A DNA stretch of 64,000 nt from Candidatus Bruticola sp. (GCA_051874735.1 JBJEGD010000026.1:166815-230814); one strand, 5' to 3'; positions 1 to 64,000 are shown, counted from the stretch's first letter. Made by a program: numbers and translations. Notes: generated by a model not told the origin, from the sequence alone.

Positions 1-80
1 CTCCTCCCAGCCGAACTTCTGCTATTGTCGAAAATGCTTTAGAAAAGCGCATCCCGAATCAGGAGCGCCTAAGAGCTATA

Positions 81-1145
81 ATGCAGAAAATCAATCTGCG
101 TTTAGTTGGTATTTTAACTGCCATTGTACTGCTAATTTTTATCTGTTTGTCTTTTATAACTTGTGGTGATGAGGAAGGTGAGGCTAGTGCCCAAAACGTT
201 CCTTCGCCTAGCAAAGCTCCTGCGGTGGCAGTTAATAAAGTTAAGGCTGAAAACTGGACAGCTTTGCCCTTAAATAATTCTGATCCCGTAGAGGCCTGTG
301 AGCTCCTAAGTGCCAAAAATATCAAGTATCGCAGTGTGCGTGGCCGTCTTGAAGTTTTGGTCGACGATTTAAGCAGAGCACAGGCTGCTTTGCAGCCGCC
401 TGCTGATTCTGTATCTGCTGATGAAGCTTTGGCTTCAGCTGATTATGCATCTGAAGTTGCCAATGAAGCTGAAAGTGTTGGGACTAGCCAGGAAGAAGAG
501 TATGGTTCAGCTCCATCTTCTGATTATACTGCTGAGGAAAGCGGTCCCGTTACTACTGCCAACGATGTCGAGGCTGACAAGGACTTTGTCGAACCGGAAG
601 CTGCGCCTGCAAGTGATTTTAACTCAGCGGTCGCCTCCCCTCCAGAACCGTCGGCGCCTAAGCGTCAAGTTGTGCCTGTTAAACAATTCTCTCAGCCTCG
701 AGTCGCTGCTCCTCAGCAGCGCACAGCCGTTCGTCCCGTGTACAGTGCGCAGCCTAGAGTTAAGGCCAAAGTCGCTTCCAGGCCAGTACGCACTTATGAC
801 GCCGCTTCCTATCAGCCTGCTCCTGCGCAGGCTGCCGCACCAGTACAAACAGTTCAAAAAACTAATTTAGGGGCAGATCCTACTCCCATTTCTGCCTCGT
901 ATCGTCACAAAGCTACTTCGGCCGATTCTGCTCGTCGTTCTTTAGTCGCTCCAACTCCCCAGACTATCCATCCAGATATTGATGTTACAGTTTCTTCATT
1001 GCCCCGGCGTAGTCATAAAACGGAAGATACTAGCTCAGAAATTACAGTTTCTTCTGCTGATTCTTCGCAGGGAGGCGATGTAATAATTAGTGGCAATACT
1101 TATGACGAAACTGATAGTGTAACGAGCCGGGAAGAGATAGAATAA
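81..1145 (+). CDS. Membrane-anchored hypothetical protein; short FliF/YscJ-like segment then long Ala/Pro/Ser-rich disordered tail
   Basis: 354-aa ORF; AGGAG upstream; N-terminal hydrophobic helix (LVGILTAIVLLIFICLSFIT, then C); segment PVEACELLSAKNIKYRSVRGRLEVLVDDLSRAQAAL; low-complexity remainder. Confidence 0.6.
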   Translation: MQKINLRLVGILTAIVLLIFICLSFITCGDEEGEASAQNVPSPSKAPAVAVNKVKAENWTALPLNNSDPVEACELLSAKNIKYRSVRGRLEVLVDDLSRAQAALQPPADSVSADEALASADYASEVANEAESVGTSQEEEYGSAPSSDYTAEESGPVTTANDVEADKDFVEPEAAPASDFNSAVASPPEPSAPKRQVVPVKQFSQPRVAAPQQRTAVRPVYSAQPRVKAKVASRPVRTYDAASYQPAPAQAAAPVQTVQKTNLGADPTPISASYRHKATSADSARRSLVAPTPQTIHPDIDVTVSSLPRRSHKTEDTSSEITVSSADSSQGGDVIISGNTYDETDSVTSREEIE

Positions 1146-1156
1146 TAGTATACTGT

Positions 1157-2071
1157 ATGGGCGTTCCTATTTTAGAGGTGAACAATCTTACACGATGGGG
1201 GAGAAGTATCGCTTTAAAGACGCCGATCTCTTTGGTGTTAGAAGCTGGCGATATTGGTGTAGTGATCAGCCAAAATTTGAGTAGTTCATCTCATTTGCTG
1301 CGTACTGCTGTTGGTCTGTGCCCTTCATTTAAAGGTTGTATTCGTTTATGCTCCCAGCCCATTGCTTCTTCAGCAGCTAAACATATGTTCGGTTTTGTTT
1401 CTGCTGATCCTGAGTTATATGACGATCTTACTGTTTGGGAACAACTAGCCCTTTTTGCTGATATCTATAGGGTTGATACGCATTACCGTCCCTACGCTAT
1501 TTATGAAGCTTTAGAAACTGTTAAGATCACCCCATACAAGGATACGCAAATTTCTTCTATACATGACAGAAGTTTGCTGAAGCGCATAAGCTTAGCTCGC
1601 GCTTTAGTACACAGTCCTCGCCTTATAGTGATAGAAAATTTGTTTCAGGGCAGTGATTTTCGCAATTGGCAGTTAGCTGCCGATATACTCAACGAAATTA
1701 GAAATACGGGCAAAGCGATTCTGCTGTCTGCTGATAGTCTTCAATATTTGCATAACTTATACAGCCAGCTTTTTTTAGTAGGAGAAGACGAACTGTTGCT
1801 TCAAGGAAGTTATCCGCAAATATTTCAGGATCTGTATCTTTACAGATTAGTTCAGCTGCAATTATGGGATACTGGTATCGATTTAGCTTTAAATTATTTA
1901 AATGCTGCAGAATCAGTTTTTGATCTTCTGCAGCAAGAAAATGATCCGGGAGTAGTGCGTTTTTTCTTCAAAGGAAGCGAAACGGAATTAAAAAAGTTAA
2001 TGCACAGTTTGGAACAGCAAGGAGCTGCTATAGTATCTTGTTCTGTGCTTAACAATTTTTTTGGACGTTGA
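1157..2071 (+). CDS. ABC-transporter ATP-binding-fold protein with degenerate catalytic motifs
   Basis: ABC-2-type layout (ILEVNNLTR, LYDDLTVWEQL, KRISLARALVHSPRLIVIE) but Walker A reads SQNLSSSS, no LSGG, Walker B IEN, H-loop SAD. Confidence 0.75.
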   Translation: MGVPILEVNNLTRWGRSIALKTPISLVLEAGDIGVVISQNLSSSSHLLRTAVGLCPSFKGCIRLCSQPIASSAAKHMFGFVSADPELYDDLTVWEQLALFADIYRVDTHYRPYAIYEALETVKITPYKDTQISSIHDRSLLKRISLARALVHSPRLIVIENLFQGSDFRNWQLAADILNEIRNTGKAILLSADSLQYLHNLYSQLFLVGEDELLLQGSYPQIFQDLYLYRLVQLQLWDTGIDLALNYLNAAESVFDLLQQENDPGVVRFFFKGSETELKKLMHSLEQQGAAIVSCSVLNNFFGR

Positions 2072-2276
2072 AAGCTCCAACTGCTGGGAGGAGAACAGGG
2101 GAAGCTGTAGAACCGATCACGAAAGTTCGTTACAAAACTGAACTAATTATGGCGGGCTGTCCTTCACGAAACGTATCGGGGTTGTGTTCGGCAGTTTCGT
2201 TTTTGGGATTGTAAAATTGGTCCCATCAATATTGAGATGGCCCGTGAGGGCCGAGAAAGCGAGTGGAGTAGGCTAA

Positions 2277-2813
2277 ATGCGCAAATTTACAGCCACACTC
2301 TTCCTGCTGGCCACTTTGTCGCTGGGCTGCCTAGCGGTAGGTGCTGCGCCGGCTATGGCGGATGAGAGCATGAAGACCGTAAACGTAGTAACCGAGTTCG
2401 GTCCTTACACTTACAGCCTTTATGAGTATCCTTCTTATAACACTAGTTTCTTCTTCTATCAGGACAGCTATGTTGAGTTCGATGTAGTAAACGGCACTTC
2501 CTGGAGAATCGAATCTCCCAAGGACAAGATCCACAAAGAGCAAGCTGCCCCCAGCGAGTCTTTGTTAGGTACTGGCCGTACATACAATTCTCTTGAGAAT
2601 TTCGATGTATACTTCTATGCTCCGGACGGCACTCTTTTAGCCTGCCGCAAGAATGCCAGACTTAGTGACAACTATAGCTTCCCTAGCGATCGTTCTCATG
2701 ACAAAGTGCGTGTTCGCATAGAGTCTAGAGCTACCCAGAACTTAGACGCCAAGTTCATTGTTTGGGAACCGGTCAATCCTGTTGTGGCTAAACCCCTCAG
2801 CACAAAGAAGTAG
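2277..2813 (+). CDS. Secreted hypothetical protein (likely beta-rich)
   Basis: Sec signal MRKFTATLFLLATLSLGCLAVGAAPAMA|DE; GGAG RBS; aromatic-rich mature region. Confidence 0.7.
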   Translation: MRKFTATLFLLATLSLGCLAVGAAPAMADESMKTVNVVTEFGPYTYSLYEYPSYNTSFFFYQDSYVEFDVVNGTSWRIESPKDKIHKEQAAPSESLLGTGRTYNSLENFDVYFYAPDGTLLACRKNARLSDNYSFPSDRSHDKVRVRIESRATQNLDAKFIVWEPVNPVVAKPLSTKK

Positions 2814-3111
2814 TGTCATTTAATTTGTAAGTTGCGTTCCTTGTTCTTTCCTTCTTTTTTTTGTAAGGGGAAAGCTGCCTGGGGGCGCATATTTTTTTCG
2901 GGCCGTTTCAGCTAATCTGAAGGCTCGTTTTTATTTTTATATTAAAAATACCCATAATTCTAACGTTAATAAAATATAGACTGTTTATAATAAAAAGAGG
3001 TTGAGCGGATTTTTTATCTTACGTTGAAAATTAGCGTTCGATCTGCTCGCTGCAGAGGGGGGAATACCTCTAATTTGTTTTATTTTATATTGTGTCTATG
3101 GAGTCTGTATC

Positions 3112-5049
3112 ATGGCTGTGCAAACTTACGAATTTCAAGCTCAAGCTCGTCAGCTTTTAAATTTAGTTATAAACTCAATTTATTCCAATAAAGAAATCTT
3201 TTTGCGCGAGCTCCTTTCGAATGCTTCTGACGCAATGGACAAATTGCGCCTTGAGTCGCTGCAAAACTCCGATTTGAAAGCTGATATATCCGATTTACAT
3301 ATTACTATTGAGCGCGACAGCGAAAAGCGCACTTTAAAAGTTATCGACAACGGCATTGGCATGAATGCTGAAGAACTGAAAAACTTAATTGGTACTATCG
3401 CTCGCTCTGGTACTGCTGAGTTTCTGAAGCAAGCTGCAGAAAATAAAACTGCTGCAGCTGAACTTATTGGTCAGTTTGGCGTTGGTTTCTACTCTGTTTT
3501 TATGGTCGCTGATAAAGCTGTCATCGAAACCCGTAAAATTGGTGAAGAAGAAGGTTACAGATGGGAGTCTGCTGGCGATGGTTCTTACACTATTGAAGAA
3601 GCTGGGAAACTTCCTCAGGGTACGGCCATTACTTTATACTTAAAAGATACTGATGAAGAAAACGGTATCGATGACTACACCCAGGAATGGGTTATCCGCG
3701 ACTTAGTCAAACGTTATTCCGATTTTATCTCTTATCCCATCAGAATGATGGTGACTAAGCGCGAAAGTGTGCCTGCTGAAAAGGAAGGCGATGAGCCTAA
3801 GACTGTAGAGAAGCAGGAAATGGAGACTTTAAATTCTATGAAAGCGCTGTGGGCGCGATCTGAAAGCGAAGTCGACTCTAAAGAATATAACGATTTTTAC
3901 CGCCTTATTGCCCACGATTGGCAAGATCCTTTGAAAGTTATCACCATGAAAGGTGAAGGAACTTTCGAGTTCCAGTCATTGCTCTTTATACCTGCCAAAG
4001 CTCCTTTCGACATGTATATGCCGGATAGCAAGAGGGGAATCCAGCTTTATGTAAAGCGTGTTTTTATTATGGATGACTGTGAAGAGCTCATCCCACCTTA
4101 TCTGCGCTTCCTCCGCGGTGTGGTTGATTCGGCTGATCTGTCCCTCAATATATCTAGGGAAATTTTACAAAAAGATCGTCAAATTAAGGCTATAAACAAG
4201 AGTATTGTTCGTAAAGTACTGAGCACTCTCAAAAGTATGATGGATGAGGATCCTGAACAGTACCGCAAATTCTGGCGTGAGTTTGGCAAAGTTCTTAAAG
4301 AGGGACTTTATAATGATAGCGCTAACCGCGAGAAGATTTTAGAAGTTATGCTGGCCGATTCCACAAATTCTGCTGAGTTGACTTCTTTGAACGACTATAT
4401 TTCTCGCATGAAAGAGGGCCAGGAAAATATTTACTATATTGCCGGAGAAAACCGCGAACGTTTAGCCCAAGCTCCGCAAATGGAAGTTTTTAAAGCCAAA
4501 GGTATAGAGGTACTTATACTTAGCGATCCCATTGACTCTGTTTGGGTGGAAATGGTTGGTGAGTATAAGGACAAGAAGTTTAAGTCTGTGTTGCGTGGAG
4601 CGGTTGAACTTGGTGATGAGGCCGAAAAGAAAGCTGCTGAAGAAAAATTGGAAGCTCAGCGCAAAGACTTAGCCTCTATGATTGCTTGGATGGGCAGCGG
4701 TTTAGATAGTAAAGTTAAAGAGGTTAGGGTATCCAATCGTTTGACCGATTCTCCTGCCTGTTTAGTTTCTGATGAAAATGATCCTACTCCATCAATGGAA
4801 AAAATCATGAAGGCCATGGGGCAAAATTTCCCAACTATCAAGCGTATTTTAGAAATTAATCCGGAGCATCCCATCATTAAACGTCTGCACGAACTTTACA
4901 CTCAAAATGGTGACAGTGAAGAACTTAAGTCTGTGACTAGTTTGATTTACGATCAGGCCATTTTAGCTGAAGGTGGCGAACTCGCTGATCCGGCTAGTTT
5001 TTCTGCCGCTTTAAGTAAAATTATTAGTAAGGCTCTGCAGCAGAACTAA
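3112..5049 (+). CDS. htpG: Molecular chaperone HtpG (Hsp90)
   Basis: YSNKEIFLRELLSNASDA, DNGIGM, LIGQFGVGFYS, LYVKRVFI, GVVDSADLSLNISRE, LEINPEHP. Confidence 0.98.
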   Translation: MAVQTYEFQAQARQLLNLVINSIYSNKEIFLRELLSNASDAMDKLRLESLQNSDLKADISDLHITIERDSEKRTLKVIDNGIGMNAEELKNLIGTIARSGTAEFLKQAAENKTAAAELIGQFGVGFYSVFMVADKAVIETRKIGEEEGYRWESAGDGSYTIEEAGKLPQGTAITLYLKDTDEENGIDDYTQEWVIRDLVKRYSDFISYPIRMMVTKRESVPAEKEGDEPKTVEKQEMETLNSMKALWARSESEVDSKEYNDFYRLIAHDWQDPLKVITMKGEGTFEFQSLLFIPAKAPFDMYMPDSKRGIQLYVKRVFIMDDCEELIPPYLRFLRGVVDSADLSLNISREILQKDRQIKAINKSIVRKVLSTLKSMMDEDPEQYRKFWREFGKVLKEGLYNDSANREKILEVMLADSTNSAELTSLNDYISRMKEGQENIYYIAGENRERLAQAPQMEVFKAKGIEVLILSDPIDSVWVEMVGEYKDKKFKSVLRGAVELGDEAEKKAAEEKLEAQRKDLASMIAWMGSGLDSKVKEVRVSNRLTDSPACLVSDENDPTPSMEKIMKAMGQNFPTIKRILEINPEHPIIKRLHELYTQNGDSEELKSVTSLIYDQAILAEGGELADPASFSAALSKIISKALQQN

Positions 5050-5073
5050 GCTGGCTGCTATCTATTGAATAAT

Positions 5074-5126
5074 AGGGCTGATTAGATTTAGTTGTGTCTA
5101 AGTCTGGTTAGCCTTTCTTATTTTTT
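5074..5126 (+). terminator. Rho-independent terminator after htpG
   Basis: GGCTGATTAGATTTAG / CTAAGTCTGGTTAGCC stem (with G-U pairs) followed by T-rich tract. Confidence 0.6.
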
Positions 5127-5308
5127 ATTATTTATTTATATTTGAGGAAGGTAATTATCAATAAAAAAAGGTAGAATCAGAGTGTATGAATTAGTTCGAT
5201 GATTCTTTCATTAAATTATCAGCTGTGTAGCAAAATTACAGAGCGTAAGACCAGGCTGGTTTAGCTCGTAGTTTTGCTTTTTTTTTTGTAAAGAGGTCTA
5301 ATTTTTTT

Positions 5309-6505
5309 ATGGAACGCAGTAATTCCAGAGCTTTTTTGCTTGTGTTAATGGGGGTACTGACAGCATTTGGGCCGTTTGTTACCGATATGTATCTGCCCAC
5401 TCTGCCAACTATGACTACATATTTTTCAGCCACTATGTCGCAGGTTCAGTTAGGCTTAACTTTTTCTATGTTGGGGTTAGCCTTAGGTCAGCTTGGTTTT
5501 GGACCGCTCAGTGATAAAATCGGCCGTCGTTCTCCTTTATTAATTTCGATGCTGATTTTTGTTATTTCAACTTTGGCTTGTATTTTTTCACCTAACATTG
5601 AATTATTTTTAGCTATGCGTTTTTTTCAGGGAATAGCTGGGGCAGGAGGTATAGTTATTGCCAGATCTATAGCTGTAGATAAGTTTTCTGGTCGTAATCT
5701 AGCTGAGGCTTTAGCTATTGCTGGTGCTATTAACGGCATAGCTCCGGTAGCGGCTCCCATTATTGGGGGAATATGCAGTGATTCTATTGGTTGGCGCGGT
5801 ATTTTCGTTATCTTGCTGGCTGTGGGGTTGGTAGTTACCGCCATGTGCATTGTCTATAAAGAGACATTAGAAGAATCTAGACGATCTTCCGAAAAATGGG
5901 CCGATATTATGCGCCTCTTTGGCAAAGTAATTAAAAGAAAGCGTTTTCTTGGATATATTTTGCAGATGGCATCAGCCCAAGGCATTCTCTTTGCTAATAT
6001 AGCTTCTTCTCCGTTTATAATTCAAAATTTACATCATAAAAGTGCTTTGGTTTTTAGCGTATATTTTGCTATAAATTCTATAGCAATAGGTTTAGGGGCA
6101 GCTATGTCAGTTAAATTTGACAAGCAAGAAAAATGTATAACTTACAGTTGCGCCGGTATGCTAATAGGAGCACTGGCCAGTACTTTAGCTCTAAATTTAG
6201 GTGCTTCTCTGATAGTTTATGAAATTATTATTACTGCAACTTGCTTTGCTATGGGGATGACTTTTACTGCTGCCACCACATTAGCTATGGATGAAGTCCG
6301 CGATTATGCTGGAGCTGGTTCAGCTGTTTTAGGAGCTTCCTGCTATGTTATGGGAGGTTTGGTTTCTCCTTTAGTAGGATTAGGCAATATTCTCTATTCC
6401 GTGTCTATTATTTTTATTGCAGCAGCTGCTATCTCTAGCTTATGTGCTTGCCTAGCTAACAGATGCCCTTCTACTAAAGTTGAGTCTATAGGGGCGGTAG
6501 CTTAA
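5309..6505 (+). CDS. Bcr/CflA-family multidrug MFS transporter (DHA1)
   Basis: TDMYLPTLP, GPLSDKIGRR (motif A), RFFQG, APIIGG, IGWRGIF; about 12 TM segments. Confidence 0.92.
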   Translation: MERSNSRAFLLVLMGVLTAFGPFVTDMYLPTLPTMTTYFSATMSQVQLGLTFSMLGLALGQLGFGPLSDKIGRRSPLLISMLIFVISTLACIFSPNIELFLAMRFFQGIAGAGGIVIARSIAVDKFSGRNLAEALAIAGAINGIAPVAAPIIGGICSDSIGWRGIFVILLAVGLVVTAMCIVYKETLEESRRSSEKWADIMRLFGKVIKRKRFLGYILQMASAQGILFANIASSPFIIQNLHHKSALVFSVYFAINSIAIGLGAAMSVKFDKQEKCITYSCAGMLIGALASTLALNLGASLIVYEIIITATCFAMGMTFTAATTLAMDEVRDYAGAGSAVLGASCYVMGGLVSPLVGLGNILYSVSIIFIAAAAISSLCACLANRCPSTKVESIGAVA

Positions 6506-6532
6506 ACGATATTTCTTTAAATTGTCAATTGA

Positions 6533-6582
6533 CAATAAATAAAAAAGATGGGGCTAGTTGACCCCATCTTTTTTATTTATTG
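6533..6582. terminator. Bidirectional Rho-independent terminator between convergent MFS genes
   Basis: Perfect 21-bp inverted repeat CAATAAATAAAAAAGATGGGG / CCCCATCTTTTTTATTTATTG with 8-nt loop. Confidence 0.9.
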
Positions 6583-6593
6583 AAAACTATTTT

Positions 6594-8204
6594 TTAGGCT
6601 TTGCCGTGCATCCACTTTTTCAGCAGCGGAGTTAGAGCTAAAACTAAAATACCTGATCCAATAGACGAACAGATGAGGAAGAACCACATGTTTATGTTAT
6701 ACGAATGGAGTACGCTCTCAAGGATGCCAGCAAAGTAGTTGGCCATAGCTGAAGAGAGGAACCAAAATCCCATCATAATAGACATCAGGCGATTGGGAGA
6801 CAATTTGGACACCATAGAAAGGCCAACAGGAGAGAGGCAAAGTTCGCCCATGGTATGTAGGAAGTAAACACTAACTAACCACATCGGACTAACTTTAGTG
6901 CCATCTGCAGCTAAGCTGCTGCCCATGAACATAACGATAAAACCAAGACCTAAGATGATCATGCCCAAGCCCATTTTGGCTGGTACTGAAATGGCGTATT
7001 TGGAATTATCCCATTTGTACCACATTATTGAGAAAAGCGGAGCAAATGTGCAGATAATGAAGGGATTGATAGATTGGAACCAAGAAGCGGGGATGGTGAA
7101 AGCCTTACCCAGAAGATTTACGGCACGTTGAGTTTGTTCTTCCGCAAATAGGGTCATAGTGCCTCCGGCTTGTTCGAACCCCATCCAGAAGAAAGTGACA
7201 AAAACGGTGATAATCACAATTACGCAAAGGCGATGTATTTCTTCCAGGGTGAGTTTATTGCTGCTTTTATCGGCGCCGCTGTTTTGATTATCACCCTGTT
7301 TGTGGGTGAACAGGTAGCTGATAACAAAAGTGAACAGCACGCTTAAACCGACAGCTACAGGAAGCGGGGAAGAAGTTAGGCTGAAAGAGGCGCTCTTAGT
7401 AATATTCCAGAGCCAGCAAGAAACGGCTGTAATGCCTATTATGCCCAAAATCCAGTAGCATACTTCTAAGTAGTCCTTAGTATGGAGATGGGCATCTTCA
7501 ATAGAACCTTTAAATTCAGGTGGCATGCCGGCGCCATTGAAACGGCTTTGGCCTAAATTGAAAATAATTTGACCGATGATCATACCTATACCGGCAGCAA
7601 CAAAGCCCCAAGACCAGCCGAAGTTTTGGCCTAAACTTCCGCAGATAAGCGGGGAGAAGAAGGCGCCCAAGTTGATGCCCATGTAAAATATGGTAAAACC
7701 ACCGTCGCGACGGGGATCGTTATCTTTGTAAAGGCCGCCTACAATATTAGAAATGTTAGGTTTAAAGAAACCGTTACCCAAAATAAGCAGGGCCAAAGCC
7801 GGATAAAGCATAGCTGGTTGAGACAGCAGCAGCTCGCCTAAAGCCATAGTACAGCCGCCTATAATAACTGCTTTGCGGGCGCCCAAAAAACGATCGGAAA
7901 GATAGCCGCCTATCAGGGGAGTTAAATAGACTAAGCCGGTGTAAATGCCGTAAAGGGCGAGGGCGTCTTTGCGTTCGTACTGCAGTTGGCTGACCAAGTA
8001 CAGAACTAAAATGGCACGCATGCCGTAGTAACTGAAGCGCTCCCAAGCCTCTGCTCCGAATAGCCAGTATAGACCTTGGGGCTGCTTTGAGTCAGCTGCT
8101 TCTAGCTTAGCTTTTGCGCTTTCTTCACCTACTGATTGTTTTAGTGAATCATCGGATGAGGAGGCAGCTGGAGTGATTGATTTTTCTTCGGACAATAGAT
8201 CCAC
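6594..8204 (-). CDS. Proton-dependent oligopeptide transporter (POT/PTR family)
   Basis: EAWERFSYYGMR (ExxERF motif), GNGFFKPNIS, FYMGINLGAF, FQSINP, GELCLSPVG. Confidence 0.95.
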   Translation of the reverse strand: MDLLSEEKSITPAASSSDDSLKQSVGEESAKAKLEAADSKQPQGLYWLFGAEAWERFSYYGMRAILVLYLVSQLQYERKDALALYGIYTGLVYLTPLIGGYLSDRFLGARKAVIIGGCTMALGELLLSQPAMLYPALALLILGNGFFKPNISNIVGGLYKDNDPRRDGGFTIFYMGINLGAFFSPLICGSLGQNFGWSWGFVAAGIGMIIGQIIFNLGQSRFNGAGMPPEFKGSIEDAHLHTKDYLEVCYWILGIIGITAVSCWLWNITKSASFSLTSSPLPVAVGLSVLFTFVISYLFTHKQGDNQNSGADKSSNKLTLEEIHRLCVIVIITVFVTFFWMGFEQAGGTMTLFAEEQTQRAVNLLGKAFTIPASWFQSINPFIICTFAPLFSIMWYKWDNSKYAISVPAKMGLGMIILGLGFIVMFMGSSLAADGTKVSPMWLVSVYFLHTMGELCLSPVGLSMVSKLSPNRLMSIMMGFWFLSSAMANYFAGILESVLHSYNINMWFFLICSSIGSGILVLALTPLLKKWMHGKA

Positions 8205-8423
8205 CTCTCTGCATATATAGTTATAAAATAGTTAGGGTTTTAGGCTAGGGGGCTGTATTTTACTTATTGGCTACACCCTGCTCGGAACTACTGGCCTTCG
8301 CACTTTTGTAACTTGAGCCCTGCTCCTTTACAAAGCTGCAGAGATTGAGGGATAATGCTCTGGGGTAAATTTAGGTTATGAGCCATAATTAAGTTGTTAA
8401 GGGTGGCATTAATTTAAATGATC

Positions 8424-9257
8424 TTATTTTGCTGTCCAGGTAAGCTGGTAAAGATCTGTACGCCTGTGCTTTAATAAGGGAAGTTGTTCGCGCACTTCCT
8501 TAACTAAATTGAGATCAATCTCGATTATTTGCATTCCTTCTTCCTGTCCCATTTGTTTTATGACTTCTCCCCAGGGATCAACAGCTATAGTGTGCCCCCA
8601 CGACTGATAGGTCGCTTTTTGACAGCGAGCTGGAGCGGTGCCTAAAGCGAAAAATTGGTTAAACATAGCTTGGCTTCGGAATATAAGCTCCCAATGAGCT
8701 GGTCCAGTAGTCATATTAAAAGCGGCAGGCACCAAAACGATAGACGCTCCTTGCAGAGCCATTAGTCGTCCTAATTCTGGAAATCTGAAGTCATAACATA
8801 TGCAAAGGCCGAAACGTCCAAACTCAGTGTCGAAGATGGTGGCGTGGTTGCCGGCACTTAGCGTCTCTGATTCCTGGAAATGTTGGCCATCTCTAATATT
8901 TATATCAAAAAGGTGCATTTTGCGGTGTTTAGCAATTATTTCACCGCTGGCATTAAACACGTAAGCTGTATTGAATATATGCCCGTTATAATCTTTTTCT
9001 GGCATAGAGCCGGCAGATAGATACAGTTTGTAAGTGTTGGCCATTTCAGCACAGATGTTGCAGATGGGCCCTCCTTCCTCTTCAGCATAGCGGCTGAAAA
9101 GAGCCGTTTCGTAGGGACAACAAAACATTTCTGGCAAAGTTATCATTTGCGCTTTTGCTGAGGCGGCGCTGCGACAGATTCGCTCTAATACTGCTCTGAT
9201 TTCATTGAGCGAATAGACTGTTTTTATTTGAGCTTGTAAAAGGCGTATTTTATTCAT
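8424..9257 (-). CDS. Carbon-nitrogen hydrolase (nitrilase superfamily, omega-amidase/Nit-like)
   Basis: Catalytic E-K-C: LPEMF, HRKMHLFD, ICYDFRFPE; PAAFNMTTGPAHW. Start moved to MNKIRLL because the longer ORF start lies inside the upstream terminator. Confidence 0.9.
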   Translation of the reverse strand: MNKIRLLQAQIKTVYSLNEIRAVLERICRSAASAKAQMITLPEMFCCPYETALFSRYAEEEGGPICNICAEMANTYKLYLSAGSMPEKDYNGHIFNTAYVFNASGEIIAKHRKMHLFDINIRDGQHFQESETLSAGNHATIFDTEFGRFGLCICYDFRFPELGRLMALQGASIVLVPAAFNMTTGPAHWELIFRSQAMFNQFFALGTAPARCQKATYQSWGHTIAVDPWGEVIKQMGQEEGMQIIEIDLNLVKEVREQLPLLKHRRTDLYQLTWTAK

Positions 9258-9291
9258 AAGTTTATTGAAGCAGACTGGAACATAAAAACAA

Positions 9292-9321
9292 AGGCCGCTG
9301 CTTGGTACCAAGCAGCGGCCT
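9292..9321 (-). terminator. Terminator of PilX-like gene A
   Basis: Perfect 30-bp palindrome AGGCCGCTGCTTGGTACCAAGCAGCGGCCT followed on the minus strand by TTGTTTTT. Confidence 0.85.
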
Positions 9322-9334
9322 CCCTTAACAGTTT

Positions 9335-11707
9335 TTAGTAGTTAGCAAACATGGTCACAGTCACCTTACGATGGGCAGAAGCAACTAAAAGTTTGTTTAT
9401 GTAGGCAGGATCGAAAGTCATATCTACACTTTTAGCTTTATAATAAATATTGCCCGTTCCATCTGTCTTAGTGGCTTCTCCATCAGCTTGTGGGTCTTTT
9501 CCGTAGGCAACCATGGAGCCAGTTAAATTTAAGCGGCTATTTTTGCCTATATCGACATTTATGTTGCCGCAGGCGTAGATAACGCCGGCTATTTCCTGAT
9601 CGGAGTAATTAAGACTCTGGTAGCGACTGAGCAAACCGGCCAGTTGCTGAGATTTGTAAGTTTCGTAGTTTGAACTTTGCTCCGCTGGAGGAACTAGCTT
9701 GTCAGTTAAGTCTACATTAGTAATGGAAGTCATTTCCTGATTGCTTCCCCCGTCAGTGGTACTTTGAGAGGCTTCTCTACCCGCGTTATAAATTCTTCGC
9801 ACATCTCGATAATATTCACAAGTCGTTGGATCATGCTTAGTAACACGAGTACCATATTGGTAAGGGCAAGAGCAATAAACAATAGACAGATCAATTGTTT
9901 GGTAGTTGCTCAAAGTGTCCTCGCCCAACATACCTTCGGAGTAAATTTGGGCTACCATAGCTCTTCCTTTTTCATTATTTATGAAGCCTGTTATGCCTGT
10001 TATTTCTTTTCCTAAACCTCTATTCGAACTACAGTAGGCTCTATTATTATGTTTACATGATTCGCATCCATCTATAATGTTGATATTGGCGGCAGTTTCA
10101 ATGTTTATATCATCAAGTTCTGTAGCAGTTATTCCTTCGATGATTACAGGTTTTTCGTGAGCTACACCTGTAGTAGGATCTATAGCAATATTGTCATAAG
10201 GCTTGTTGGTATCTTTATTGGGAGTAGGGGAGATCTCTTCCATATGGGCTGTAGTGTTGTAAATAGTTTCCAAATTTACGTCGCCTTTAGCGTAAATAGA
10301 GACACCTACACCGGGATCCGACTCTAAAATACTAGGCCCCTGCATGCTTATATTGCCTTCGGCGGTAATGGCTCCGTTGCCAATAGTAGCTCCTGAAATG
10401 GTAATGTTGCCAGTGCCAGTTAAAATAGTAGTATCAGTGTCTCCCTGATTCTGGCTGGCAAAACCCACAATTGGACGGGTGCCATATTCATTTATATCAG
10501 AACGAATTAACAGATCGCCGTCAACATACATGTTTTTGTCGAACATAATGGCTAAATTGTCACTGTCAACGGTCATATCTTTATTGGTATTGTTGATAAC
10601 TTCATAACCGCTATCTGGAAGAGTTTGACCGTAGTAGTATATCTTACCGGGATAATGGTGCAGTTCATTTTTTCCGGAAGAATTTCTTACCCATACATAG
10701 GTACCAGCCGACAATTTTGTGTCCTTGGCTGTGGCTCGAGGAATATCTTCCCAAGAAAGGGCCGTAAAGTTTTTGCCGGAATTGCTTTGTTCACTTTTTA
10801 CAGTTTTAGGATTTTTGCCATTTACTTTAAATGAGTCTCCGTAATAGACGGTTGCTCCATTTTCAACTCTAAAGCTGTTGTCGTTTTTTTTGTTAACTTT
10901 CAAATCTACTTTACCCAAAGAGCGCATGTTGGGAGCGGCAGAACCATCTGAGGAAACTAAAGAAAATGACTCTACTTTGCCTGTAATATTGCCGGCAGCG
11001 CTGACTACAGAGTCAGAATTTAAAAAATCGGGATCGAGAGATACGTAAAGTTCTAGTATTTGCTGAGCACAGCCGGATTTTTCGTTTATAGGCTCATTTA
11101 AGGTGGCTTCACGCACCGCTTCGCCACTGAAGCCCTCTACGATAAGGTTACAGGTGGCTTTGGGAATAGTGACTGCCTGTACATTGTTGTTGGGAGTAAA
11201 AACATTTTTGGTTCCGTCGTTTACATATTTGCCCATAACTACGCCGTTTTTATCAGCGGGATAGGCAAAGCGAGGAACCGTGTTAAAAAGGTTGTTGGTG
11301 GAAATGTAAGGGGAAGCAATTTTCTTAGAGCTATTTTTCATACCGTCCAGGCCGTCATCTCCGTCTTCACAGTTAAATTTAATACGGAAGACTGATTTTT
11401 TGCCGTTAGTGCTGGTTAAAATGCCCCAGACGTTTCCTTCTGCTTCTTTTACTTCAAAATTGTTAGTTTTCAGCTCATAAGGGGAAGAGGGGTTTGCTTT
11501 CCAAAGAATATTGCTCTGCAGGCGGGTAATAGCATATTGAGCACCTGATTGAGCTGCTATCAGAGCATTTTCTTTATCGTAAAAATTATTAGTCAGCCTG
11601 AAACTGCCGAAGTTAGAGTAAACTACTGAGCTCAGGAGCATGATAACTAAAACAACTGCTAGCATTGTTGTTATTAATACAATGCCTTTTTTCCGTCCCT
11701 TCAGCAT
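9335..11707 (-). CDS. Large PilX/GspK-like minor pilin, paralogue A
   Basis: Class III signal-like start MLKGRKKG|IVLITTMLAVVLVIMLLSS without Glu5; ALIAAQSGAQYA typical of PilX N-terminus; GGAGG RBS. Confidence 0.8.
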   Translation of the reverse strand: MLKGRKKGIVLITTMLAVVLVIMLLSSVVYSNFGSFRLTNNFYDKENALIAAQSGAQYAITRLQSNILWKANPSSPYELKTNNFEVKEAEGNVWGILTSTNGKKSVFRIKFNCEDGDDGLDGMKNSSKKIASPYISTNNLFNTVPRFAYPADKNGVVMGKYVNDGTKNVFTPNNNVQAVTIPKATCNLIVEGFSGEAVREATLNEPINEKSGCAQQILELYVSLDPDFLNSDSVVSAAGNITGKVESFSLVSSDGSAAPNMRSLGKVDLKVNKKNDNSFRVENGATVYYGDSFKVNGKNPKTVKSEQSNSGKNFTALSWEDIPRATAKDTKLSAGTYVWVRNSSGKNELHHYPGKIYYYGQTLPDSGYEVINNTNKDMTVDSDNLAIMFDKNMYVDGDLLIRSDINEYGTRPIVGFASQNQGDTDTTILTGTGNITISGATIGNGAITAEGNISMQGPSILESDPGVGVSIYAKGDVNLETIYNTTAHMEEISPTPNKDTNKPYDNIAIDPTTGVAHEKPVIIEGITATELDDINIETAANINIIDGCESCKHNNRAYCSSNRGLGKEITGITGFINNEKGRAMVAQIYSEGMLGEDTLSNYQTIDLSIVYCSCPYQYGTRVTKHDPTTCEYYRDVRRIYNAGREASQSTTDGGSNQEMTSITNVDLTDKLVPPAEQSSNYETYKSQQLAGLLSRYQSLNYSDQEIAGVIYACGNINVDIGKNSRLNLTGSMVAYGKDPQADGEATKTDGTGNIYYKAKSVDMTFDPAYINKLLVASAHRKVTVTMFANY

Positions 11708-11950
11708 TTCTGCCTCCCAAAAATAATTATCAGAAATAAACTGTTAAAAAGAATGGCATAAATCCTCTTAATTATAGGTCTTATTAAAAAAATTATCAAT
11801 TAAAAAGCATATTACGTATGTTCAAGAAATAAAAAAAACTTACTTTTCGATGTATGCCTAATAGATGTCTTTTTTACAAAAGATCGCTGCTTTCGTCGTT
11901 ATTTCTGTTAAGATTGCTGGCCTTAGCTTTAAAGTTATTGTAAAGAAAAA

Positions 11951-11978
11951 AGCCCCGGATTTATATAAATCCGGGGCT
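11951..11978 (-). terminator. Terminator of PilX-like gene B
   Basis: Perfect 28-bp palindrome AGCCCCGGATTTATATAAATCCGGGGCT followed on the minus strand by TTTTTCTTT. Confidence 0.85.
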
Positions 11979-11998
11979 GGATGGGCCTAGTTTGACCT

Positions 11999-14539
11999 TT
12001 AGAAGCTGGAGAACATAATCTGTTTAAGCTTTCTCCGAGCATTCAGCGAAATAAATGAACCCATGTAATCGGGGTCTAGAGTCATACCTACAGATTTGGC
12101 TTTTATATTTATTTGACCACCTTCGCCGTTGCCGGGAGTGCTGTTGCTAGGATCGCCTCCGTAGGCTATCATGGCGCCGGTTAAGTTGAGAGTACTATTA
12201 GAACCAAGGTCGGCATTAATATTGCCCCAAGCGTAGATAACTCCGGAAATATCTTGATCGGAATATTTTATTTCACCGTAGCGGGTCATCAAATCGCTGA
12301 GCTGACTCTGCTTTTTATCGCGGAAGTTCTTACTGGCCAATTTGCTATCAACGTAGTTTTGCACGTTGCTCAAGTTATCGGGAGTAAACTCTGCATCGGA
12401 TATTTCAATAGGAGTTACAGTACCATCGTCATAGCCGTCATCGTCGTCATCGTCCCAGTTGTCATCATCAAACAGGTATTTTAATAACTTGTTAGTCTTG
12501 TTATAAAGATCTTGACGCGCTGTGGCTATTTCCCGAAACTTATCTTCAGATAAACAGAATTTATTTCGAGTGTTTGAATCTTGAGCCTGCAGATAAGCTG
12601 AGTCATCATCTTGTTTGCATTGAATGTTACAGAAATCTACAAGACAGGTACAGTATGCAAAATCATTATAATACTCTGATGAAGGTTGCCATCCTTGTAT
12701 ATGTTCATGTGAGCCAGCGGCTAGAGCGGCGCCCTCTTCATATCTGGACTGATAAAAATGGTCGAAGTATTTGTCAGTTTGTTGGGGACTAAAAAGATTG
12801 GAATCTATTTGACCATTTTCTCTGTAAGCAGCTAAGTATATTGACATGAGCGTCCTATATGCATTCAGAGCATCGTTTTTCATGTTTTGAGCTTCTGTAG
12901 GATGCTCAAGCCTAACTGTTTTGCCTTTGGGGTTATTTTTATTAGGTCCTTTTGATTTTCCAGGTTCGCTGGGTTTAACACTAATCGTTGGATCGCTTTC
13001 AGCCAACTGAAATTTTTTGGGTTCAGCTTTTTTTACCGTTTCAGTTACATCTTCAATGGGCAGCAGATTGACGTCGCCTTTAGCGTAAACTGAAACGCCA
13101 ACGCCAGGATCCGATTCTAAAATGCTGGGCCCTTGCAAAGAGATGTTGCCAGCTGAAATTAGGGAGCCTCCTCCTAAGGCAGCTCCTTCAATGAAAATAT
13201 TGTTGTCAGAAGTTATAATCGGATAATTGCCGGAACTGTCTTTCAGAAAAGCTACAATGGGACGGGAGGCTCCACCCTCTTTATCGTAGCGAATGATAAA
13301 AGAAGAGGTTTGGCCATTGGAAGCTACAGACAGATTATCAGAAATCGTCATAGTCTGACTGCTGAAATCTATTTCTATGCCGGGCATGTTAGCCGTTATT
13401 TTTGTTTTGGCTGTATCTGCCGGAATAGAAGTGCCAGGAGGGAAGTTGCCGTCGTAGCGAACTAATACGTTTGTTTTGCCGCTTTTGTCATCGGGATCTT
13501 TTTCCCAGCGATAAGTGCCGGCTGTAACTTTTATAAAGGATTTATCCTTGCACTTTTCCTGTACCGATTCCCACGTAACTTGGGCGAAGTTACTGGTGTC
13601 TTTGCTGGTAAAAACGGTATAGCTCGATTGCTTAGGATCTGACAGTTTAATATCGCTGGCTGCAGCTGAGACGATCTGGCCGTCAGACATGTCGAGCAGG
13701 CCAGCATTGATGGAAGCACTACCTAAAGTTCGCATCTTGGGCGCATTGCTGCCTTTAGCATTGCTGGCTCTAATTACATTGGCCTTGATTGTCAAATTAC
13801 TAGCGGCGCTAGCTACAGAGTCAGTAAATTGCTCTTCGGAATCTAAAGTTAAATAAGCTTCAGAGCGGACGGAAGTTTGGCCGGATAAGTCGGAGCTGCG
13901 CAAAGCGGCTAAATCGTCAAGTTCTAAATCGCGCAGTGAATTGCCAGCAAAACCTTCAGCTATTAAGTAGCAGCTGGCTTTGCCTAGCTCAAAACTGGGG
14001 GAATTCTCAGCTTCAACATATTTTGTACCGTAGGAGTCGCTACTTTCTTTCAGCCTAATAGTGCCGTCAGCGGAAGCTGTATAAACTTTAACGGGTGTGC
14101 TGTTGAATAAATTGTTTACTGAAACGTAAGGAGAAGCAATTTTGCCTGATAAGCTACTATTGTTGAGGCCATCTAAGCCGCCTGCGCCGTCTTCATAGTT
14201 GAATTTTAAACGGAAGAAAGATCTGCGGCCGTTAGATGTAGTAATACAGCCCAGTACGTTACCTTCTTTTTCAATAACTTCTAGGCCTTTGCTAGTTTCA
14301 GAAATATTTTTTGCTTCAGCTGCTCGCCAGGTAATATTGTCTTGTAGACGAGTAACGGCGTATTGTATACCTGATTGGGCCGCCATAAGGGCTTCTTCTC
14401 TTCCGTAAAAGTTAGAGGCCAGACGCATGCCGCCCAAATTGGAGTACACAACCGAACTTAGTAGCATGATTACTAACACAACGGTGAGCATTGTAGTTAT
14501 CAACACAATGCCGCGTTTGTTTTTTAGCATATCTGCCAA
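11999..14539 (-). CDS. Large PilX/GspK-like minor pilin, paralogue B
   Basis: MLKNKRG|IVLITTMLTVVLVIMLLSS; ALMAAQSGIQYA; alignable with A and C outside a central-distal insert; AGGAGG RBS. Confidence 0.8.
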   Translation of the reverse strand: MADMLKNKRGIVLITTMLTVVLVIMLLSSVVYSNLGGMRLASNFYGREEALMAAQSGIQYAVTRLQDNITWRAAEAKNISETSKGLEVIEKEGNVLGCITTSNGRRSFFRLKFNYEDGAGGLDGLNNSSLSGKIASPYVSVNNLFNSTPVKVYTASADGTIRLKESSDSYGTKYVEAENSPSFELGKASCYLIAEGFAGNSLRDLELDDLAALRSSDLSGQTSVRSEAYLTLDSEEQFTDSVASAASNLTIKANVIRASNAKGSNAPKMRTLGSASINAGLLDMSDGQIVSAAASDIKLSDPKQSSYTVFTSKDTSNFAQVTWESVQEKCKDKSFIKVTAGTYRWEKDPDDKSGKTNVLVRYDGNFPPGTSIPADTAKTKITANMPGIEIDFSSQTMTISDNLSVASNGQTSSFIIRYDKEGGASRPIVAFLKDSSGNYPIITSDNNIFIEGAALGGGSLISAGNISLQGPSILESDPGVGVSVYAKGDVNLLPIEDVTETVKKAEPKKFQLAESDPTISVKPSEPGKSKGPNKNNPKGKTVRLEHPTEAQNMKNDALNAYRTLMSIYLAAYRENGQIDSNLFSPQQTDKYFDHFYQSRYEEGAALAAGSHEHIQGWQPSSEYYNDFAYCTCLVDFCNIQCKQDDDSAYLQAQDSNTRNKFCLSEDKFREIATARQDLYNKTNKLLKYLFDDDNWDDDDDDGYDDGTVTPIEISDAEFTPDNLSNVQNYVDSKLASKNFRDKKQSQLSDLMTRYGEIKYSDQDISGVIYAWGNINADLGSNSTLNLTGAMIAYGGDPSNSTPGNGEGGQINIKAKSVGMTLDPDYMGSFISLNARRKLKQIMFSSF

Positions 14540-14664
14540 CCTCCTTTACCTAAATTTTTATGCAGCTTTTAGGAGAGTTGTTGTAAAGCCGCTCGGTATT
14601 TTTCTTGTTTATGTTGTGTTTGAAGTTTGCTCCCATAAAAAGAGCCTAATCTAGGCTATTACAC

Positions 14665-14726
14665 AATTAGAGCCCGCGTCCTTTATAAAAAATTAAGAAA
14701 CGTGGGCTCTAATTTATTTTTTGTTT
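14665..14726 (+). terminator. Inverted repeat/terminator between PilX-like genes B and C
   Basis: AATTAGAGCCCGCGT ... ACGTGGGCTCTAATT; T-tract lies on the plus strand. Confidence 0.55.
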
Positions 14727-14776
14727 AATTTAGGCTTGATGCTGCGATGCTGGATCGCACAGCATAGCGTAGCTAT

Positions 14777-17185
14777 TTAGAAGCTGGAGAACATAGTCTG
14801 TTTCAGCCTGCGTCTAGCATTGGCCGCTAAGAATGAACCCATATAGTCAGGATCGAGAGTCATGCCAATACTGCCGGCATTTATAGTAATAGTTCCTTTC
14901 TTGTCTTTACCGGGAGTTTTTGTTTTAGGATCTGCTCCGTAGGCTACCATAGCTCCTGTAAGATTGAGCGTGCTGCTCGCACCTATATCGGCATTGATAT
15001 TGCCCCACGCGTAAATAACGCCGGAAATATCTTGATCGGAGTATTTGAGTTGACCGTATCGAGTCATAAGGTCGGCCAACTGAGCTTCCTTATTGTCGCG
15101 GAAGTTGTCGCTAGCTAAATCTTTATCGATGCAGTTCTGCACATTGCTGATGTCGCTCGAGGAAAGCACCGTATCAACTTCAGTGGAACCGGCTACCTGC
15201 TCGGTTGGCTCCCAGTTATCTGGATTACGGAGATATGTATCTAGCGCTGGCATCAGAGGTTGAGATTGATCTCCTTTATCTCCTCTATGTTTAGACATCG
15301 TTAAGGCGTAATACAGTTCCAACGCTTCGTCAAAGCTCATTTTATCTCCACCTATATAAGGAGTTATACTAAGAGACGATGTAACTTCTGGCTCACCATT
15401 TTGAAGCTTTGCACAGTTGCTTGCATACTCTGCACAGTAGGCTTCAAACATCAATGCGGCTGCTGCGTGGCTAGAGTCGCTGCTAAAGAAATTACTGCAC
15501 TGTTTATGTTTTGTTGTGATATGACTGATAATATTGTTGAAAACATTAACTTTTAGAGCGTTATATTCGTCATTTTCTTTAAGAACATAAACTTTCTCTG
15601 TAGTGCTTCCCCCTGTTGAACCGCCGTTATTGTCGACTTCTGGAGGAGTGGTAGGCTTTATAGTGTCTTTGACGGTTGAGGTCAAGTCTTCAATGGGCAG
15701 CAGATTGACGTCTTTTTTAGAGTAGATGGAGACGCCTACGCCGGGATCTGACTCCAAAATACTGGGCCCCTGCAAAGAGATATTGCCTTCAGAAGTAATA
15801 GAGCCGCCTCCCAAAGTGGCCGCCTGCAGAAAGATATCGCCTGAAGAACTGATAATGGGTGAAGTTTTTGTTTCAGGATTTTCTAAAAGAGCAACAATAG
15901 GACGGGAAGCACCGCTGTCCTTGTCATAGCGCACAATAAAAGAGGCGTCTTTGCCGTCGGCTACTATCAGAAGGTTCTGCGATATTTTCATAGTTTGAGT
16001 ATCAAAGTCTATGGTCATTCCTGGCAGACTCGATACAACTGTCGATTTGGCGTCTGTGGGAATAGACTCGCCAGGAGGATAGATGCCTTGATAGCGTTTC
16101 AAAACATTCTTTTTGGTGTCAGGGTCAACGCTCCACACATAAGTTCCTGATTGCAACTCTGTGTACGTCTGGCCGGGAGAGTCTGCTTTGGTGACGTCAT
16201 CCCAGATAATCTGAGCAAAATTGCCCGAATCGTTGCTACTTTTTGCCGTATAGTTAGCTTCTTTGTTAATGGATTGGCCGTTTATGCTGTAACTGCAGCC
16301 TTCCCCATAGTAAAATTGGCCGCTGGGAAAATCTATGCTGTTGCTTTGTATAGTCAGATTCTTTAAGGTGCGGATTTTGGGGGCTGAACCGCCTTTAGCA
16401 TTATTTACGCGAAAAATTGAAGAATTTGTTTTTAAATCGTTGGCTGCACAAGCTACAGAATCGGTAAACTGCTCATCTGCTGCTAAGTCCAGATAGCTTT
16501 CTACGGTTACACAGATGGCATTGCAGCGCTCTTTTGAAATTTTGAGCATATCTGTCAAGCTCATATCGCGCACTCCGTCGCCAGCGAAGCCTTCTACAAC
16601 AAGATAGCAGCTCGATTTATCCAGCACAAAATTGCTGGAATTTTCGGCTTCTTGGCGGTCTTTACCGTACTCATCTTTGTAAGTGTTCAGCTTGAGAGTG
16701 CCATCTTTTGATGCTGTATAGACTTTTGTCGATATGCTGCTGGTAAGGTTATTAACAGAGACATAAGGAGAGGGAATTTTGGCTGAGTCTGAACTATCGT
16801 TCAGGCCATCAAAGCCATTTTCGCCGTCTTCATAATTAAATTTTATGCGAAAGAAAGAGCGGCGTCCATTTTTGCTGTCGATCATGCCGACAACATTGCC
16901 GTTATTCTCAATGACGCTTAGACCTGTGCTGCTATCCGAAATAGTTTCGCTGTCGTCGCAGCCTTTCCAAGTGATGTTGTTCTGCAGCTTAGTTATGGCG
17001 TACTGTACGCCTGACTGGGCAGCCATGATGGCCTGTTCGCGTCCGTAAAAATTGGAAGCCAGTCTCATACTGCCTATATTTGAGTAAACTATTGAGCTAA
17101 GCAGCATAATTACCAACACTACCGTTAGCATGGTAGTGATTAGTACTATGCCTCGTTTGTTTTTCAACATACTGACCCCCTTCAT
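14777..17185 (-). CDS. Large PilX/GspK-like minor pilin, paralogue C
   Basis: MLKNKRG|IVLITTMLTVVLVIMLLSS (true start probably the MLKNKRG Met); AIMAAQSGVQYA; C-terminus RRRLKQTMFSSF nearly identical to B. Confidence 0.8.
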   Translation of the reverse strand: MKGVSMLKNKRGIVLITTMLTVVLVIMLLSSIVYSNIGSMRLASNFYGREQAIMAAQSGVQYAITKLQNNITWKGCDDSETISDSSTGLSVIENNGNVVGMIDSKNGRRSFFRIKFNYEDGENGFDGLNDSSDSAKIPSPYVSVNNLTSSISTKVYTASKDGTLKLNTYKDEYGKDRQEAENSSNFVLDKSSCYLVVEGFAGDGVRDMSLTDMLKISKERCNAICVTVESYLDLAADEQFTDSVACAANDLKTNSSIFRVNNAKGGSAPKIRTLKNLTIQSNSIDFPSGQFYYGEGCSYSINGQSINKEANYTAKSSNDSGNFAQIIWDDVTKADSPGQTYTELQSGTYVWSVDPDTKKNVLKRYQGIYPPGESIPTDAKSTVVSSLPGMTIDFDTQTMKISQNLLIVADGKDASFIVRYDKDSGASRPIVALLENPETKTSPIISSSGDIFLQAATLGGGSITSEGNISLQGPSILESDPGVGVSIYSKKDVNLLPIEDLTSTVKDTIKPTTPPEVDNNGGSTGGSTTEKVYVLKENDEYNALKVNVFNNIISHITTKHKQCSNFFSSDSSHAAAALMFEAYCAEYASNCAKLQNGEPEVTSSLSITPYIGGDKMSFDEALELYYALTMSKHRGDKGDQSQPLMPALDTYLRNPDNWEPTEQVAGSTEVDTVLSSSDISNVQNCIDKDLASDNFRDNKEAQLADLMTRYGQLKYSDQDISGVIYAWGNINADIGASSTLNLTGAMVAYGADPKTKTPGKDKKGTITINAGSIGMTLDPDYMGSFLAANARRRLKQTMFSSF

Positions 17186-17714
17186 TGGATTATTTATAGG
17201 CTTAAATGTATACGAAATTTTATGTCAGATGTTAATGTTCTGGGTAAAGTGTGAAAACTAAAAAGGCTCATGGCCTATCCTGCTCTCATTCTACAATAGC
17301 TTGGTTATTATTGCCAACTTAATATTGTTAATTTTCATCCCTTTATAAATGTTCTTAACTTTTTCTTTATGTTGAGAGGAGTTCAATTTTGAGCTTTTGA
17401 GATGTTGGCAAGCTGCTATATGTTACAAAGGAGTGAGATTTTTGCAAAAATAATAAAATAGATAAAAAATTGGCTTGTCTAAGCAGAAAAAAGTTTGTAA
17501 ATTTAGGATAATGAATAGTAGGACTTTTTTCGTCAGCTTAGCGATTTTCTCGATCCCACTGACTGGGTCGGGCTCTTCTTGGGCTGTCGGCGCAGATTCA
17601 GCTCGTCAAGAAGCTTCCGGGGCTGAACAAAGGCATGAGGCCTCTGAAGTCCTAAGGTTAAATGGTCTAGAAAAGACTTCTGTCGTCACCTATACAGAAA
17701 AGAGTGAGGAATCG

Positions 17715-20700
17715 ATGAACATAAACGTAGAACGTTCTTCCGACTTATTCCGCGCCAATTCCGTGGTGCAGAATAATGGCTCTGCCGAGTCTAAGCAGAT
17801 GACTGCAAGTACCTCTGCTCCGGCCGTTCCTGTGGACAGTTTCTCTTTAAACAGTACCGAGAGCAAAGAAGCTGTTGCTGGTCTTCCTAAGCTTAATGCT
17901 GCTCAGGTAAAAGCTGAAAGTACCGCGGTACAGCCTGAAAACACCGATAAAAAACAGGTTATATTCCAGTTCGACAGTCGTGGCTGCTCCCAGACTGAGC
18001 TCAGCAACATCGGGCTCAAAGGCTCCTTCAATAATGAGACTGGTCTTTACGATCAGCATTGGAATGGCGATAAAGTTATTCCTATGCACGACGACGGTCT
18101 CAACGGCGACGCCGTAGCTGGCGATGGAGTTTATACTGCTGCTGTCGATTTAAAAACCGGACAGAATCAACAGTTTAGTTGGGGCGTGGTTGGAGATATT
18201 ACTGGCAAAGACGGTAAAGTGCAGAACGCTCAGTGGTTAGTTATGAGCGAAACTAATCCTAATTTCAACTTGAACGATTCTCCGGTACAAACTTATGCGC
18301 CTATTCAGACTCATCTCTTTGGTGTGCACAAAGAGGGAGAAGATGGCGTCCGCTTCCAAACTTGGTCCCCTGAAGTTGGTAAAGGCGACTTAGGCAACTA
18401 CAAGCTCTACGTAGAAGTAAGTAATCCTCAGACTGGCGAGATCGAAGAGCGTCTGCCCATGGAGAAAAATGAGCAGAACGGAGTTTGGACTCTCACCCAG
18501 AACGATGGTTGGAGCAAACTTAAAGGTAAAACTTATCAGTATGCAGCCCTTAACGATAAAGGCGAGGTACTTAAGAATAAATGGGGCGGAGAAGTACGCT
18601 ATTCTGATCCGCATGCCCGTTATCTGCAGGGCGAGCAGCGTGGCTTAGAGAGAATCTTCGTCGATCCCGTAATGGGCTTCGAGGTCGGTTGGTATGATGA
18701 CAGCGGTAAAGGCGGTCCCAACTACGCCGATAATCCTCAGTGGGGACGTTTCACAGTCGATTCTCATCCTAACGCGGATAGCGTTCGCTTAGTGTTGCGC
18801 GATGAAAACGGTAAGCAGCTCAATAAGCAGGAACTGTTGGATCGTCTCGGCAAACCTGAGCGCATTCCTTACGATCAGGCCTCTCCGGAAGATAAGCATG
18901 ACGTCGATGTTTTGCGCAACTGGAAGCTCGATCAAACTGAGCCGATCGATAAATATTCCTGGATTAACAGCGTCAACGAAGATGGTTCTATCGATATGAA
19001 TCGCGTGGACAGCCCTGGAGCCGGCACTGCTTGGGTTACAGCTGTAAACAACTTCCCTAAACTGATCGGCATGCAATATGAATATCAGGTTGTAGAGGAT
19101 GGCAAGTTAGTAGGCGACGTCAACGGAGATGGCAAACTCAGTAGCCAGGAGCGTATAGCTACTCCTTTCAACGATCCTTATACTAACGTAATTCAGCCTA
19201 AGCCCGGCTCTGCCCGCAAGTCTCTGATTCGCGAGTCTAGCTTCGAGTTCCGTTATGACAACGTACCCAGACGCCAAACTAATCAGAACAACTTTGTAAT
19301 TTATGAAGCTCATGTCGGTTCATTCATGAGTTCTAAAGACAACGCTGTGCCGGCCACTTTTGAAGACATGATTAATAATCTCGATTATTTCGCTTCTTTA
19401 GGAGTAGATACTATCGAGTTAATGCCTACAAACGAGTTCGGCGCCAAACGCGACTGGGGTTATACTCCCGATTTCTATTACGCCGGTGCGGCTAGTTACG
19501 GTTTTGAAATGGATCGCCAAGAGGCCATCGATCGCAAGCTGATTACTGACGACGAACAGCCTGGAGCCAAGAGTGTCTGGATATCTGGTACAGATGCTAT
19601 GAAGCTCTTCGTCGATGAGAGCCATAAACGCGGTTTCAACGTCATGGCCGATGTAGTTTACAACCACACTTCTGGCAAGCCCGATGCCGATGATCCTCTG
19701 GGGCGTATCGATGGCGATAAGCGCTCTTTCTTCAACTGGTGGCAGAAAGGTGAGTCTTACACTCCTTGGGGAGCTAAGCCCAATTTTGCTAATCAAAACG
19801 TAAAAGATTTCTATTCCGACAACGCGGTTCAGCAAGTTGCCGAATTCGGCTTCGATGGTATCCGCTTCGACTTTACGCAGGTTCTCCATTCTACAGGTAA
19901 TTCTGCCGAGCAGATTGAAGGCATGAACACGTTGCGTCAGATTAACCGCTCTTTGCGTTTAATTAAGCCCGACGTTTACACTGTAGCTGAAGACTTTAGT
20001 GGCAGTTGGCTGGTTGCTGCTGATATGGATAAGTCTGAAACTCAGGGTTATGGTCCCGGCAGCTGGGAAAAGAAAGGCATGGGCTTCAGTGGCGTTTGGA
20101 ATGACCGTTTCCACGATGATCTGTTGGAAATGGCTCAGGGACGCGGAAGTGCTGATCGCTTGATGGAAGCAATTACCTGTCACGTCGGCGTTACCGACTG
20201 GAGCAGAGCGGTAACTTACGCTCACAGTCACGATGAAGTTGGTAATACTGGTAACTGGATGCACCGCGGCGCTGCAGCTTCCAAAGATGACGAAGCTGTC
20301 AAGCAGCCCTTCCCGCGTTCTATTGCCCGAACTGCCTCTGCTATAACTTTGACAGGTCCTGGTGTGCCTATGCTCTTCCAGGGTGAAGAGTTCTTAGCTA
20401 ATAATGACTTTAAACATGGTCTGACTTCTACCTGGGGCGCCGACATGGATTGGACTAAGTTCCCCGTCACTCCCGATAAGTTAGATAACTTTGCTAGAGT
20501 GGCTTCCATGGATATGTCCTCTCGTGAAGTCGAACGTTCTCGTATGAGTGCCGATGAGCAGAAGCTCTTCGATCGTTATTGTGAGATGAGTCCTGAGGAG
20601 AAGAATAAAGCTGAAGATATGGCCAACCAGGTCGGTCAGTTTATTCTCACTCGCGACTTAGTCGCTTTGCGCCGCACTTCTCCGGCTCTTAATGCGACCG

Positions 20701-20978
20701 GTAATATCAGCCGTGTTTACACCCATAACGACGACAGAGTTTTGGCTTGGAAACGTGACGACGGTGGCTCCGATGAGTTCGTGGTTATTTCCAACTTCGC
20801 CAATACTGATCGTCCTGGCTACCGTATGGAGCTTCCTCCCGGTCAGTGGAAAGAAGTCTTCAATACTAACGCCCGCTGTTATGGCGGCAGCGGTACCGGT
20901 AACGGTGGCAACTCTGTAACTTCTTACGGTGGCGTATTCCTGCCTGCTGGCGGTACCATCGTTTTGAAGAAGCAGTAG
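17715..20978 (+). CDS. Large GH13 alpha-amylase-family glycoside hydrolase (branching enzyme/TreZ-like core)
   Basis: IYEAHVGSF, IELMPTNEF, WGYTP, DVVYNH, catalytic GFDGIRFD / VAED / HSHDEV, PMLFQGEE, GlgB-like C-terminus WKEVFNTNARCYGGSG. Start set at ATG 17715 (GAGGA RBS) rather than TTG 17475. Confidence 0.88.
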   Translation: MNINVERSSDLFRANSVVQNNGSAESKQMTASTSAPAVPVDSFSLNSTESKEAVAGLPKLNAAQVKAESTAVQPENTDKKQVIFQFDSRGCSQTELSNIGLKGSFNNETGLYDQHWNGDKVIPMHDDGLNGDAVAGDGVYTAAVDLKTGQNQQFSWGVVGDITGKDGKVQNAQWLVMSETNPNFNLNDSPVQTYAPIQTHLFGVHKEGEDGVRFQTWSPEVGKGDLGNYKLYVEVSNPQTGEIEERLPMEKNEQNGVWTLTQNDGWSKLKGKTYQYAALNDKGEVLKNKWGGEVRYSDPHARYLQGEQRGLERIFVDPVMGFEVGWYDDSGKGGPNYADNPQWGRFTVDSHPNADSVRLVLRDENGKQLNKQELLDRLGKPERIPYDQASPEDKHDVDVLRNWKLDQTEPIDKYSWINSVNEDGSIDMNRVDSPGAGTAWVTAVNNFPKLIGMQYEYQVVEDGKLVGDVNGDGKLSSQERIATPFNDPYTNVIQPKPGSARKSLIRESSFEFRYDNVPRRQTNQNNFVIYEAHVGSFMSSKDNAVPATFEDMINNLDYFASLGVDTIELMPTNEFGAKRDWGYTPDFYYAGAASYGFEMDRQEAIDRKLITDDEQPGAKSVWISGTDAMKLFVDESHKRGFNVMADVVYNHTSGKPDADDPLGRIDGDKRSFFNWWQKGESYTPWGAKPNFANQNVKDFYSDNAVQQVAEFGFDGIRFDFTQVLHSTGNSAEQIEGMNTLRQINRSLRLIKPDVYTVAEDFSGSWLVAADMDKSETQGYGPGSWEKKGMGFSGVWNDRFHDDLLEMAQGRGSADRLMEAITCHVGVTDWSRAVTYAHSHDEVGNTGNWMHRGAAASKDDEAVKQPFPRSIARTASAITLTGPGVPMLFQGEEFLANNDFKHGLTSTWGADMDWTKFPVTPDKLDNFARVASMDMSSREVERSRMSADEQKLFDRYCEMSPEEKNKAEDMANQVGQFILTRDLVALRRTSPALNATGNISRVYTHNDDRVLAWKRDDGGSDEFVVISNFANTDRPGYRMELPPGQWKEVFNTNARCYGGSGTGNGGNSVTSYGGVFLPAGGTIVLKKQ

Positions 20979-20997
20979 CTTTAGACAAATATAAATG

Positions 20998-21054
20998 AAA
21001 ACTGCTCCTTGCAGGTCTGGCTTTCAGTTGGCAGTCAGCAAGGAGCAGTTTTTT
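20998..21054 (+). terminator. Rho-independent terminator after GH13 gene
   Basis: AAACTGCTCCTTGC ... GCAAGGAGCAGTTT followed by T-tract. Confidence 0.85.
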
Positions 21055-21104
21055 GTTTGTAGTTTAAGCTCTGGTTATGAACTTTACTGAATTTATTGAC
21101 AAAG

Positions 21105-21731
21105 TCAGACTCTGACAAAGGGGTTATGGGTTTTTTCGTATCCTACACTGCTTTGGGAGCCATGCCCGGGGTAAAGTATAGTGCTATCAGGCAGAGCGTA
21201 AATCTTATTCTTGATAGAACTTATTAATTGGCTGTAATTGCCTCCGAAGAAGTCGGTGCGTCCGATAGAGGTGTGAAAAATAGTATCGCCGCAGAAAGCA
21301 TGATTTTCGCAGACGATTGTTATGCCGCCTGGAGTATGGCCAGGAGTGTGGATGATTCTAAATTCCAACTTGCCGACCCTAAATATTTGCCCATCTTCAA
21401 GCGTTCCAGAAATTTTGGGAATTTCCTGACATTTCAGCCCCAGCATTACCGCGTCGCTTTGGCATCTATTTAAAGAGCCAGTATCTTGGCTGTGAATATA
21501 CAACGGCAGCTGCAGATCTTTCTCTAGTTGAGAAGCACCAATGAGGTGATCGCAATGGCCGTGAGTTAGCAATATGGCTTTAATATTTAGATGATGATTC
21601 GTGATAATCTGCTCTAGTTCGGCAGCATTATCTCCTGGATCGATAATAACTCCAGTATTATCGCTGTCATAGACTAGATAACAGTTGGTAGCGAAGCCTC
21701 CTACCTCTCTGGTAATAATGTTTACTGACAT
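21105..21731 (-). CDS. MBL-fold metallo-hydrolase (glyoxalase II/YcbL-like)
   Basis: THGHCDH, HTPGHTPG, GDTIF, GRTDF, YPGHG. Confidence 0.93.
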   Translation of the reverse strand: MSVNIITREVGGFATNCYLVYDSDNTGVIIDPGDNAAELEQIITNHHLNIKAILLTHGHCDHLIGASQLEKDLQLPLYIHSQDTGSLNRCQSDAVMLGLKCQEIPKISGTLEDGQIFRVGKLEFRIIHTPGHTPGGITIVCENHAFCGDTIFHTSIGRTDFFGGNYSQLISSIKNKIYALPDSTILYPGHGSQSSVGYEKTHNPFVRV

Positions 21732-21750
21732 ATCTGGGGGCTCCTTAGAC

Positions 21751-23133
21751 TCAATTAAAGTTTAACTTGGGGAAAGGTACAGCCTCTTCAAAACGCTGAG
21801 CTACAGCCAGCAAGAGACGGTCGCTGCCTCGAGGTCCGATAATTTGCAGACCGATAGGCAAGCCTTCTGAACTTAAACCTGCAGGAATAGTTATAGCTGG
21901 CTGTCCTGTTAAGTTAAAAGGATAGGTGAATGGAGTCCAGCCGAATAAAGTAGAAATCTTTCTGCCGTTAATATTATCAGGGCGTTCTAAGTCGGCGGAG
22001 AAAGCGGTTAGGGGCATAGTGGGAGTAATAAGTAGATCAAAGCGCTCAAAGAATTGATCCATTGTATAGTAAAGTTTAGTGCGTTTGATAGAGTCTTGGC
22101 TGTAAATATAAGCTGGTAATTTAGTGCCTTCTTCTATAATATCAACCATCTCCGGGGTAAGCAGCTCTTTCATTTCTGCAGTTAAGGGAGCATAGCGGGA
22201 AGCGTATACTGTGTTCCAAATGTTGAGCTCCAAGGGCTCCGGATCTTCCTCTATGGGCGGATTTTCTTCCCTGACTATATAACCTAAGTCTGCAAGTTTA
22301 TCTACAGCCAGTTTGACTTTTTCAGCTACCTCATTTTCCACTGGTGCATAATTTAAATTAGGGCTGTAAGCTATATGGAGCTTGTCGTAAGCCGATTTGG
22401 GCCAATCGATCGGGTTCATGCTTAGATTGTCATGAGAGCTGGATCCGGCTAAAACTTCAAATAGAAGAGCTGCCTCATCAACATGGCGGGCTATAGGGCC
22501 AGTGTGACTTAAAGTATAATAAAGGTCTGGAATAGGATAGCGTGGAACCATAGCAAAGCTAGGCTTAAAGCCGACTACTCCGCAAAATGAGGCCGGAATT
22601 CGGATAGAACCTGCTCCGTCAGTTCCCTCAGCTAAAGGTACCAAACCTGCAGCTACGGCACTAGCTGAACCGCCGCTGGAGCCCCCGGCGTGGCGTTCAG
22701 TATTCCACGGATTAAAGGTTGTGCCGAAAAGTCTGTTGTTAGTTATGCCTTTATAACCGAATTCTGGGGTGTTGGTTTTTCCTAAAATAACAGCTCCAGC
22801 TTGGCGTATGCGAGTTACCGATATAGAGTCAAAATCGGGGATATTATCTTTTAAAGTTAGTGAACCGCAAGTAGTGCGCATCCCCTTGGTATAAGATAAA
22901 TCTTTGATCGCTATAGGTACGCCGCGCAACGGGCCGCTGATTGCTGAATTTTCAGCTTGGCGGGCTTGCTCTAAAGCTCCCTCTGGATCGAGGGTAATAA
23001 AAGCGTTGATTTTGGGATTAAGTTTATCTATGCGCTCAAGGTAAGCCTGAGTGACTTCAACGGGTGATAATTTCTTCTCTCTAATTAGTTTTGCCAGTTC
23101 AGTGGCTCTTAAATCGCAAATATCCATAGGCAC
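21751..23133 (-). CDS. Amidase-signature family amidase
   Basis: IAIKD, GKTNTPEFG, GGSSGGSAS, GTDGAGSIRIPASFCG (Ser-cisSer-Lys triad). Confidence 0.93.
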   Translation of the reverse strand: MPMDICDLRATELAKLIREKKLSPVEVTQAYLERIDKLNPKINAFITLDPEGALEQARQAENSAISGPLRGVPIAIKDLSYTKGMRTTCGSLTLKDNIPDFDSISVTRIRQAGAVILGKTNTPEFGYKGITNNRLFGTTFNPWNTERHAGGSSGGSASAVAAGLVPLAEGTDGAGSIRIPASFCGVVGFKPSFAMVPRYPIPDLYYTLSHTGPIARHVDEAALLFEVLAGSSSHDNLSMNPIDWPKSAYDKLHIAYSPNLNYAPVENEVAEKVKLAVDKLADLGYIVREENPPIEEDPEPLELNIWNTVYASRYAPLTAEMKELLTPEMVDIIEEGTKLPAYIYSQDSIKRTKLYYTMDQFFERFDLLITPTMPLTAFSADLERPDNINGRKISTLFGWTPFTYPFNLTGQPAITIPAGLSSEGLPIGLQIIGPRGSDRLLLAVAQRFEEAVPFPKLNFN

Positions 23134-23202
23134 ATATTTGCCTTATCTGATCGCCTCTTCCTGCCTGCACTTTAATCATAAAATTTAACTGTTCGCTTGA
23201 AT

Positions 23203-23835
23203 TTATGCTTCTAGCTTATGTAGACAGGAGCAAATTGGACAATGCTGTGGATTGTGTTTGATTGCTTTGCAGTAGCGACGGCCGCACTCTATAAATTGAA
23301 GGTGACGGCGTCCCCATTCATCAGGGGGGAAAAGCTGCTTAAGATCGTACTCCACCTGGCTGGGAGTAGTACCTTGAGATAATCCCCAGCGTTTGGATAA
23401 GCGCAAAATGTGTGTATCTACAGGAAAGGCTGCCTGGTTGAAGGCTTGCACCATAACTACGGAAGCTGTTTTGTGACCTACTCCTGATAGACTTTCCAGA
23501 TCGGCGAAGTTAGCAGGTACCTCTCCGTTAAATTTATCTAAAAGCTGGCGGCACATACTTTTTAGGTACTTACTTTTGTTTTTGGCCAAACCTAATCCGC
23601 AGATGTGTTCAAAAATTTGTTCTTGGCTCAGCTTATCCATCTTTTCTGGTGTGTCAGCACAGGTAAAAAGGTTAGCTGTAGCCTTATTCACACGTTCATC
23701 AGTGCATTGGGCTGAAAGCATAACGGCAGTTAAAAGTGTAAAAGGACTGTAAAAATTGAGGCTAGGTTTAGGATTGGGAAAAAGCTGATCTAGCTGTCTC
23801 CCTATGACAGCTGTACGCTGAATTATAGAAAGCAT
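23203..23835 (-). CDS. nth: Endonuclease III
   Basis: LSAQCTDERVN, HhH motif LSGVGHKTA, FPVDTH, C-terminal Cys cluster CKAIKHNPQHCPICSC. Confidence 0.92.
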   Translation of the reverse strand: MLSIIQRTAVIGRQLDQLFPNPKPSLNFYSPFTLLTAVMLSAQCTDERVNKATANLFTCADTPEKMDKLSQEQIFEHICGLGLAKNKSKYLKSMCRQLLDKFNGEVPANFADLESLSGVGHKTASVVMVQAFNQAAFPVDTHILRLSKRWGLSQGTTPSQVEYDLKQLFPPDEWGRRHLQFIECGRRYCKAIKHNPQHCPICSCLHKLEA

Positions 23836-23852
23836 ATCAATAACGATTTTCT

Positions 23853-24893
23853 TTATTTTATATCAATAATTTTTATATCTTGATTAGATGTAGCAGTTGA
23901 GGAATCTTGTTCCGGTTGATCGTCGGAAATAAACTCTGCATCAATAATTTTTCCCTGAGGAAAAGCAGAAGGCCGACGTGTTTGAGGGGTTACATTAATT
24001 ATGTATTCCGGAGAGCTGCCGCCCTGATTTTGATAAGAAGGTGGCGCGTAATTTTGCGTATTTAAGTTGGTATAATTACCTATATTAATCGTTCCCATAT
24101 TAAAAATATGGCTCATAATATTACCCATATTGCCTAAGCCTAAACTCAATAAATCTCCTAATCCGGCTGTACCTTCACGAACGCGGCGCATCCGCTCTAT
24201 CATAATGGCCTGATCTAATTCTTTACTACCGCTCCACCAAATAAATAAAGCTATTACAGCCAGCATATGATTGTAAGCTAAGCCGTAAATGCCCATAACT
24301 ACAGCGCAGAGGCGTCCAATACTGACAGCTTTATAAGTCGAAGTTAAAAAATCGTATTTGCGTGCGAACAAACCGCGCAGCACTCGCCCGCCGTCCATGG
24401 GAAAAGCGGGAATTAAATTAAAGAGCATAAGAGCTAAGTTGCTCCACATGAACCAGTAAAGAAACTTCAAGATCAGAACTTGAGCAATAGGTATCAAGAG
24501 AGGGAACAAGTACGGAATAAAAATGTAGTTTGTAAAACAAAAAGTTACAGCCGTCAGGAATAAATTTACAGCAGGACCAGCTAAGGCCAGCAGAATCTCC
24601 TGACGAGGAGTTTGAGTTTGGCCCTGTATAGTGGCTACCCCTCCAAAAGGCCAAAGCGTAATATCCCGAGTGGGAATACCGAAGCGTCTGGCAGTTAAAG
24701 CATGGCCGTATTCATGCAGAGTAACAGCCATGAAGGTAATCAAAGTAAGACCTAAGCTTAATAAACTGTAAGTCCAATTATTTTGAGCACCGTGTGTCAA
24801 AAATATCCAAAGAAGCAATATTATGAAGGTGTAATGTACATAAATGTCTATGCCCCATAATTTTGCCAGTTTAAACGACCAACGCATAAGCAA
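23853..24893 (-). CDS. Site-2 protease (peptidase M50)
   Basis: HEYGH, LAGPAVN, NLIPAFPMDGGR; several TM helices; disordered C-tail instead of CBS domains. Confidence 0.92.
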   Translation of the reverse strand: MLMRWSFKLAKLWGIDIYVHYTFIILLLWIFLTHGAQNNWTYSLLSLGLTLITFMAVTLHEYGHALTARRFGIPTRDITLWPFGGVATIQGQTQTPRQEILLALAGPAVNLFLTAVTFCFTNYIFIPYLFPLLIPIAQVLILKFLYWFMWSNLALMLFNLIPAFPMDGGRVLRGLFARKYDFLTSTYKAVSIGRLCAVVMGIYGLAYNHMLAVIALFIWWSGSKELDQAIMIERMRRVREGTAGLGDLLSLGLGNMGNIMSHIFNMGTINIGNYTNLNTQNYAPPSYQNQGGSSPEYIINVTPQTRRPSAFPQGKIIDAEFISDDQPEQDSSTATSNQDIKIIDIK

Positions 24894-25110
24894 GTGTTAT
24901 CCTATCTTCGGCTTGTCCGCACAATTTTTGTCAGGCTGAGGCTACTGCGGCTGCATTAATTGTAGCACATAAGTATTAGCAGTAAATCTGTGTAGTATTG
25001 GAATTAGAAAATAAAAAAGGCCCGCTTGAGGTGCAATCATAATTAATAGGTTTGATAGCGAATAGCGGGCACTTATTTTCTATATAATGCTGATATAATC
25101 TTTATTTAGA

Positions 25111-27018
25111 CTAATATAAGCTGTCTAGTTCCGCTTGTAGTTCACTGAGCTCCAGAGCTGCAGCTGAAGCTTGCTCTAAGCCATTATATAAATAGGCAAT
25201 TTCTGCTTCTTGGGTAAAGTTTCGGCAAATTTCTAAGCCTTCAATATATGAGCTCATACTGACTTCAAAACGCTCGGCCACAGAAGGATCTAATTGTGAC
25301 CTTTCCAAAGCTGGGCGCACTCGGTTTATGTATAAATTGCGGTAAGAGTAAGCACTGCTGAGCAGCTGACCTACTTGATCGTCTACTTCTTGAGTGTAGG
25401 CTTCTCCACTTTCCACAGATCGCACCAGCTGTTCTAGTTTTAAAATGTTGCCTGGCAGAGGAGAATTGAAACTGTCGTCGCTCAATCCTGTTTCCAAATC
25501 GGTATATTCCACCGGAGGCGTCTGGACTAGCTGCATAAGCACAGCTGAACACTTTGAACAGTAGCGAGCTGAAGCCGGATTTAGCTGTCCGCAGCGCATA
25601 CAAGTCTGCTTTTTCGCCGATTCTTCTCCCAAACCTAAATTTTTTCTCATTTGGCTGTATATGCGTTTGAATGAGGGCAAAGCTGAAGCAATGCGCCGCC
25701 ATCCAGTTTTAAGCAGTTCTTTGTCTCCGCTCTCGCACCAAGAATCTAGTTCTTGACATCCTTTCATTTGACAATCAAGACAGTGAGAAAGTAAATCGAG
25801 ATCCTCAGCACTGAGTTTGCCAATAGCTCCGCTTAAATTATCCTGAGCTTCGGCAATTTTTTCTGCTGTTTCTTGCAAAATTATACGGAAGGCTTCTGGT
25901 TCTATTTTGCCGTCGATAGCCAGGCCAACGGTGACAAGAAGCTCTTCAAAGTTAGGAGCTCCGGCTGTTAAACGACATTCTATATTCAAATGGGCCAAAT
26001 CGTTTCTGATCAAGCAGTCTAAATTAAAAATAAGCTTGTCAAATTCTTCTAAATTTAATTCATTAAGCCCCTTTTTTTGACCTTCGTTGACTAGATGCAC
26101 AATACGGGATATTCCCGCTTTAAGGGTTTCGCGGTGGACTCCGCATAAAGTACCTAAGGGATGGTTTAGCAGAGTCTGAACTTGGGTTAACTCCAATTTT
26201 AGGGCGTGTTGTACCGCTTGCCATAGATAATTGAGTTCTTCACTGGATAGGTTAGCTTCTCTGGCTCTGTACAATTCTTCAGCTAAAGGATGGTGAGCAT
26301 ACTTCTTTTCAGCAGCTGCCCACTGTCCCATATCTGCCATAATTGTATACATAGTGATAGAGGTAGAGGTTAAAAGCCGAATGGCATCGTTCAGTACGTT
26401 GGTCTCTTGGCTATGCAGATAACGGTCTACAGCTCCCATGCCACTTTCTAAATTTTTTATTACCTTTTGAGCACAGTCTGAAAGAGAAGATTGACCGTAA
26501 AATAAAGTGAAGCGTTTTATAGCATGATGGAGGCGGAGGGTAAAATCGGCAGCAGGAGCAAAAAAAACGGCTAAGATAGATGAATTTATATGGCCTTTAA
26601 GTATATTGTGAGCAGCTTTAAGCAGACGATCGTAAACTGGATAAGGGGAGATCACTGATTGATTGCCGGTTTCTTCGTTGAGCGAATCCCATAAGACAGA
26701 CACTTCTTCGGCACTGTATTTTAAATCGCGTCCAGCCTTTTCCAGGGCAAATCCATCATTATCACCTATAGCATGTTCCAGATCTTGTAGAGCAGCTTCG
26801 TGGGCATCCAGTTCGGAGCGCAGTTTATCAGCAAGTTTTTTTATATTGTCAGTCCAAATTACGTCCCACATAAAGCGCTCTAAACTAGTGTGTTCAAAGG
26901 CCACAACTTGTCTAGCTTTTAAAAAAAGATCATTTAAAGCACTGGGATCAGCTTTACCATCAGATATCTTTTCACAAACTTTGATTATTTGCTGTAAGGA
27001 GGCGGGAATTTCAGGCAA
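25111..27018 (-). CDS. Helical hypothetical protein with zinc-ribbon domain
   Basis: 635-aa ORF; CMRCGQLNPASARYCSKC zinc ribbon; recurring amphipathic helical units; GGAG RBS before TTG. Confidence 0.7.
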   Translation of the reverse strand: MPEIPASLQQIIKVCEKISDGKADPSALNDLFLKARQVVAFEHTSLERFMWDVIWTDNIKKLADKLRSELDAHEAALQDLEHAIGDNDGFALEKAGRDLKYSAEEVSVLWDSLNEETGNQSVISPYPVYDRLLKAAHNILKGHINSSILAVFFAPAADFTLRLHHAIKRFTLFYGQSSLSDCAQKVIKNLESGMGAVDRYLHSQETNVLNDAIRLLTSTSITMYTIMADMGQWAAAEKKYAHHPLAEELYRAREANLSSEELNYLWQAVQHALKLELTQVQTLLNHPLGTLCGVHRETLKAGISRIVHLVNEGQKKGLNELNLEEFDKLIFNLDCLIRNDLAHLNIECRLTAGAPNFEELLVTVGLAIDGKIEPEAFRIILQETAEKIAEAQDNLSGAIGKLSAEDLDLLSHCLDCQMKGCQELDSWCESGDKELLKTGWRRIASALPSFKRIYSQMRKNLGLGEESAKKQTCMRCGQLNPASARYCSKCSAVLMQLVQTPPVEYTDLETGLSDDSFNSPLPGNILKLEQLVRSVESGEAYTQEVDDQVGQLLSSAYSYRNLYINRVRPALERSQLDPSVAERFEVSMSSYIEGLEICRNFTQEAEIAYLYNGLEQASAAALELSELQAELDSLY

Positions 27019-27144
27019 TTTTTATCTCCGTATTTCAATCTGCAGCCCAAAAAAGCTCAGGCAAATCTTCAGGCCTAAACATTAACTTCCCGGAAACTTC
27101 GTTAATGGCCCTGGTTCTACCTTTGAGGCTGTTATTTCTTTTAA

Positions 27145-27192
27145 CAAACAAAAAAAGAAGACTTCCTGAGGAAGCCCTCTTTTTTTGTTTGT
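27145..27192 (-). terminator. Terminator after TPR gene
   Basis: ACAAACAAAAAAAGAAGACTTCC-TGA-GGAAGCCCTCTTTTTTTGTTTGT imperfect hairpin with A/T tracts on both sides. Confidence 0.65.
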
Positions 27193-27213
27193 AGTTAGTC
27201 CTTGATAATAGTA

Positions 27214-28941
27214 TTATTGCCAATCTGGGGTTATATTTACCCAAGAGGATGATTTAATTATATCTGCTGAAACGGCAGCAGTGCCACCTGTAATAGAATT
27301 GGGAACTAAAGTAGTACCATTCTCAGCAATAGAACCCTGAATTTGGAAGAGCATGGTTCCCGCTTCGCCAAGTTCTAAATTGGAGATTGTTTCCAGAGCA
27401 CCGCTGAGCTGTTGTATAGCCTCCTCTTTATCAGGCCGTTTGCCTTTTTCCAGTCGGCGCATCTCCGCTTGGAGCTGCTGTCGGGCCCCGTTTTTGTAAG
27501 TGTCAAACTTGTCGCTCAAACTTTGACACTGGCTCGATACCGAGGCTGTGCGTCTCCAGGTCTGGAAAATGCACTCCATCGATTTGGCATATTGTTTGCG
27601 GGCCGCTTCCACTTCAGATAACGCACAAAAAGCACTGCGGTGAACGAAAAGAGAATCTGGGCCGGAGTAAAGCAGAGCATCGCGACAAGCTTTTTCTCTC
27701 ATAGGAAGCTGATTCTCAGCATAAGCATTGTAAAGAAGAGCCATAGGACTACTAGAAGAGTTGAGCACCTGCAGATCTTCAGGGGTGACGCAGGCCAGAG
27801 CTTTTTTGCTGTCGCCGCGCTCAAAGTGAATTAAAGCCATGCACACTTTAGCTGAGGCTGCTTGAACTGGAGTAAAAGAAGCGGAAGAGGCAATAGCACT
27901 GTAAGCATTGAGAGCATCTGTCGTGCGTCCTGCTTCTTTAAGCAAACAGGCCATTTGATAGCAAGCTTTAAAATCGTTGGGATCTTGATTTATTTGATCT
28001 TTATAAGCGGCCAGGCCTTCGTCGACTTGATTGTCGCAAAGATAAAGCAGACGCAGAGCTACTGCTATGCGGTGATCGGACGGACGGAGATCTTGAGCTG
28101 TCATATACTCTTGTCGGGAGGCGGCAAAATCGCCCGTCAGTTTGTAAATATCACCTTTGTACAGATGAAGTACCGGATTGCGTCCGAAGAGCGATGACAA
28201 TTCTGTAAGTTGACTCATAGCTCGGCTAGCCTCACCTACAGAAGCGTTGGCAAAGGCGTCCCAAAGCTGTAAATATTTATTCTCTTTGCGTATAGCTAAA
28301 CCGTCGTCGAAGTATTTTTTAGCTAATGTATAATTGCCACTAATAAAAGAATTTATACCGTTAACTAGCTGCTGAGTTGCCGAAGTGGGATCGAGTTCTC
28401 TAGTTTTTTCCCAGCTTTCCATAGCAATGCGGGAATCTTCCGGATCGTTACTGAGACACCAGCGCTCGAAGTAGGCAGTACCCTTGGCAAAGTAGCACCC
28501 TGCCTGAGCCACGCGGAACTCCATGATATTCCATTTGGGCATAATTTCTACGCTGTGATTGGCTAAAGCAATGGCGTTGTCATTTTTGCCTTGGTTCAGG
28601 TGGTAAACTGCTTGCTGATTGATTCTAGCGTAAGCGGTGGCGGCATTATGATTTTTAGGAGCCAACTGCAACACGATTTCTAGACGCTGCAGGGCTTTAA
28701 TGTAGTGGCCCATGCGGTATAAAATCATGGCTTTGGCATATTGGGCATTTGCATCTTTAGGATTTTTGGCTAGGTGCTGATCAATAAGCGTATTGGCTTT
28801 TGTGTAATTTTTGGTGTTAAAGTACTTTAAAGCTTCTCCAACTAATTTGTCGTCAGCTTTGGCAGGTGAAAAACTGGTGACAGACAGACCGGCAGCAAGA
28901 GTGCAAACAAGTAAAAACTTAGATAAATTCACAGAAGCCAA
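27214..28941 (-). CDS. Exported tetratricopeptide-repeat protein
   Basis: Signal peptide ending PAKA|DD; TPR-like units (NPKDANAQYAKAMILYRMGHYIKAL; LHLYKGDIYKLTGDFAAS; DPNDFKACYQMACLLKEAG). Confidence 0.85.
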   Translation of the reverse strand: MASVNLSKFLLVCTLAAGLSVTSFSPAKADDKLVGEALKYFNTKNYTKANTLIDQHLAKNPKDANAQYAKAMILYRMGHYIKALQRLEIVLQLAPKNHNAATAYARINQQAVYHLNQGKNDNAIALANHSVEIMPKWNIMEFRVAQAGCYFAKGTAYFERWCLSNDPEDSRIAMESWEKTRELDPTSATQQLVNGINSFISGNYTLAKKYFDDGLAIRKENKYLQLWDAFANASVGEASRAMSQLTELSSLFGRNPVLHLYKGDIYKLTGDFAASRQEYMTAQDLRPSDHRIAVALRLLYLCDNQVDEGLAAYKDQINQDPNDFKACYQMACLLKEAGRTTDALNAYSAIASSASFTPVQAASAKVCMALIHFERGDSKKALACVTPEDLQVLNSSSSPMALLYNAYAENQLPMREKACRDALLYSGPDSLFVHRSAFCALSEVEAARKQYAKSMECIFQTWRRTASVSSQCQSLSDKFDTYKNGARQQLQAEMRRLEKGKRPDKEEAIQQLSGALETISNLELGEAGTMLFQIQGSIAENGTTLVPNSITGGTAAVSADIIKSSSWVNITPDWQ

Positions 28942-29067
28942 CCCTCTCTATGATTATAAAAAGATCTACTAAACTCGGTTCACGTTCGCTTTTTTTAGCT
29001 TTTTTACCTGCGAACAAGGTTAATAATGGCTTTTAGTAATAACGAATACTGCTGATAAATGTGGCGT

Positions 29068-30399
29068 TTAGGCGTCTTTGGGAGCAGCCGTTGTATTGGC
29101 TTCGCTATTCTGTTGTTTTTGTATTTGCTGTAGCATTTTTGTCTCCAAAGCTGGATTGCAGTAATGAATAACTAAGATCTTGACAGCTGCTATAATAGGA
29201 GAAGAGAGAACTATTCCCCAAAATCCAAAAACGTTGCCGAACACCATCATACCAATCATAAGGCTTAGAGGATGCAATCCTAGACTGTCTCCCATAATTT
29301 TGGGCACTAGCAAGTTGTTCTCAGCTTGCTGAATGAGAATATATATGGCTGCTACTATCACGGCTAAAGTTACACCGCCTGTGTTAGGTAGTGCTAGAGC
29401 TAAAAAAATAGCTGGAAGTGCACCTAAAATAGGGCCAATAATGGGAATAGCTTCTGTTATTCCTGCTATTATTCCCAAAGCTATACAATATTTAGGCATA
29501 ACCAGCGACATGAGTAAAGTAGTCAGACTGCCTACAGCGAAACAAAGCAGAACTTGGCCTTTTATGAAGCTTTTCATAGCTGTATGCATCTGAATTAAGA
29601 TATTCTTAGTAGCTTGGCGATTTTTGGGAGGCAGTAGCTCTATCCAAAAATCTGTCAGCTCCTGACCTTCGCTCATTATGTAAAAAGAGATAAAGGGCAC
29701 CATAACAGCGGCTGTAGCTACCCAAATTATGGCTGACGAAAAAGCTCCCGCGTATTGAATACCGCTGTTGATTAAATCACTGGCTACGCTGCCAATTTGA
29801 TTAATCAGCCCCATAATTTGGTTCTGTAAATTGACAGGCAAGGCTTCTAAATGGTGATGTCTGAATTCTATAAGAATAGCAATCGATTTTTTAGTTATAG
29901 TTGGAAAACTTTCAGCTAGGTTTTTTATCTCGCTAAAAAGTGAAGGAGTTATTACGGCTAAGAAACTCATTAAAGCCGTAAGCAGTATAATATAAGTTAC
30001 AATCAGAGATTTTGTATAAGAAAAGAGCTTGGCTCCTGGTAATTTCCTTATTTGAGCCATTAAAAATTCTACCAGAGGGTTAACAACATAAATAAAAATC
30101 AGCACTAGCAAGAGTAATGGAGTTATACTCAGAGCTTCTTCAACCGCTTGTTTAGTCCAAGGATGGAAGCAAGCTATGACCAGACTGAGAATTAAAAGCA
30201 TGTTGCCCAAGGAATTTACGCCTTTTACCAAGCGCCGAGCTGTCTGTTCACTGATGAGTAGGGCAGACGTCTCCTTGGTTTCGTTTTTTTTAGGAATATT
30301 GGCCTCTGTTGTTGAGATATCCGTAACTGTTTGAGTTTCGGAAGAGCTCTCTGAAGTTTGAACTGGCAGCTGGCTCGGGACAGGATCTTGAATACTCAA
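29068..30399 (-). CDS. AI-2E family transporter
   Basis: FIKGQVLL, IPIIGPILG, QQAENNLLVPKIMGDSLGLHP, FGFWGIVLSSP. Confidence 0.93.
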   Translation of the reverse strand: MSIQDPVPSQLPVQTSESSSETQTVTDISTTEANIPKKNETKETSALLISEQTARRLVKGVNSLGNMLLILSLVIACFHPWTKQAVEEALSITPLLLLVLIFIYVVNPLVEFLMAQIRKLPGAKLFSYTKSLIVTYIILLTALMSFLAVITPSLFSEIKNLAESFPTITKKSIAILIEFRHHHLEALPVNLQNQIMGLINQIGSVASDLINSGIQYAGAFSSAIIWVATAAVMVPFISFYIMSEGQELTDFWIELLPPKNRQATKNILIQMHTAMKSFIKGQVLLCFAVGSLTTLLMSLVMPKYCIALGIIAGITEAIPIIGPILGALPAIFLALALPNTGGVTLAVIVAAIYILIQQAENNLLVPKIMGDSLGLHPLSLMIGMMVFGNVFGFWGIVLSSPIIAAVKILVIHYCNPALETKMLQQIQKQQNSEANTTAAPKDA

Positions 30400-30428
30400 A
30401 GTGTAGTAAGGCTTCCTTTTCTAAAAAA

Positions 30429-32396
30429 TTACGACATATAGGTATAACGAGCCAAGCTGCTTTCGAAATTATTGAGCAGCTTTTGAGACATCTCTAAAGT
30501 TAAAGCATTGTTGCTTAAAGCTTCTTCGCACTGCTGGCGCATGCGTTCCAAAAGATCGTCTGGATTGTATTGGAAGTAAGACAGTACTTTGCTCATGGTA
30601 TCGCCCCTCACTATGTGTTCTAGTTTATAGCCTGAAGGAGTCAGCTTAACTTGAACAGCGTTGGTATCGCCGAAAAGGTTGTGCAGGTTGCCCATAGTTT
30701 CCTGATAAGCTCCAACTAAGAACATACCTAAGTAATAAGGCTCATGGCTAAGACGTTCGGCCGCTTGTCCATCTTCTTCCGTACCATACATATTTACTTC
30801 TTGGCCGAAGCGTAAAGAATGGACGTCGAGCAGGGGACTAACGTCTTCTTTTATATCGATAAATTTATCAATTTTTCCATCTGAATCGCAGGTAAGATCA
30901 GCTAAGGTAACTTTTTCATCTGGAGCAGTATCGAGACGGTGAATGGGGAGTATGGGGAAAAGCTGATCTAGCGCCCAAGAATCGGGGGCAGATTGGAAGA
31001 CGGATAAATTTACGTAGTAAGTAGTTGAGAGTAATTTTTCCAAGGTGAAGAAGTCATCACTGGCGTTTCCAGATGAAGCGCGCAGAACTTCGTAGATGCG
31101 TCGGCAAGACTGCCAATAAAGTTTTTCTGCCAGAGTGCGCTGACGCAGAGAAAGTATGCCTAGTTGGAAAGCACTCATGGCTTCATCTTTGAATTGTACC
31201 GCATCATGGAAAGATTCTTGAGCATTTTCTAAGGTTATTCCTTCATAAATTTCTCTCAAAGTTTTTATAATATAATCTTCTTCACCATCAGGCGCAGGAA
31301 TTTTAAAATTGCCCACTTTGCTCTGGCCGACTACATCAAAAACTAAAACTGATTGGTGAGAAGCCAAAGCTCGGCCGCTCTCGCTGATAATAGTGGGCGG
31401 TTGAATAGAAGCTAAGCGGCAGGCATCATTGATTTCTGCAACTACGTCGTTGGCATAACTTTGCATATTGTAGTTTTTGGAGGCATAGAAATCGCTTTTA
31501 GAGCCGTCATAGTCAACCGCGAGTCCGCCGCCGACGTCGAGGTAACCCATAGGCGCCCCTAATTTCACTAGTTCGGCATATATGCGCCCAGCTTCGCGTA
31601 AAGCCCCCTTGATAACACTAATGGCAGAAATTTGCGAACCTATGTGGAAATGGAGCAGTTTTAAAGTATCCAGCATATTATGGCTGATTAAGATTTGTAC
31701 TGCTTGATAAATTTCATAGGCGGACATACCGAACTTGGCTCTTTCGCCTACACTATTGCCCCAATGGCCTTGGCTTTTGCGGTTCAGCTTAACCCGAAAT
31801 CCGAAAGAGGCGGGCAGGTTGAGCGCTTTGGCTGTACGTACAGCTAAGCAAACTTCATCGAGTTGCTCTAATATGATAATAACTTTTTTGCCTAATTTTG
31901 AAGCTAAGATTGCTGTTTCCAGATATTCACTATCTTTATATCCGTTGCAAGTGATCAGGCATTCTTTTGAATCCATAGCCGAGAGAGCTATAAGTAGCTC
32001 TGGTTTAGAACCTGCTTCTAAACCGAATTTGTGCGGCTGTCCGCATTTGACCAATTCTTCAATAATGTGACGCTGTTGATTGACTTTGACGGGAAAAACT
32101 CCGCGATAAACACCTGCATAATTATATTTGGCTATGGCTCTGGAGAAGGCCGAACTCAAGCGTTCAATTCGATCTTGTAGAATGTCAGGAAAACGCAATA
32201 AGATGGGCAGGCCTAGTCCGCGTCCTTTTAGAGCTTCAATTAAACTGTACAGATCGATAGAACCGCCGCGTTCACCTTGAGGAGAAACGACTAGATGGCC
32301 GGTTGAATTTATCGAAAAATACGGAGCTCCCCAACGCTTTATAGAATAGAGTTCGTCACTTTTATCTATGTTCCAATCAGCAGAATACATATGCAA
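30429..32396 (-). CDS. speA: Biosynthetic arginine decarboxylase
   Basis: FPVKVNQ (PLP Lys), GLEAGSKPEL, HFHIGSQI, DVGGGLAVDYDG, SESGRA, DLTCDSDG, GAYQETMGNLHNLFG. Confidence 0.97.
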   Translation of the reverse strand: MHMYSADWNIDKSDELYSIKRWGAPYFSINSTGHLVVSPQGERGGSIDLYSLIEALKGRGLGLPILLRFPDILQDRIERLSSAFSRAIAKYNYAGVYRGVFPVKVNQQRHIIEELVKCGQPHKFGLEAGSKPELLIALSAMDSKECLITCNGYKDSEYLETAILASKLGKKVIIILEQLDEVCLAVRTAKALNLPASFGFRVKLNRKSQGHWGNSVGERAKFGMSAYEIYQAVQILISHNMLDTLKLLHFHIGSQISAISVIKGALREAGRIYAELVKLGAPMGYLDVGGGLAVDYDGSKSDFYASKNYNMQSYANDVVAEINDACRLASIQPPTIISESGRALASHQSVLVFDVVGQSKVGNFKIPAPDGEEDYIIKTLREIYEGITLENAQESFHDAVQFKDEAMSAFQLGILSLRQRTLAEKLYWQSCRRIYEVLRASSGNASDDFFTLEKLLSTTYYVNLSVFQSAPDSWALDQLFPILPIHRLDTAPDEKVTLADLTCDSDGKIDKFIDIKEDVSPLLDVHSLRFGQEVNMYGTEEDGQAAERLSHEPYYLGMFLVGAYQETMGNLHNLFGDTNAVQVKLTPSGYKLEHIVRGDTMSKVLSYFQYNPDDLLERMRQQCEEALSNNALTLEMSQKLLNNFESSLARYTYMS

Positions 32397-32517
32397 GTTC
32401 CTTGATACATTGTGAAAGTTAAAGTAAAAAAACGCAGACTGTGCTTTTACCAGCTACAAGCAAAGCACAGCCTTACTTTTTAGATGATAATTATCTATTT
32501 TACTTAGAGCAATTGCT

Positions 32518-33378
32518 TCAGCGTTTGTAAGTAGAGTGATCGATGCGTTCTCCTTCTTGAATCCAATAAGGAGAACGACGCAGTGCATCTGAATATTTTG
32601 AAGCTGCTTCTAAAAGCTTGGGGTGAATTTTGCCGTTGGAAGCCATCAAGTCGCGGAAGAGCATATTGTGTGGTTCACCTAAGAAGTCACTCATAGTTCC
32701 GCCTGCTTCACGGACAATTAAAGAACCAGCAGCAATATCCCAGGGAGAAAGGCCTAGCTCCCAATAACCGTCAAAGCGTCCGCAAGCAATGTAGCATAAG
32801 TCTAGAGCAGCGGAACCGTCGCGGCGTACCCCTCTAGCTTTTATAATTAGGTCATGAAACATGCCTAAATGAATGTCTGGAGAGCTGCTTATGTCGTAAG
32901 GAAAGCCTGTTACTAATAAAGCATCTTCCAAAGAGCTGTTGTCGCTGACGTGAATAGGTTGCCCATTTAAAAAGGCTCCTCCTCCCAACGAAGCATAGAA
33001 AGCTTCATCATGACAGGGATCGTAAACTACGCCTACTACTACCCGACCTTCAAGCTCAAAAGCGATCGAAATGGCGAAAAAGGGGTAACCCGAAGCAAAA
33101 TTGGTGGTGCCATCTAATGGATCGACAATCCAGCGGCAGGTTGCGTTGCTGCCGGTAATTTCTCCCTGCTCTTCCCCTAAAATACTGTGGCTGGGAAAAG
33201 TATCTTTTATAAGTGAAAAAATCAGCTGCTCGCTGGCTTTATCAACTTCAGTAACTAAATCTATACGACCTTTTTTATCAATTTGGTGAGAGCTGCCGAT
33301 AGATTTGCGGATCAGTTCTCCCGATTGACGGGCTGCTTTCAGAGCTAAATCGAGATAAGGCTGATAATTAGTGTTCAT
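32518..33378 (-). CDS. suhB: Inositol monophosphatase family protein
   Basis: DLVTEVD, GEE, WIVDPLDGTTNF, GSAALDL, WDIAAGSLIVREAGG. Confidence 0.93.
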   Translation of the reverse strand: MNTNYQPYLDLALKAARQSGELIRKSIGSSHQIDKKGRIDLVTEVDKASEQLIFSLIKDTFPSHSILGEEQGEITGSNATCRWIVDPLDGTTNFASGYPFFAISIAFELEGRVVVGVVYDPCHDEAFYASLGGGAFLNGQPIHVSDNSSLEDALLVTGFPYDISSSPDIHLGMFHDLIIKARGVRRDGSAALDLCYIACGRFDGYWELGLSPWDIAAGSLIVREAGGTMSDFLGEPHNMLFRDLMASNGKIHPKLLEAASKYSDALRRSPYWIQEGERIDHSTYKR

Positions 33379-33411
33379 AATTTCCTGCTATAATTTTTAT
33401 TGACACAATGA

Positions 33412-33451
33412 AGGGCGCTCTTCAAAGATTTAACTCTTTTAAGAGCGCCCT
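33412..33451 (-). terminator. Hairpin downstream of subtilase gene, probable terminator
   Basis: AGGGCGCTCTT ... AAGAGCGCCCT 11-bp inverted repeat; weak U-tract. Confidence 0.6.
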
Positions 33452-33520
33452 ATTGAACTTATAGGTACTGAGTATGAAGCGTTGAAATCGGAATGATCCG
33501 ACTCAGTTGGGATCAACTAC

Positions 33521-34972
33521 TTACTTTACTTCCTGTCCTTGATAATCGTATTTCATGGCGCCTTCGATATTGAGACGCGCTCCGCTGCCAACTTTTCCTT
33601 GAAGACTTTCCAGTTGATCCCCTCCCTTAGTGAGGCGGGTCATCAGCTCGTCGTTGCTCATGTTGGGATCCATAGCTAGAAGCAGACCGGCCGCGCCGGT
33701 AACATGGGGAGTGGCCATAGAAGTGCCGCTGTATACCGCATAACCTCCGCCAGGAACGGTAGATAGGATGTCTTTACCGGGAGCGGCAATATCAACATTC
33801 TTTTCTCCGTAACAAGAGAAACCGGCCAGTTGATCGTTGCGGTCTGTAGCTGCTACAGCCAAATTATTCGGCAGATTGTAGTCAGAAGGATAGTGAGGAT
33901 GAATGTCATTATTCGTGCCGCTGTTGCCGGCAGACATCATGTGCAGGGCTTCAGAAGAGTTGCGGAAAGCCTCTTCGATAGCAGGGTTAGCCGGGCCGCC
34001 TCCCCAAGAATTGGAGGTCAAGCGAGCACCCACAGAATTGGCGTAGTTAATACCGCGGATAATTGAAGCTGCATCAGCGCCGCCGTCGTCACTGAATATT
34101 TTAACGGGCAGTATTGAAGCTGACCAGTTGATGCCACTGATACCCTCGCCATTGTTGCCTACAGCACCAATCGTACCGGCTACGTGAGAACCGTGACCTT
34201 GGCGATCCATGACGTCGCCATTTTGCAGGCAGGCGTTCCACCCGTGATAGTCGTCGATAAAGCCATTGCCGTCGTCGTCAATACCGTTTCCGGGAATTTC
34301 CCCCGTGTTGGTATAAATATTGGCGGCTAGATCTGGGTGAGTAATATCGACTCCGGTATCAATAACTGCAATTAGCGGACCTTGGCCGTTGGGCATACCG
34401 GTAGTAATCTGCCAGGCTTCAGGAGCGTGAATATCGGCGCGAGCTGTACCATTTTTACTACCATCGTTATACATATCCCACTGTTGTTCGAATTTGGCAT
34501 CGTTGGGGACCTTGCCTTCAGCCAGCTGCTCTCTAGTGAATTCCTGACCTTTAACTACATCTTCAGCGTGATAAATAGTGTTAGGAACAGCAAATTCGAT
34601 GTTGGGATCTTGCTGCATTTGGGCTAAAGCTTCTTCTGTGGTCATGCCTTCCGGAAGCTGGAGTTGCATCATTTCGCCCATATCGGCAGCTTTAACGCGT
34701 CCGGGGATTTGGAAATTGTCTAAAACTTTAGCGCCGTATTTCTCGGCGACATTCTCTGTGTTGGCGCTGGCCAACAAGGAGCCTTTAGTTTTAATTATAA
34801 CTTGGCCGGGAACAAATTCTCCTAAGGAACTTTTTTCGGAGCCTAAGCTGACAGAATCGGAGCCTACTTGCGGATTGGTATTCTCAGATTTAGCTTCAGG
34901 CTGACCGGCAACCTGAGGAGTGTAAGTGCTCTGCATCTGGTTGATGCTGTTGGAGCCAATATTAGAGATCAT
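33521..34972 (-). CDS. Subtilisin-like serine protease (S8) with prodomain, no Sec signal
   Basis: Triad IAVIDTG / HGSHVAG / GTSMATP; oxyanion SAGN; prodomain FVPGQVIIK...FAVPN; GAGGAGG RBS. Confidence 0.95.
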   Translation of the reverse strand: MISNIGSNSINQMQSTYTPQVAGQPEAKSENTNPQVGSDSVSLGSEKSSLGEFVPGQVIIKTKGSLLASANTENVAEKYGAKVLDNFQIPGRVKAADMGEMMQLQLPEGMTTEEALAQMQQDPNIEFAVPNTIYHAEDVVKGQEFTREQLAEGKVPNDAKFEQQWDMYNDGSKNGTARADIHAPEAWQITTGMPNGQGPLIAVIDTGVDITHPDLAANIYTNTGEIPGNGIDDDGNGFIDDYHGWNACLQNGDVMDRQGHGSHVAGTIGAVGNNGEGISGINWSASILPVKIFSDDGGADAASIIRGINYANSVGARLTSNSWGGGPANPAIEEAFRNSSEALHMMSAGNSGTNNDIHPHYPSDYNLPNNLAVAATDRNDQLAGFSCYGEKNVDIAAPGKDILSTVPGGGYAVYSGTSMATPHVTGAAGLLLAMDPNMSNDELMTRLTKGGDQLESLQGKVGSGARLNIEGAMKYDYQGQEVK

Positions 34973-35142
34973 GCTGCCTCCTCAATAATTTTTTTCTGTG
35001 CACATTCGACTTTTAGCCTTTTTTATTCTCTTGAAGCTCGTTTGTGCCTTCCTGCTCAGTAAAGGCCTCAAGATAAAAAAGTCGCATATCTTGCTGTTTG
35101 ATGGCTATAGTCAGCAAATAATTATGTTGTTTACAGACAACC

Positions 35143-36642
35143 TTACTGCTGAGCGATATGATACTCGTATTCCATGGCTTTATTGACATTCAGGCGGCCG
35201 CCGGAAGAAACTACGTTTTGTAGTCCGTCAATCTTATCAGAACCTTCTAGAAGTCGAGTTTTGAGCTCATCGTTGCTCATGGTGGGATCCATAGCCAAAA
35301 GTAATCCGGCCGCACCGCTTACATGAGGAGTTGCCATAGAAGTTCCGCTCTTAGAGGCGTAACCTCCGCCTGGAACTGTGGAGTAAATGTCCTTGCCTGG
35401 AGCTGCTATATGGACTGATTCTTTGCCATAGCAGGAGAATTTGGCTAATTTATCGTTGCGATCGGTAGCTGCTACTGTAATTGAGTTATGTAAAGGATAA
35501 CTGCCTGGATAGTGCGGCACTTGATCGTTATTGTCAGCAGAGTTGCCCGCTGCCATAATGTGCAAGGCCTTAGAGTGGGCGAAGGCGTCGCGTATGGCCA
35601 AGTTGGCCTCTCCACCTCCCCAGGAGTTGGAAGTTATGCGAGCACCGTTGTTGGAAGCGTAATTAATGCCGCGTATAATGGCAGCTGCATTAGTGCGTCC
35701 GTTGTCGTCAAAAATTTTAACGGGCATAACAGTTGCCTGCCAATTGACGCCGACAACTCCTTGACCGTTATTACCTTCTGCCGCAATGGTGCCGGCGCAG
35801 TGGGTGCCGTGAGAGTGGACATCCATGGGATCGCCGTTGTCGCTAAAGGCGTTGTAGCCGTGGACGTCGTCAACTACACCGTTGCCGTCGTCGTCTATGC
35901 CGTTGCCGGGGATTTCGCCGGGATTAGTCCAAATATTATTAACTAAATCGGGATGGTTATAATCGACGCCGGTATCGATTACTGCAATAATTGGTCCTTG
36001 TCCGTTGGGAAGGCCAGTAGTTTTCTGCCAAGCTTGTGTCGCTCCGATATCGACGCCGGGAGTGCCGCCGTCCTGACCGTCGTTCTTTAACCCCCAAAGT
36101 TTTGAGTCAAGATCGTTAGGGACTTTACCTTCAGAGGTGGAGAGTTTAGCGCTAGTTGTTCCAGCTTCGGACGGTACCTCATCTTCTAAGGTATATATAG
36201 AGTTGGGGACGGCATATTCAATCTCAGGGTCTTCCTGCATAACGGCTAAGGCTTGAGCTGTAGTCATGCCTTCTGGTAGTTGCATATGGAGCATCTCACC
36301 CTGCATACCCTTGAAGATGCTGGCTTTGTTATTAAACTTTTCTAGAACAACTGCACCGTATTTTTGGGCTATGTTGCTGGTACTCTGCATGAGAGTACCT
36401 TTTGTTTTGACAATAACTTGACCGGGTACGTGGGGCTCGAGATCCTGTTCTAATTGGGCCGCTTTAGTACTGGAAGCAGCTAAAGCTTTTTCCAGTTTAG
36501 TTTGAGGGCGAATGTCTACCTGATCGGCCTGTGAAGCCTGACAGTAAACGGTTTCCTCTTGGGGGGGCTGCGCTTTGGCTATAGTAGCAGTGCTGCCCGG
36601 CTGCAGATTGGATATGTAAGCAGAGCCAATACTGTTGATCAT
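35143..36642 (-). CDS. Subtilisin-like serine protease (S8), tandem paralogue, no Sec signal
   Basis: IAVIDTG / HGTHCAG / GTSMATP; AAGN; start set at MINSIGS (GGAGG RBS), matching the paralogue's MISNIGS. Confidence 0.95.
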   Translation of the reverse strand: MINSIGSAYISNLQPGSTATIAKAQPPQEETVYCQASQADQVDIRPQTKLEKALAASSTKAAQLEQDLEPHVPGQVIVKTKGTLMQSTSNIAQKYGAVVLEKFNNKASIFKGMQGEMLHMQLPEGMTTAQALAVMQEDPEIEYAVPNSIYTLEDEVPSEAGTTSAKLSTSEGKVPNDLDSKLWGLKNDGQDGGTPGVDIGATQAWQKTTGLPNGQGPIIAVIDTGVDYNHPDLVNNIWTNPGEIPGNGIDDDGNGVVDDVHGYNAFSDNGDPMDVHSHGTHCAGTIAAEGNNGQGVVGVNWQATVMPVKIFDDNGRTNAAAIIRGINYASNNGARITSNSWGGGEANLAIRDAFAHSKALHIMAAGNSADNNDQVPHYPGSYPLHNSITVAATDRNDKLAKFSCYGKESVHIAAPGKDIYSTVPGGGYASKSGTSMATPHVSGAAGLLLAMDPTMSNDELKTRLLEGSDKIDGLQNVVSSGGRLNVNKAMEYEYHIAQQ

Positions 36643-36767
36643 GGAACCTCCGTTGATACTGCAAATAGACTTTGCAGTGAACAAACAATTCTACATTCTT
36701 TAGTGTAGGCTAAAATCGTTTTCTACGTGTAATCATGAAGTTAACGTTTCGCCGTTATAGTTGGCGG

Positions 36768-36810
36768 AAAAAAAAACAGCTTCGCTTTTCTGCAAGAGAC
36801 TGAGCGAAGC
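36768..36810 (-). terminator. Terminator after add
   Basis: GCTTCGCT ... AGCGAAGC stem followed on the minus strand by TGTTTTTTTTT. Confidence 0.7.
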
Positions 36811-36846
36811 CGTCAGAAAATAAGATGTTAAGTAAGCAACCGGAAG

Positions 36847-38070
36847 CTATTCAGCTTTCTGCTGCTGGTTATACTTATCCATGATAGAGTCGTAGTAATT
36901 GAGTACTTGGCGTACATATTTGCGTCTCTCAACGTAAGGACCTGAGAAGAAGCTGCGCTTGAAACCGTAGACGATCGTATCGCGCAGCTGTCTGGCTGTG
37001 AGATCGAAGTTGTTGAGGGCTTGCTCAACTTCATCGGTAACGGTTGTGTGGCTGACTAAGCGGTTATCCGTGCATAAGGTGGCTGACAGGTTGTTAGCCA
37101 GCATTTTACCGAAGGCATGGTTCTTAACCGAGCCAATAGAGGGGTTTGTCTGCATATTGCTGGTAATGCACACTTCGATAGTGGTGCGACTGTCAGCAAT
37201 GTGACGAATGAGGCGCTTTATGTATTGCTGAGGATCGGCAACATTAGGCCCACAGAGATCGGCAGAGAAGAGATGGTAGCCGTGACCTATGCGGTCGGCA
37301 TGCAGATCGGTAATAGCTTGGAAAATACTTTCTGGTCCGTAAGCTTCGCCTGCATGTACAGTTTTATGCATGAAGTTTTTATGAACATAATGGTAAGCTG
37401 CCTCATGATCGCTGGCAGGATGGCCCGCTTCAGCGCCGGCTAAGTCGAAGCCTACAATGGGAATACCTTCCTCGTCGCGCATGCGAACAACAGCTCTGGC
37501 TAATTCTAAAGACGCCATTGAATAAATTTCTTTGGAGGGAGCCTCTCTAAAGACGTCCATCAACTTCGCATAATAAGGCGAACTAGCTGCTACAAAGAAG
37601 CGCATAGCACAGGTAATAAGGCCGTAGTGGAAAGGAGGTTCGCCTTTTTCTGCTACAGCAGGAGAGGAATTGTACTCGGCCTCTGCTTTGGCAAAACCTC
37701 TGTTAACGGCACGGATAATGCGTTCTAAAGTTAGGTTGTTGTTAATATGGAGTTGAGGAGCAAAGCGGGTTTCAATATAGCGCACGCCTTCGTTAATGTT
37801 GTCCCAGGCCAATTCGTAAGCACTGCGCTCTAAAGCTTCTTCATCGTTCAACACGGCGCAAGTGTAGTCGAAGCCCTGCAAATACTCTACCAAGCTGTTG
37901 TAATGCGAGCGGAATACTAATTCATTCATGCCTTCTTCCGTATAGGAAGGTAGCTCAACGTTGCGCTCTTTAGCTAATTCAATTAAGGTGCTTAGACGCA
38001 AAGAACCATCGAGGTGCAAGTGCAGGTCAGATTTAGGAAGGGCACGGATAATCTCGCGGGGTAATATCAT
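36847..38070 (-). CDS. add: Adenosine deaminase family protein
   Basis: PKSDLHLHLDGS, VGFDLAGAE, TVHAGE, RIGHG, EVCITSN, LCTDN. Confidence 0.92.
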   Translation of the reverse strand: MILPREIIRALPKSDLHLHLDGSLRLSTLIELAKERNVELPSYTEEGMNELVFRSHYNSLVEYLQGFDYTCAVLNDEEALERSAYELAWDNINEGVRYIETRFAPQLHINNNLTLERIIRAVNRGFAKAEAEYNSSPAVAEKGEPPFHYGLITCAMRFFVAASSPYYAKLMDVFREAPSKEIYSMASLELARAVVRMRDEEGIPIVGFDLAGAEAGHPASDHEAAYHYVHKNFMHKTVHAGEAYGPESIFQAITDLHADRIGHGYHLFSADLCGPNVADPQQYIKRLIRHIADSRTTIEVCITSNMQTNPSIGSVKNHAFGKMLANNLSATLCTDNRLVSHTTVTDEVEQALNNFDLTARQLRDTIVYGFKRSFFSGPYVERRKYVRQVLNYYDSIMDKYNQQQKAE

Positions 38071-38485
38071 ATATTCTGTCTTTATCCTCCGTTTTACCTC
38101 CTGACCTTCTATCGAATAATGATTTTTTCCTGCCTAAATAATCCTGTACTTTGTGGGGCATTGTAGAAAAAACGGCCGATAGCTCTGACGGTAGTACAAT
38201 AAAACATTAGGCAGCCAGCACGATAAGTTTTAATATTATTACTTGCATTTTGGGCTGCTTTACGGGTAAAGGAAAATCGTATTTGATTAGAAATAAATAG
38301 CCAGTTTACTGCAGTGCAGCTTCTTTAGGGATACCTATGGGTCGGAACATTCGCAGTTTATTGTTTGGTTCGCCAAAATAAAGCTTGTCAGCAACAATTT
38401 TTTTTGTTGGAGATAACTTAGTAGATATTATTGTACGCTTTTGATTGGAAAGTGAGGTTTTTAACCTGAAAGACATACTTTATGT

Positions 38486-39100
38486 ATGGCTGCAGGGAAT
38501 AACTTGATGAAAAAAAATAGTGACGTAGATAGTTCTCTCTGTGCTGATCTTCGATCGCTGTCTAGGGCTATAACGCGTCTTTATAACACTTATATGCCCA
38601 AAATTTCGGTTAACCGCAAACGCAGTGGCAGTTTCGGAGGCAATTTCCGAGTACAGTTGCCGATCAGAGTCACTCAAGTGTCTGTTTTGGAAGCTCTTAA
38701 CGACCTCAGCTGGTGCTGTTCCGATTGTTTGCCCGAGGATAAAGATGGAGTTTCTCAAGTTGATTTAGCCCAGCATTTGGGTATTGACACTGCTACTATG
38801 TGCCGCAACATGAGAGTTTTAGTGCATGAAAATGCCTGGGCAGAGGAAAGGCTAAACAAAAAATCCGGACGCGGTAAGTTGCTAAACATTAGTGAGACTG
38901 GACGCATGGCACTTCAAGAAGCTCGTCCCAGAATTACTCGCCTAGATGCTGAAATTAAGCGGAGAATTCGTGCTAAGGGAATCGATATAGAAAGACTGTC
39001 CCAAGATCTCTGTGTCGTTGGAGAAGTGCTAAAAGAAATGGAATCTATAGATAAAAACAGCGGCTTTTCTGAAGGTGGTTTTTCTCAAATATCTGAATAA
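38486..39100 (+). CDS. MarR-family transcriptional regulator with Cys-containing insertion
   Basis: LCADLRSLSRAITRLYN; wHTH SQVDLAQHLGIDTATMCRNMRVL; ISETGR. Confidence 0.8.
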   Translation: MAAGNNLMKKNSDVDSSLCADLRSLSRAITRLYNTYMPKISVNRKRSGSFGGNFRVQLPIRVTQVSVLEALNDLSWCCSDCLPEDKDGVSQVDLAQHLGIDTATMCRNMRVLVHENAWAEERLNKKSGRGKLLNISETGRMALQEARPRITRLDAEIKRRIRAKGIDIERLSQDLCVVGEVLKEMESIDKNSGFSEGGFSQISE

Positions 39101-39175
39101 CTAAAAACTTAATTTCTAGTTAGAAGATAGTTGATTCTTCCAAAACAAGGCAGCTGTTGAGGACGGCAAATAAAA

Positions 39176-39216
39176 ACCGATCCTGTTTGGTGCACTATTG
39201 AGGCAACAGGATCGGT
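39176..39216. terminator. Bidirectional terminator between convergent genes
   Basis: ACCGATCCTGTT ... AACAGGATCGGT 12-bp inverted repeat flanked by A- and T-tracts. Confidence 0.8.
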
Positions 39217-39222
39217 CTATTT

Positions 39223-39885
39223 TTACTTAGTAGGCAAATTTTTGATATTGACTTTGGCAGTGGATTGAGCTGCCTGATTGTTTTTGCCTTTTTTATTCGT
39301 TTGATTTTGTGGATTAACTTTAACTACCGCTGAGCCTGGTTGAACTGGCCGAGGGTTGCTTGGAACTACTGCCTGAGGTTCTTGAGGCTTTACTGGAGCT
39401 GGAGACGAAGGTACCACTGCTTCCGGATCGCTAGGTTTTACTGGCGATGGAGCAGTGGGAACTCCTGGTTTAGGGGGAATTGGAATGCCCGCTCTAGGAG
39501 TTTGAGGAGGCTTAGAACCAGTTTCCCCTGAGGGCGGCTTGGTCATTTTTCCTGATACACTTGATGAATTGCCGTTTTCATCGTAAGCATTTTTAATCAG
39601 AGACGCCTCTACCTCTGGAGCAGGTTCCCCAGGCTGAAGTTCTGGATTACTATTGAATTGGACTAGTGTTTCCGCTGTTGCAGAAGAAGGATTCGAGCTG
39701 GGAACAGGAGTCGCCTCAATATATTTAGGCGTTGGGTTGGGAGGCTTGTTTGAAGCCTCCTGGGAAGTGATTACAGATGGATTTGTTCCTTCTGCTGGGG
39801 ATGAATTCGGTGCAGCACAAGAAATGGCCCCCATACTTAGTACCAGAGAACCGATTAGAAGCTTTACAATAGAATTATATCTCAT
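39223..39885 (-). CDS. Pro-rich disordered lipoprotein
   Basis: Signal with lipobox-like GAIS|C; Pro/Ser-rich; internal 16-aa repeats. Confidence 0.7.
   Translation of the reverse strand: MRYNSIVKLLIGSLVLSMGAISCAAPNSSPAEGTNPSVITSQEASNKPPNPTPKYIEATPVPSSNPSSATAETLVQFNSNPELQPGEPAPEVEASLIKNAYDENGNSSSVSGKMTKPPSGETGSKPPQTPRAGIPIPPKPGVPTAPSPVKPSDPEAVVPSSPAPVKPQEPQAVVPSNPRPVQPGSAVVKVNPQNQTNKKGKNNQAAQSTAKVNIKNLPTK
39331..39455 (-). repeat. Degenerate 48-bp coding tandem repeat (about 2.5 copies)
   Basis: PVKPSDPEAVVPSSPA / PVKPQEPQAVVPSNPR / PVQPGSAVV. Confidence 0.7.
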
Positions 39886-39969
39886 ATTTTTATTTGCTTC
39901 CTAATTTTTTAAGATACAAACCTGCAGCTGTATTCGCAGCTGAAGCCTGAGAAATTAAAGATTACTGAG

Positions 39970-41676
39970 TTATTTAAGAAAAAGCTTGGCAAAAGCCTTT
40001 GGACTTAAAGGCTCTCCAGTAGCTTCTTTGCACATTTCTTGCCAGTTGGTACGATTGCCGACGGAAAATACCTTTTCACGCAAATAATTGCCCGCTTTAG
40101 GTTCGTTGTAGAAAGAAGTGTCTAAAGGATTTTCCTTGCCAATGATGTTCTTAGCCATATAATTGTACAACTGCGATGCGAAAAGGTCGCCCATCATGTA
40201 GTTGTGATAGTAAACTGGAGCACCAACTATATGCATTTTAGCGCCGTAATCTTGGCCAGACATACTTATAGGCGGAGCTTGCAGCTGGTATTTAGCTTTC
40301 AAATCCCACCAAAGTTTATTCAGATCCTGATTGGGGTTGGCATACATTTCCTTCTCAAAGTGGAGCATAGTCTGAGTCCAGCGGCTGAAAATAAGGCGCT
40401 CGGAACGCAGCAGACGCCATGAAGCTTTTGAATAGTTGTCTAGCTCTTGGCCGCTGAGTCCAACAACATTATGCAGAAAATCTGGAGTGCGTGTCATTTC
40501 ACCCATAAACATAGCGAAACCTTCGGTGGTTAAAATGTGGGCTGGAGTTCGCAACAAATAAGGTTGGGCAGGATCAATATATTGATCGTAGAGGCCGTGT
40601 CCCAGTTCATGATTAATCGTATCCATCCAGGCGCCGTTGGGTTTTATGTTGCATAGCACGCGGATATCTTGTTCCCTGTCTATGCAAGTTTCGAAAGCAT
40701 GAGGACTTTTGCCGTTGCGTTCATAAAGATCGCTGCGGGATATAATTTTGCTGGGATCCATACCTAAACTAACATAGTATTTAGTGGACAGGGCGACTGG
40801 GTCTTTATCTTTATAAATATCGTCAAGATTTAGTCCGTTTTCTTTAAGTTCCGGCGCTTCTTGGAAGAAGAGATCGCCTAAATGCCAAGGACGAACGGCT
40901 TCATTATCTTTAAGACCGAAACGTTTGCGCTGGTAAGTGTCAATCTCTTGTTTTAGTTCGGTAAATGGAGCTTTAGTTAGTTTGTCCAGTTCGTCAAAAG
41001 TGTCAAACAGCTCTTTCTCATCGAACTCTTGCATATCAAGTTGCATGGCAAAGAAGTCGCGGTAGCCAAGCTGCCTAGCCATTTTATTGCGCAACTTAAC
41101 TAAATCTTTTAGAGGCGCAGAAACTTTTTGGCCTACTTCCATATAGCCCAACCAAGCTTGACGCACTTTATCATTATTATCGCTCTCTGCAATAATTTTG
41201 CGCACATCATTTTCCGTTAACTTCTGGCCGTTGACTAAGCTACGGTGAGTATTAAAAATTTTATCAACTTCAGCTTCTCTAGAAATTATTTTAGAAGTAA
41301 TGTCGGGATCAGCCTGATAAGGCAGATAAGCGTAGTATATTATGTCTAATTCTCTAGCTTCAGTAGGATCGGTAATCGCTTTAGATTGGCGCAGCTTTTG
41401 TAAGTCGGAGAAAGTTTTTTTATCTTGATGGAGAGCAGCCATGGCGTTATCTGCTTTTTCACGCCTGGCGTAAGCTTCATCTGAACCGGTGGTTGATGAC
41501 TCCCACCAGGCCTCGTTAGCTTCTTTTTCTAAAGGTTTTATTTGGCTTATATATCGATCGCGTATAGCGGCAAACTGCTGTTGGGGAGTGGGGGGCACCG
41601 CTTGCACCATCGTTCCACCTAAAATTGCTGCTCCTAGTACGGCAGCTGCAGCAGCAAAGCGAAATTTTTTAGACAT
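39970..41676 (-). CDS. Secreted gluzincin metallopeptidase (M2 ACE-like / M3-like)
   Basis: Sec signal ending MVQA|VP; HELGH plus downstream TEG third ligand; LNKLWWDLKAKYQ; KMHIVGAPVYYHNY. Confidence 0.85.
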   Translation of the reverse strand: MSKKFRFAAAAAVLGAAILGGTMVQAVPPTPQQQFAAIRDRYISQIKPLEKEANEAWWESSTTGSDEAYARREKADNAMAALHQDKKTFSDLQKLRQSKAITDPTEARELDIIYYAYLPYQADPDITSKIISREAEVDKIFNTHRSLVNGQKLTENDVRKIIAESDNNDKVRQAWLGYMEVGQKVSAPLKDLVKLRNKMARQLGYRDFFAMQLDMQEFDEKELFDTFDELDKLTKAPFTELKQEIDTYQRKRFGLKDNEAVRPWHLGDLFFQEAPELKENGLNLDDIYKDKDPVALSTKYYVSLGMDPSKIISRSDLYERNGKSPHAFETCIDREQDIRVLCNIKPNGAWMDTINHELGHGLYDQYIDPAQPYLLRTPAHILTTEGFAMFMGEMTRTPDFLHNVVGLSGQELDNYSKASWRLLRSERLIFSRWTQTMLHFEKEMYANPNQDLNKLWWDLKAKYQLQAPPISMSGQDYGAKMHIVGAPVYYHNYMMGDLFASQLYNYMAKNIIGKENPLDTSFYNEPKAGNYLREKVFSVGNRTNWQEMCKEATGEPLSPKAFAKLFLK

Positions 41677-42297
41677 ATATCTTCCTCTTTTATGACAATT
41701 TAGGCTAATAGTGTACCTTCAATTCTTTGGTAATTTTTCTTTTTAAGTCAATTCCTTTTTTTTTGCATTAAGGTCAACCTAAGCGACTTAACCGATAACA
41801 TGCAGTCAATCGCCTAATCACATAATAACCGTGTTTAATATGCAGTTTCCTGTTTGTTTTGCGCATATGATGTCAACAATATTTCTAAAATGATTTTTGT
41901 TTATAATTTTTTTAATAAAAATAAAAAAATGGTTACTTATTATGGTAGGCATGATTGGAGTGTTTAGTAGTCAAGTTCATTTGTATGTGTCCATGCAGAT
42001 TGAGCTTCAATAAATAAGCATAAAGTTTATCTTGTAACAATTGATTGCAAAAATCAGTGTTAAACAGTTTTTGATTACGATTTGATCGTTTATTAGGCTT
42101 CTTGTATGCCTAAAAACTTTGTTCGGCTTAGTAAATTCAGTTGCAAAATAGATTGTAACTGAAACGATTTGATAATTGACGCATATTTCTCTTTGTCGGC
42201 TATGCACGCTGGGTAGTTAATGAATTTGTTTACGGGTAGTTTGTCTGTATTTTCATAGAAAAGTATGAGTTTTTGTTGAGGAGGTAGCGTTGCTGTA

Positions 42298-44793
42298 ATG
42301 ATTAATATGTCTTTTGAGGTAGAAGCTGCCAGTTATGAGCCTCTTCCAGTGAAATATTTAAAGGTTGAGCGGTTACCTGAGCACGATGAAAGAGTGAAAT
42401 CGCTATCTAATTATCTGCCATCTAGCCAACAGCGTTTTTTTTTAGATAAGGTTTATCCATTTACTTATTATTTCCACTGTCAGCAGAAGCGTCACAGTGG
42501 AGAACCATATATTGTACATCCGATTTCTGTAGCCGAAATTTTGTCAAAATATCAGGTCGATTTGCCGACTTTGTCTGCTGCTCTTATGCACGACGTATAT
42601 GAAGATCATAGCGATGAAATTTCTTTAAGTGAGATACGATGTTACTTCGGCTGCAATATTTGTAATATGGAGGATGGATTAACTAAAATAGGTATTGCTG
42701 CTTCCAAAAATCGCCGAGAAACGGCTGCCCTGAGAGAACAACTTCCCAAAGATCGTATAGATTCTATCGCCAATCAAAATATATACAATTCGATTTCCAA
42801 GCTTGGGGGGCAGCAAGAAGGGAGCTATTCCCAAACTTCTCCCGAAGAAGCGGCAGCTAGAGCAAAGCGTATAAAAATTGCCAACAAAAATGCTTCTTTA
42901 GCTAAATTACTTCTGGGGATAGCTTCAGACCCACGCGTTATTTTGATTAAGCTGGCTGATAGACTCGATAATATGCGTACTTTGGACAGCTTGAGACCTG
43001 ACAAACAGCAGAGAATAGCCAGAGAAACTTTAGAGTTCTTCTGTCCCATAGCCGATCGTTTCGGAGTTTGGGAAATAAAAAAAGAATTGGAAGATTTGTG
43101 TTTTCGTTATCTTTACAAAAATATATACAATAATTTCAAAAAACAGGCAGAATTAGTTCGGGCCAAGAGACGAGGCAGTCTTGAAAAGACTGCTGAAAGA
43201 ATTAGAAATCTACTAAACAGCAAATCTGTTGCTGCTGAAGTCCATATTAAAGACAGTAGTTTATATACCGTTTTCAGGCGGATGGAAAACCATGGACAAA
43301 CTTCCATCGATGATGTTATAGGCTTGAGTTCTATTGTCATAGTTGCCGATAGCGAATCTTCCTGTTATACCGTAGAAGGACTTATTAAGAGTAATCTTTC
43401 TTTCTGTGGCAGCAGTTTCTATAAAGATTACATATCTTTGCCAAAGGCCAATAAATATAAGGCTATTCACATGGCTGTTTGGTCTGAAAGGCATATTACT
43501 AAAATACGTATATTCTCAGCTCAAGATCTTGAAATAAACAATATAGGCGTTTTTTCCGAGTTTAAAGGGTTGCCTTCAAGTTTGGAAGATAGCGATGTCA
43601 GCCGAATTATCAGTAAAAAATGGGCTACTTGGATTCAATCTTTGAGAGCTTTGCACGACGTCGCCGCTGAAAATACCGATTTTCTTGATTGGGCTATGAG
43701 CGGTACGCTGACCCACTCAATTACTTGTTTTACCTCCTGCGGTGACATGGTTAACCTGCCTATAGGGGCGACTCCGCTCGACTTCGCTTTTGCTCTTAAT
43801 GTAGATTTGGGATTAAAGTGTGAAGGTGCGCTGGTAAACGATCAATCAGTATCTTGTTTAGATTATAAACTTAAGGATAACGATTTTGTCAAAATTATCA
43901 GTTCTGATTCGGTGATTATACAACGCAGTTGGTTCGATTGTTGTTGCACTCCGGAAGCTCGTTCTGCTCTTAGTACCTGGTATAAAAATAATTACAGCGC
44001 TGAGTCCAATCGTGCCTACGGGCAAAAATTGCTAACATCTGTTTTGATTAAAGCTAATCTTCCCGGTATGCAAAACAACGAAGAGTTTTTGAAACAATTA
44101 GCTCAAAAATGCACCTGTCCTTCCGTGCAGGAAATGTTGGAAATGATTGGCACTCGCCGCATTAGTCTAAAATTCGTTCGTGAACAGTTAAACGACTGTT
44201 TAAGTACTTATCGAAATGGCCGCGAAGACTGCGATCGGATGACAGAAAATAGCGATATCTCAGCTCTGGTGCACATACGTCGCTTTGATCGTTTCAAAGT
44301 TTGTGCTTGCAGTGAGTGTCTGCCTTTAATAGGCGACGATATTTTCGTTATGGGAGCGGCTCCTGGACAGCTGATTTTACATCGACGTGGCTGCGCGGAT
44401 GCTGAAAAAAAATTACTCCTAGCTACTCAGAGTAGCGCTAGGCAAGATGCTACTCTTCCTGTTAAGAGCACCGAATTAAGGCGCGATCTGGAGCCGCTAG
44501 TCATTCATGAAAATGCCTCTTGGTTGGAAGACAGTCATTCCAATGTGTCTGATCTCGGGCTGAGAGCTGAATTGACTGTAAAATCGGTCTACAGTTTTTC
44601 TTTAGCAGCAGAAATCATTGTGTGCTGTAACGATCGCGATGAAAAAATTTATAACCTAAAATTAGACAATAATTTTGTTGGAGGAGCTTCTAGTTTGAGT
44701 ATGCTTGTTGGAGTATCCAGCCTCAGCGAATTGGAAAGTCTGATTTCGTGTATAAAAAAGATAGATGGTGTCGTTGAAGTAACGCGTATTTAA
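42298..44793 (+). CDS. Long RelA/SpoT homologue 1: intact HD hydrolase, degenerate synthetase, TGS-ZFD-ACT
   Basis: RHSGEPYIVHP, HDVYED, KLADRLDNMRTL; synthetase motifs altered (GLSSIVI, YKAIHM, TKIRIFS); LPIGATPLDFAF TGS. Confidence 0.9.
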   Translation: MINMSFEVEAASYEPLPVKYLKVERLPEHDERVKSLSNYLPSSQQRFFLDKVYPFTYYFHCQQKRHSGEPYIVHPISVAEILSKYQVDLPTLSAALMHDVYEDHSDEISLSEIRCYFGCNICNMEDGLTKIGIAASKNRRETAALREQLPKDRIDSIANQNIYNSISKLGGQQEGSYSQTSPEEAAARAKRIKIANKNASLAKLLLGIASDPRVILIKLADRLDNMRTLDSLRPDKQQRIARETLEFFCPIADRFGVWEIKKELEDLCFRYLYKNIYNNFKKQAELVRAKRRGSLEKTAERIRNLLNSKSVAAEVHIKDSSLYTVFRRMENHGQTSIDDVIGLSSIVIVADSESSCYTVEGLIKSNLSFCGSSFYKDYISLPKANKYKAIHMAVWSERHITKIRIFSAQDLEINNIGVFSEFKGLPSSLEDSDVSRIISKKWATWIQSLRALHDVAAENTDFLDWAMSGTLTHSITCFTSCGDMVNLPIGATPLDFAFALNVDLGLKCEGALVNDQSVSCLDYKLKDNDFVKIISSDSVIIQRSWFDCCCTPEARSALSTWYKNNYSAESNRAYGQKLLTSVLIKANLPGMQNNEEFLKQLAQKCTCPSVQEMLEMIGTRRISLKFVREQLNDCLSTYRNGREDCDRMTENSDISALVHIRRFDRFKVCACSECLPLIGDDIFVMGAAPGQLILHRRGCADAEKKLLLATQSSARQDATLPVKSTELRRDLEPLVIHENASWLEDSHSNVSDLGLRAELTVKSVYSFSLAAEIIVCCNDRDEKIYNLKLDNNFVGGASSLSMLVGVSSLSELESLISCIKKIDGVVEVTRI

Positions 44794-44877
44794 GCAGAAA
44801 GAATAGTCTTTTTTTATAGATATATCTCAACAACTAAATCATATATCAATTTACAAAAAGAAAGGTTAGCTAGTTCT

Positions 44878-47274
44878 ATGACTTATATTCCTGAGGGCTG
44901 CAATCCGCAGGCAAAGTTTGACAAGCAAGGTCCCAATTATCCTGAGTTTGAGGATAGTGTAAGAAAAAGCTCCGCTCACCTTTCGCCAGAATGTCGCGAT
45001 TTTATCGTTAATAAGGTTTATCCTTATGCTAATTATTGGCATCAGTTTCAAAAGCCGCGCATTAACGGTAAGCCGTATATCTCTCATCCTGTAGCTGTAG
45101 TCGGCATTCTAGCTCCCTATAAACTTGATGTTTCCAGTGTGGCGGCAGCCCTGCTTCACGACGTCCATGAAGATAACGAAAATGATGTAAGTCTAGATGA
45201 TATCAAGGAGCTATTTGGTACTGATATACGCAATATTGTCGATGGTTTGACAAAAATAGGCAAGGCCAGTGCTAGACAGCGTCGCGAAGCGGTGCGAGCA
45301 GCTGTATGTGAAGCTTCTGCCGGTTTACTGAGTTCGTTACAGGCTTCTTTCGGACTTAATTTGGGAATAGAGAATAATTTAGCCGTTCCTTTAACTCCCG
45401 CTCAAATCAGAGAAAGAGCTCGCCAAGCTAAACTAGATGATAAGGCAGCCAGTCTTACCAAGCTAGTTACAGAGATGGCCAGGGATATACGCATTATCAT
45501 TGTTAAGTTGGCAGACCGCCTGCATAATATGTATACTTTAGACGGGCTACGCCAAGATAAACAAATACGTATTGCTCAAGAGACTTTAAATTTTTTCGCT
45601 CCTTTAGCAACCCGTTTAGGTATGTGGCCTTTTAAGGTGGAGCTGGAAGACCTATGCTTCAAATATTTAGAACCTAGTCAGTATACTGAATTAAAAGAAA
45701 ATTTAGCTGCTGAAAGGAGTCGTCGCTCAGAATCTTTGGCGCAGACTTTAGAGTCAATACGCAAATCTTTAGTACAAGAAGGCATTTCGGCCAAGGCAGA
45801 GCTGCACACTAAATCACTTTATTCTGTGTTTGCTAAAATGCGACGTCAGCATAAAACTTTAGAGCAAATTTTCGATTTAGATCCTATATCTATAGTGGTT
45901 GATGATAAAAATACCTGTTATCAGGTACTGAGGGTCATTCATCAGCGTTTTGGATTTTTGCAGGGGAAATTCCGCGATTATATTGCTAATCCTAAAAGCA
46001 ATAATTATCAAGCTTTGCACACTACAATTTCGGCTGACGGCCGACTGCCTGTGGAAATTCAAATCTGCACGTATGATGAAGAAGCTGAGAATAACTTGGG
46101 AGTGCTCAATGTTTTTGTCTCGGGAAGGTACAGCGCTGAAGCTAATAGCGGTGAAGTTAACAAACTATTTCGTCCTTTTGCTCCTTGGTTAGCCTCTTTA
46201 AGCCATATAAAAGAAGGTTGTAAAGAAGATCAAGACTTTTTAGATGTTCTCTGTCAGGATGAGCTTACTGTTGGAGTAGTCTGCACTACTCCGGACGGTC
46301 GCAGCATTGAATTGCCGCAAGGAGCAACACCTTTAGACTTCGCCTTTAAAATTCATACTCAGTTGGGATTGTGTTGTACTGGAGCTATTATAAATGATAG
46401 GGAAGTATCTCTGACTGGTTATGAACTGCGTGATAACGATGTTGTGCAAATTCTGTCTTCTGATAAGGAGAATCCGTCCCGTAATTGGTACGCCCATTGT
46501 CGGACTAGGCAAGCGCGCTCAGTTATAAGTAAGTGGTTCTTTGTAAATCAGACGCCTGAGCCTAACCGCACTATAGGTTATAAAATGATTTGTGCGGAGC
46601 TGATTCGTCAGGGTGCCGCTGGAGCGCAGACTAATGCTGAAATTATGAAAGCTATGGTGAGTTCTCTCAATTTCAAGTCACTTGAAGAACTTTATATCGC
46701 TATAGGCAGCTTTCGTACTCCTATGTCAAATTTTTCTAAGTGCTTCAAAAATTACCGTGAGAATAATCCTCAGCAGTTTGACAATTTAGATTGCGATCCA
46801 ATGCGTTTGCGCGATATCTCTCTGTCAGTAAGGATTGCAGAGCAGCCTAAGGCTCGTTGCTTTGCCTGTAGACAGTGTACTCCTGTTTTTGGAGATTCTA
46901 TTAAGGCTGTGGGTGGCAAAAAGAATAAGGGATATGTCATTCATCGCGGCAGTTGTTCTTTGATCGCTGAAGCCGCTGGGGCCGGAAGGCGAATTTATGA
47001 AGCAGAGTGGATCAGTGGCATCGATCCTAAACTATTCATGCTGCGTGCCACCATTCAAATATGTGCTTTAGTGCGTCATGGATTGTCTAATTCCGTTATT
47101 AGTGTTTTTGACAGTAAAAATGTTCTAATATACAACTACAAGTTCACTAATGATTACGCTAAAAATGTGACCAGTATAAAAATAGAAGTAGGTGCTGCTT
47201 CTATAGAAGAGCTGGAAATGCTGATGGATGAGCTGCGGTCTGTGGACAGTGTAGTTACAGTTGAAAGAGCCTAA
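44878..47274 (+). CDS. Long RelA/SpoT homologue 2: intact HD hydrolase, partly degenerate synthetase, TGS-ZFD-ACT
   Basis: RINGKPYISHP, HDVHED, KLADRLHNMYTL; HTKSLYS, DLDPIS, YQALHT, EIQICT; LPQGATPLDFAFKIH. Confidence 0.9.
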   Translation: MTYIPEGCNPQAKFDKQGPNYPEFEDSVRKSSAHLSPECRDFIVNKVYPYANYWHQFQKPRINGKPYISHPVAVVGILAPYKLDVSSVAAALLHDVHEDNENDVSLDDIKELFGTDIRNIVDGLTKIGKASARQRREAVRAAVCEASAGLLSSLQASFGLNLGIENNLAVPLTPAQIRERARQAKLDDKAASLTKLVTEMARDIRIIIVKLADRLHNMYTLDGLRQDKQIRIAQETLNFFAPLATRLGMWPFKVELEDLCFKYLEPSQYTELKENLAAERSRRSESLAQTLESIRKSLVQEGISAKAELHTKSLYSVFAKMRRQHKTLEQIFDLDPISIVVDDKNTCYQVLRVIHQRFGFLQGKFRDYIANPKSNNYQALHTTISADGRLPVEIQICTYDEEAENNLGVLNVFVSGRYSAEANSGEVNKLFRPFAPWLASLSHIKEGCKEDQDFLDVLCQDELTVGVVCTTPDGRSIELPQGATPLDFAFKIHTQLGLCCTGAIINDREVSLTGYELRDNDVVQILSSDKENPSRNWYAHCRTRQARSVISKWFFVNQTPEPNRTIGYKMICAELIRQGAAGAQTNAEIMKAMVSSLNFKSLEELYIAIGSFRTPMSNFSKCFKNYRENNPQQFDNLDCDPMRLRDISLSVRIAEQPKARCFACRQCTPVFGDSIKAVGGKKNKGYVIHRGSCSLIAEAAGAGRRIYEAEWISGIDPKLFMLRATIQICALVRHGLSNSVISVFDSKNVLIYNYKFTNDYAKNVTSIKIEVGAASIEELEMLMDELRSVDSVVTVERA

Positions 47275-47308
47275 AAAATACAGCATTGTCATTTGAGGTT
47301 TATAAAAA

Positions 47309-49645
47309 ATGGGAGAAGAAAAGAAGTTATTGGAAAAAAAAGCTGAGGTTGCTTTAAATGGAAAAAAGATAGATTTAAATAAAGAGCTGCCTGCATTTAA
47401 GCAGCAGTTAGAAGACAAATATTGGTCGAAATTGGCTCAATGCGCTTCTTATCTTGATGAAGAACGGCTGAAAAAATTGAGAAAAGCTCTCGATTTAGCT
47501 TTTCGAGCCCATGATGGGCAGTTCCGATTTTCTAATGATCCTTATGTCGATCATCTTGTTGAAGTAACCAAAATTTTAGCTTCTTACCATTTGGATTCCA
47601 CTACTTTGTGTACTGGGATGTTGCACGATTTAATCGAGGAAGAAACTGGTGTTAGTCTTGACTATGTGACTGAGCAGTTTGGTAAAGAACTTAGTAATTT
47701 AATTAACGATGTCACCAATCTTACTAAGCGTTTTGCCAGCGAAACTGAAAATTTAGAAAATAAAGATCGACGCCAATCGAAAGAATTTACTCGCTTGGGA
47801 GGCAAAGAGGCTGCCGACGAAAATTTGCGCAAAATCTTTTTGGTCATTGCTCGTGATTTGCGTGCCATTTTAGTTAAATTTGCCGATCGCTTACACAATC
47901 TTCGTACTTTAGAATTTTGCAAAGTTGATTTGCAGAAAAAGATTGCGCAGGAAACTTTAGATATTTTCGCTCCGCTAGCTTCGCGTTTAGGGGTTTGGGA
48001 GTTTAAAGCTGAATTAGAAAATTTATCTTTTCGGTATGCACTACCGGAAGAGTATCTGGCACTCAATCGCGATTTAGAAGAAGTGCGCCCTGCTTTTGTC
48101 GCTGTCATGGACAAAATCGTAGCAACTTTAAAAGAAAATCTGCGAGAATTAAATGTAGAAAACGAGTTAGAGTATCGTTTTAAACATCTTTACAGTATTT
48201 ATCGTAAAAAGGTGCGTTCTCATAAAAGTTTATCCGAAATTTACGATCTAGCGGCCATACGCGTTTTAGTGCCTACAGTAGAAGATTGCTATATGATTTT
48301 CGGTTTAGTGCACTCTTTATGGTCTCCCATGCAAGGACGCATTAAAGATTATATAGCTCATCCTAAGCCTAATAATTACCGTTGCCTGCATACTACGGTT
48401 ATAGGACCTGATGATGTGCCAGTAGAGATCCAGATTCGTACTTTTGAAATGCATAAAGTTAACGAAGTTGGCGTGGCCGCTCACTGGGCTTACAAAGAAG
48501 GCAAAGTGAGCGCCGATAAGAGTCGGCGTGATATCTTCGCTGAATTGTATCCGTGGATTAGAGCTCTCTTTGATTGTAGTCATGAAGATGAAAGCGATGT
48601 CGGTGAACATGCCAAGTTTAGTGTACCTTCTAATGAAGTTTTTGCCTTCACTCCCTTAGGCGATGTTGTCAATTTGCCCATGGGAGCAACACCTATTGAT
48701 TTTGCTTACCGAGTACATAGCGAAGTAGGTAACCGCTGTGTGGGAGCCTTAGTCAATGGGCGTATAGTACCGCTTACTTATAAGTTATCTACTGGCGATC
48801 AAGTAGAGATAAAAACGGCCAAAAATGGTACTCCTTCGCGCGATTGGTTGCGTATTTGTACGAGTCATCAAGCTTTAAGTAAAATCCGCGGTTGGTTTAA
48901 ACGAGAGCGCCGGGAAGAAAATATCATCTGCGGACGGGAAGCGGTGAAGGCTGAACTGAAGCGCCTTCGTTTAGAAGACCTTCTCAACAATGAAGAAATT
49001 ATGCTCAAAGCTGCTCAACAGCTAAGCTTTGTCAGCGGTGATGACTTATTGGCCAGTATAGGTTATGGTGAAACTTCTGTTTTGCAAGCTGTCAGCCGTC
49101 TGCAGAATGCTCTGCCTAAAACTGAAGTTGCGCCCGAAATCCCTCTGCCGGAAAATTCGCAGGCTGCCGCTAAGCGTTCAGGATCTGGACGAGAAGTTAT
49201 TGTTGAAAATATTGATACCCTTTTAACTAAGATGGCCCGCTGCTGCATGCCCGTGCCCGGAGATGATATCATTGGATATATTACGGTCGGCAGTGGAGTC
49301 TCTGTACATAGGGCTGATTGCGTTAATTTCGCCCATCTGTCCAAAGTGCATCCTGAGCGCGTTGTTCAATGTGCCTGGAATACTTCTTCTGTGCAGGCTA
49401 GTAAAACTTACTGGGTTCATATTGTCATTGAAGCGTGGGATCGCTCTGGATTAGTTGGTGAAGTGTTGGCGTGTCTTAGCGATATACGGATAAGTGTAAA
49501 ATCTTGTCAGGCGCTTACAGTTGGCGATAAAGCCAAGATAAAGCTTTCTGTTGAAGTTACTGGCAACAAGCAGCTGGAAGAAGCCCTTAAAAGATTAGGG
49601 GGAGTAAAGAGTGTATTTTCGGCAGTTCGTTCTAAAAACAGATAA
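47309..49645 (+). CDS. relA: Long RelA/SpoT homologue 3 (Rel orthologue), canonical (p)ppGpp synthetase
   Basis: [63 protein letters not shown]; directly upstream of dtd as in the conserved rel-dtd pair. Confidence 0.92.
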
Positions 49646-49704
49646 ATTTCTACTGCACTGAAGAAGGGCAGGGTTGCTCTAGTTTCAACAGAAAGTATAG
49701 CAGT

Positions 49705-50157
49705 ATGCGTGCAGTTGTTCAAAGAGTCTTAGGCTCTAGCGTGGAAGTAGATAATCAGGTTGTTGGCCAAATAGGGCAGGGACTTTTAGTTTTAGTAGCT
49801 GTTCATTGTGATGATACTGAGAAAGAAGCTGACTGGCTAGCTCATAAAATAACTCATCTGCGTATCTTTTCCGATGAAAATGATAAGATGAATTTGAGCG
49901 TTTCCGATATCGGCGGGCAAGTATTAGTCGTTTCTCAGTTTACCCTTTACGGCGATTGTCGCAAAGGTTTGCGTCCTAGCTACAGTCATTCAGCGGCGCC
50001 TCAAGAAGCTTCGCGCCTCTATTCCTATTTCGTAGAAAAAATCAAATCTTGTGGTTTAGAAGTTCAGGAGGGAGTCTTTCAGGCTCACATGCTGGTTAGT
50101 TTAGTTAATGACGGTCCAGTTACCATTATAATCGATACCCCTAGCATAACTAAGTGA
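49705..50157 (+). CDS. dtd: D-aminoacyl-tRNA deacylase
   Basis: [27 protein letters not shown]. Confidence 0.97.
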
Positions 50158-50169
50158 GGTTAGTTTACC

Positions 50170-50562
50170 GTGGCTTATAAAGTTTTTGTAGTTGACGATT
50201 CCAAGTTTATGCGCATGATGCTGGGAGAAGTTATTACTTCTATGGGATGTGAAGTCATCGAAATAGACAGCGGGCGGCGCGCTGTAACCATGTATGAGCA
50301 TTATAAGCCTGATTTGGTGACTTTAGACATTCTGATGCCTGAACAGGATGGTATTGAAACGCTTAAGCAGCTTTTTGATACCGATCCTAACGCTAAGGTT
50401 GTTATGGTGACGGCATTGGGTATGGAAGATTACATTAAGCAGGCGATGGAGCTAGGGGCCTGTGGTTTTATTGTGAAGCCTTTTTCCGCTGAGCAAGTAG
50501 AAACAGTACTTTCGGAAGTCTTAGGCGATCCTTCTTTGCACATTTCGGCTGATGAATTTTAA
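50170..50562 (+). CDS. Single-domain CheY-like response regulator
   Basis: VVDDS, PDLVTLDILMP (phospho-Asp), MVTA, FIVKPF. Confidence 0.92.
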   Translation: MAYKVFVVDDSKFMRMMLGEVITSMGCEVIEIDSGRRAVTMYEHYKPDLVTLDILMPEQDGIETLKQLFDTDPNAKVVMVTALGMEDYIKQAMELGACGFIVKPFSAEQVETVLSEVLGDPSLHISADEF

Positions 50563-50592
50563 CAGTTCATTGGCAGGCTGGTAGCTCAAAGC

Positions 50593-51273
50593 TCAAATTA
50601 TAGGGGCGCTCAGTACCGCTATAACTCTGCCTTTGTGGCATTTCAATTGAGCTTGTTCGGCCGTTATTACATTAGAAAGTCCTCTAGTAGAAGAACGTTG
50701 CAGCAGACTGTGTTCAAGGGGCCATTTAGTTCCTGTTACGCTTATTTCTACTTTGCTGTCTAGGGCAATGAGCGAAAGAATCCACCCTTGGAAACCTCTC
50801 CAAGAGCGGTTTTTTTGTTGCAGTTGGCAAACTTGGCAGCCTGGCTCTACTAGAACAGTGTCTAGGCCTAATTCATCGGCTAATTGAAGTAAGCTGATAA
50901 CATTAAATAAACAATGATCTAAACGGCCCCCGAGGGCGGCGGCTATGACAGCTTGATAAAAACCTAATCTGTGAGCGGCGCGCAGGGCCAGTTCCAGATC
51001 GCTGTAATTTTTGTCACAAGGAAAAGTTAAGACTTGCTGACAACTTTTCTGCATGTCAGCTAGAACATTTTGAGGCAAAGAATCGAAATCGCCCAGCATT
51101 ATATCTGGATGCAGTCCGCTTTTCTGTAGATAGAGCGCTCCGCGGTCGGCAGCAATAATACAGTCGCCGATTCTATACAATTTATATAGCCAGTCTGGGG
51201 GGGGAGGGGAGCCGCCGCCTACAATAAAAGCCCGATTAAAAGCAGAAAAATGGCTACTTTCTAGAGTGTCCAT
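50593..51273 (-). CDS. thiN: Thiamine pyrophosphokinase
   Basis: IAADRG, GDFDS, KNYSDLELAL, ALGGRLDH, GTKWPL, GLSN. Confidence 0.92.
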   Translation of the reverse strand: MDTLESSHFSAFNRAFIVGGGSPPPPDWLYKLYRIGDCIIAADRGALYLQKSGLHPDIMLGDFDSLPQNVLADMQKSCQQVLTFPCDKNYSDLELALRAAHRLGFYQAVIAAALGGRLDHCLFNVISLLQLADELGLDTVLVEPGCQVCQLQQKNRSWRGFQGWILSLIALDSKVEISVTGTKWPLEHSLLQRSSTRGLSNVITAEQAQLKCHKGRVIAVLSAPII

Positions 51274-51805
51274 AGGCCTCCATAGCTTTTTTGAGAGTAG
51301 GAACTAACAGATACAACACTAAAGCAGAAGGCAGAAGAAAAGTGCAATTATAACTCAAAGACCACAACCAGGGTGAAGTTGGCAGCTGATCTGATGAGAG
51401 AAATAGCTTGATAAAGATAACTCCCGAAAGAGTATGACAAAATAATCGCACCGATACTGCAGCCAGAACGGAAAGCCAAGAGCGATTTTTAAAAACAGGC
51501 AACCCGGCTACAGCTAAAGAAGCATAAGCCAAAGGATAATCGAGAAAAAACTGCAGAGGATGGAATATCACTGGCTCTTGTAAAGCGTGCAAGCTGCCAT
51601 AAATAAGGCCAGCCGCTGCTGCTTTAAAGCTTCCCTTGCTCACAGCTAACAGGAGCAGAGGTAGCATATCCAGAGATATCTGTCCCCCGTTAGGCATAAC
51701 TGGTAAATTAAAAAAGGCCAATAAAAGCGACAGGGCGACGGCAGCGCCAACCTCGGCTATGCCTCGCCCTGACTCACGCAGCGGCCTGGCTAAATATTCA
51801 GCCAT
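51254..51805 (-). CDS. thiT: ECF transporter thiamine S-component
   Basis: MPNGGQISL, HPLQFFLDYPLAY, RLFCHTLSGVIF, WSLSYN; overlaps thiN start. Confidence 0.88.
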   Translation of the reverse strand: MAEYLARPLRESGRGIAEVGAAVALSLLLAFFNLPVMPNGGQISLDMLPLLLLAVSKGSFKAAAAGLIYGSLHALQEPVIFHPLQFFLDYPLAYASLAVAGLPVFKNRSWLSVLAAVSVRLFCHTLSGVIFIKLFLSSDQLPTSPWLWSLSYNCTFLLPSALVLYLLVPTLKKAMEAYGHSRK

Positions 51806-51840
51806 AACGCTGACCTTCCAAAAATAACGAGATTGTCAGC

Positions 51841-52032
51841 TTACTCAGCCTGACTATTTTTCCAAGAACGCAGGCAGCGAGTGCATACTCTGATCGCTTT
51901 GGGAGAACCTTTTACCATAACAACAATCTTCTGCAGGTTGGGCAGCCAACGGCGGCGAGTACGACGATTAGAGTGGCTGACCATATTGCCAGTGGAAGGG
52001 CCTTTACCGCAATGAGCGCAAACTCTGGACAT
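51841..52032 (-). CDS. rpmB: 50S ribosomal protein L28 (Zn-binding Cys form)
   Basis: [34 protein letters not shown]...VCTRCLRS; AGGAGG RBS before ATG at 52032. Confidence 0.96.
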
Positions 52033-52154
52033 GTTTTTTGTTCCTCCTGTATGTCCGTGCTCTTCTGTGCGCACGGTTCCGGGGAGCCGGACGAACGAGA
52101 AAGACTTCTTGACAAGCTATTGAAAAAAATAGAAAGATGTACAATAGCGGGGGT

Positions 52155-52183
52155 ATTCTACCACAACTGCATTTTCTTGTCCA
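52155..52183 (-). promoter_or_regulatory. Sigma70-type promoter of rpmB
   Basis: Minus strand TGGACA-N17-TAGAAT with extended TG and GC-rich downstream (ACCCCGC). Confidence 0.65.
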
Positions 52184-52380
52184 GATCGAAACTCTGAGGC
52201 CTGCTTTTTTTTAAGGCTTAAAGCTAGTACGTCAGTCTAAAAACGTTCTGTTGCTAACTACTAACATGTGGCAAAATTAGAACTAAACATATTTTGCCTC
52301 TCTTTTAATTGATACATATATGCTATTATGCATCTATTAATTTTTACGGCGTTTAATATTTCCAAAGAAGGGGCTATTCT

Positions 52381-53109
52381 ATGGATTACACTGAACATGT
52401 TGGCTGGTTTTTTAAAAGACGCAATTTTTGGAGCTGTTTAGCTAAAATGGGACTCTTGTTTTTTACAATTTTTGGTCCTTTGTGCTACAGCGCAGAGATA
52501 ACTAGAGAGACTGTTAAAAAAGGGTCCGCTGAAGCTGAAATGCCTCTGTTCACTTTTGATAATTGCTGCTCACGCAGTATTATGCTTTGGCTTTGCTGGA
52601 TCAGCATGTCATTTATACCTGCGTTGTTGGGTGTCGTGCTTATTCTGCTCGATTACACGCCAGCGGCTAAATTCTTTACTGGGATTTCTACCTTTTTATC
52701 GCTTGTTTACCTACCTGCTTTCCTAATATGCGCAGCTTCCGGAGATGATAGCTCTTCAGTATATGGCAAATTCTTTAGTCTCCCCTGGGTGGGATTGCCC
52801 AAATATTATGGATTAGTTTTTATTTACGCTATTTGGACAGGAGTGGTCAGTGCGGTTATGATTCTGCCCATTTCCTTCGTTATGCTCGGCATTGTTGCTA
52901 TAGGATTAGAAAAATTTGCTTTAGCAATTATTATGCTGCTGCCAGCAATTTTTTTGGCTTTAATGATTAGTTTTGCCGCTCATGCTTATGCTTTCGCTTC
53001 TGTGGCTTCTCTAATTGGTACTTACATGCGCACATATAAAGAACTGCTTTTAGCTAAAAATATTGTCCGTCCTGAAGCTTTTTTATTGGAAGGAAGTTTT
53101 GAAGAGTAG
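52381..53109 (+). CDS. DUF4013-like membrane protein (divergent)
   Basis: Multi-TM; GPLCYSAEITRETVKKGSAEAEMP parallels the GY..I..I..G...LP motif of the next gene. Confidence 0.55.
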   Translation: MDYTEHVGWFFKRRNFWSCLAKMGLLFFTIFGPLCYSAEITRETVKKGSAEAEMPLFTFDNCCSRSIMLWLCWISMSFIPALLGVVLILLDYTPAAKFFTGISTFLSLVYLPAFLICAASGDDSSSVYGKFFSLPWVGLPKYYGLVFIYAIWTGVVSAVMILPISFVMLGIVAIGLEKFALAIIMLLPAIFLALMISFAAHAYAFASVASLIGTYMRTYKELLLAKNIVRPEAFLLEGSFEE

Positions 53110-53261
53110 ACGACCAATGCCCTAATCGTTTTTTTAGGAAAAAATCAGCTATTCTTGAACTACTTGTACTTCTATACGTGTATACGATAAAGGAATAGTG
53201 TATATAACTAGTAAATAAGAGAGAGTTAAATTTTGGTTAAATTCAGCTAAGGAGAGACTGT

Positions 53262-53942
53262 ATGCAGTTTTTAAAGCCAATTAATTATATAATGGATGCC
53301 CCTCAAATTGTCAAAAAAATTTTTATTTTATTGATATTCACCATCTTCATCATAACTATTCCGGCTGTTGGTGGCTATACCGTAAAAATTATTAAAAATA
53401 TACGCAGCGGTAAATTGGAGCTTCCTGATCTTGAATTCGGAGATTTCTCCGAGCTTTTCAGCGAAGGATGCCGTGTATTTCTGCAAATGTTCCTGCTTAT
53501 GCTTCCTGCGGTTATTTTCATAGGCATAGGCATGGCGATTATGTTTACGCAAGACAGCCCTATGCTGGGCATAGTCTTTATTATTATTGGACTGGTGGGA
53601 GTTTTTATAGCTAGTTACTTGTCATCGGCAATTTTTTGTTTGGCTGCCAAAGACTCTGACTGGATGTTGATTAAGTTCGACAAAATTCATAGTATTATGT
53701 ACAGCGAAAACGCTTCTTACCTGAAACTGTTCGCCTTCATTTTCGTTTGGAATATAATATTTAATGCTGTGAGTATGGTACCGATTGTTGGTATCGTGAT
53801 CCCCATGCTGCTGGTTTTTGTGCAGGGCGTTTTGTGTGGAGAGTACATGAGATTAGTCGATCCTGAAGACAATGCTACTGAAGCTTATGATATTGGTTCA
53901 GGTTCTGATAAGATAAAGTCCGATTCTGCATACTTCAGCTAA
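53262..53942 (+). CDS. DUF4013-like membrane protein
   Basis: IPAVGGYTVKIIKNIRSGKLELPDLEFGDFSELFSEG; 4-5 TM; AGGAG RBS. Confidence 0.7.
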   Translation: MQFLKPINYIMDAPQIVKKIFILLIFTIFIITIPAVGGYTVKIIKNIRSGKLELPDLEFGDFSELFSEGCRVFLQMFLLMLPAVIFIGIGMAIMFTQDSPMLGIVFIIIGLVGVFIASYLSSAIFCLAAKDSDWMLIKFDKIHSIMYSENASYLKLFAFIFVWNIIFNAVSMVPIVGIVIPMLLVFVQGVLCGEYMRLVDPEDNATEAYDIGSGSDKIKSDSAYFS

Positions 53943-54286
53943 AAAAAACATAATTTGGAGCAGATGTGGCGAAAAATTAAACATCTGCCCCACTGGGGTA
54001 TATTTTACCGTAAGTATCTGTAACGTTAAAAGCTGCTGGAAATAAGTTTCAGCAGTTTTTTTTATATCGATAATTTATTGAAGAGGAGCCAAACTTAGTT
54101 AAGTTTAATACTTCATTCTGTATGAAGTGCTGGTCCCCGTACTGATCGTATTCTTTGCATATAAAGTTGTGCAGATAAAAAAGCTGTATCTAGAACAGAA
54201 CTGCGGCCTCTCGTCTGCAGATTGTATAAGTTATATGATGACAATGCTTAGTTAACGTCAATGATAGAGGGCCAAATTTTTTTTAA

Positions 54287-55957
54287 TTGGTAAGATGGAT
54301 GAATAATAAGCGAGTTCTTGCGCTTGGACTATCTTTAGCTCTATTTTTGGGCGGGCTGGCTCAAGCTGACACAGGAGAAGGCGGTGCCTCTGGTTGTGGA
54401 TCTGGGCGCATTGAGGCTGCTGATGGCCGGAATTCTGCCGTAAAAGCCCCTTCATCTGAATATAAGTTGGAAGCAGATCAAGCATCTTTAGATCTTGAGC
54501 ATCCAGCTGATCATTATGTCTCGACGCGCAGTGAGGCAGAAAAATCGAAAACTGCTTCAAAAGATTTAGAAGGCTTTGAACAGAAGAGTCTGTTAGAAAT
54601 GCAGATTATAGACGGTTCCGGAGCGGTGCGCCAAATGGAACGTTCTGTAACTGGAAGCGATAAGTTCGATCTTAACAGTGCTATAGGGGCCTATACTTTA
54701 GAGAACAGTATAAGTAAAGCTATGCGTCAGAACTCTAAAGTCAGAGTGGCCGATGAACGAATTGTCCAAGCTAACGCTCAGTACGGACAAAACAAAACTC
54801 AGAAGAATTTAAAATTTATTGTTAACGATAAAACTACTTGGCAAAACAGACAAGTTAGCGGTAATAGAACAACATTAGAGGCTCTAACTAACCAGCTTGA
54901 TGCTTCCCTGCAGCTTTTGCTCACCACTTTCGGTCAAATTGAGAAGCAGATTGCTGCTTCTTATTTGCAGATAGGAGTGGCTGCTCTCGACGCCGCTTCT
55001 GTACGTCACGATCTAGCTTATGCGGTTAAGCGCGATTTCTTTAACTGCCTTAAAGCTGAAGCTCAGGTCGATGTAGCTAAGCTCAATCTTCAAGTTTGTG
55101 AAAAGAACCTTTCCGACTCAAAAAGGCTATATCGCCGAGGTGTTATGGCCCTTTATGATGTTATTCAGGCTGATCTTCAGGTGACTGAAGCTCATGAACA
55201 GTTGGAACGCAGCTACAGCGGGGTTCAATCTGCTAATGCAGCATTTTTAAGCGATTTAGAGGAGCGTGTGGCCGGTGAAGCTAGCACTGCTCCTTTATAT
55301 TTTCAGCCTCCTAAGCCTATAGAAGTCGATCCTTTATGTCGTCTTTCCGATCTGCAGGAACTGGCCATGCGCCGTCGGTTTGAAATTCTCAGTCTTGATC
55401 GGAGTATAGAAGTTGCTGAAAAGGTTAGAGAAGCTGAAAAATGCAGCAATCTCCCTCAATTGCTCTTAGCTGCAGATTATATCTTCTCGCCGGGATATCG
55501 CACTTATCCCTGCAGTATGTATCAGCTTAGTTTGAATGTTAATTGGTCAGTTTGGGACGGAGGTCTTAAAAAACAGAAGCTGATAGAGCTTGACTCACAA
55601 ATCCGCTCCTTAGAGGCCTCCCGCGATCAGCTTTGCAATAGTATACGCTTAGAAGTGGAGCAAGCTTGGATCGACTTTAATCTTTCTGCTGTTGTATTGA
55701 AGACCGCCCGTCAGCGTGTGGAAGCTGCTTGGGTTTACAGCGATATGGCCAGACAGCGTTTTTTAAACGGTTTGGGAACTTCTTTGGAAGTACAGAACAG
55801 TTTGAAGAGCTTGAACGATGCCCGTGTGGCTTACGTAGTGGCCTCTTACGATCGTGATTTAGCTTTTGCCACTATAGAACACAGCGTGGGGTGTGATTTC
55901 CCTAACCGCCGACTAGAAGTTTTACCCGAGTTGTTAGAAGCTCCAGAACAGCCTTAA
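54287..55957 (+). CDS. TolC-family outer-membrane efflux protein
   Basis: Signal peptide; two OEP repeats (RRGVMALYDVIQA; RFLNGLGTSLEV), NWSVWDGG; upstream of MFP and RND genes. Confidence 0.9.
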   Translation: MVRWMNNKRVLALGLSLALFLGGLAQADTGEGGASGCGSGRIEAADGRNSAVKAPSSEYKLEADQASLDLEHPADHYVSTRSEAEKSKTASKDLEGFEQKSLLEMQIIDGSGAVRQMERSVTGSDKFDLNSAIGAYTLENSISKAMRQNSKVRVADERIVQANAQYGQNKTQKNLKFIVNDKTTWQNRQVSGNRTTLEALTNQLDASLQLLLTTFGQIEKQIAASYLQIGVAALDAASVRHDLAYAVKRDFFNCLKAEAQVDVAKLNLQVCEKNLSDSKRLYRRGVMALYDVIQADLQVTEAHEQLERSYSGVQSANAAFLSDLEERVAGEASTAPLYFQPPKPIEVDPLCRLSDLQELAMRRRFEILSLDRSIEVAEKVREAEKCSNLPQLLLAADYIFSPGYRTYPCSMYQLSLNVNWSVWDGGLKKQKLIELDSQIRSLEASRDQLCNSIRLEVEQAWIDFNLSAVVLKTARQRVEAAWVYSDMARQRFLNGLGTSLEVQNSLKSLNDARVAYVVASYDRDLAFATIEHSVGCDFPNRRLEVLPELLEAPEQP

Positions 55958-55993
55958 TTAACTAAAGCTATCGATTTCTATCAGGAGATATAT

Positions 55994-57376
55994 ATGAACT
56001 TTTCCCGCAAGTTTACTTTTTATGTAACGGCTGCGGCTTTGGGCCTAAGCCTAATAACGTCCGGCTGTTCCGGTGATACTGCTAAAGAGCAGGGCGGCAG
56101 TTCTGCGCAAACAGAGTCTTCCAGCAGTTCCTCTACTGACAAAAGTAGTAAAAACGGTAAAGAGGCCGCTACTACGACTGCTGCGGCTCCTGCTCCGGCC
56201 GTAAATGCCGTGAAGATCGGTACTGTAGAACAGAAATTTACTCGCGAATGGCCGGCAGAACTTAAATATTCCAGTACGGTAGACGTCAAAGCCCGCGTCG
56301 TTGGCACTTTACAGGACTTTTCTTTTAAAGAGGGTTTTAAAGTAAACGCCGGGCAAGTCATTTTCCGCATAGACGACGCTCCTTATGTGGCAGCTCTTCA
56401 AGGAGCTCAGGCACAAGTCTCTCAATGTCAAGCTGATCTAGATTATGCTAAGGCTCAGGTCGATGTGCGCCGCGCAGAAGCCGATCTGAGCTCGGCAAAA
56501 GCCGATTTAATACGAGCTCAGCAAGACGTCGACCGTTACAAACCGCTGGCTGTCAACGGTGTTATTCCTACCCAGACTTTGGATAACGCTGTAGCTCAGC
56601 GCGATGTAGCTCAAGCTCGCGTCGATTCAGCTCAGGCAACTCTGCACAATACTGAACTTTCGTCCAGGGCCCAAATAGAAGTAGCTAAGGCTAATTTAGA
56701 AGCAGCCCAAGCGCAAGTAACTCAGGCTAAGCTCAATATCGGTTACTGCACTATTACTTCACCTATTACAGGTGTTATAGGTGAAATTAATGTTTATCCT
56801 GGTAACTTAGTAGGACAAGCCGGCAGTCAACAGGTTTTAGTAACTATATCTTCGCTCGATCCAATTTACTGTAATTTTAGTTTGAGCGAAAAAGAGTACT
56901 TGTACATGATGGAACACCGCGGTTCTGGCGAGGTAGATTTCAATTTGGTACTCTCTGACGGTTCTGTTTACAAACACAACGGAAGTTTCAGCATGATTTC
57001 CCGTTCTCTCGATGCTAAGAGCGGTACAATTGCAGTGCGTATAGCTTTCCCCAATCCTGAAAGGCTACTGCGTGAAGGACAATTTGGACGCTTGCGTGTG
57101 ACGAGCCGCGCTTCGGAAAAGGTTTTAGTTGTGCCTCAGAAGGCTGTTTCGACAGTACAATCGGATCACGCTGTATATGTAGTTGGAGCTAACAATATTG
57201 TCGAATCAAGAAATATCACTATAGGCAACGCCGTAGGCACCGACTTTATTGTCAAATCTGGACTTAAACCTGGCGAAATTGTCATTGTAGACGGACTTAC
57301 TAAAGTACAGGCTGGGGCTGCCTGTGATCCTACCATTACTTCCGCTAATGCGGATGATTCTTCCGCCCAGGGTTAG
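55994..57376 (+). CDS. RND efflux membrane-fusion lipoprotein (AcrA-like)
   Basis: Lipobox ITSG|C; VKARVVG, TITSPITG, FPNPERLLREGQF, VPQKAV, GLKPGE. Confidence 0.93.
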   Translation: MNFSRKFTFYVTAAALGLSLITSGCSGDTAKEQGGSSAQTESSSSSSTDKSSKNGKEAATTTAAAPAPAVNAVKIGTVEQKFTREWPAELKYSSTVDVKARVVGTLQDFSFKEGFKVNAGQVIFRIDDAPYVAALQGAQAQVSQCQADLDYAKAQVDVRRAEADLSSAKADLIRAQQDVDRYKPLAVNGVIPTQTLDNAVAQRDVAQARVDSAQATLHNTELSSRAQIEVAKANLEAAQAQVTQAKLNIGYCTITSPITGVIGEINVYPGNLVGQAGSQQVLVTISSLDPIYCNFSLSEKEYLYMMEHRGSGEVDFNLVLSDGSVYKHNGSFSMISRSLDAKSGTIAVRIAFPNPERLLREGQFGRLRVTSRASEKVLVVPQKAVSTVQSDHAVYVVGANNIVESRNITIGNAVGTDFIVKSGLKPGEIVIVDGLTKVQAGAACDPTITSANADDSSAQG

Positions 57377-57387
57377 GAGGGAGAACT

Positions 57388-60300
57388 GTGGCAAAATTCT
57401 TTATTCATCGACCGGTTTTAGCTATAGTGATCTCTTTGGTTATTTTGCTGGCCGGTTTGGTATGCATTTACAGTTTACCAGTAGCCCAATATCCGGAAAT
57501 TACGCCTCCGGTTATTCAAATAGACGCCGATTATACTGGAGCTAATGCGCAAGTACTGGAAGAAACGGTCGCTTCCTGTATTGAACAGCAAATCAACGGT
57601 GCAGAAGGCATGCTTTACATGCGTTCAATCTGCGCTAATTCTGGTCACTATACTTTGCAGATCACTTTTGATCTATCGCGTGATCAAGATATGGCCATGG
57701 TTGACGTGCAGAACCGTCTGTCAAAAGCTACGTCGCTGCTCCCTTCTGAAGTTAACCAATCTGGTGTTAGCGTTAAGAAGCAGTCTACTCAGCAGTTGAT
57801 GTATCTGAACTTTTATTCAAAGGACGGTTCTCGCGACGACCTGTTCGTTAGTAACTACTGTGTTATTAATATTATTGATCAGCTGGCGCGCTTGAATGGT
57901 GTAGGCTCGGTGGCCATTATGGTAGGTCAACGTGATTACTCTATGCGTCTTTGGATAAAACCTGACATCTTATCTAAGCTGGGTGTGACTGTTGACGATA
58001 TCGTCAACGCTATTCAGTCGCAAAACGTTCAGGCTGCTGCCGGCTCAATAGGTGATCCTCCTCAGGAAACTGGAATACAGTTCCAGTATCCAGTCAATGT
58101 TAAAGGACGCTTAGTTACACCTGAAGAGTTCGGCAATGTTATTATTCGGACTCAGTCTAACGGCGCTTATTTGCGAGTTCGTGACGTTGCCCGTGTTGAA
58201 TTGGGAGCTAATACTTATTCTAGTGAAGGTCAGTTTAACGGAGGCAGTTCAGTATTGGTGGCTATTTATCAGCAGCCCAGTGCCAATGCTGTAGCTTTAG
58301 CCAAAGACGTCAGGGCTAAGCTTGTAGAATTGTCCAGTTCTTTCCCCGCCGGCCTAGATTATAAGGTAACTTATGATGCCACTATTTTTGTAGTGAAATC
58401 TATCGAAGAAGTGGTGCAGACTCTATTCGAAGCTATTGTTTTAGTTTTGATAGTAGTTTTTGTGTTTTTAGGTAATTTTAGGGCTACTTTAGTGCCGATT
58501 TTAGCGGTGCCTGTGTCCTTGGTCGGTACCTTTGCTGGTTTTGCTGCTCTAGGTTTCTCCATCAACTTGCTGACTATGTTCGGTATGGTGTTGGCTGTAG
58601 GTATTGTTGTAGACGACGCTATTGTAGTAGTAGAGGCCGTAGAACTTCACATTGAACATGGTCTGTCGCCGATGGAAGCTACAGAAAAGGCTATGGATGA
58701 AGTCTCTGGTCCTGTAGTGGCCATTGCTTTAGTGCTCTGCTCCGTATTTGTGCCTGTAGCCTTTATGGGCGGTATGACCGGCGTCATGTACGAACAGTTC
58801 GCCGTTACTCTGGCTGTTTCAGTATTGCTGTCAGCTTTGGTGGCTCTTACTATGACGCCGGCTTTATGCTCCATGCTGTTGCGTCCTCGATCTGAAAAAG
58901 GTGTAATCGACTTCTTGTTTGGCTGGTTCTTTAAACTGTTCGATATGGTTTTTGGCTGGCTGACCAAAATGTATACTTCCATAGTGCGGTTTTTGGTGAC
59001 TAATTTGATTGTCAGTTTTGTGATAATCGGTGCTGTTTACTATGGAGCGTACTATTTAATGTCGACGACTCCTACGGGCTTTATTCCTATTGAAGACCAA
59101 GGTACGATTATAGTCAGCTGCACGCTGCCTTCAGGCGCTTCTTTAGAGCGCACTAAGGCGGTCGTAAAAAAACTGAACGATATTATGATGAAGCACAGTG
59201 ATGCCGTAGAGAATACTATAGGCTTAATCGGCTACAATATTATGCAGGGCAATATGTCCAGCAACTCTGGCGCTTCTATTGCTATTTTGAAGGACTGGGA
59301 TCTGCGTAAAACTCCTGAAACTCAGCTGCGCGGTTTGATGGCCGCTTTGACTAAAGAAACAGCTGAAATAAAGGAAGCTTCCACTGTTGTATTCTGTCCT
59401 CCGCCTGTCCCCGGTTTGGGTATGTCGTCGTCCTTGACTATGGAATTCCAAGATCGTAGCGGCGGCGAAATTATGCCCATGTTTTTGGCTGCCAAAGATT
59501 TTATTGCCCAGATTAATCAGCATCAAGAGGTATTCGCTTCTGCCTACACTATGTTCAATCCAGCCATTCCTATGCTGAAGGTTGATATCGATCGTGACAA
59601 ATTGCAGAATTTAAATATACCAGTTAAATCGGCTTTCTTAGCTATGCAGATTAACTTAGGTGGTTACTTCATCAACCAGTTCAACCAGTTCGGGCGTACT
59701 TGGCGAGTTATGATGCAGGCTGAATCAGAATATCGCCGCAACCCCAGCGATATAGGTTCTATATACTTGCGCAGTCAGAATGGCAATATGGTTCCTTTGA
59801 GTACAGTCAGTACGGTAACTCAAATTACCGGTCCCGAAGTTGTATTAAGATATAACCTGTACCGCGCTATAGAACTTAACGCCAATACTAAGACTGGTAT
59901 CAGCTCCGGTCAAGGTATCGCAGCTTTGGAAAATTTAGCTTCTAAATTGCCTAATCAGTACGGATTTGAGTGGACGGGCATGGCCTACCAGGAGAAAGAA
60001 GCCTCAGGACAGACGGCAGTAATTTTGGGCTTAGGTCTAGTTTTTGTCTTCCTCTTCTTGGCTGCTCAATACGAAAGCTGGGGTATTCCTTTCGCGGTAT
60101 TGCTTTCCATGCCAACTGTGGTATTGGGAGCTTTAATCGGAGTCAATGTCTCCGGTCTTGACTTAAATATTTACGTGCAGATTGGTATTCTGACTTTGAT
60201 AGGTCTCTCTGCTAAAAACGCCATTTTGATCGTAGAATATGCTAAGGCTAACTATGACAATGGTATGGAGCTCATAGAGGCTACCGTCGAGGGAGCGAGA

Positions 60301-60729
60301 GTTCGTTTCCGTCCCATTTTGATGACTTCCTTTGCCTTCATTTTGGGTGTAGTTCCTCTAGCTAGAGCTGAAGGAGCTTCTGCCGTATGTCGTTCAGCAC
60401 TGGGTATTTCAGTAATGTGCGGTATGTTGGCAGCTACTTTAATCGGTGTCTTTATTATCCCGGCTCTTTACGTAACTGTTCAGCGTATAGTAACGTTCGT
60501 TTCTGGCGGACATAAAGTAGCTTTAGCTTCTACTGAAGTGGTGGCCCCATCTGAGGTAGCGCCGAAAACAGCAGATAAGTCTGTTAAAGCTGTGGCTGTT
60601 GAGGAAAGTAGTAAAACAGAGTCTACGGCTGAAAAAGGCTCCGGAACTGCAGAAGTTGCTAAGCCTAGTCAGGAAGGCGGAGTTCCGTCGAATGAAGGGG
60701 CTAACAAAATAGATCTGAACAAGTCGTAA
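57388..60729 (+). CDS. RND efflux permease (HAE1, AcrB-like)
   Basis: FFIHRPVLAIV, QYPEITPP, GIVVDDAIVVVE, KNAILIVE, RFRPILMTS. Confidence 0.96.
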   Translation: MAKFFIHRPVLAIVISLVILLAGLVCIYSLPVAQYPEITPPVIQIDADYTGANAQVLEETVASCIEQQINGAEGMLYMRSICANSGHYTLQITFDLSRDQDMAMVDVQNRLSKATSLLPSEVNQSGVSVKKQSTQQLMYLNFYSKDGSRDDLFVSNYCVINIIDQLARLNGVGSVAIMVGQRDYSMRLWIKPDILSKLGVTVDDIVNAIQSQNVQAAAGSIGDPPQETGIQFQYPVNVKGRLVTPEEFGNVIIRTQSNGAYLRVRDVARVELGANTYSSEGQFNGGSSVLVAIYQQPSANAVALAKDVRAKLVELSSSFPAGLDYKVTYDATIFVVKSIEEVVQTLFEAIVLVLIVVFVFLGNFRATLVPILAVPVSLVGTFAGFAALGFSINLLTMFGMVLAVGIVVDDAIVVVEAVELHIEHGLSPMEATEKAMDEVSGPVVAIALVLCSVFVPVAFMGGMTGVMYEQFAVTLAVSVLLSALVALTMTPALCSMLLRPRSEKGVIDFLFGWFFKLFDMVFGWLTKMYTSIVRFLVTNLIVSFVIIGAVYYGAYYLMSTTPTGFIPIEDQGTIIVSCTLPSGASLERTKAVVKKLNDIMMKHSDAVENTIGLIGYNIMQGNMSSNSGASIAILKDWDLRKTPETQLRGLMAALTKETAEIKEASTVVFCPPPVPGLGMSSSLTMEFQDRSGGEIMPMFLAAKDFIAQINQHQEVFASAYTMFNPAIPMLKVDIDRDKLQNLNIPVKSAFLAMQINLGGYFINQFNQFGRTWRVMMQAESEYRRNPSDIGSIYLRSQNGNMVPLSTVSTVTQITGPEVVLRYNLYRAIELNANTKTGISSGQGIAALENLASKLPNQYGFEWTGMAYQEKEASGQTAVILGLGLVFVFLFLAAQYESWGIPFAVLLSMPTVVLGALIGVNVSGLDLNIYVQIGILTLIGLSAKNAILIVEYAKANYDNGMELIEATVEGARVRFRPILMTSFAFILGVVPLARAEGASAVCRSALGISVMCGMLAATLIGVFIIPALYVTVQRIVTFVSGGHKVALASTEVVAPSEVAPKTADKSVKAVAVEESSKTESTAEKGSGTAEVAKPSQEGGVPSNEGANKIDLNKS

Positions 60730-60760
60730 AATTTTGTTCTTAATTCGCAATTAAGAGCGG

Positions 60761-60809
60761 AACAGCTTGCTCTTGAGTTTTGTACTCTTGAGTGAGCTGT
60801 TTTTTTTTT
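60761..60809 (+). terminator. Terminator after RND operon
   Basis: AACAGCTTGCTC ... GAGTGAGCTGTT stem followed by long T-tract. Confidence 0.8.
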
Positions 60810-60823
60810 CTAGTATTATAGGT

Positions 60824-62056
60824 ATGGATAAATATTTAAAGCTACTGATAATTGTACTAGTGTTTATCATGGCCGTTTTTTTATTCTGGAGCGGTCATAG
60901 GCCTTCGCTCATTAGTGACTGGGTAAAAAATTATGAGCATTTCCGAAATGTTCACCGAAGATCGGATAATTTAGAAAATTTAACTGATACTTTAGGAGCG
61001 TTTTTAAAAAAAGGGCAGCTAGGACAGTTAACAGAGGCTGATAATTTAGAAGCTTTCAGAAATTTTTGGCCGGATATAGTGCCTCTTGTAGTAAAAGAAA
61101 ATTTTTCCAGACGCGGACAAAAAAATAGTGCCGAATATATGAGGCAGCTGCATTCGATGTTTCCTAGCTGTATGACAGATGAGGCTGAACATATTTATCA
61201 ATTTCTTTTTGCTAATGGTTTAGGAAAAAATAGTTATATAAATTTATCCAGAAGCTTATGTTTTGAACGTTTAGAACGTGCGGGAAGTCGTCTGGCTCCT
61301 GAGGGCAATAATCAAGTCCCTTGGATAAAATGTCCTCTGAGTGCGGAAAATTATATTCTCAATTTAACTGAGAAAAAATTAAGCTGTCCTTATCATCGAC
61401 TGTCGTTTAAGTATCCGGATCATTTAGTTGTATGCCGTCCAGATGAAATATATCGTCAGCTGGCTATGGGATATTACAATTACAATCGTCTCCATAGACT
61501 AGACAAAGTACTTTTAGGACAAGGTGTAGCTGCTGCTAAGAAGGGAGAAAGAGTGGCGGATATAGGCTGCGGAGTGGGATGCTATGTTTGGAGCTTAGCT
61601 GAAGGGGTTGGTAAGGAAGGTCTTGTTTACGCTCAGGATGTCGACGAAAGTGTACTGAACTTTGTAGATTTTGTTAAAAACAAGCGCTCTGCTGACAATG
61701 TTAAAATTTGCTTAGCTCAGCGTGATGAACCAAATTTGCCGGAAGGGGGGCTCGATCGTATTTTTATGATTGATGTGCTAAATGTAATCGTTGGCATCGA
61801 TTATAAAGTAATGGGTAAGGCTTCTCCTAAAGCTAAGCAGTATCTAAAACAGCTCACAAGTTGTTTAGCTGAAAACGGGAAATTAGTAGTTATTGATTTT
61901 ACACCTTACGAGAATCGTCCTCATTTAGCCCAGGAACAGGTGAGGCGACTGTTTCAGGAATTTAATTTGGAATTGATAGCGGAAGAAGAAGCTGCTTCAG
62001 AGCCTTCTTCAATGTATGCTTTAACTTTCCAGCGAAAAATAAGCCCAGGGCAGTAA
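60824..62056 (+). CDS. Membrane-anchored class I SAM-dependent methyltransferase with N-terminal extra domain
   Basis: Start at MDKYLK (longer ORF start lies in the terminator); N-terminal TM; VADIGCGVG, VYAQDVD, LAENGKLVVIDF. Confidence 0.82.
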   Translation: MDKYLKLLIIVLVFIMAVFLFWSGHRPSLISDWVKNYEHFRNVHRRSDNLENLTDTLGAFLKKGQLGQLTEADNLEAFRNFWPDIVPLVVKENFSRRGQKNSAEYMRQLHSMFPSCMTDEAEHIYQFLFANGLGKNSYINLSRSLCFERLERAGSRLAPEGNNQVPWIKCPLSAENYILNLTEKKLSCPYHRLSFKYPDHLVVCRPDEIYRQLAMGYYNYNRLHRLDKVLLGQGVAAAKKGERVADIGCGVGCYVWSLAEGVGKEGLVYAQDVDESVLNFVDFVKNKRSADNVKICLAQRDEPNLPEGGLDRIFMIDVLNVIVGIDYKVMGKASPKAKQYLKQLTSCLAENGKLVVIDFTPYENRPHLAQEQVRRLFQEFNLELIAEEEAASEPSSMYALTFQRKISPGQ

Positions 62057-62069
62057 GTAGAGTGAGTGT

Positions 62070-63908
62070 ATGATTAGAAACTTCGACTTAGAACTTATAC
62101 GCGGTGTTGGAATTTCTATTTTACTGGCAGTAGTTTGCTATTATTTGTTCAGATGGTTTTGCTACAAATATAAAACTAAAATTCAGCTAGTTCAGTCTAT
62201 GCAGGAACACTGGCGACCTTTTCTTTTGATTGTAGGTTTTCTGATTCCCATTCTAAATTCTTGTTATTTTATTAACTCTCTTGCCCCATTTTATGAAGAA
62301 TGCTACACCGCTTTGCTGTTAGTTTTGGTAGCCATGGGCGGAGAAGTTTTACTCTATGTTTTGGAGCGAATCAACATAAGTTTGAAAGTTCCTAAAACAA
62401 TTTGGAACGTTTCTTTTTATGTGCTCAGGTTTTTGCTTTATTTCTTATTAGTTAATGTCGCCTACAGAAATATGCTGCAGCAGGAAATAATTGAGGGCGG
62501 TTTCTTTGTGGCCTCCTGTTATACTGCAGCCGTCTATATGGTGTTGAAGTTCGCTTACAATTTCGTTTTTGAAGATATAAATTTTAAAAACGAACTGCTT
62601 AAAGCCATTATAAACAGAATAAAAATGCCTTGTTATGTGCTTGTCTGTATACTGACAGCTATGTATGCCTGGACATGGGCTCCGAGCACTTTTAAAAAAA
62701 CAATTGATTTAATAAAATATCTCGATATAGCTTTGGCTATCGATTTATGCACTGTTGCTTTAGAGTCGATTTTTATTCTGATTTTTGATTACTATCTAAC
62801 TAAAATAAAATCGATAGTGATATCGAAGCTAATTCAAGATCTCAGTCGTTTAATTGCTTACGTTATTTTATTGTTGGTCATACTGTCTACAGCTTTTAAT
62901 GTTAATCTTTCTTCTCTTTTAGTAAGTTCAACAGTTATTTCTGTGATTGTAGGTTTAGCTTTACAGGAAAGCATGGGAAACTTTGTGGCCGGTATACTTT
63001 TAGACTTTGCTCAGCCTTATAAAACTGGCGATTACGTGGAGATCGGCGGCGTAGCTGGTAGAGTTGAAAGCATAGATTGGCGTTCAACAGTGCTGCGTTT
63101 AGTGACTGGAGAGTGTAATGTCCTACCGAATTCTATTGTGGCTAAATCAACAGTAAAGAATTACTCTTTTCCAACTTCACGTCAGGCCCGCTCTTTTGTA
63201 ATCGGTATCGCTTATGATCACTCTCCCGATTTGGTGCGGCGCGTCATTTTGCAAGCTATTGATTCTGTTTCTGAAGTTTTGAAAGATCCAAAACCTGTAG
63301 TGTGGCTTATAGACTTTGCCGATTCTAGTATGAATTACAAAGTTTTTTATTGGATAGAAGATTTCAGTTGTGGTTTAACTATAGATTCAAAGGTGCGTGA
63401 ATCAGTTTGGTACTATCTGAAGCGTGAAAATATCAATATCCCCTATCCTATAACTTCAATTTTAGAAAATAATGAGCCTTCTGTATCAAATGATACGGAA
63501 ATTATTAAAGAGTTTATAAGTCGACTGGATATAATGCAGGGAGCTTCGGAGGCTTATGTATCAGCTTGTGCTCAGAACTCTCAAATAAAATTATATGGAC
63601 CTGGTGAATGTCTGTATCCTAAAGATAATTTAGGTAATAAGGATATTGCGGCTATAGTAAAAAAAGGCCGTTTACGTATGACAATGTTAGCTAAAGGTGA
63701 AGAGCAGACTAAGGAAACTAAAAAAATTGATTTAGGGACAGGGGATATATTTAGTGAAATTTTGGCTGATAGCCAGCATTTTGAAACTAAAGTTTATGTA
63801 GTAGAGGAAGCAGAATTAGTAACTTTTACTTCTGAACAAATCAGCCGACTGTTTAAGTTGTATCCTGAAAGCAAGAGAGAGATTGCTAAGCATTTTGGCA
63901 TTCAATAG
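62070..63908 (+). CDS. MscS-family mechanosensitive channel with extra TM helices and C-terminal cNMP-like domain
   Basis: VGLALQESMGNFVAG, PYKTGDYVEI, GRVESIDWRST, PNS, DFADSSMNY, INIPYP; C-terminal IVKKGRL..LGTGDIFSE. Confidence 0.9.
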   Translation: MIRNFDLELIRGVGISILLAVVCYYLFRWFCYKYKTKIQLVQSMQEHWRPFLLIVGFLIPILNSCYFINSLAPFYEECYTALLLVLVAMGGEVLLYVLERINISLKVPKTIWNVSFYVLRFLLYFLLVNVAYRNMLQQEIIEGGFFVASCYTAAVYMVLKFAYNFVFEDINFKNELLKAIINRIKMPCYVLVCILTAMYAWTWAPSTFKKTIDLIKYLDIALAIDLCTVALESIFILIFDYYLTKIKSIVISKLIQDLSRLIAYVILLLVILSTAFNVNLSSLLVSSTVISVIVGLALQESMGNFVAGILLDFAQPYKTGDYVEIGGVAGRVESIDWRSTVLRLVTGECNVLPNSIVAKSTVKNYSFPTSRQARSFVIGIAYDHSPDLVRRVILQAIDSVSEVLKDPKPVVWLIDFADSSMNYKVFYWIEDFSCGLTIDSKVRESVWYYLKRENINIPYPITSILENNEPSVSNDTEIIKEFISRLDIMQGASEAYVSACAQNSQIKLYGPGECLYPKDNLGNKDIAAIVKKGRLRMTMLAKGEEQTKETKKIDLGTGDIFSEILADSQHFETKVYVVEEAELVTFTSEQISRLFKLYPESKREIAKHFGIQ

Positions 63909-63936
63909 AACAGCTGTATTTTTTTTATTTAAGTAC

Positions 63937-63965
63937 TTGACAGCAGCTAAGCTGAGCAGTAATAT
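63937..63965 (+). promoter_or_regulatory. Near-consensus sigma70 promoter for a gene beyond the window edge
   Basis: TTGACA-N17-TAATAT, preceded by an A/T-rich UP-like tract. Confidence 0.65.
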
Positions 63966-64000
63966 ACTCGAGCAGTCGCGATGAGGCGACGCAAAAAAGT

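Follow-up and report, generated by a model that had tools for sequence, protein, structure and literature searches.

Three long RelA/SpoT homologues (RSHs) lie head to tail upstream of dtd in a 64,000-nucleotide stretch of DNA from Candidatus Bruticola sp. (the window), and in-situ duplication with complementary specialization is their likely history. The fuller reading that we favor, and which the sequences make probable, is that rel was duplicated in place, that RSH3 is the sole synthetase, and that RSH1 and RSH2 are hydrolases with pseudo-synthetase domains. An earlier note on this DNA had described three tandem long RSHs upstream of dtd. The ORF map and Pfam agree with it, and every motif string that it quoted for the three proteins is present in the translations.

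An array of three long RSHs

Pfam finds HD_4, RelA_SpoT, TGS, and ACT_4 in all three proteins alike, which is the architecture of a long RSH (ACT_4 in RSH1, at 25.2 bits, lies just below the 27-bit cut-off). The zinc-finger domain has no Pfam match of its own in RSH1, RSH2, or RSH3; it shows in the alignment as Cys and His residues that line up with C612/C613...H...C of E. coli RelA, with RSH1 and RSH2 carrying a CxxC variant of the CC motif. Pfam scores for RelA_SpoT fall from RSH3 (137 bits) through RSH2 (88 bits) to RSH1. Against TIGR00691, RSH3 (636.8 bits) and RSH2 (514.8 bits) exceed the cut-off of 499.2 bits, and RSH1 (407.9 bits) falls below it.

Table 1. Coordinates of the array, its domains, and its neighbors in the window
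Feature	Position	Strand	Description
Intergenic region	41677..42297	.	620 bp, between a divergent M2/M3-like peptidase gene and RSH1 (ORF map, peptidase Pfam matches)
RSH1	42298..44793	+	831 aa ORF, long RSH; hydrolase intact, synthetase-like domain degenerate; [Hs] by motif
RSH1 insertion	42685..42867	+	Loop between DGxTK motif and HD5-carrying helix; ~45–50 residues more than single-copy Rel (alignment, translation)
RSH1 pseudo-synthetase domain	43198..43587	+	RelA_SpoT only 35 bits; motif substitutions; omega 0.036–0.115
RSH2	44878..47274	+	798 aa ORF, long RSH; hydrolase intact, synthetase-like domain altered yet strongly conserved
RSH2 hydrolase-domain insertion	45250..45423	+	58 residues, same site as in RSH1 (alignment)
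RSH2 pseudo-synthetase domain	45754..46152	+	Altered motifs; omega 0–0.015
RSH3	47309..49645	+	778 aa ORF; orthologue of the order's single-copy Rel; the genome's only canonical synthetase
RSH3 HD3/HD4 motif HDLIEE	47624..47641	+	Asp to Glu in the Glu-Asp pair
RSH3 synthetase domain	48125..48523	+	RxKxxxS, YDLxAxR, YRCLHT, EIQIRT, AAHW; omega 0–0.019
dtd (D-aminoacyl-tRNA deacylase)	49705..50157	+	150 aa ORF; Tyr_Deacylase PF02580, 204 bits

The neighbor dtd adjoins Rel/RSH3 in all 30 relatives fetched, a conserved downstream gene that marks the ancestral position of Rel. At the other end, the 620 bp 5' of RSH1 are the presumed promoter region of the array. The three genes may be co-transcribed. 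An Rfam search gave no match there (the sole weak match in the stretch scanned, E 0.37, falls inside the RSH1 gene), and its 20 promoter-like sites are no excess over the mean of 19.7 in shuffled sequences. Synteny in relatives bears the arrangement out: the three-gene order recurs in nine further species of the genus and two of a second genus, always by Rel-dtd, so the array is not an accident of assembly. Across the 2.47-Mb assembly, which is 92% complete, nothing but the trio matches RelA_SpoT or HD_4. Since that assembly yielded neither a small alarmone synthetase nor a small alarmone hydrolase, the array would appear to be the whole alarmone metabolism of the genome.

RSH3 and the change in HD4

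Canonical RSH synthetases are recognized by the catalytic motifs RxKxxxS, DxxxxR, YxxxH, ExQxR, and AAHW, the full set of which is present in RSH3 and in neither RSH1 nor RSH2. Across relatives, every Rel/RSH3 row that covers the column has canonical synthetase residues, and all paralogues have substituted ones. The positions substituted include equivalents of those described as critical in RelTt (R249, D272, R277, Y329, and Q347), which are changed in hydrolase-only SpoT (PMC9974481). On the hydrolase side, the six motifs HD1 to HD6 are Arg; His; His-Asp; Glu-Asp; Asp-Arg/Lys; and Asn (PMC9293644).

RSH3 is the lineage's ancestral Rel. Every single-copy Rel finds its best match in RSH3 (46–52% identity), which alone joins that match to a place in the Rel clade and the position upstream of dtd. 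Its translation has a full synthetase, KFADRLHN, and the hydrolase strings (17 protein letters not shown) that include HDLIEE. HD1, HD2, HD3, HD5, and HD6 are intact and HD4 is Glu-Glu, one motif short of the six of a bifunctional Rel[HS]. In all 14 multi-copy genomes examined the Rel has EE at HD4, and in all 14 single-copy relatives it has ED; among 143 unrelated long-RSH representatives, ED occurs in 135 and EE in none. The His-Pro after HD2 has become His-Leu or His-Val in the same 14 multi-copy Rels. The ED/EE correlation comes from genomes related to one another and probably reflects one evolutionary event.

The complementary specialization that the earlier note proposed is there in the motifs: HD1–HD6 intact and the synthetase substituted in RSH1 and RSH2, the synthetase intact and HD4 changed from ED to EE in RSH3. 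Domain conservation is likewise asymmetric between RSH2 and RSH3. At between-genus distance, the motif-bearing hydrolase half is 81% identical in RSH2 and its synthetase-like domain 64%; in RSH3, the figures are 51% for the hydrolase half and 72% for the synthetase, and in single-copy Rel 64–65% and 69–71%.

How far does this make RSH3 "synthetase-biased", as the earlier note had it? The full synthetase and the EE of HD4 fit the term, but because there is a single conservative change among six catalytic motifs we treat it as a hypothesis. RSH3 may still hydrolyze, since five of the six hydrolase motifs are unchanged, the sixth is a conservative Asp-to-Glu, and the hydrolase core is constrained (omega 0–0.03). 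We therefore allow a modest chance that RSH3 is still a fully bifunctional Rel, with RSH1 and RSH2 as extra long hydrolases that add degradation, much like small alarmone hydrolases, and no true split. The larger-genome relatives with one Rel have short HD-only open frames of ~190–306 aa, none of which is found in the array-bearing assembly, and this would suit such a role. What weighs against it is that EE is fixed in the 14 multi-copy Rels and absent from the 14 single-copy relatives and the 143 other representatives, that the residues after HD2 changed in the same 14, and that, once duplicated, the gene diverged relatively more in the motif-bearing hydrolase half than in the synthetase.

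RSH1, RSH2, and their synthetase-like domains

RSH1 is clearly, by its motifs, a monofunctional hydrolase long RSH, written [Hs]. Its hydrolase strings are RHSGEPYIVHP, HDVYED, and KLADRLDN, with HD1–HD6 intact in 12/12 orthologues, and the synthetase residues are substituted, the region reading HIKDSS, IGLSSIV, YKAIHM, and TKIRIFS. RelTt-equivalent R249, D272, and R277 are altered in most orthologues; two of 12 orthologues keep the Asp aligned with that of YDLxAxR, and one of 12 keeps the EIQIRT Glu. In the TGS domain, the His aligned to RelA H432 is replaced in five of the six genus-g1 rows shown. This is the fastest-evolving copy (omega 0.045–0.069), and its insertion is variable (18–38% identity among orthologues).

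RSH2 fits the [Hs] pattern in part: the hydrolase is intact (RINGKPYISHP, HDVHED, KLADRLHN; HD1–HD6 in all 12 orthologues with the column), but the synthetase Asp and Glu-x-Gln are retained. The synthetase region reads LHTK, FDLDPIS, and EIQICT, with LNVF where AAHW is expected. Within RxK the Lys is retained but His stands in for the Arg; YQALHT and the FDLDPIS Asp are retained too, as is E-x-Q in EIQICT. AAHW and the arginines of DxxxxR and QIRT have been replaced. Among orthologues, Arg-x-Lys is kept in 8/12, and Asp, Glu-x-Gln, and Tyr are kept.

The earlier note had called this synthetase eroding. It is not: all 12 orthologues that have the column share the altered motifs, and constraint on the domain matches that on the canonical one of RSH3 (omega 0–0.015 versus 0–0.019), so it is fixed. 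Whole-gene omega, from six pairs with dS 0.34–1.52, is 0.012–0.069 across the three genes (0.012–0.018 for RSH2, 0.014–0.022 for RSH3). This is strong purifying selection, far from 1; none of the three is a pseudogene.

Constraint of this kind has a second possible source, although we doubt it: RSH2, and perhaps RSH1, might be more than a hydrolase, with the synthetase-like pocket serving as an allosteric nucleotide sensor or in a different transfer, or with the hydrolase acting on (p)ppApp or pGpp. RSH2 has, besides an omega equal to that of RSH3's domain, a pocket that retains the Asp, Glu-x-Gln, and Tyr/His positions and an insertion with omega close to zero (0–0.005 in four pairs). Residual or altered catalysis is possible because RSH2 keeps more synthetase residues than Acinetobacter SpoT. 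Against this, the two Arg residues and the AAHW helix motif are replaced in 12/12 orthologues, and a regulatory, noncatalytic pseudo-synthetase is documented in Acinetobacter SpoT (PMC9974481), which would explain the constraint equally well. AlphaFold2 models the insertion, with low confidence, as an extended helical hairpin (helices 129–158 and 174–202; pLDDT 47–57 in 10-residue blocks over residues 131–170). The RSH2 model as a whole has a mean pLDDT of 86.4 and a pTM of 0.62, and its fold matches are RelA, SpoT, and Rel.

Origin of the array and its known counterparts

Our sample of the phylum, 91 genomes, has 14 multi-copy genomes (all in three genera), 75 with a single copy, and two without a copy. 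Arrays have three genes in two genera and two in the third; the extra copy of genus g2 has its six hydrolase motifs intact (1/1). In the multi-copy genomes where the contig allows, the extra copies always immediately precede Rel-dtd and share its strand, and three maximum-likelihood (ML) trees place all copies with the order's Rel in one clade (SH-aLRT 100). The local origin claimed earlier is thereby upheld.

In the same trees, RSH1 and RSH2 are sisters (SH-aLRT 99–100) and E. coli SpoT falls elsewhere. The paralogue clade branches as sister to Rel of the entire order and does not nest next to that of the multi-copy genera, so the duplication may be older, with later losses; the nested placement is not rejected by the AU test (p 0.352). 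Descent of RSH1 and RSH2 from the lineage's Rel and not from SpoT, as the earlier note had it, is thus what the trees support, but the AU test also does not reject a tree in which the paralogues group with E. coli SpoT and the neighbor of the latter (delta lnL 20.9, p 0.16), and sequence phylogeny alone therefore leaves the origin unsettled. The paralogue stem is long (0.73–0.80 changes per column in the three trees), which makes the placement uncertain. Horizontal acquisition of RSH1 and RSH2 from a long-RSH subfamily already described, SpoT-like or otherwise, landing beside rel, could appeal to that p value and that stem, but it is very improbable given the clade shared with the order's Rel, the head-to-tail position directly upstream of Rel-dtd in all multi-copy genomes, equivalog scores for RSH1, RSH2, and RSH3 far under the cut-offs for SpoT (NF008303: 299.8, 358.5, and 494.7 against 947 bits) and RelA (NF008124: 197.9, 289.5, and 494.5 against 728 bits), and a search of 1.84 billion representatives in which the closest matches outside the family are ordinary long RSHs (31–40% identity). 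RSH1 and RSH2 share roughly 35% identity with Rel.

Duplication in place suggests the following course. An ancestral rel upstream of dtd would have been duplicated in a gut-associated Xenobia/UBP9 lineage, giving one extra copy, the state still seen as the two-gene array of one genus; that copy would then have duplicated again to give RSH1 and RSH2. RSH3 would remain the only (p)ppGpp synthetase, probably retaining its ribosome/tRNA-sensing C-terminal half, with a hydrolase probably weakened and a fixed Asp-to-Glu in the catalytic Glu-Asp pair. RSH1 and RSH2 would be Mn-dependent (p)ppGpp hydrolases whose synthetase-like domains make no alarmone and serve instead in structure or allosteric control, as that of Acinetobacter SpoT does. 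The three copies may also differ in the signals that they read, as the earlier note suggested.

The background given as established in the earlier note was incomplete, leaving out RshA-D, the hydrolase-only SpoT of Moraxellaceae, and plant RSH1/CRSH (PMC3153485, PMC9974481, PMC5633626). The pair RelA[hS]/SpoT[HS] of Beta- and Gammaproteobacteria likewise arose by duplication of Rel, after which one copy specialized in synthesis and the other became biased toward hydrolysis, and keeps the full long-RSH domain set with the disused catalytic domain retained (PMC3153485). The array is an independent event in another phylum, with genes adjacent instead of unlinked and three copies instead of two. 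In the alignment the HD motif is gone altogether from RelA, whereas in RSH3 the only change is Asp to Glu at HD4. E. coli SpoT still has a working synthetase.

The SpoT[Hs] of Moraxellaceae (Acinetobacter baumannii, PDB code: 7QPR) is a full-length protein with an active-looking hydrolase and a substituted, regulatory pseudo-synthetase (PMC9974481). The RSH2 model matches 7QPR chains (E ~5e-32), although the global fold arrangement is not comparable (TM 0.36–0.42). Of residues lost in the Acinetobacter protein, RSH2 retains the Asp, the EIQ Gln, and the Tyr; RSH1 and RSH2 differ from it in their ~45–50-residue hydrolase insertion and CxxC zinc-finger variant, and there are two such paralogues in the array and one in Moraxellaceae. 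RshA-D are also divergent extra long-RSH copies derived from Rel within one lineage, RshB with a strongly diverged hydrolase domain (PMC3153485), but they belong to Actinobacteria, Bacteroidetes, Bacilli, and Deltaproteobacteria and carry the notation [HS]; we compared them by description only, their sequences being left out of the trees. A later classification has 13 RSH subfamilies (PMC7229694). Plants have at least three long-RSH classes in one compartment with activities partitioned: RSH1 is hydrolase only through synthetase substitution, CRSH synthetase only with a degraded HD, and RSH2/3 both (PMC5633626). Those genes are eukaryotic, nuclear, and unlinked, whereas the array genes are adjacent, and CRSH has EF hands in place of TGS/ACT, whereas all three array copies keep TGS, zinc finger, and ACT.

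The array is a new instance of a division of labor that has precedents in E. coli, Acinetobacter, and plants: to judge by their motifs, two apparently breakdown-only enzymes and a single plausible maker of ppGpp, side by side in an uncultured gut bacterium.

The gene array and its neighborhood

Each of the three tandem long RelA/SpoT homologs in the window (RSH1, RSH2, and RSH3) has HD_4, RelA_SpoT, TGS, and ACT_4 domains by Pfam, and the motif strings quoted for them in the earlier note are all present in the translations. RSH1 and RSH2 are separated by 84 nt, RSH2 and RSH3 by 34 nt, and RSH3 lies 59 nt from the next ORF, which is the 150-aa dtd, encoding D-Tyr-tRNA deacylase (PF02580, 204 bits). 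Our terminator scan found no terminator-like site in these three short gaps; across the promoter and terminator scans, sites were no commoner than in shuffled sequences. On the 5′ side of RSH1 is an intergenic region of 620 bp, then a divergent M2/M3-like peptidase gene. An Rfam scan of positions 41500-50700 returned no match in this intergenic region and one hit at chance level (E 0.37), inside RSH1. Directly 3′ of dtd is a stand-alone response-regulator receiver gene (PF00072), whose position is kept in most relatives from the family. Elsewhere in the window are two adjacent, paralogous subtilisin-like protease ORFs. Their polar N termini are similar to each other and, judged from the translations, unlike classical signal peptides.

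Positions of the genes and other features discussed
Feature	Size	Position	Strand	Source
RSH1	831 aa	42298-44793	+	ORF map
RSH2	798 aa	44878-47274	+	ORF map
RSH3	778 aa	47309-49645	+	ORF map
Intergenic region 5′ of RSH1	620 bp	41677-42297		
Response-regulator receiver gene		50170-50562		
Two subtilisin-like protease ORFs	483 and 513 aa	33521-36684	-	
Lys/Glu-rich insertion of RSH3		47714-47824		alignment

The profile scores set the three proteins apart. The Pfam RelA_SpoT domain scores 137 bits in RSH3, 88 in RSH2, and 35 in RSH1; the NCBIfam RelA/SpoT subfamily model gives 637, 515, and 408 bits, respectively, against a cut-off of 499. All three fall far under the cut-offs of the SpoT and RelA equivalog models. 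Searching the assembly (2.47 Mb, 42 contigs, 92% complete) for RelA_SpoT and HD_4 returned the trio and nothing else, and hence neither a small alarmone synthetase nor a small alarmone hydrolase.

Distribution and origin of the extra copies

NCBI assigns Ca. Bruticola to the class Xenobia in Vulcanimicrobiota (Eremiobacterota), and we regard the organism as a gut-associated Xenobia/UBP9 bacterium. The triple array recurs in the same order in 9/9 other species of the window's genus and in two species of a second multi-copy genus, g4, although it is broken across contig ends in two assemblies. A third genus, g2 (two species), has a two-gene array, a divergent copy followed by Rel, the single long RSH of the relatives and the ortholog of RSH3. 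The family's remaining genera and two sister families, with genomes of 4-9 Mb, have a single Rel. The array's recurrence in independent assemblies rules out an assembly artifact. Among 91 sampled genomes of the phylum (matches at E <= 1e-40), 14 were multi-copy, all from the three genera, and 75 had one copy; the two without any copy are 72% and 67% complete. Synteny in related genomes bore out the arrangement: array order is conserved, dtd directly follows Rel or RSH3 in 30/30 relatives fetched, and every extra copy is immediately upstream of Rel or RSH3 on the same strand, wherever contigs extend far enough.

Some gene calls in the relatives deserve comment. The RSH1 orthologs of g4 are short, at 661 aa (L035:2132-4117, genome G012) and 655 aa (L038:2921-4888, G015), with the zinc-finger/ACT end absent from the ORF calls. 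A metagenomic representative, P0008, is 792 aa long and 75% identical to the G015 copy; the short ORFs could reflect truncation, frameshift, or assembly error. In G013 (L040, contig C28), the single Rel is called as two ORFs that show an X and residues out of frame at the HD5 hydrolase motif, probably through a masked base or assembly error. Eleven relatives (G011, G013, G017-G021, G024, G026, G028, and G029) have, beside a single Rel, short HD-only frames (~190-306 aa) that may encode small alarmone hydrolases. Most relatives showing such frames have 4-9-Mb genomes; the 92%-complete assembly of the window's genome has none. In reduced genomes the long hydrolase paralogs may take the role of small alarmone hydrolases.

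Single-copy Rel always finds RSH3 as its best match (46-52% identity, versus 28-34% to RSH1 or RSH2). Identity is 35% between RSH1 and RSH2 and ~30% between either of them and RSH3. Our main maximum likelihood tree had 66 rows: 36 full-length proteins from 19/31 genomes, the metagenomic representatives P0004, P0007, and P0008, 25 long-RSH representatives as outgroups, and E. coli RelA and SpoT. Near-duplicate species (G003, G004, G007, and G009), fragments shorter than 590 aa, and G013, G023, G025-G027, G029, and G030 were excluded. All copies group with the order's Rel in a single clade (SH-aLRT 100), within which a Rel/RSH3 clade of 19 rows (99) stands against a paralog clade of 20 rows (100, stem 0.73). 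In the latter, RSH1 pairs with RSH2 (99), the g2 copy, P0007, and P0004 having diverged earlier. Two 47-row trees, with and without the synthetase columns, gave the same picture.

The paralog clade is placed as sister to the Rel of the whole order, not to that of the multi-copy genera. This reflects either an older duplication followed by two losses or misplacement of the clade through its long stem; nesting it beside multi-copy Rel was not rejected by an AU test (delta lnL 8.1, p 0.352). Multi-copy RSH3 proteins have a variable Lys/Glu-rich insertion in the hydrolase domain, at the site where RSH1 and RSH2 have theirs, and the alignment shows none in single-copy Rel. This insertion may be a shared derived trait, in support of a duplication within the multi-copy subgroup. 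In the trees RSH1 and RSH2 group with this order's Rel, and E. coli SpoT lies outside the clade, but uniting the paralogs with SpoT and its neighbor was likewise not rejected by an AU test (delta lnL 20.9, p 0.16). The case for a local origin rests mainly on the strict in situ tandem, the narrow distribution, and a search of 1.84 billion representatives that returned no closer relative, the best matches beyond the family being ordinary long RSHs at 31-40% identity.

Catalytic motifs and selection

Six motifs are listed for the hydrolase in PMC9293644: Arg; His; His-Asp; Glu-Asp; Asp-Arg/Lys; and Asn. All six are kept in RSH1 (12/12 orthologs), in RSH2 (12/12 with the column), and in the g2 copy (1/1). 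In 14/14 multi-copy genomes the fourth motif of RSH3, HD4, is Glu-Glu rather than Glu-Asp, and the His-Pro has been replaced by His-Leu or His-Val; Glu-Asp and His-Pro are found in 14/14 single-copy Rel proteins with the column. Among 143 other long-RSH representatives, the HD4 dipeptide is ED in 135 and EE in 0. The 28 genomes are related to one another, and the HD4 change is probably one evolutionary event; its association with copy number is suggestive, not a statistical correlation. Sorting the 143 proteins into HS, Hs, and hS classes by regular expression was dropped as too crude, many of the "non-HS" calls being conservative variants such as QIKT and QIRS.

Wherever the column is present, Rel and RSH3 have canonical synthetase motifs. 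In RSH2 the RxK motif still has its Lys in every row and its Arg in 8/12 (His in the window's copy and G008, Gln in g4); the YDL-motif Asp, the YQALHT motif, and Glu-x-Gln are also retained. In 12/12 RSH2 rows the DxxxxR Arg has become Ser, Leu, or Met, the QIRT Arg is Cys, and AAHW is LNVF. RSH1 has lost RxK, keeping the Asp in 2/12 and the Glu in 1/12. P0004 and P0007 are intermediate, with RxKHLYSI kept and the DxxxxR Arg, QIRT Arg, and AAHW lost. A search of 401 genomes from the phylum found nothing closer to P0004 than 40% identity, and a metagenome scan for such intermediates gave nothing above 37%. The synthetase motifs beyond the five positions numbered next also have catalytic roles. 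Equivalents of RelTt R249, D272, R277, Y329, and Q347 are altered in Acinetobacter baumannii SpoT, which is hydrolase-only by experiment and whose pseudo-synthetase is a regulatory domain, according to PMC9974481. From motifs, conservation, and analogy such as this, we infer the enzymatic properties of RSH1-RSH3.

None of the three genes is decaying. We calculated omega by the Nei-Gojobori method for 36 genome pairs per gene, most of them with saturated dS, and quote the six unsaturated pairs among G001, G003, G004, and G009 (dS 0.34-1.52): 0.045-0.069 for RSH1, 0.012-0.018 for RSH2, and 0.014-0.022 for RSH3. By domain (four pairs), RSH1 gave 0.036-0.115 for its synthetase-like domain, 0.083-0.236 for the zinc-finger segment (the fourth pair being saturated), and 0.077-0.324 for the ACT segment; the RSH2 hydrolase-domain insertion gave 0-0.005. 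The earlier note had proposed a split stringent-response system. Its observation is confirmed and its interpretation partly supported, but it was wrong to call the RSH2 synthetase eroding, since omega for that domain (0-0.015) equals that of the active RSH3 synthetase (0-0.019). At deeper distances the conservation of RSH2 and RSH3 is asymmetric in complementary ways: between genera, the motif-bearing hydrolase half versus the synthetase or synthetase-like domain is 81% versus 64% identical in RSH2 and 51% versus 72% in RSH3. Single-copy Rel has 64-65% and 69-71% in the same two regions.

A proposed division of Rel functions and its significance

In our alignment, an insertion of ~45-50 residues lies after the DGxTK motif and before the HD5 helix in RSH1 and RSH2; at this site the g2 copy, P0004, and P0007 have shorter ones. 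For RSH2, AlphaFold2 (model mean pLDDT 86.4, pTM 0.62) draws the insertion, at low confidence, as a long helical hairpin. By alignment it would fall within the alpha6/alpha7 element, the one held in a hydrolysis-competent position in SpoT (PMC9974481). A fold search with the model retrieved, as expected, structures of RelA, SpoT, and Rel, at whole-protein TM scores of 0.36-0.47, where the compact SpoT and extended ribosome-bound states are indistinguishable. Toward the C terminus, the zinc-finger CC motif has become CxxC in RSH1 and RSH2. The TGS His that corresponds to H432 of E. coli RelA, which we take to be a tRNA contact, is kept in RSH2 and RSH3 and replaced in 5/6 of the RSH1 rows shown from the window's genus.

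A rather unlikely reading would make the locus a three-part controller: RSH3 a RelA-like, synthetase-only sensor, and RSH1 and RSH2 differently gated hydrolases. In RSH2, the highly conserved synthetase-like pocket and the invariant helical insertion by the hydrolase site would be a nucleotide- or partner-sensing switch, not a dead relic; RSH1, its TGS tRNA-contact His lost, would answer a different cue. If true, synthesis and hydrolysis would have been split convergently and in a more elaborate way than in RelA/SpoT, within one operon.

The system at this locus is not new in kind. Lineage-specific second Rel copies (RshA-D), the RelA[hS]/SpoT[HS] split, and its completion to SpoT[Hs] in Moraxellaceae are described in PMC3153485, as are a hydrolase-only RSH1 and a synthetase-only CRSH of plants in PMC5633626. 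By analogy, the Xenobia locus would work like all of these, but it is an independent case. It differs in that its genes are in tandem, two paralogs are of hydrolase type, the hydrolase domain bears a conserved insertion, and the catalytic-motif change in the Rel copy is minimal. Our literature search, which covered text other than supplementary tables, found no paper tying Riflebacteria or Xenobia to RSH genes and none with both Riflebacteria and ppGpp; the one paper pairing Xenobia with stringent-response terms is silent on Xenobia RSH genes in its available sections.

Partition of synthesis and hydrolysis after duplication of Rel is textbook subfunctionalization, with few independent examples: RelA/SpoT, the Moraxellaceae SpoT, and the plant RSHs. 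The Xenobia locus adds a further one from a gut lineage that is uncultured and genome-reduced, with intermediate stages preserved: one-, two-, and three-copy genomes within one family, metagenomic paralogs with the synthetase site partly kept, and a Rel in which Asp to Glu is the sole catalytic-motif change. It could thus show the order of substitutions when a bifunctional Rel splits and could be used to ask if every pseudo-synthetase that is retained has a regulatory role.
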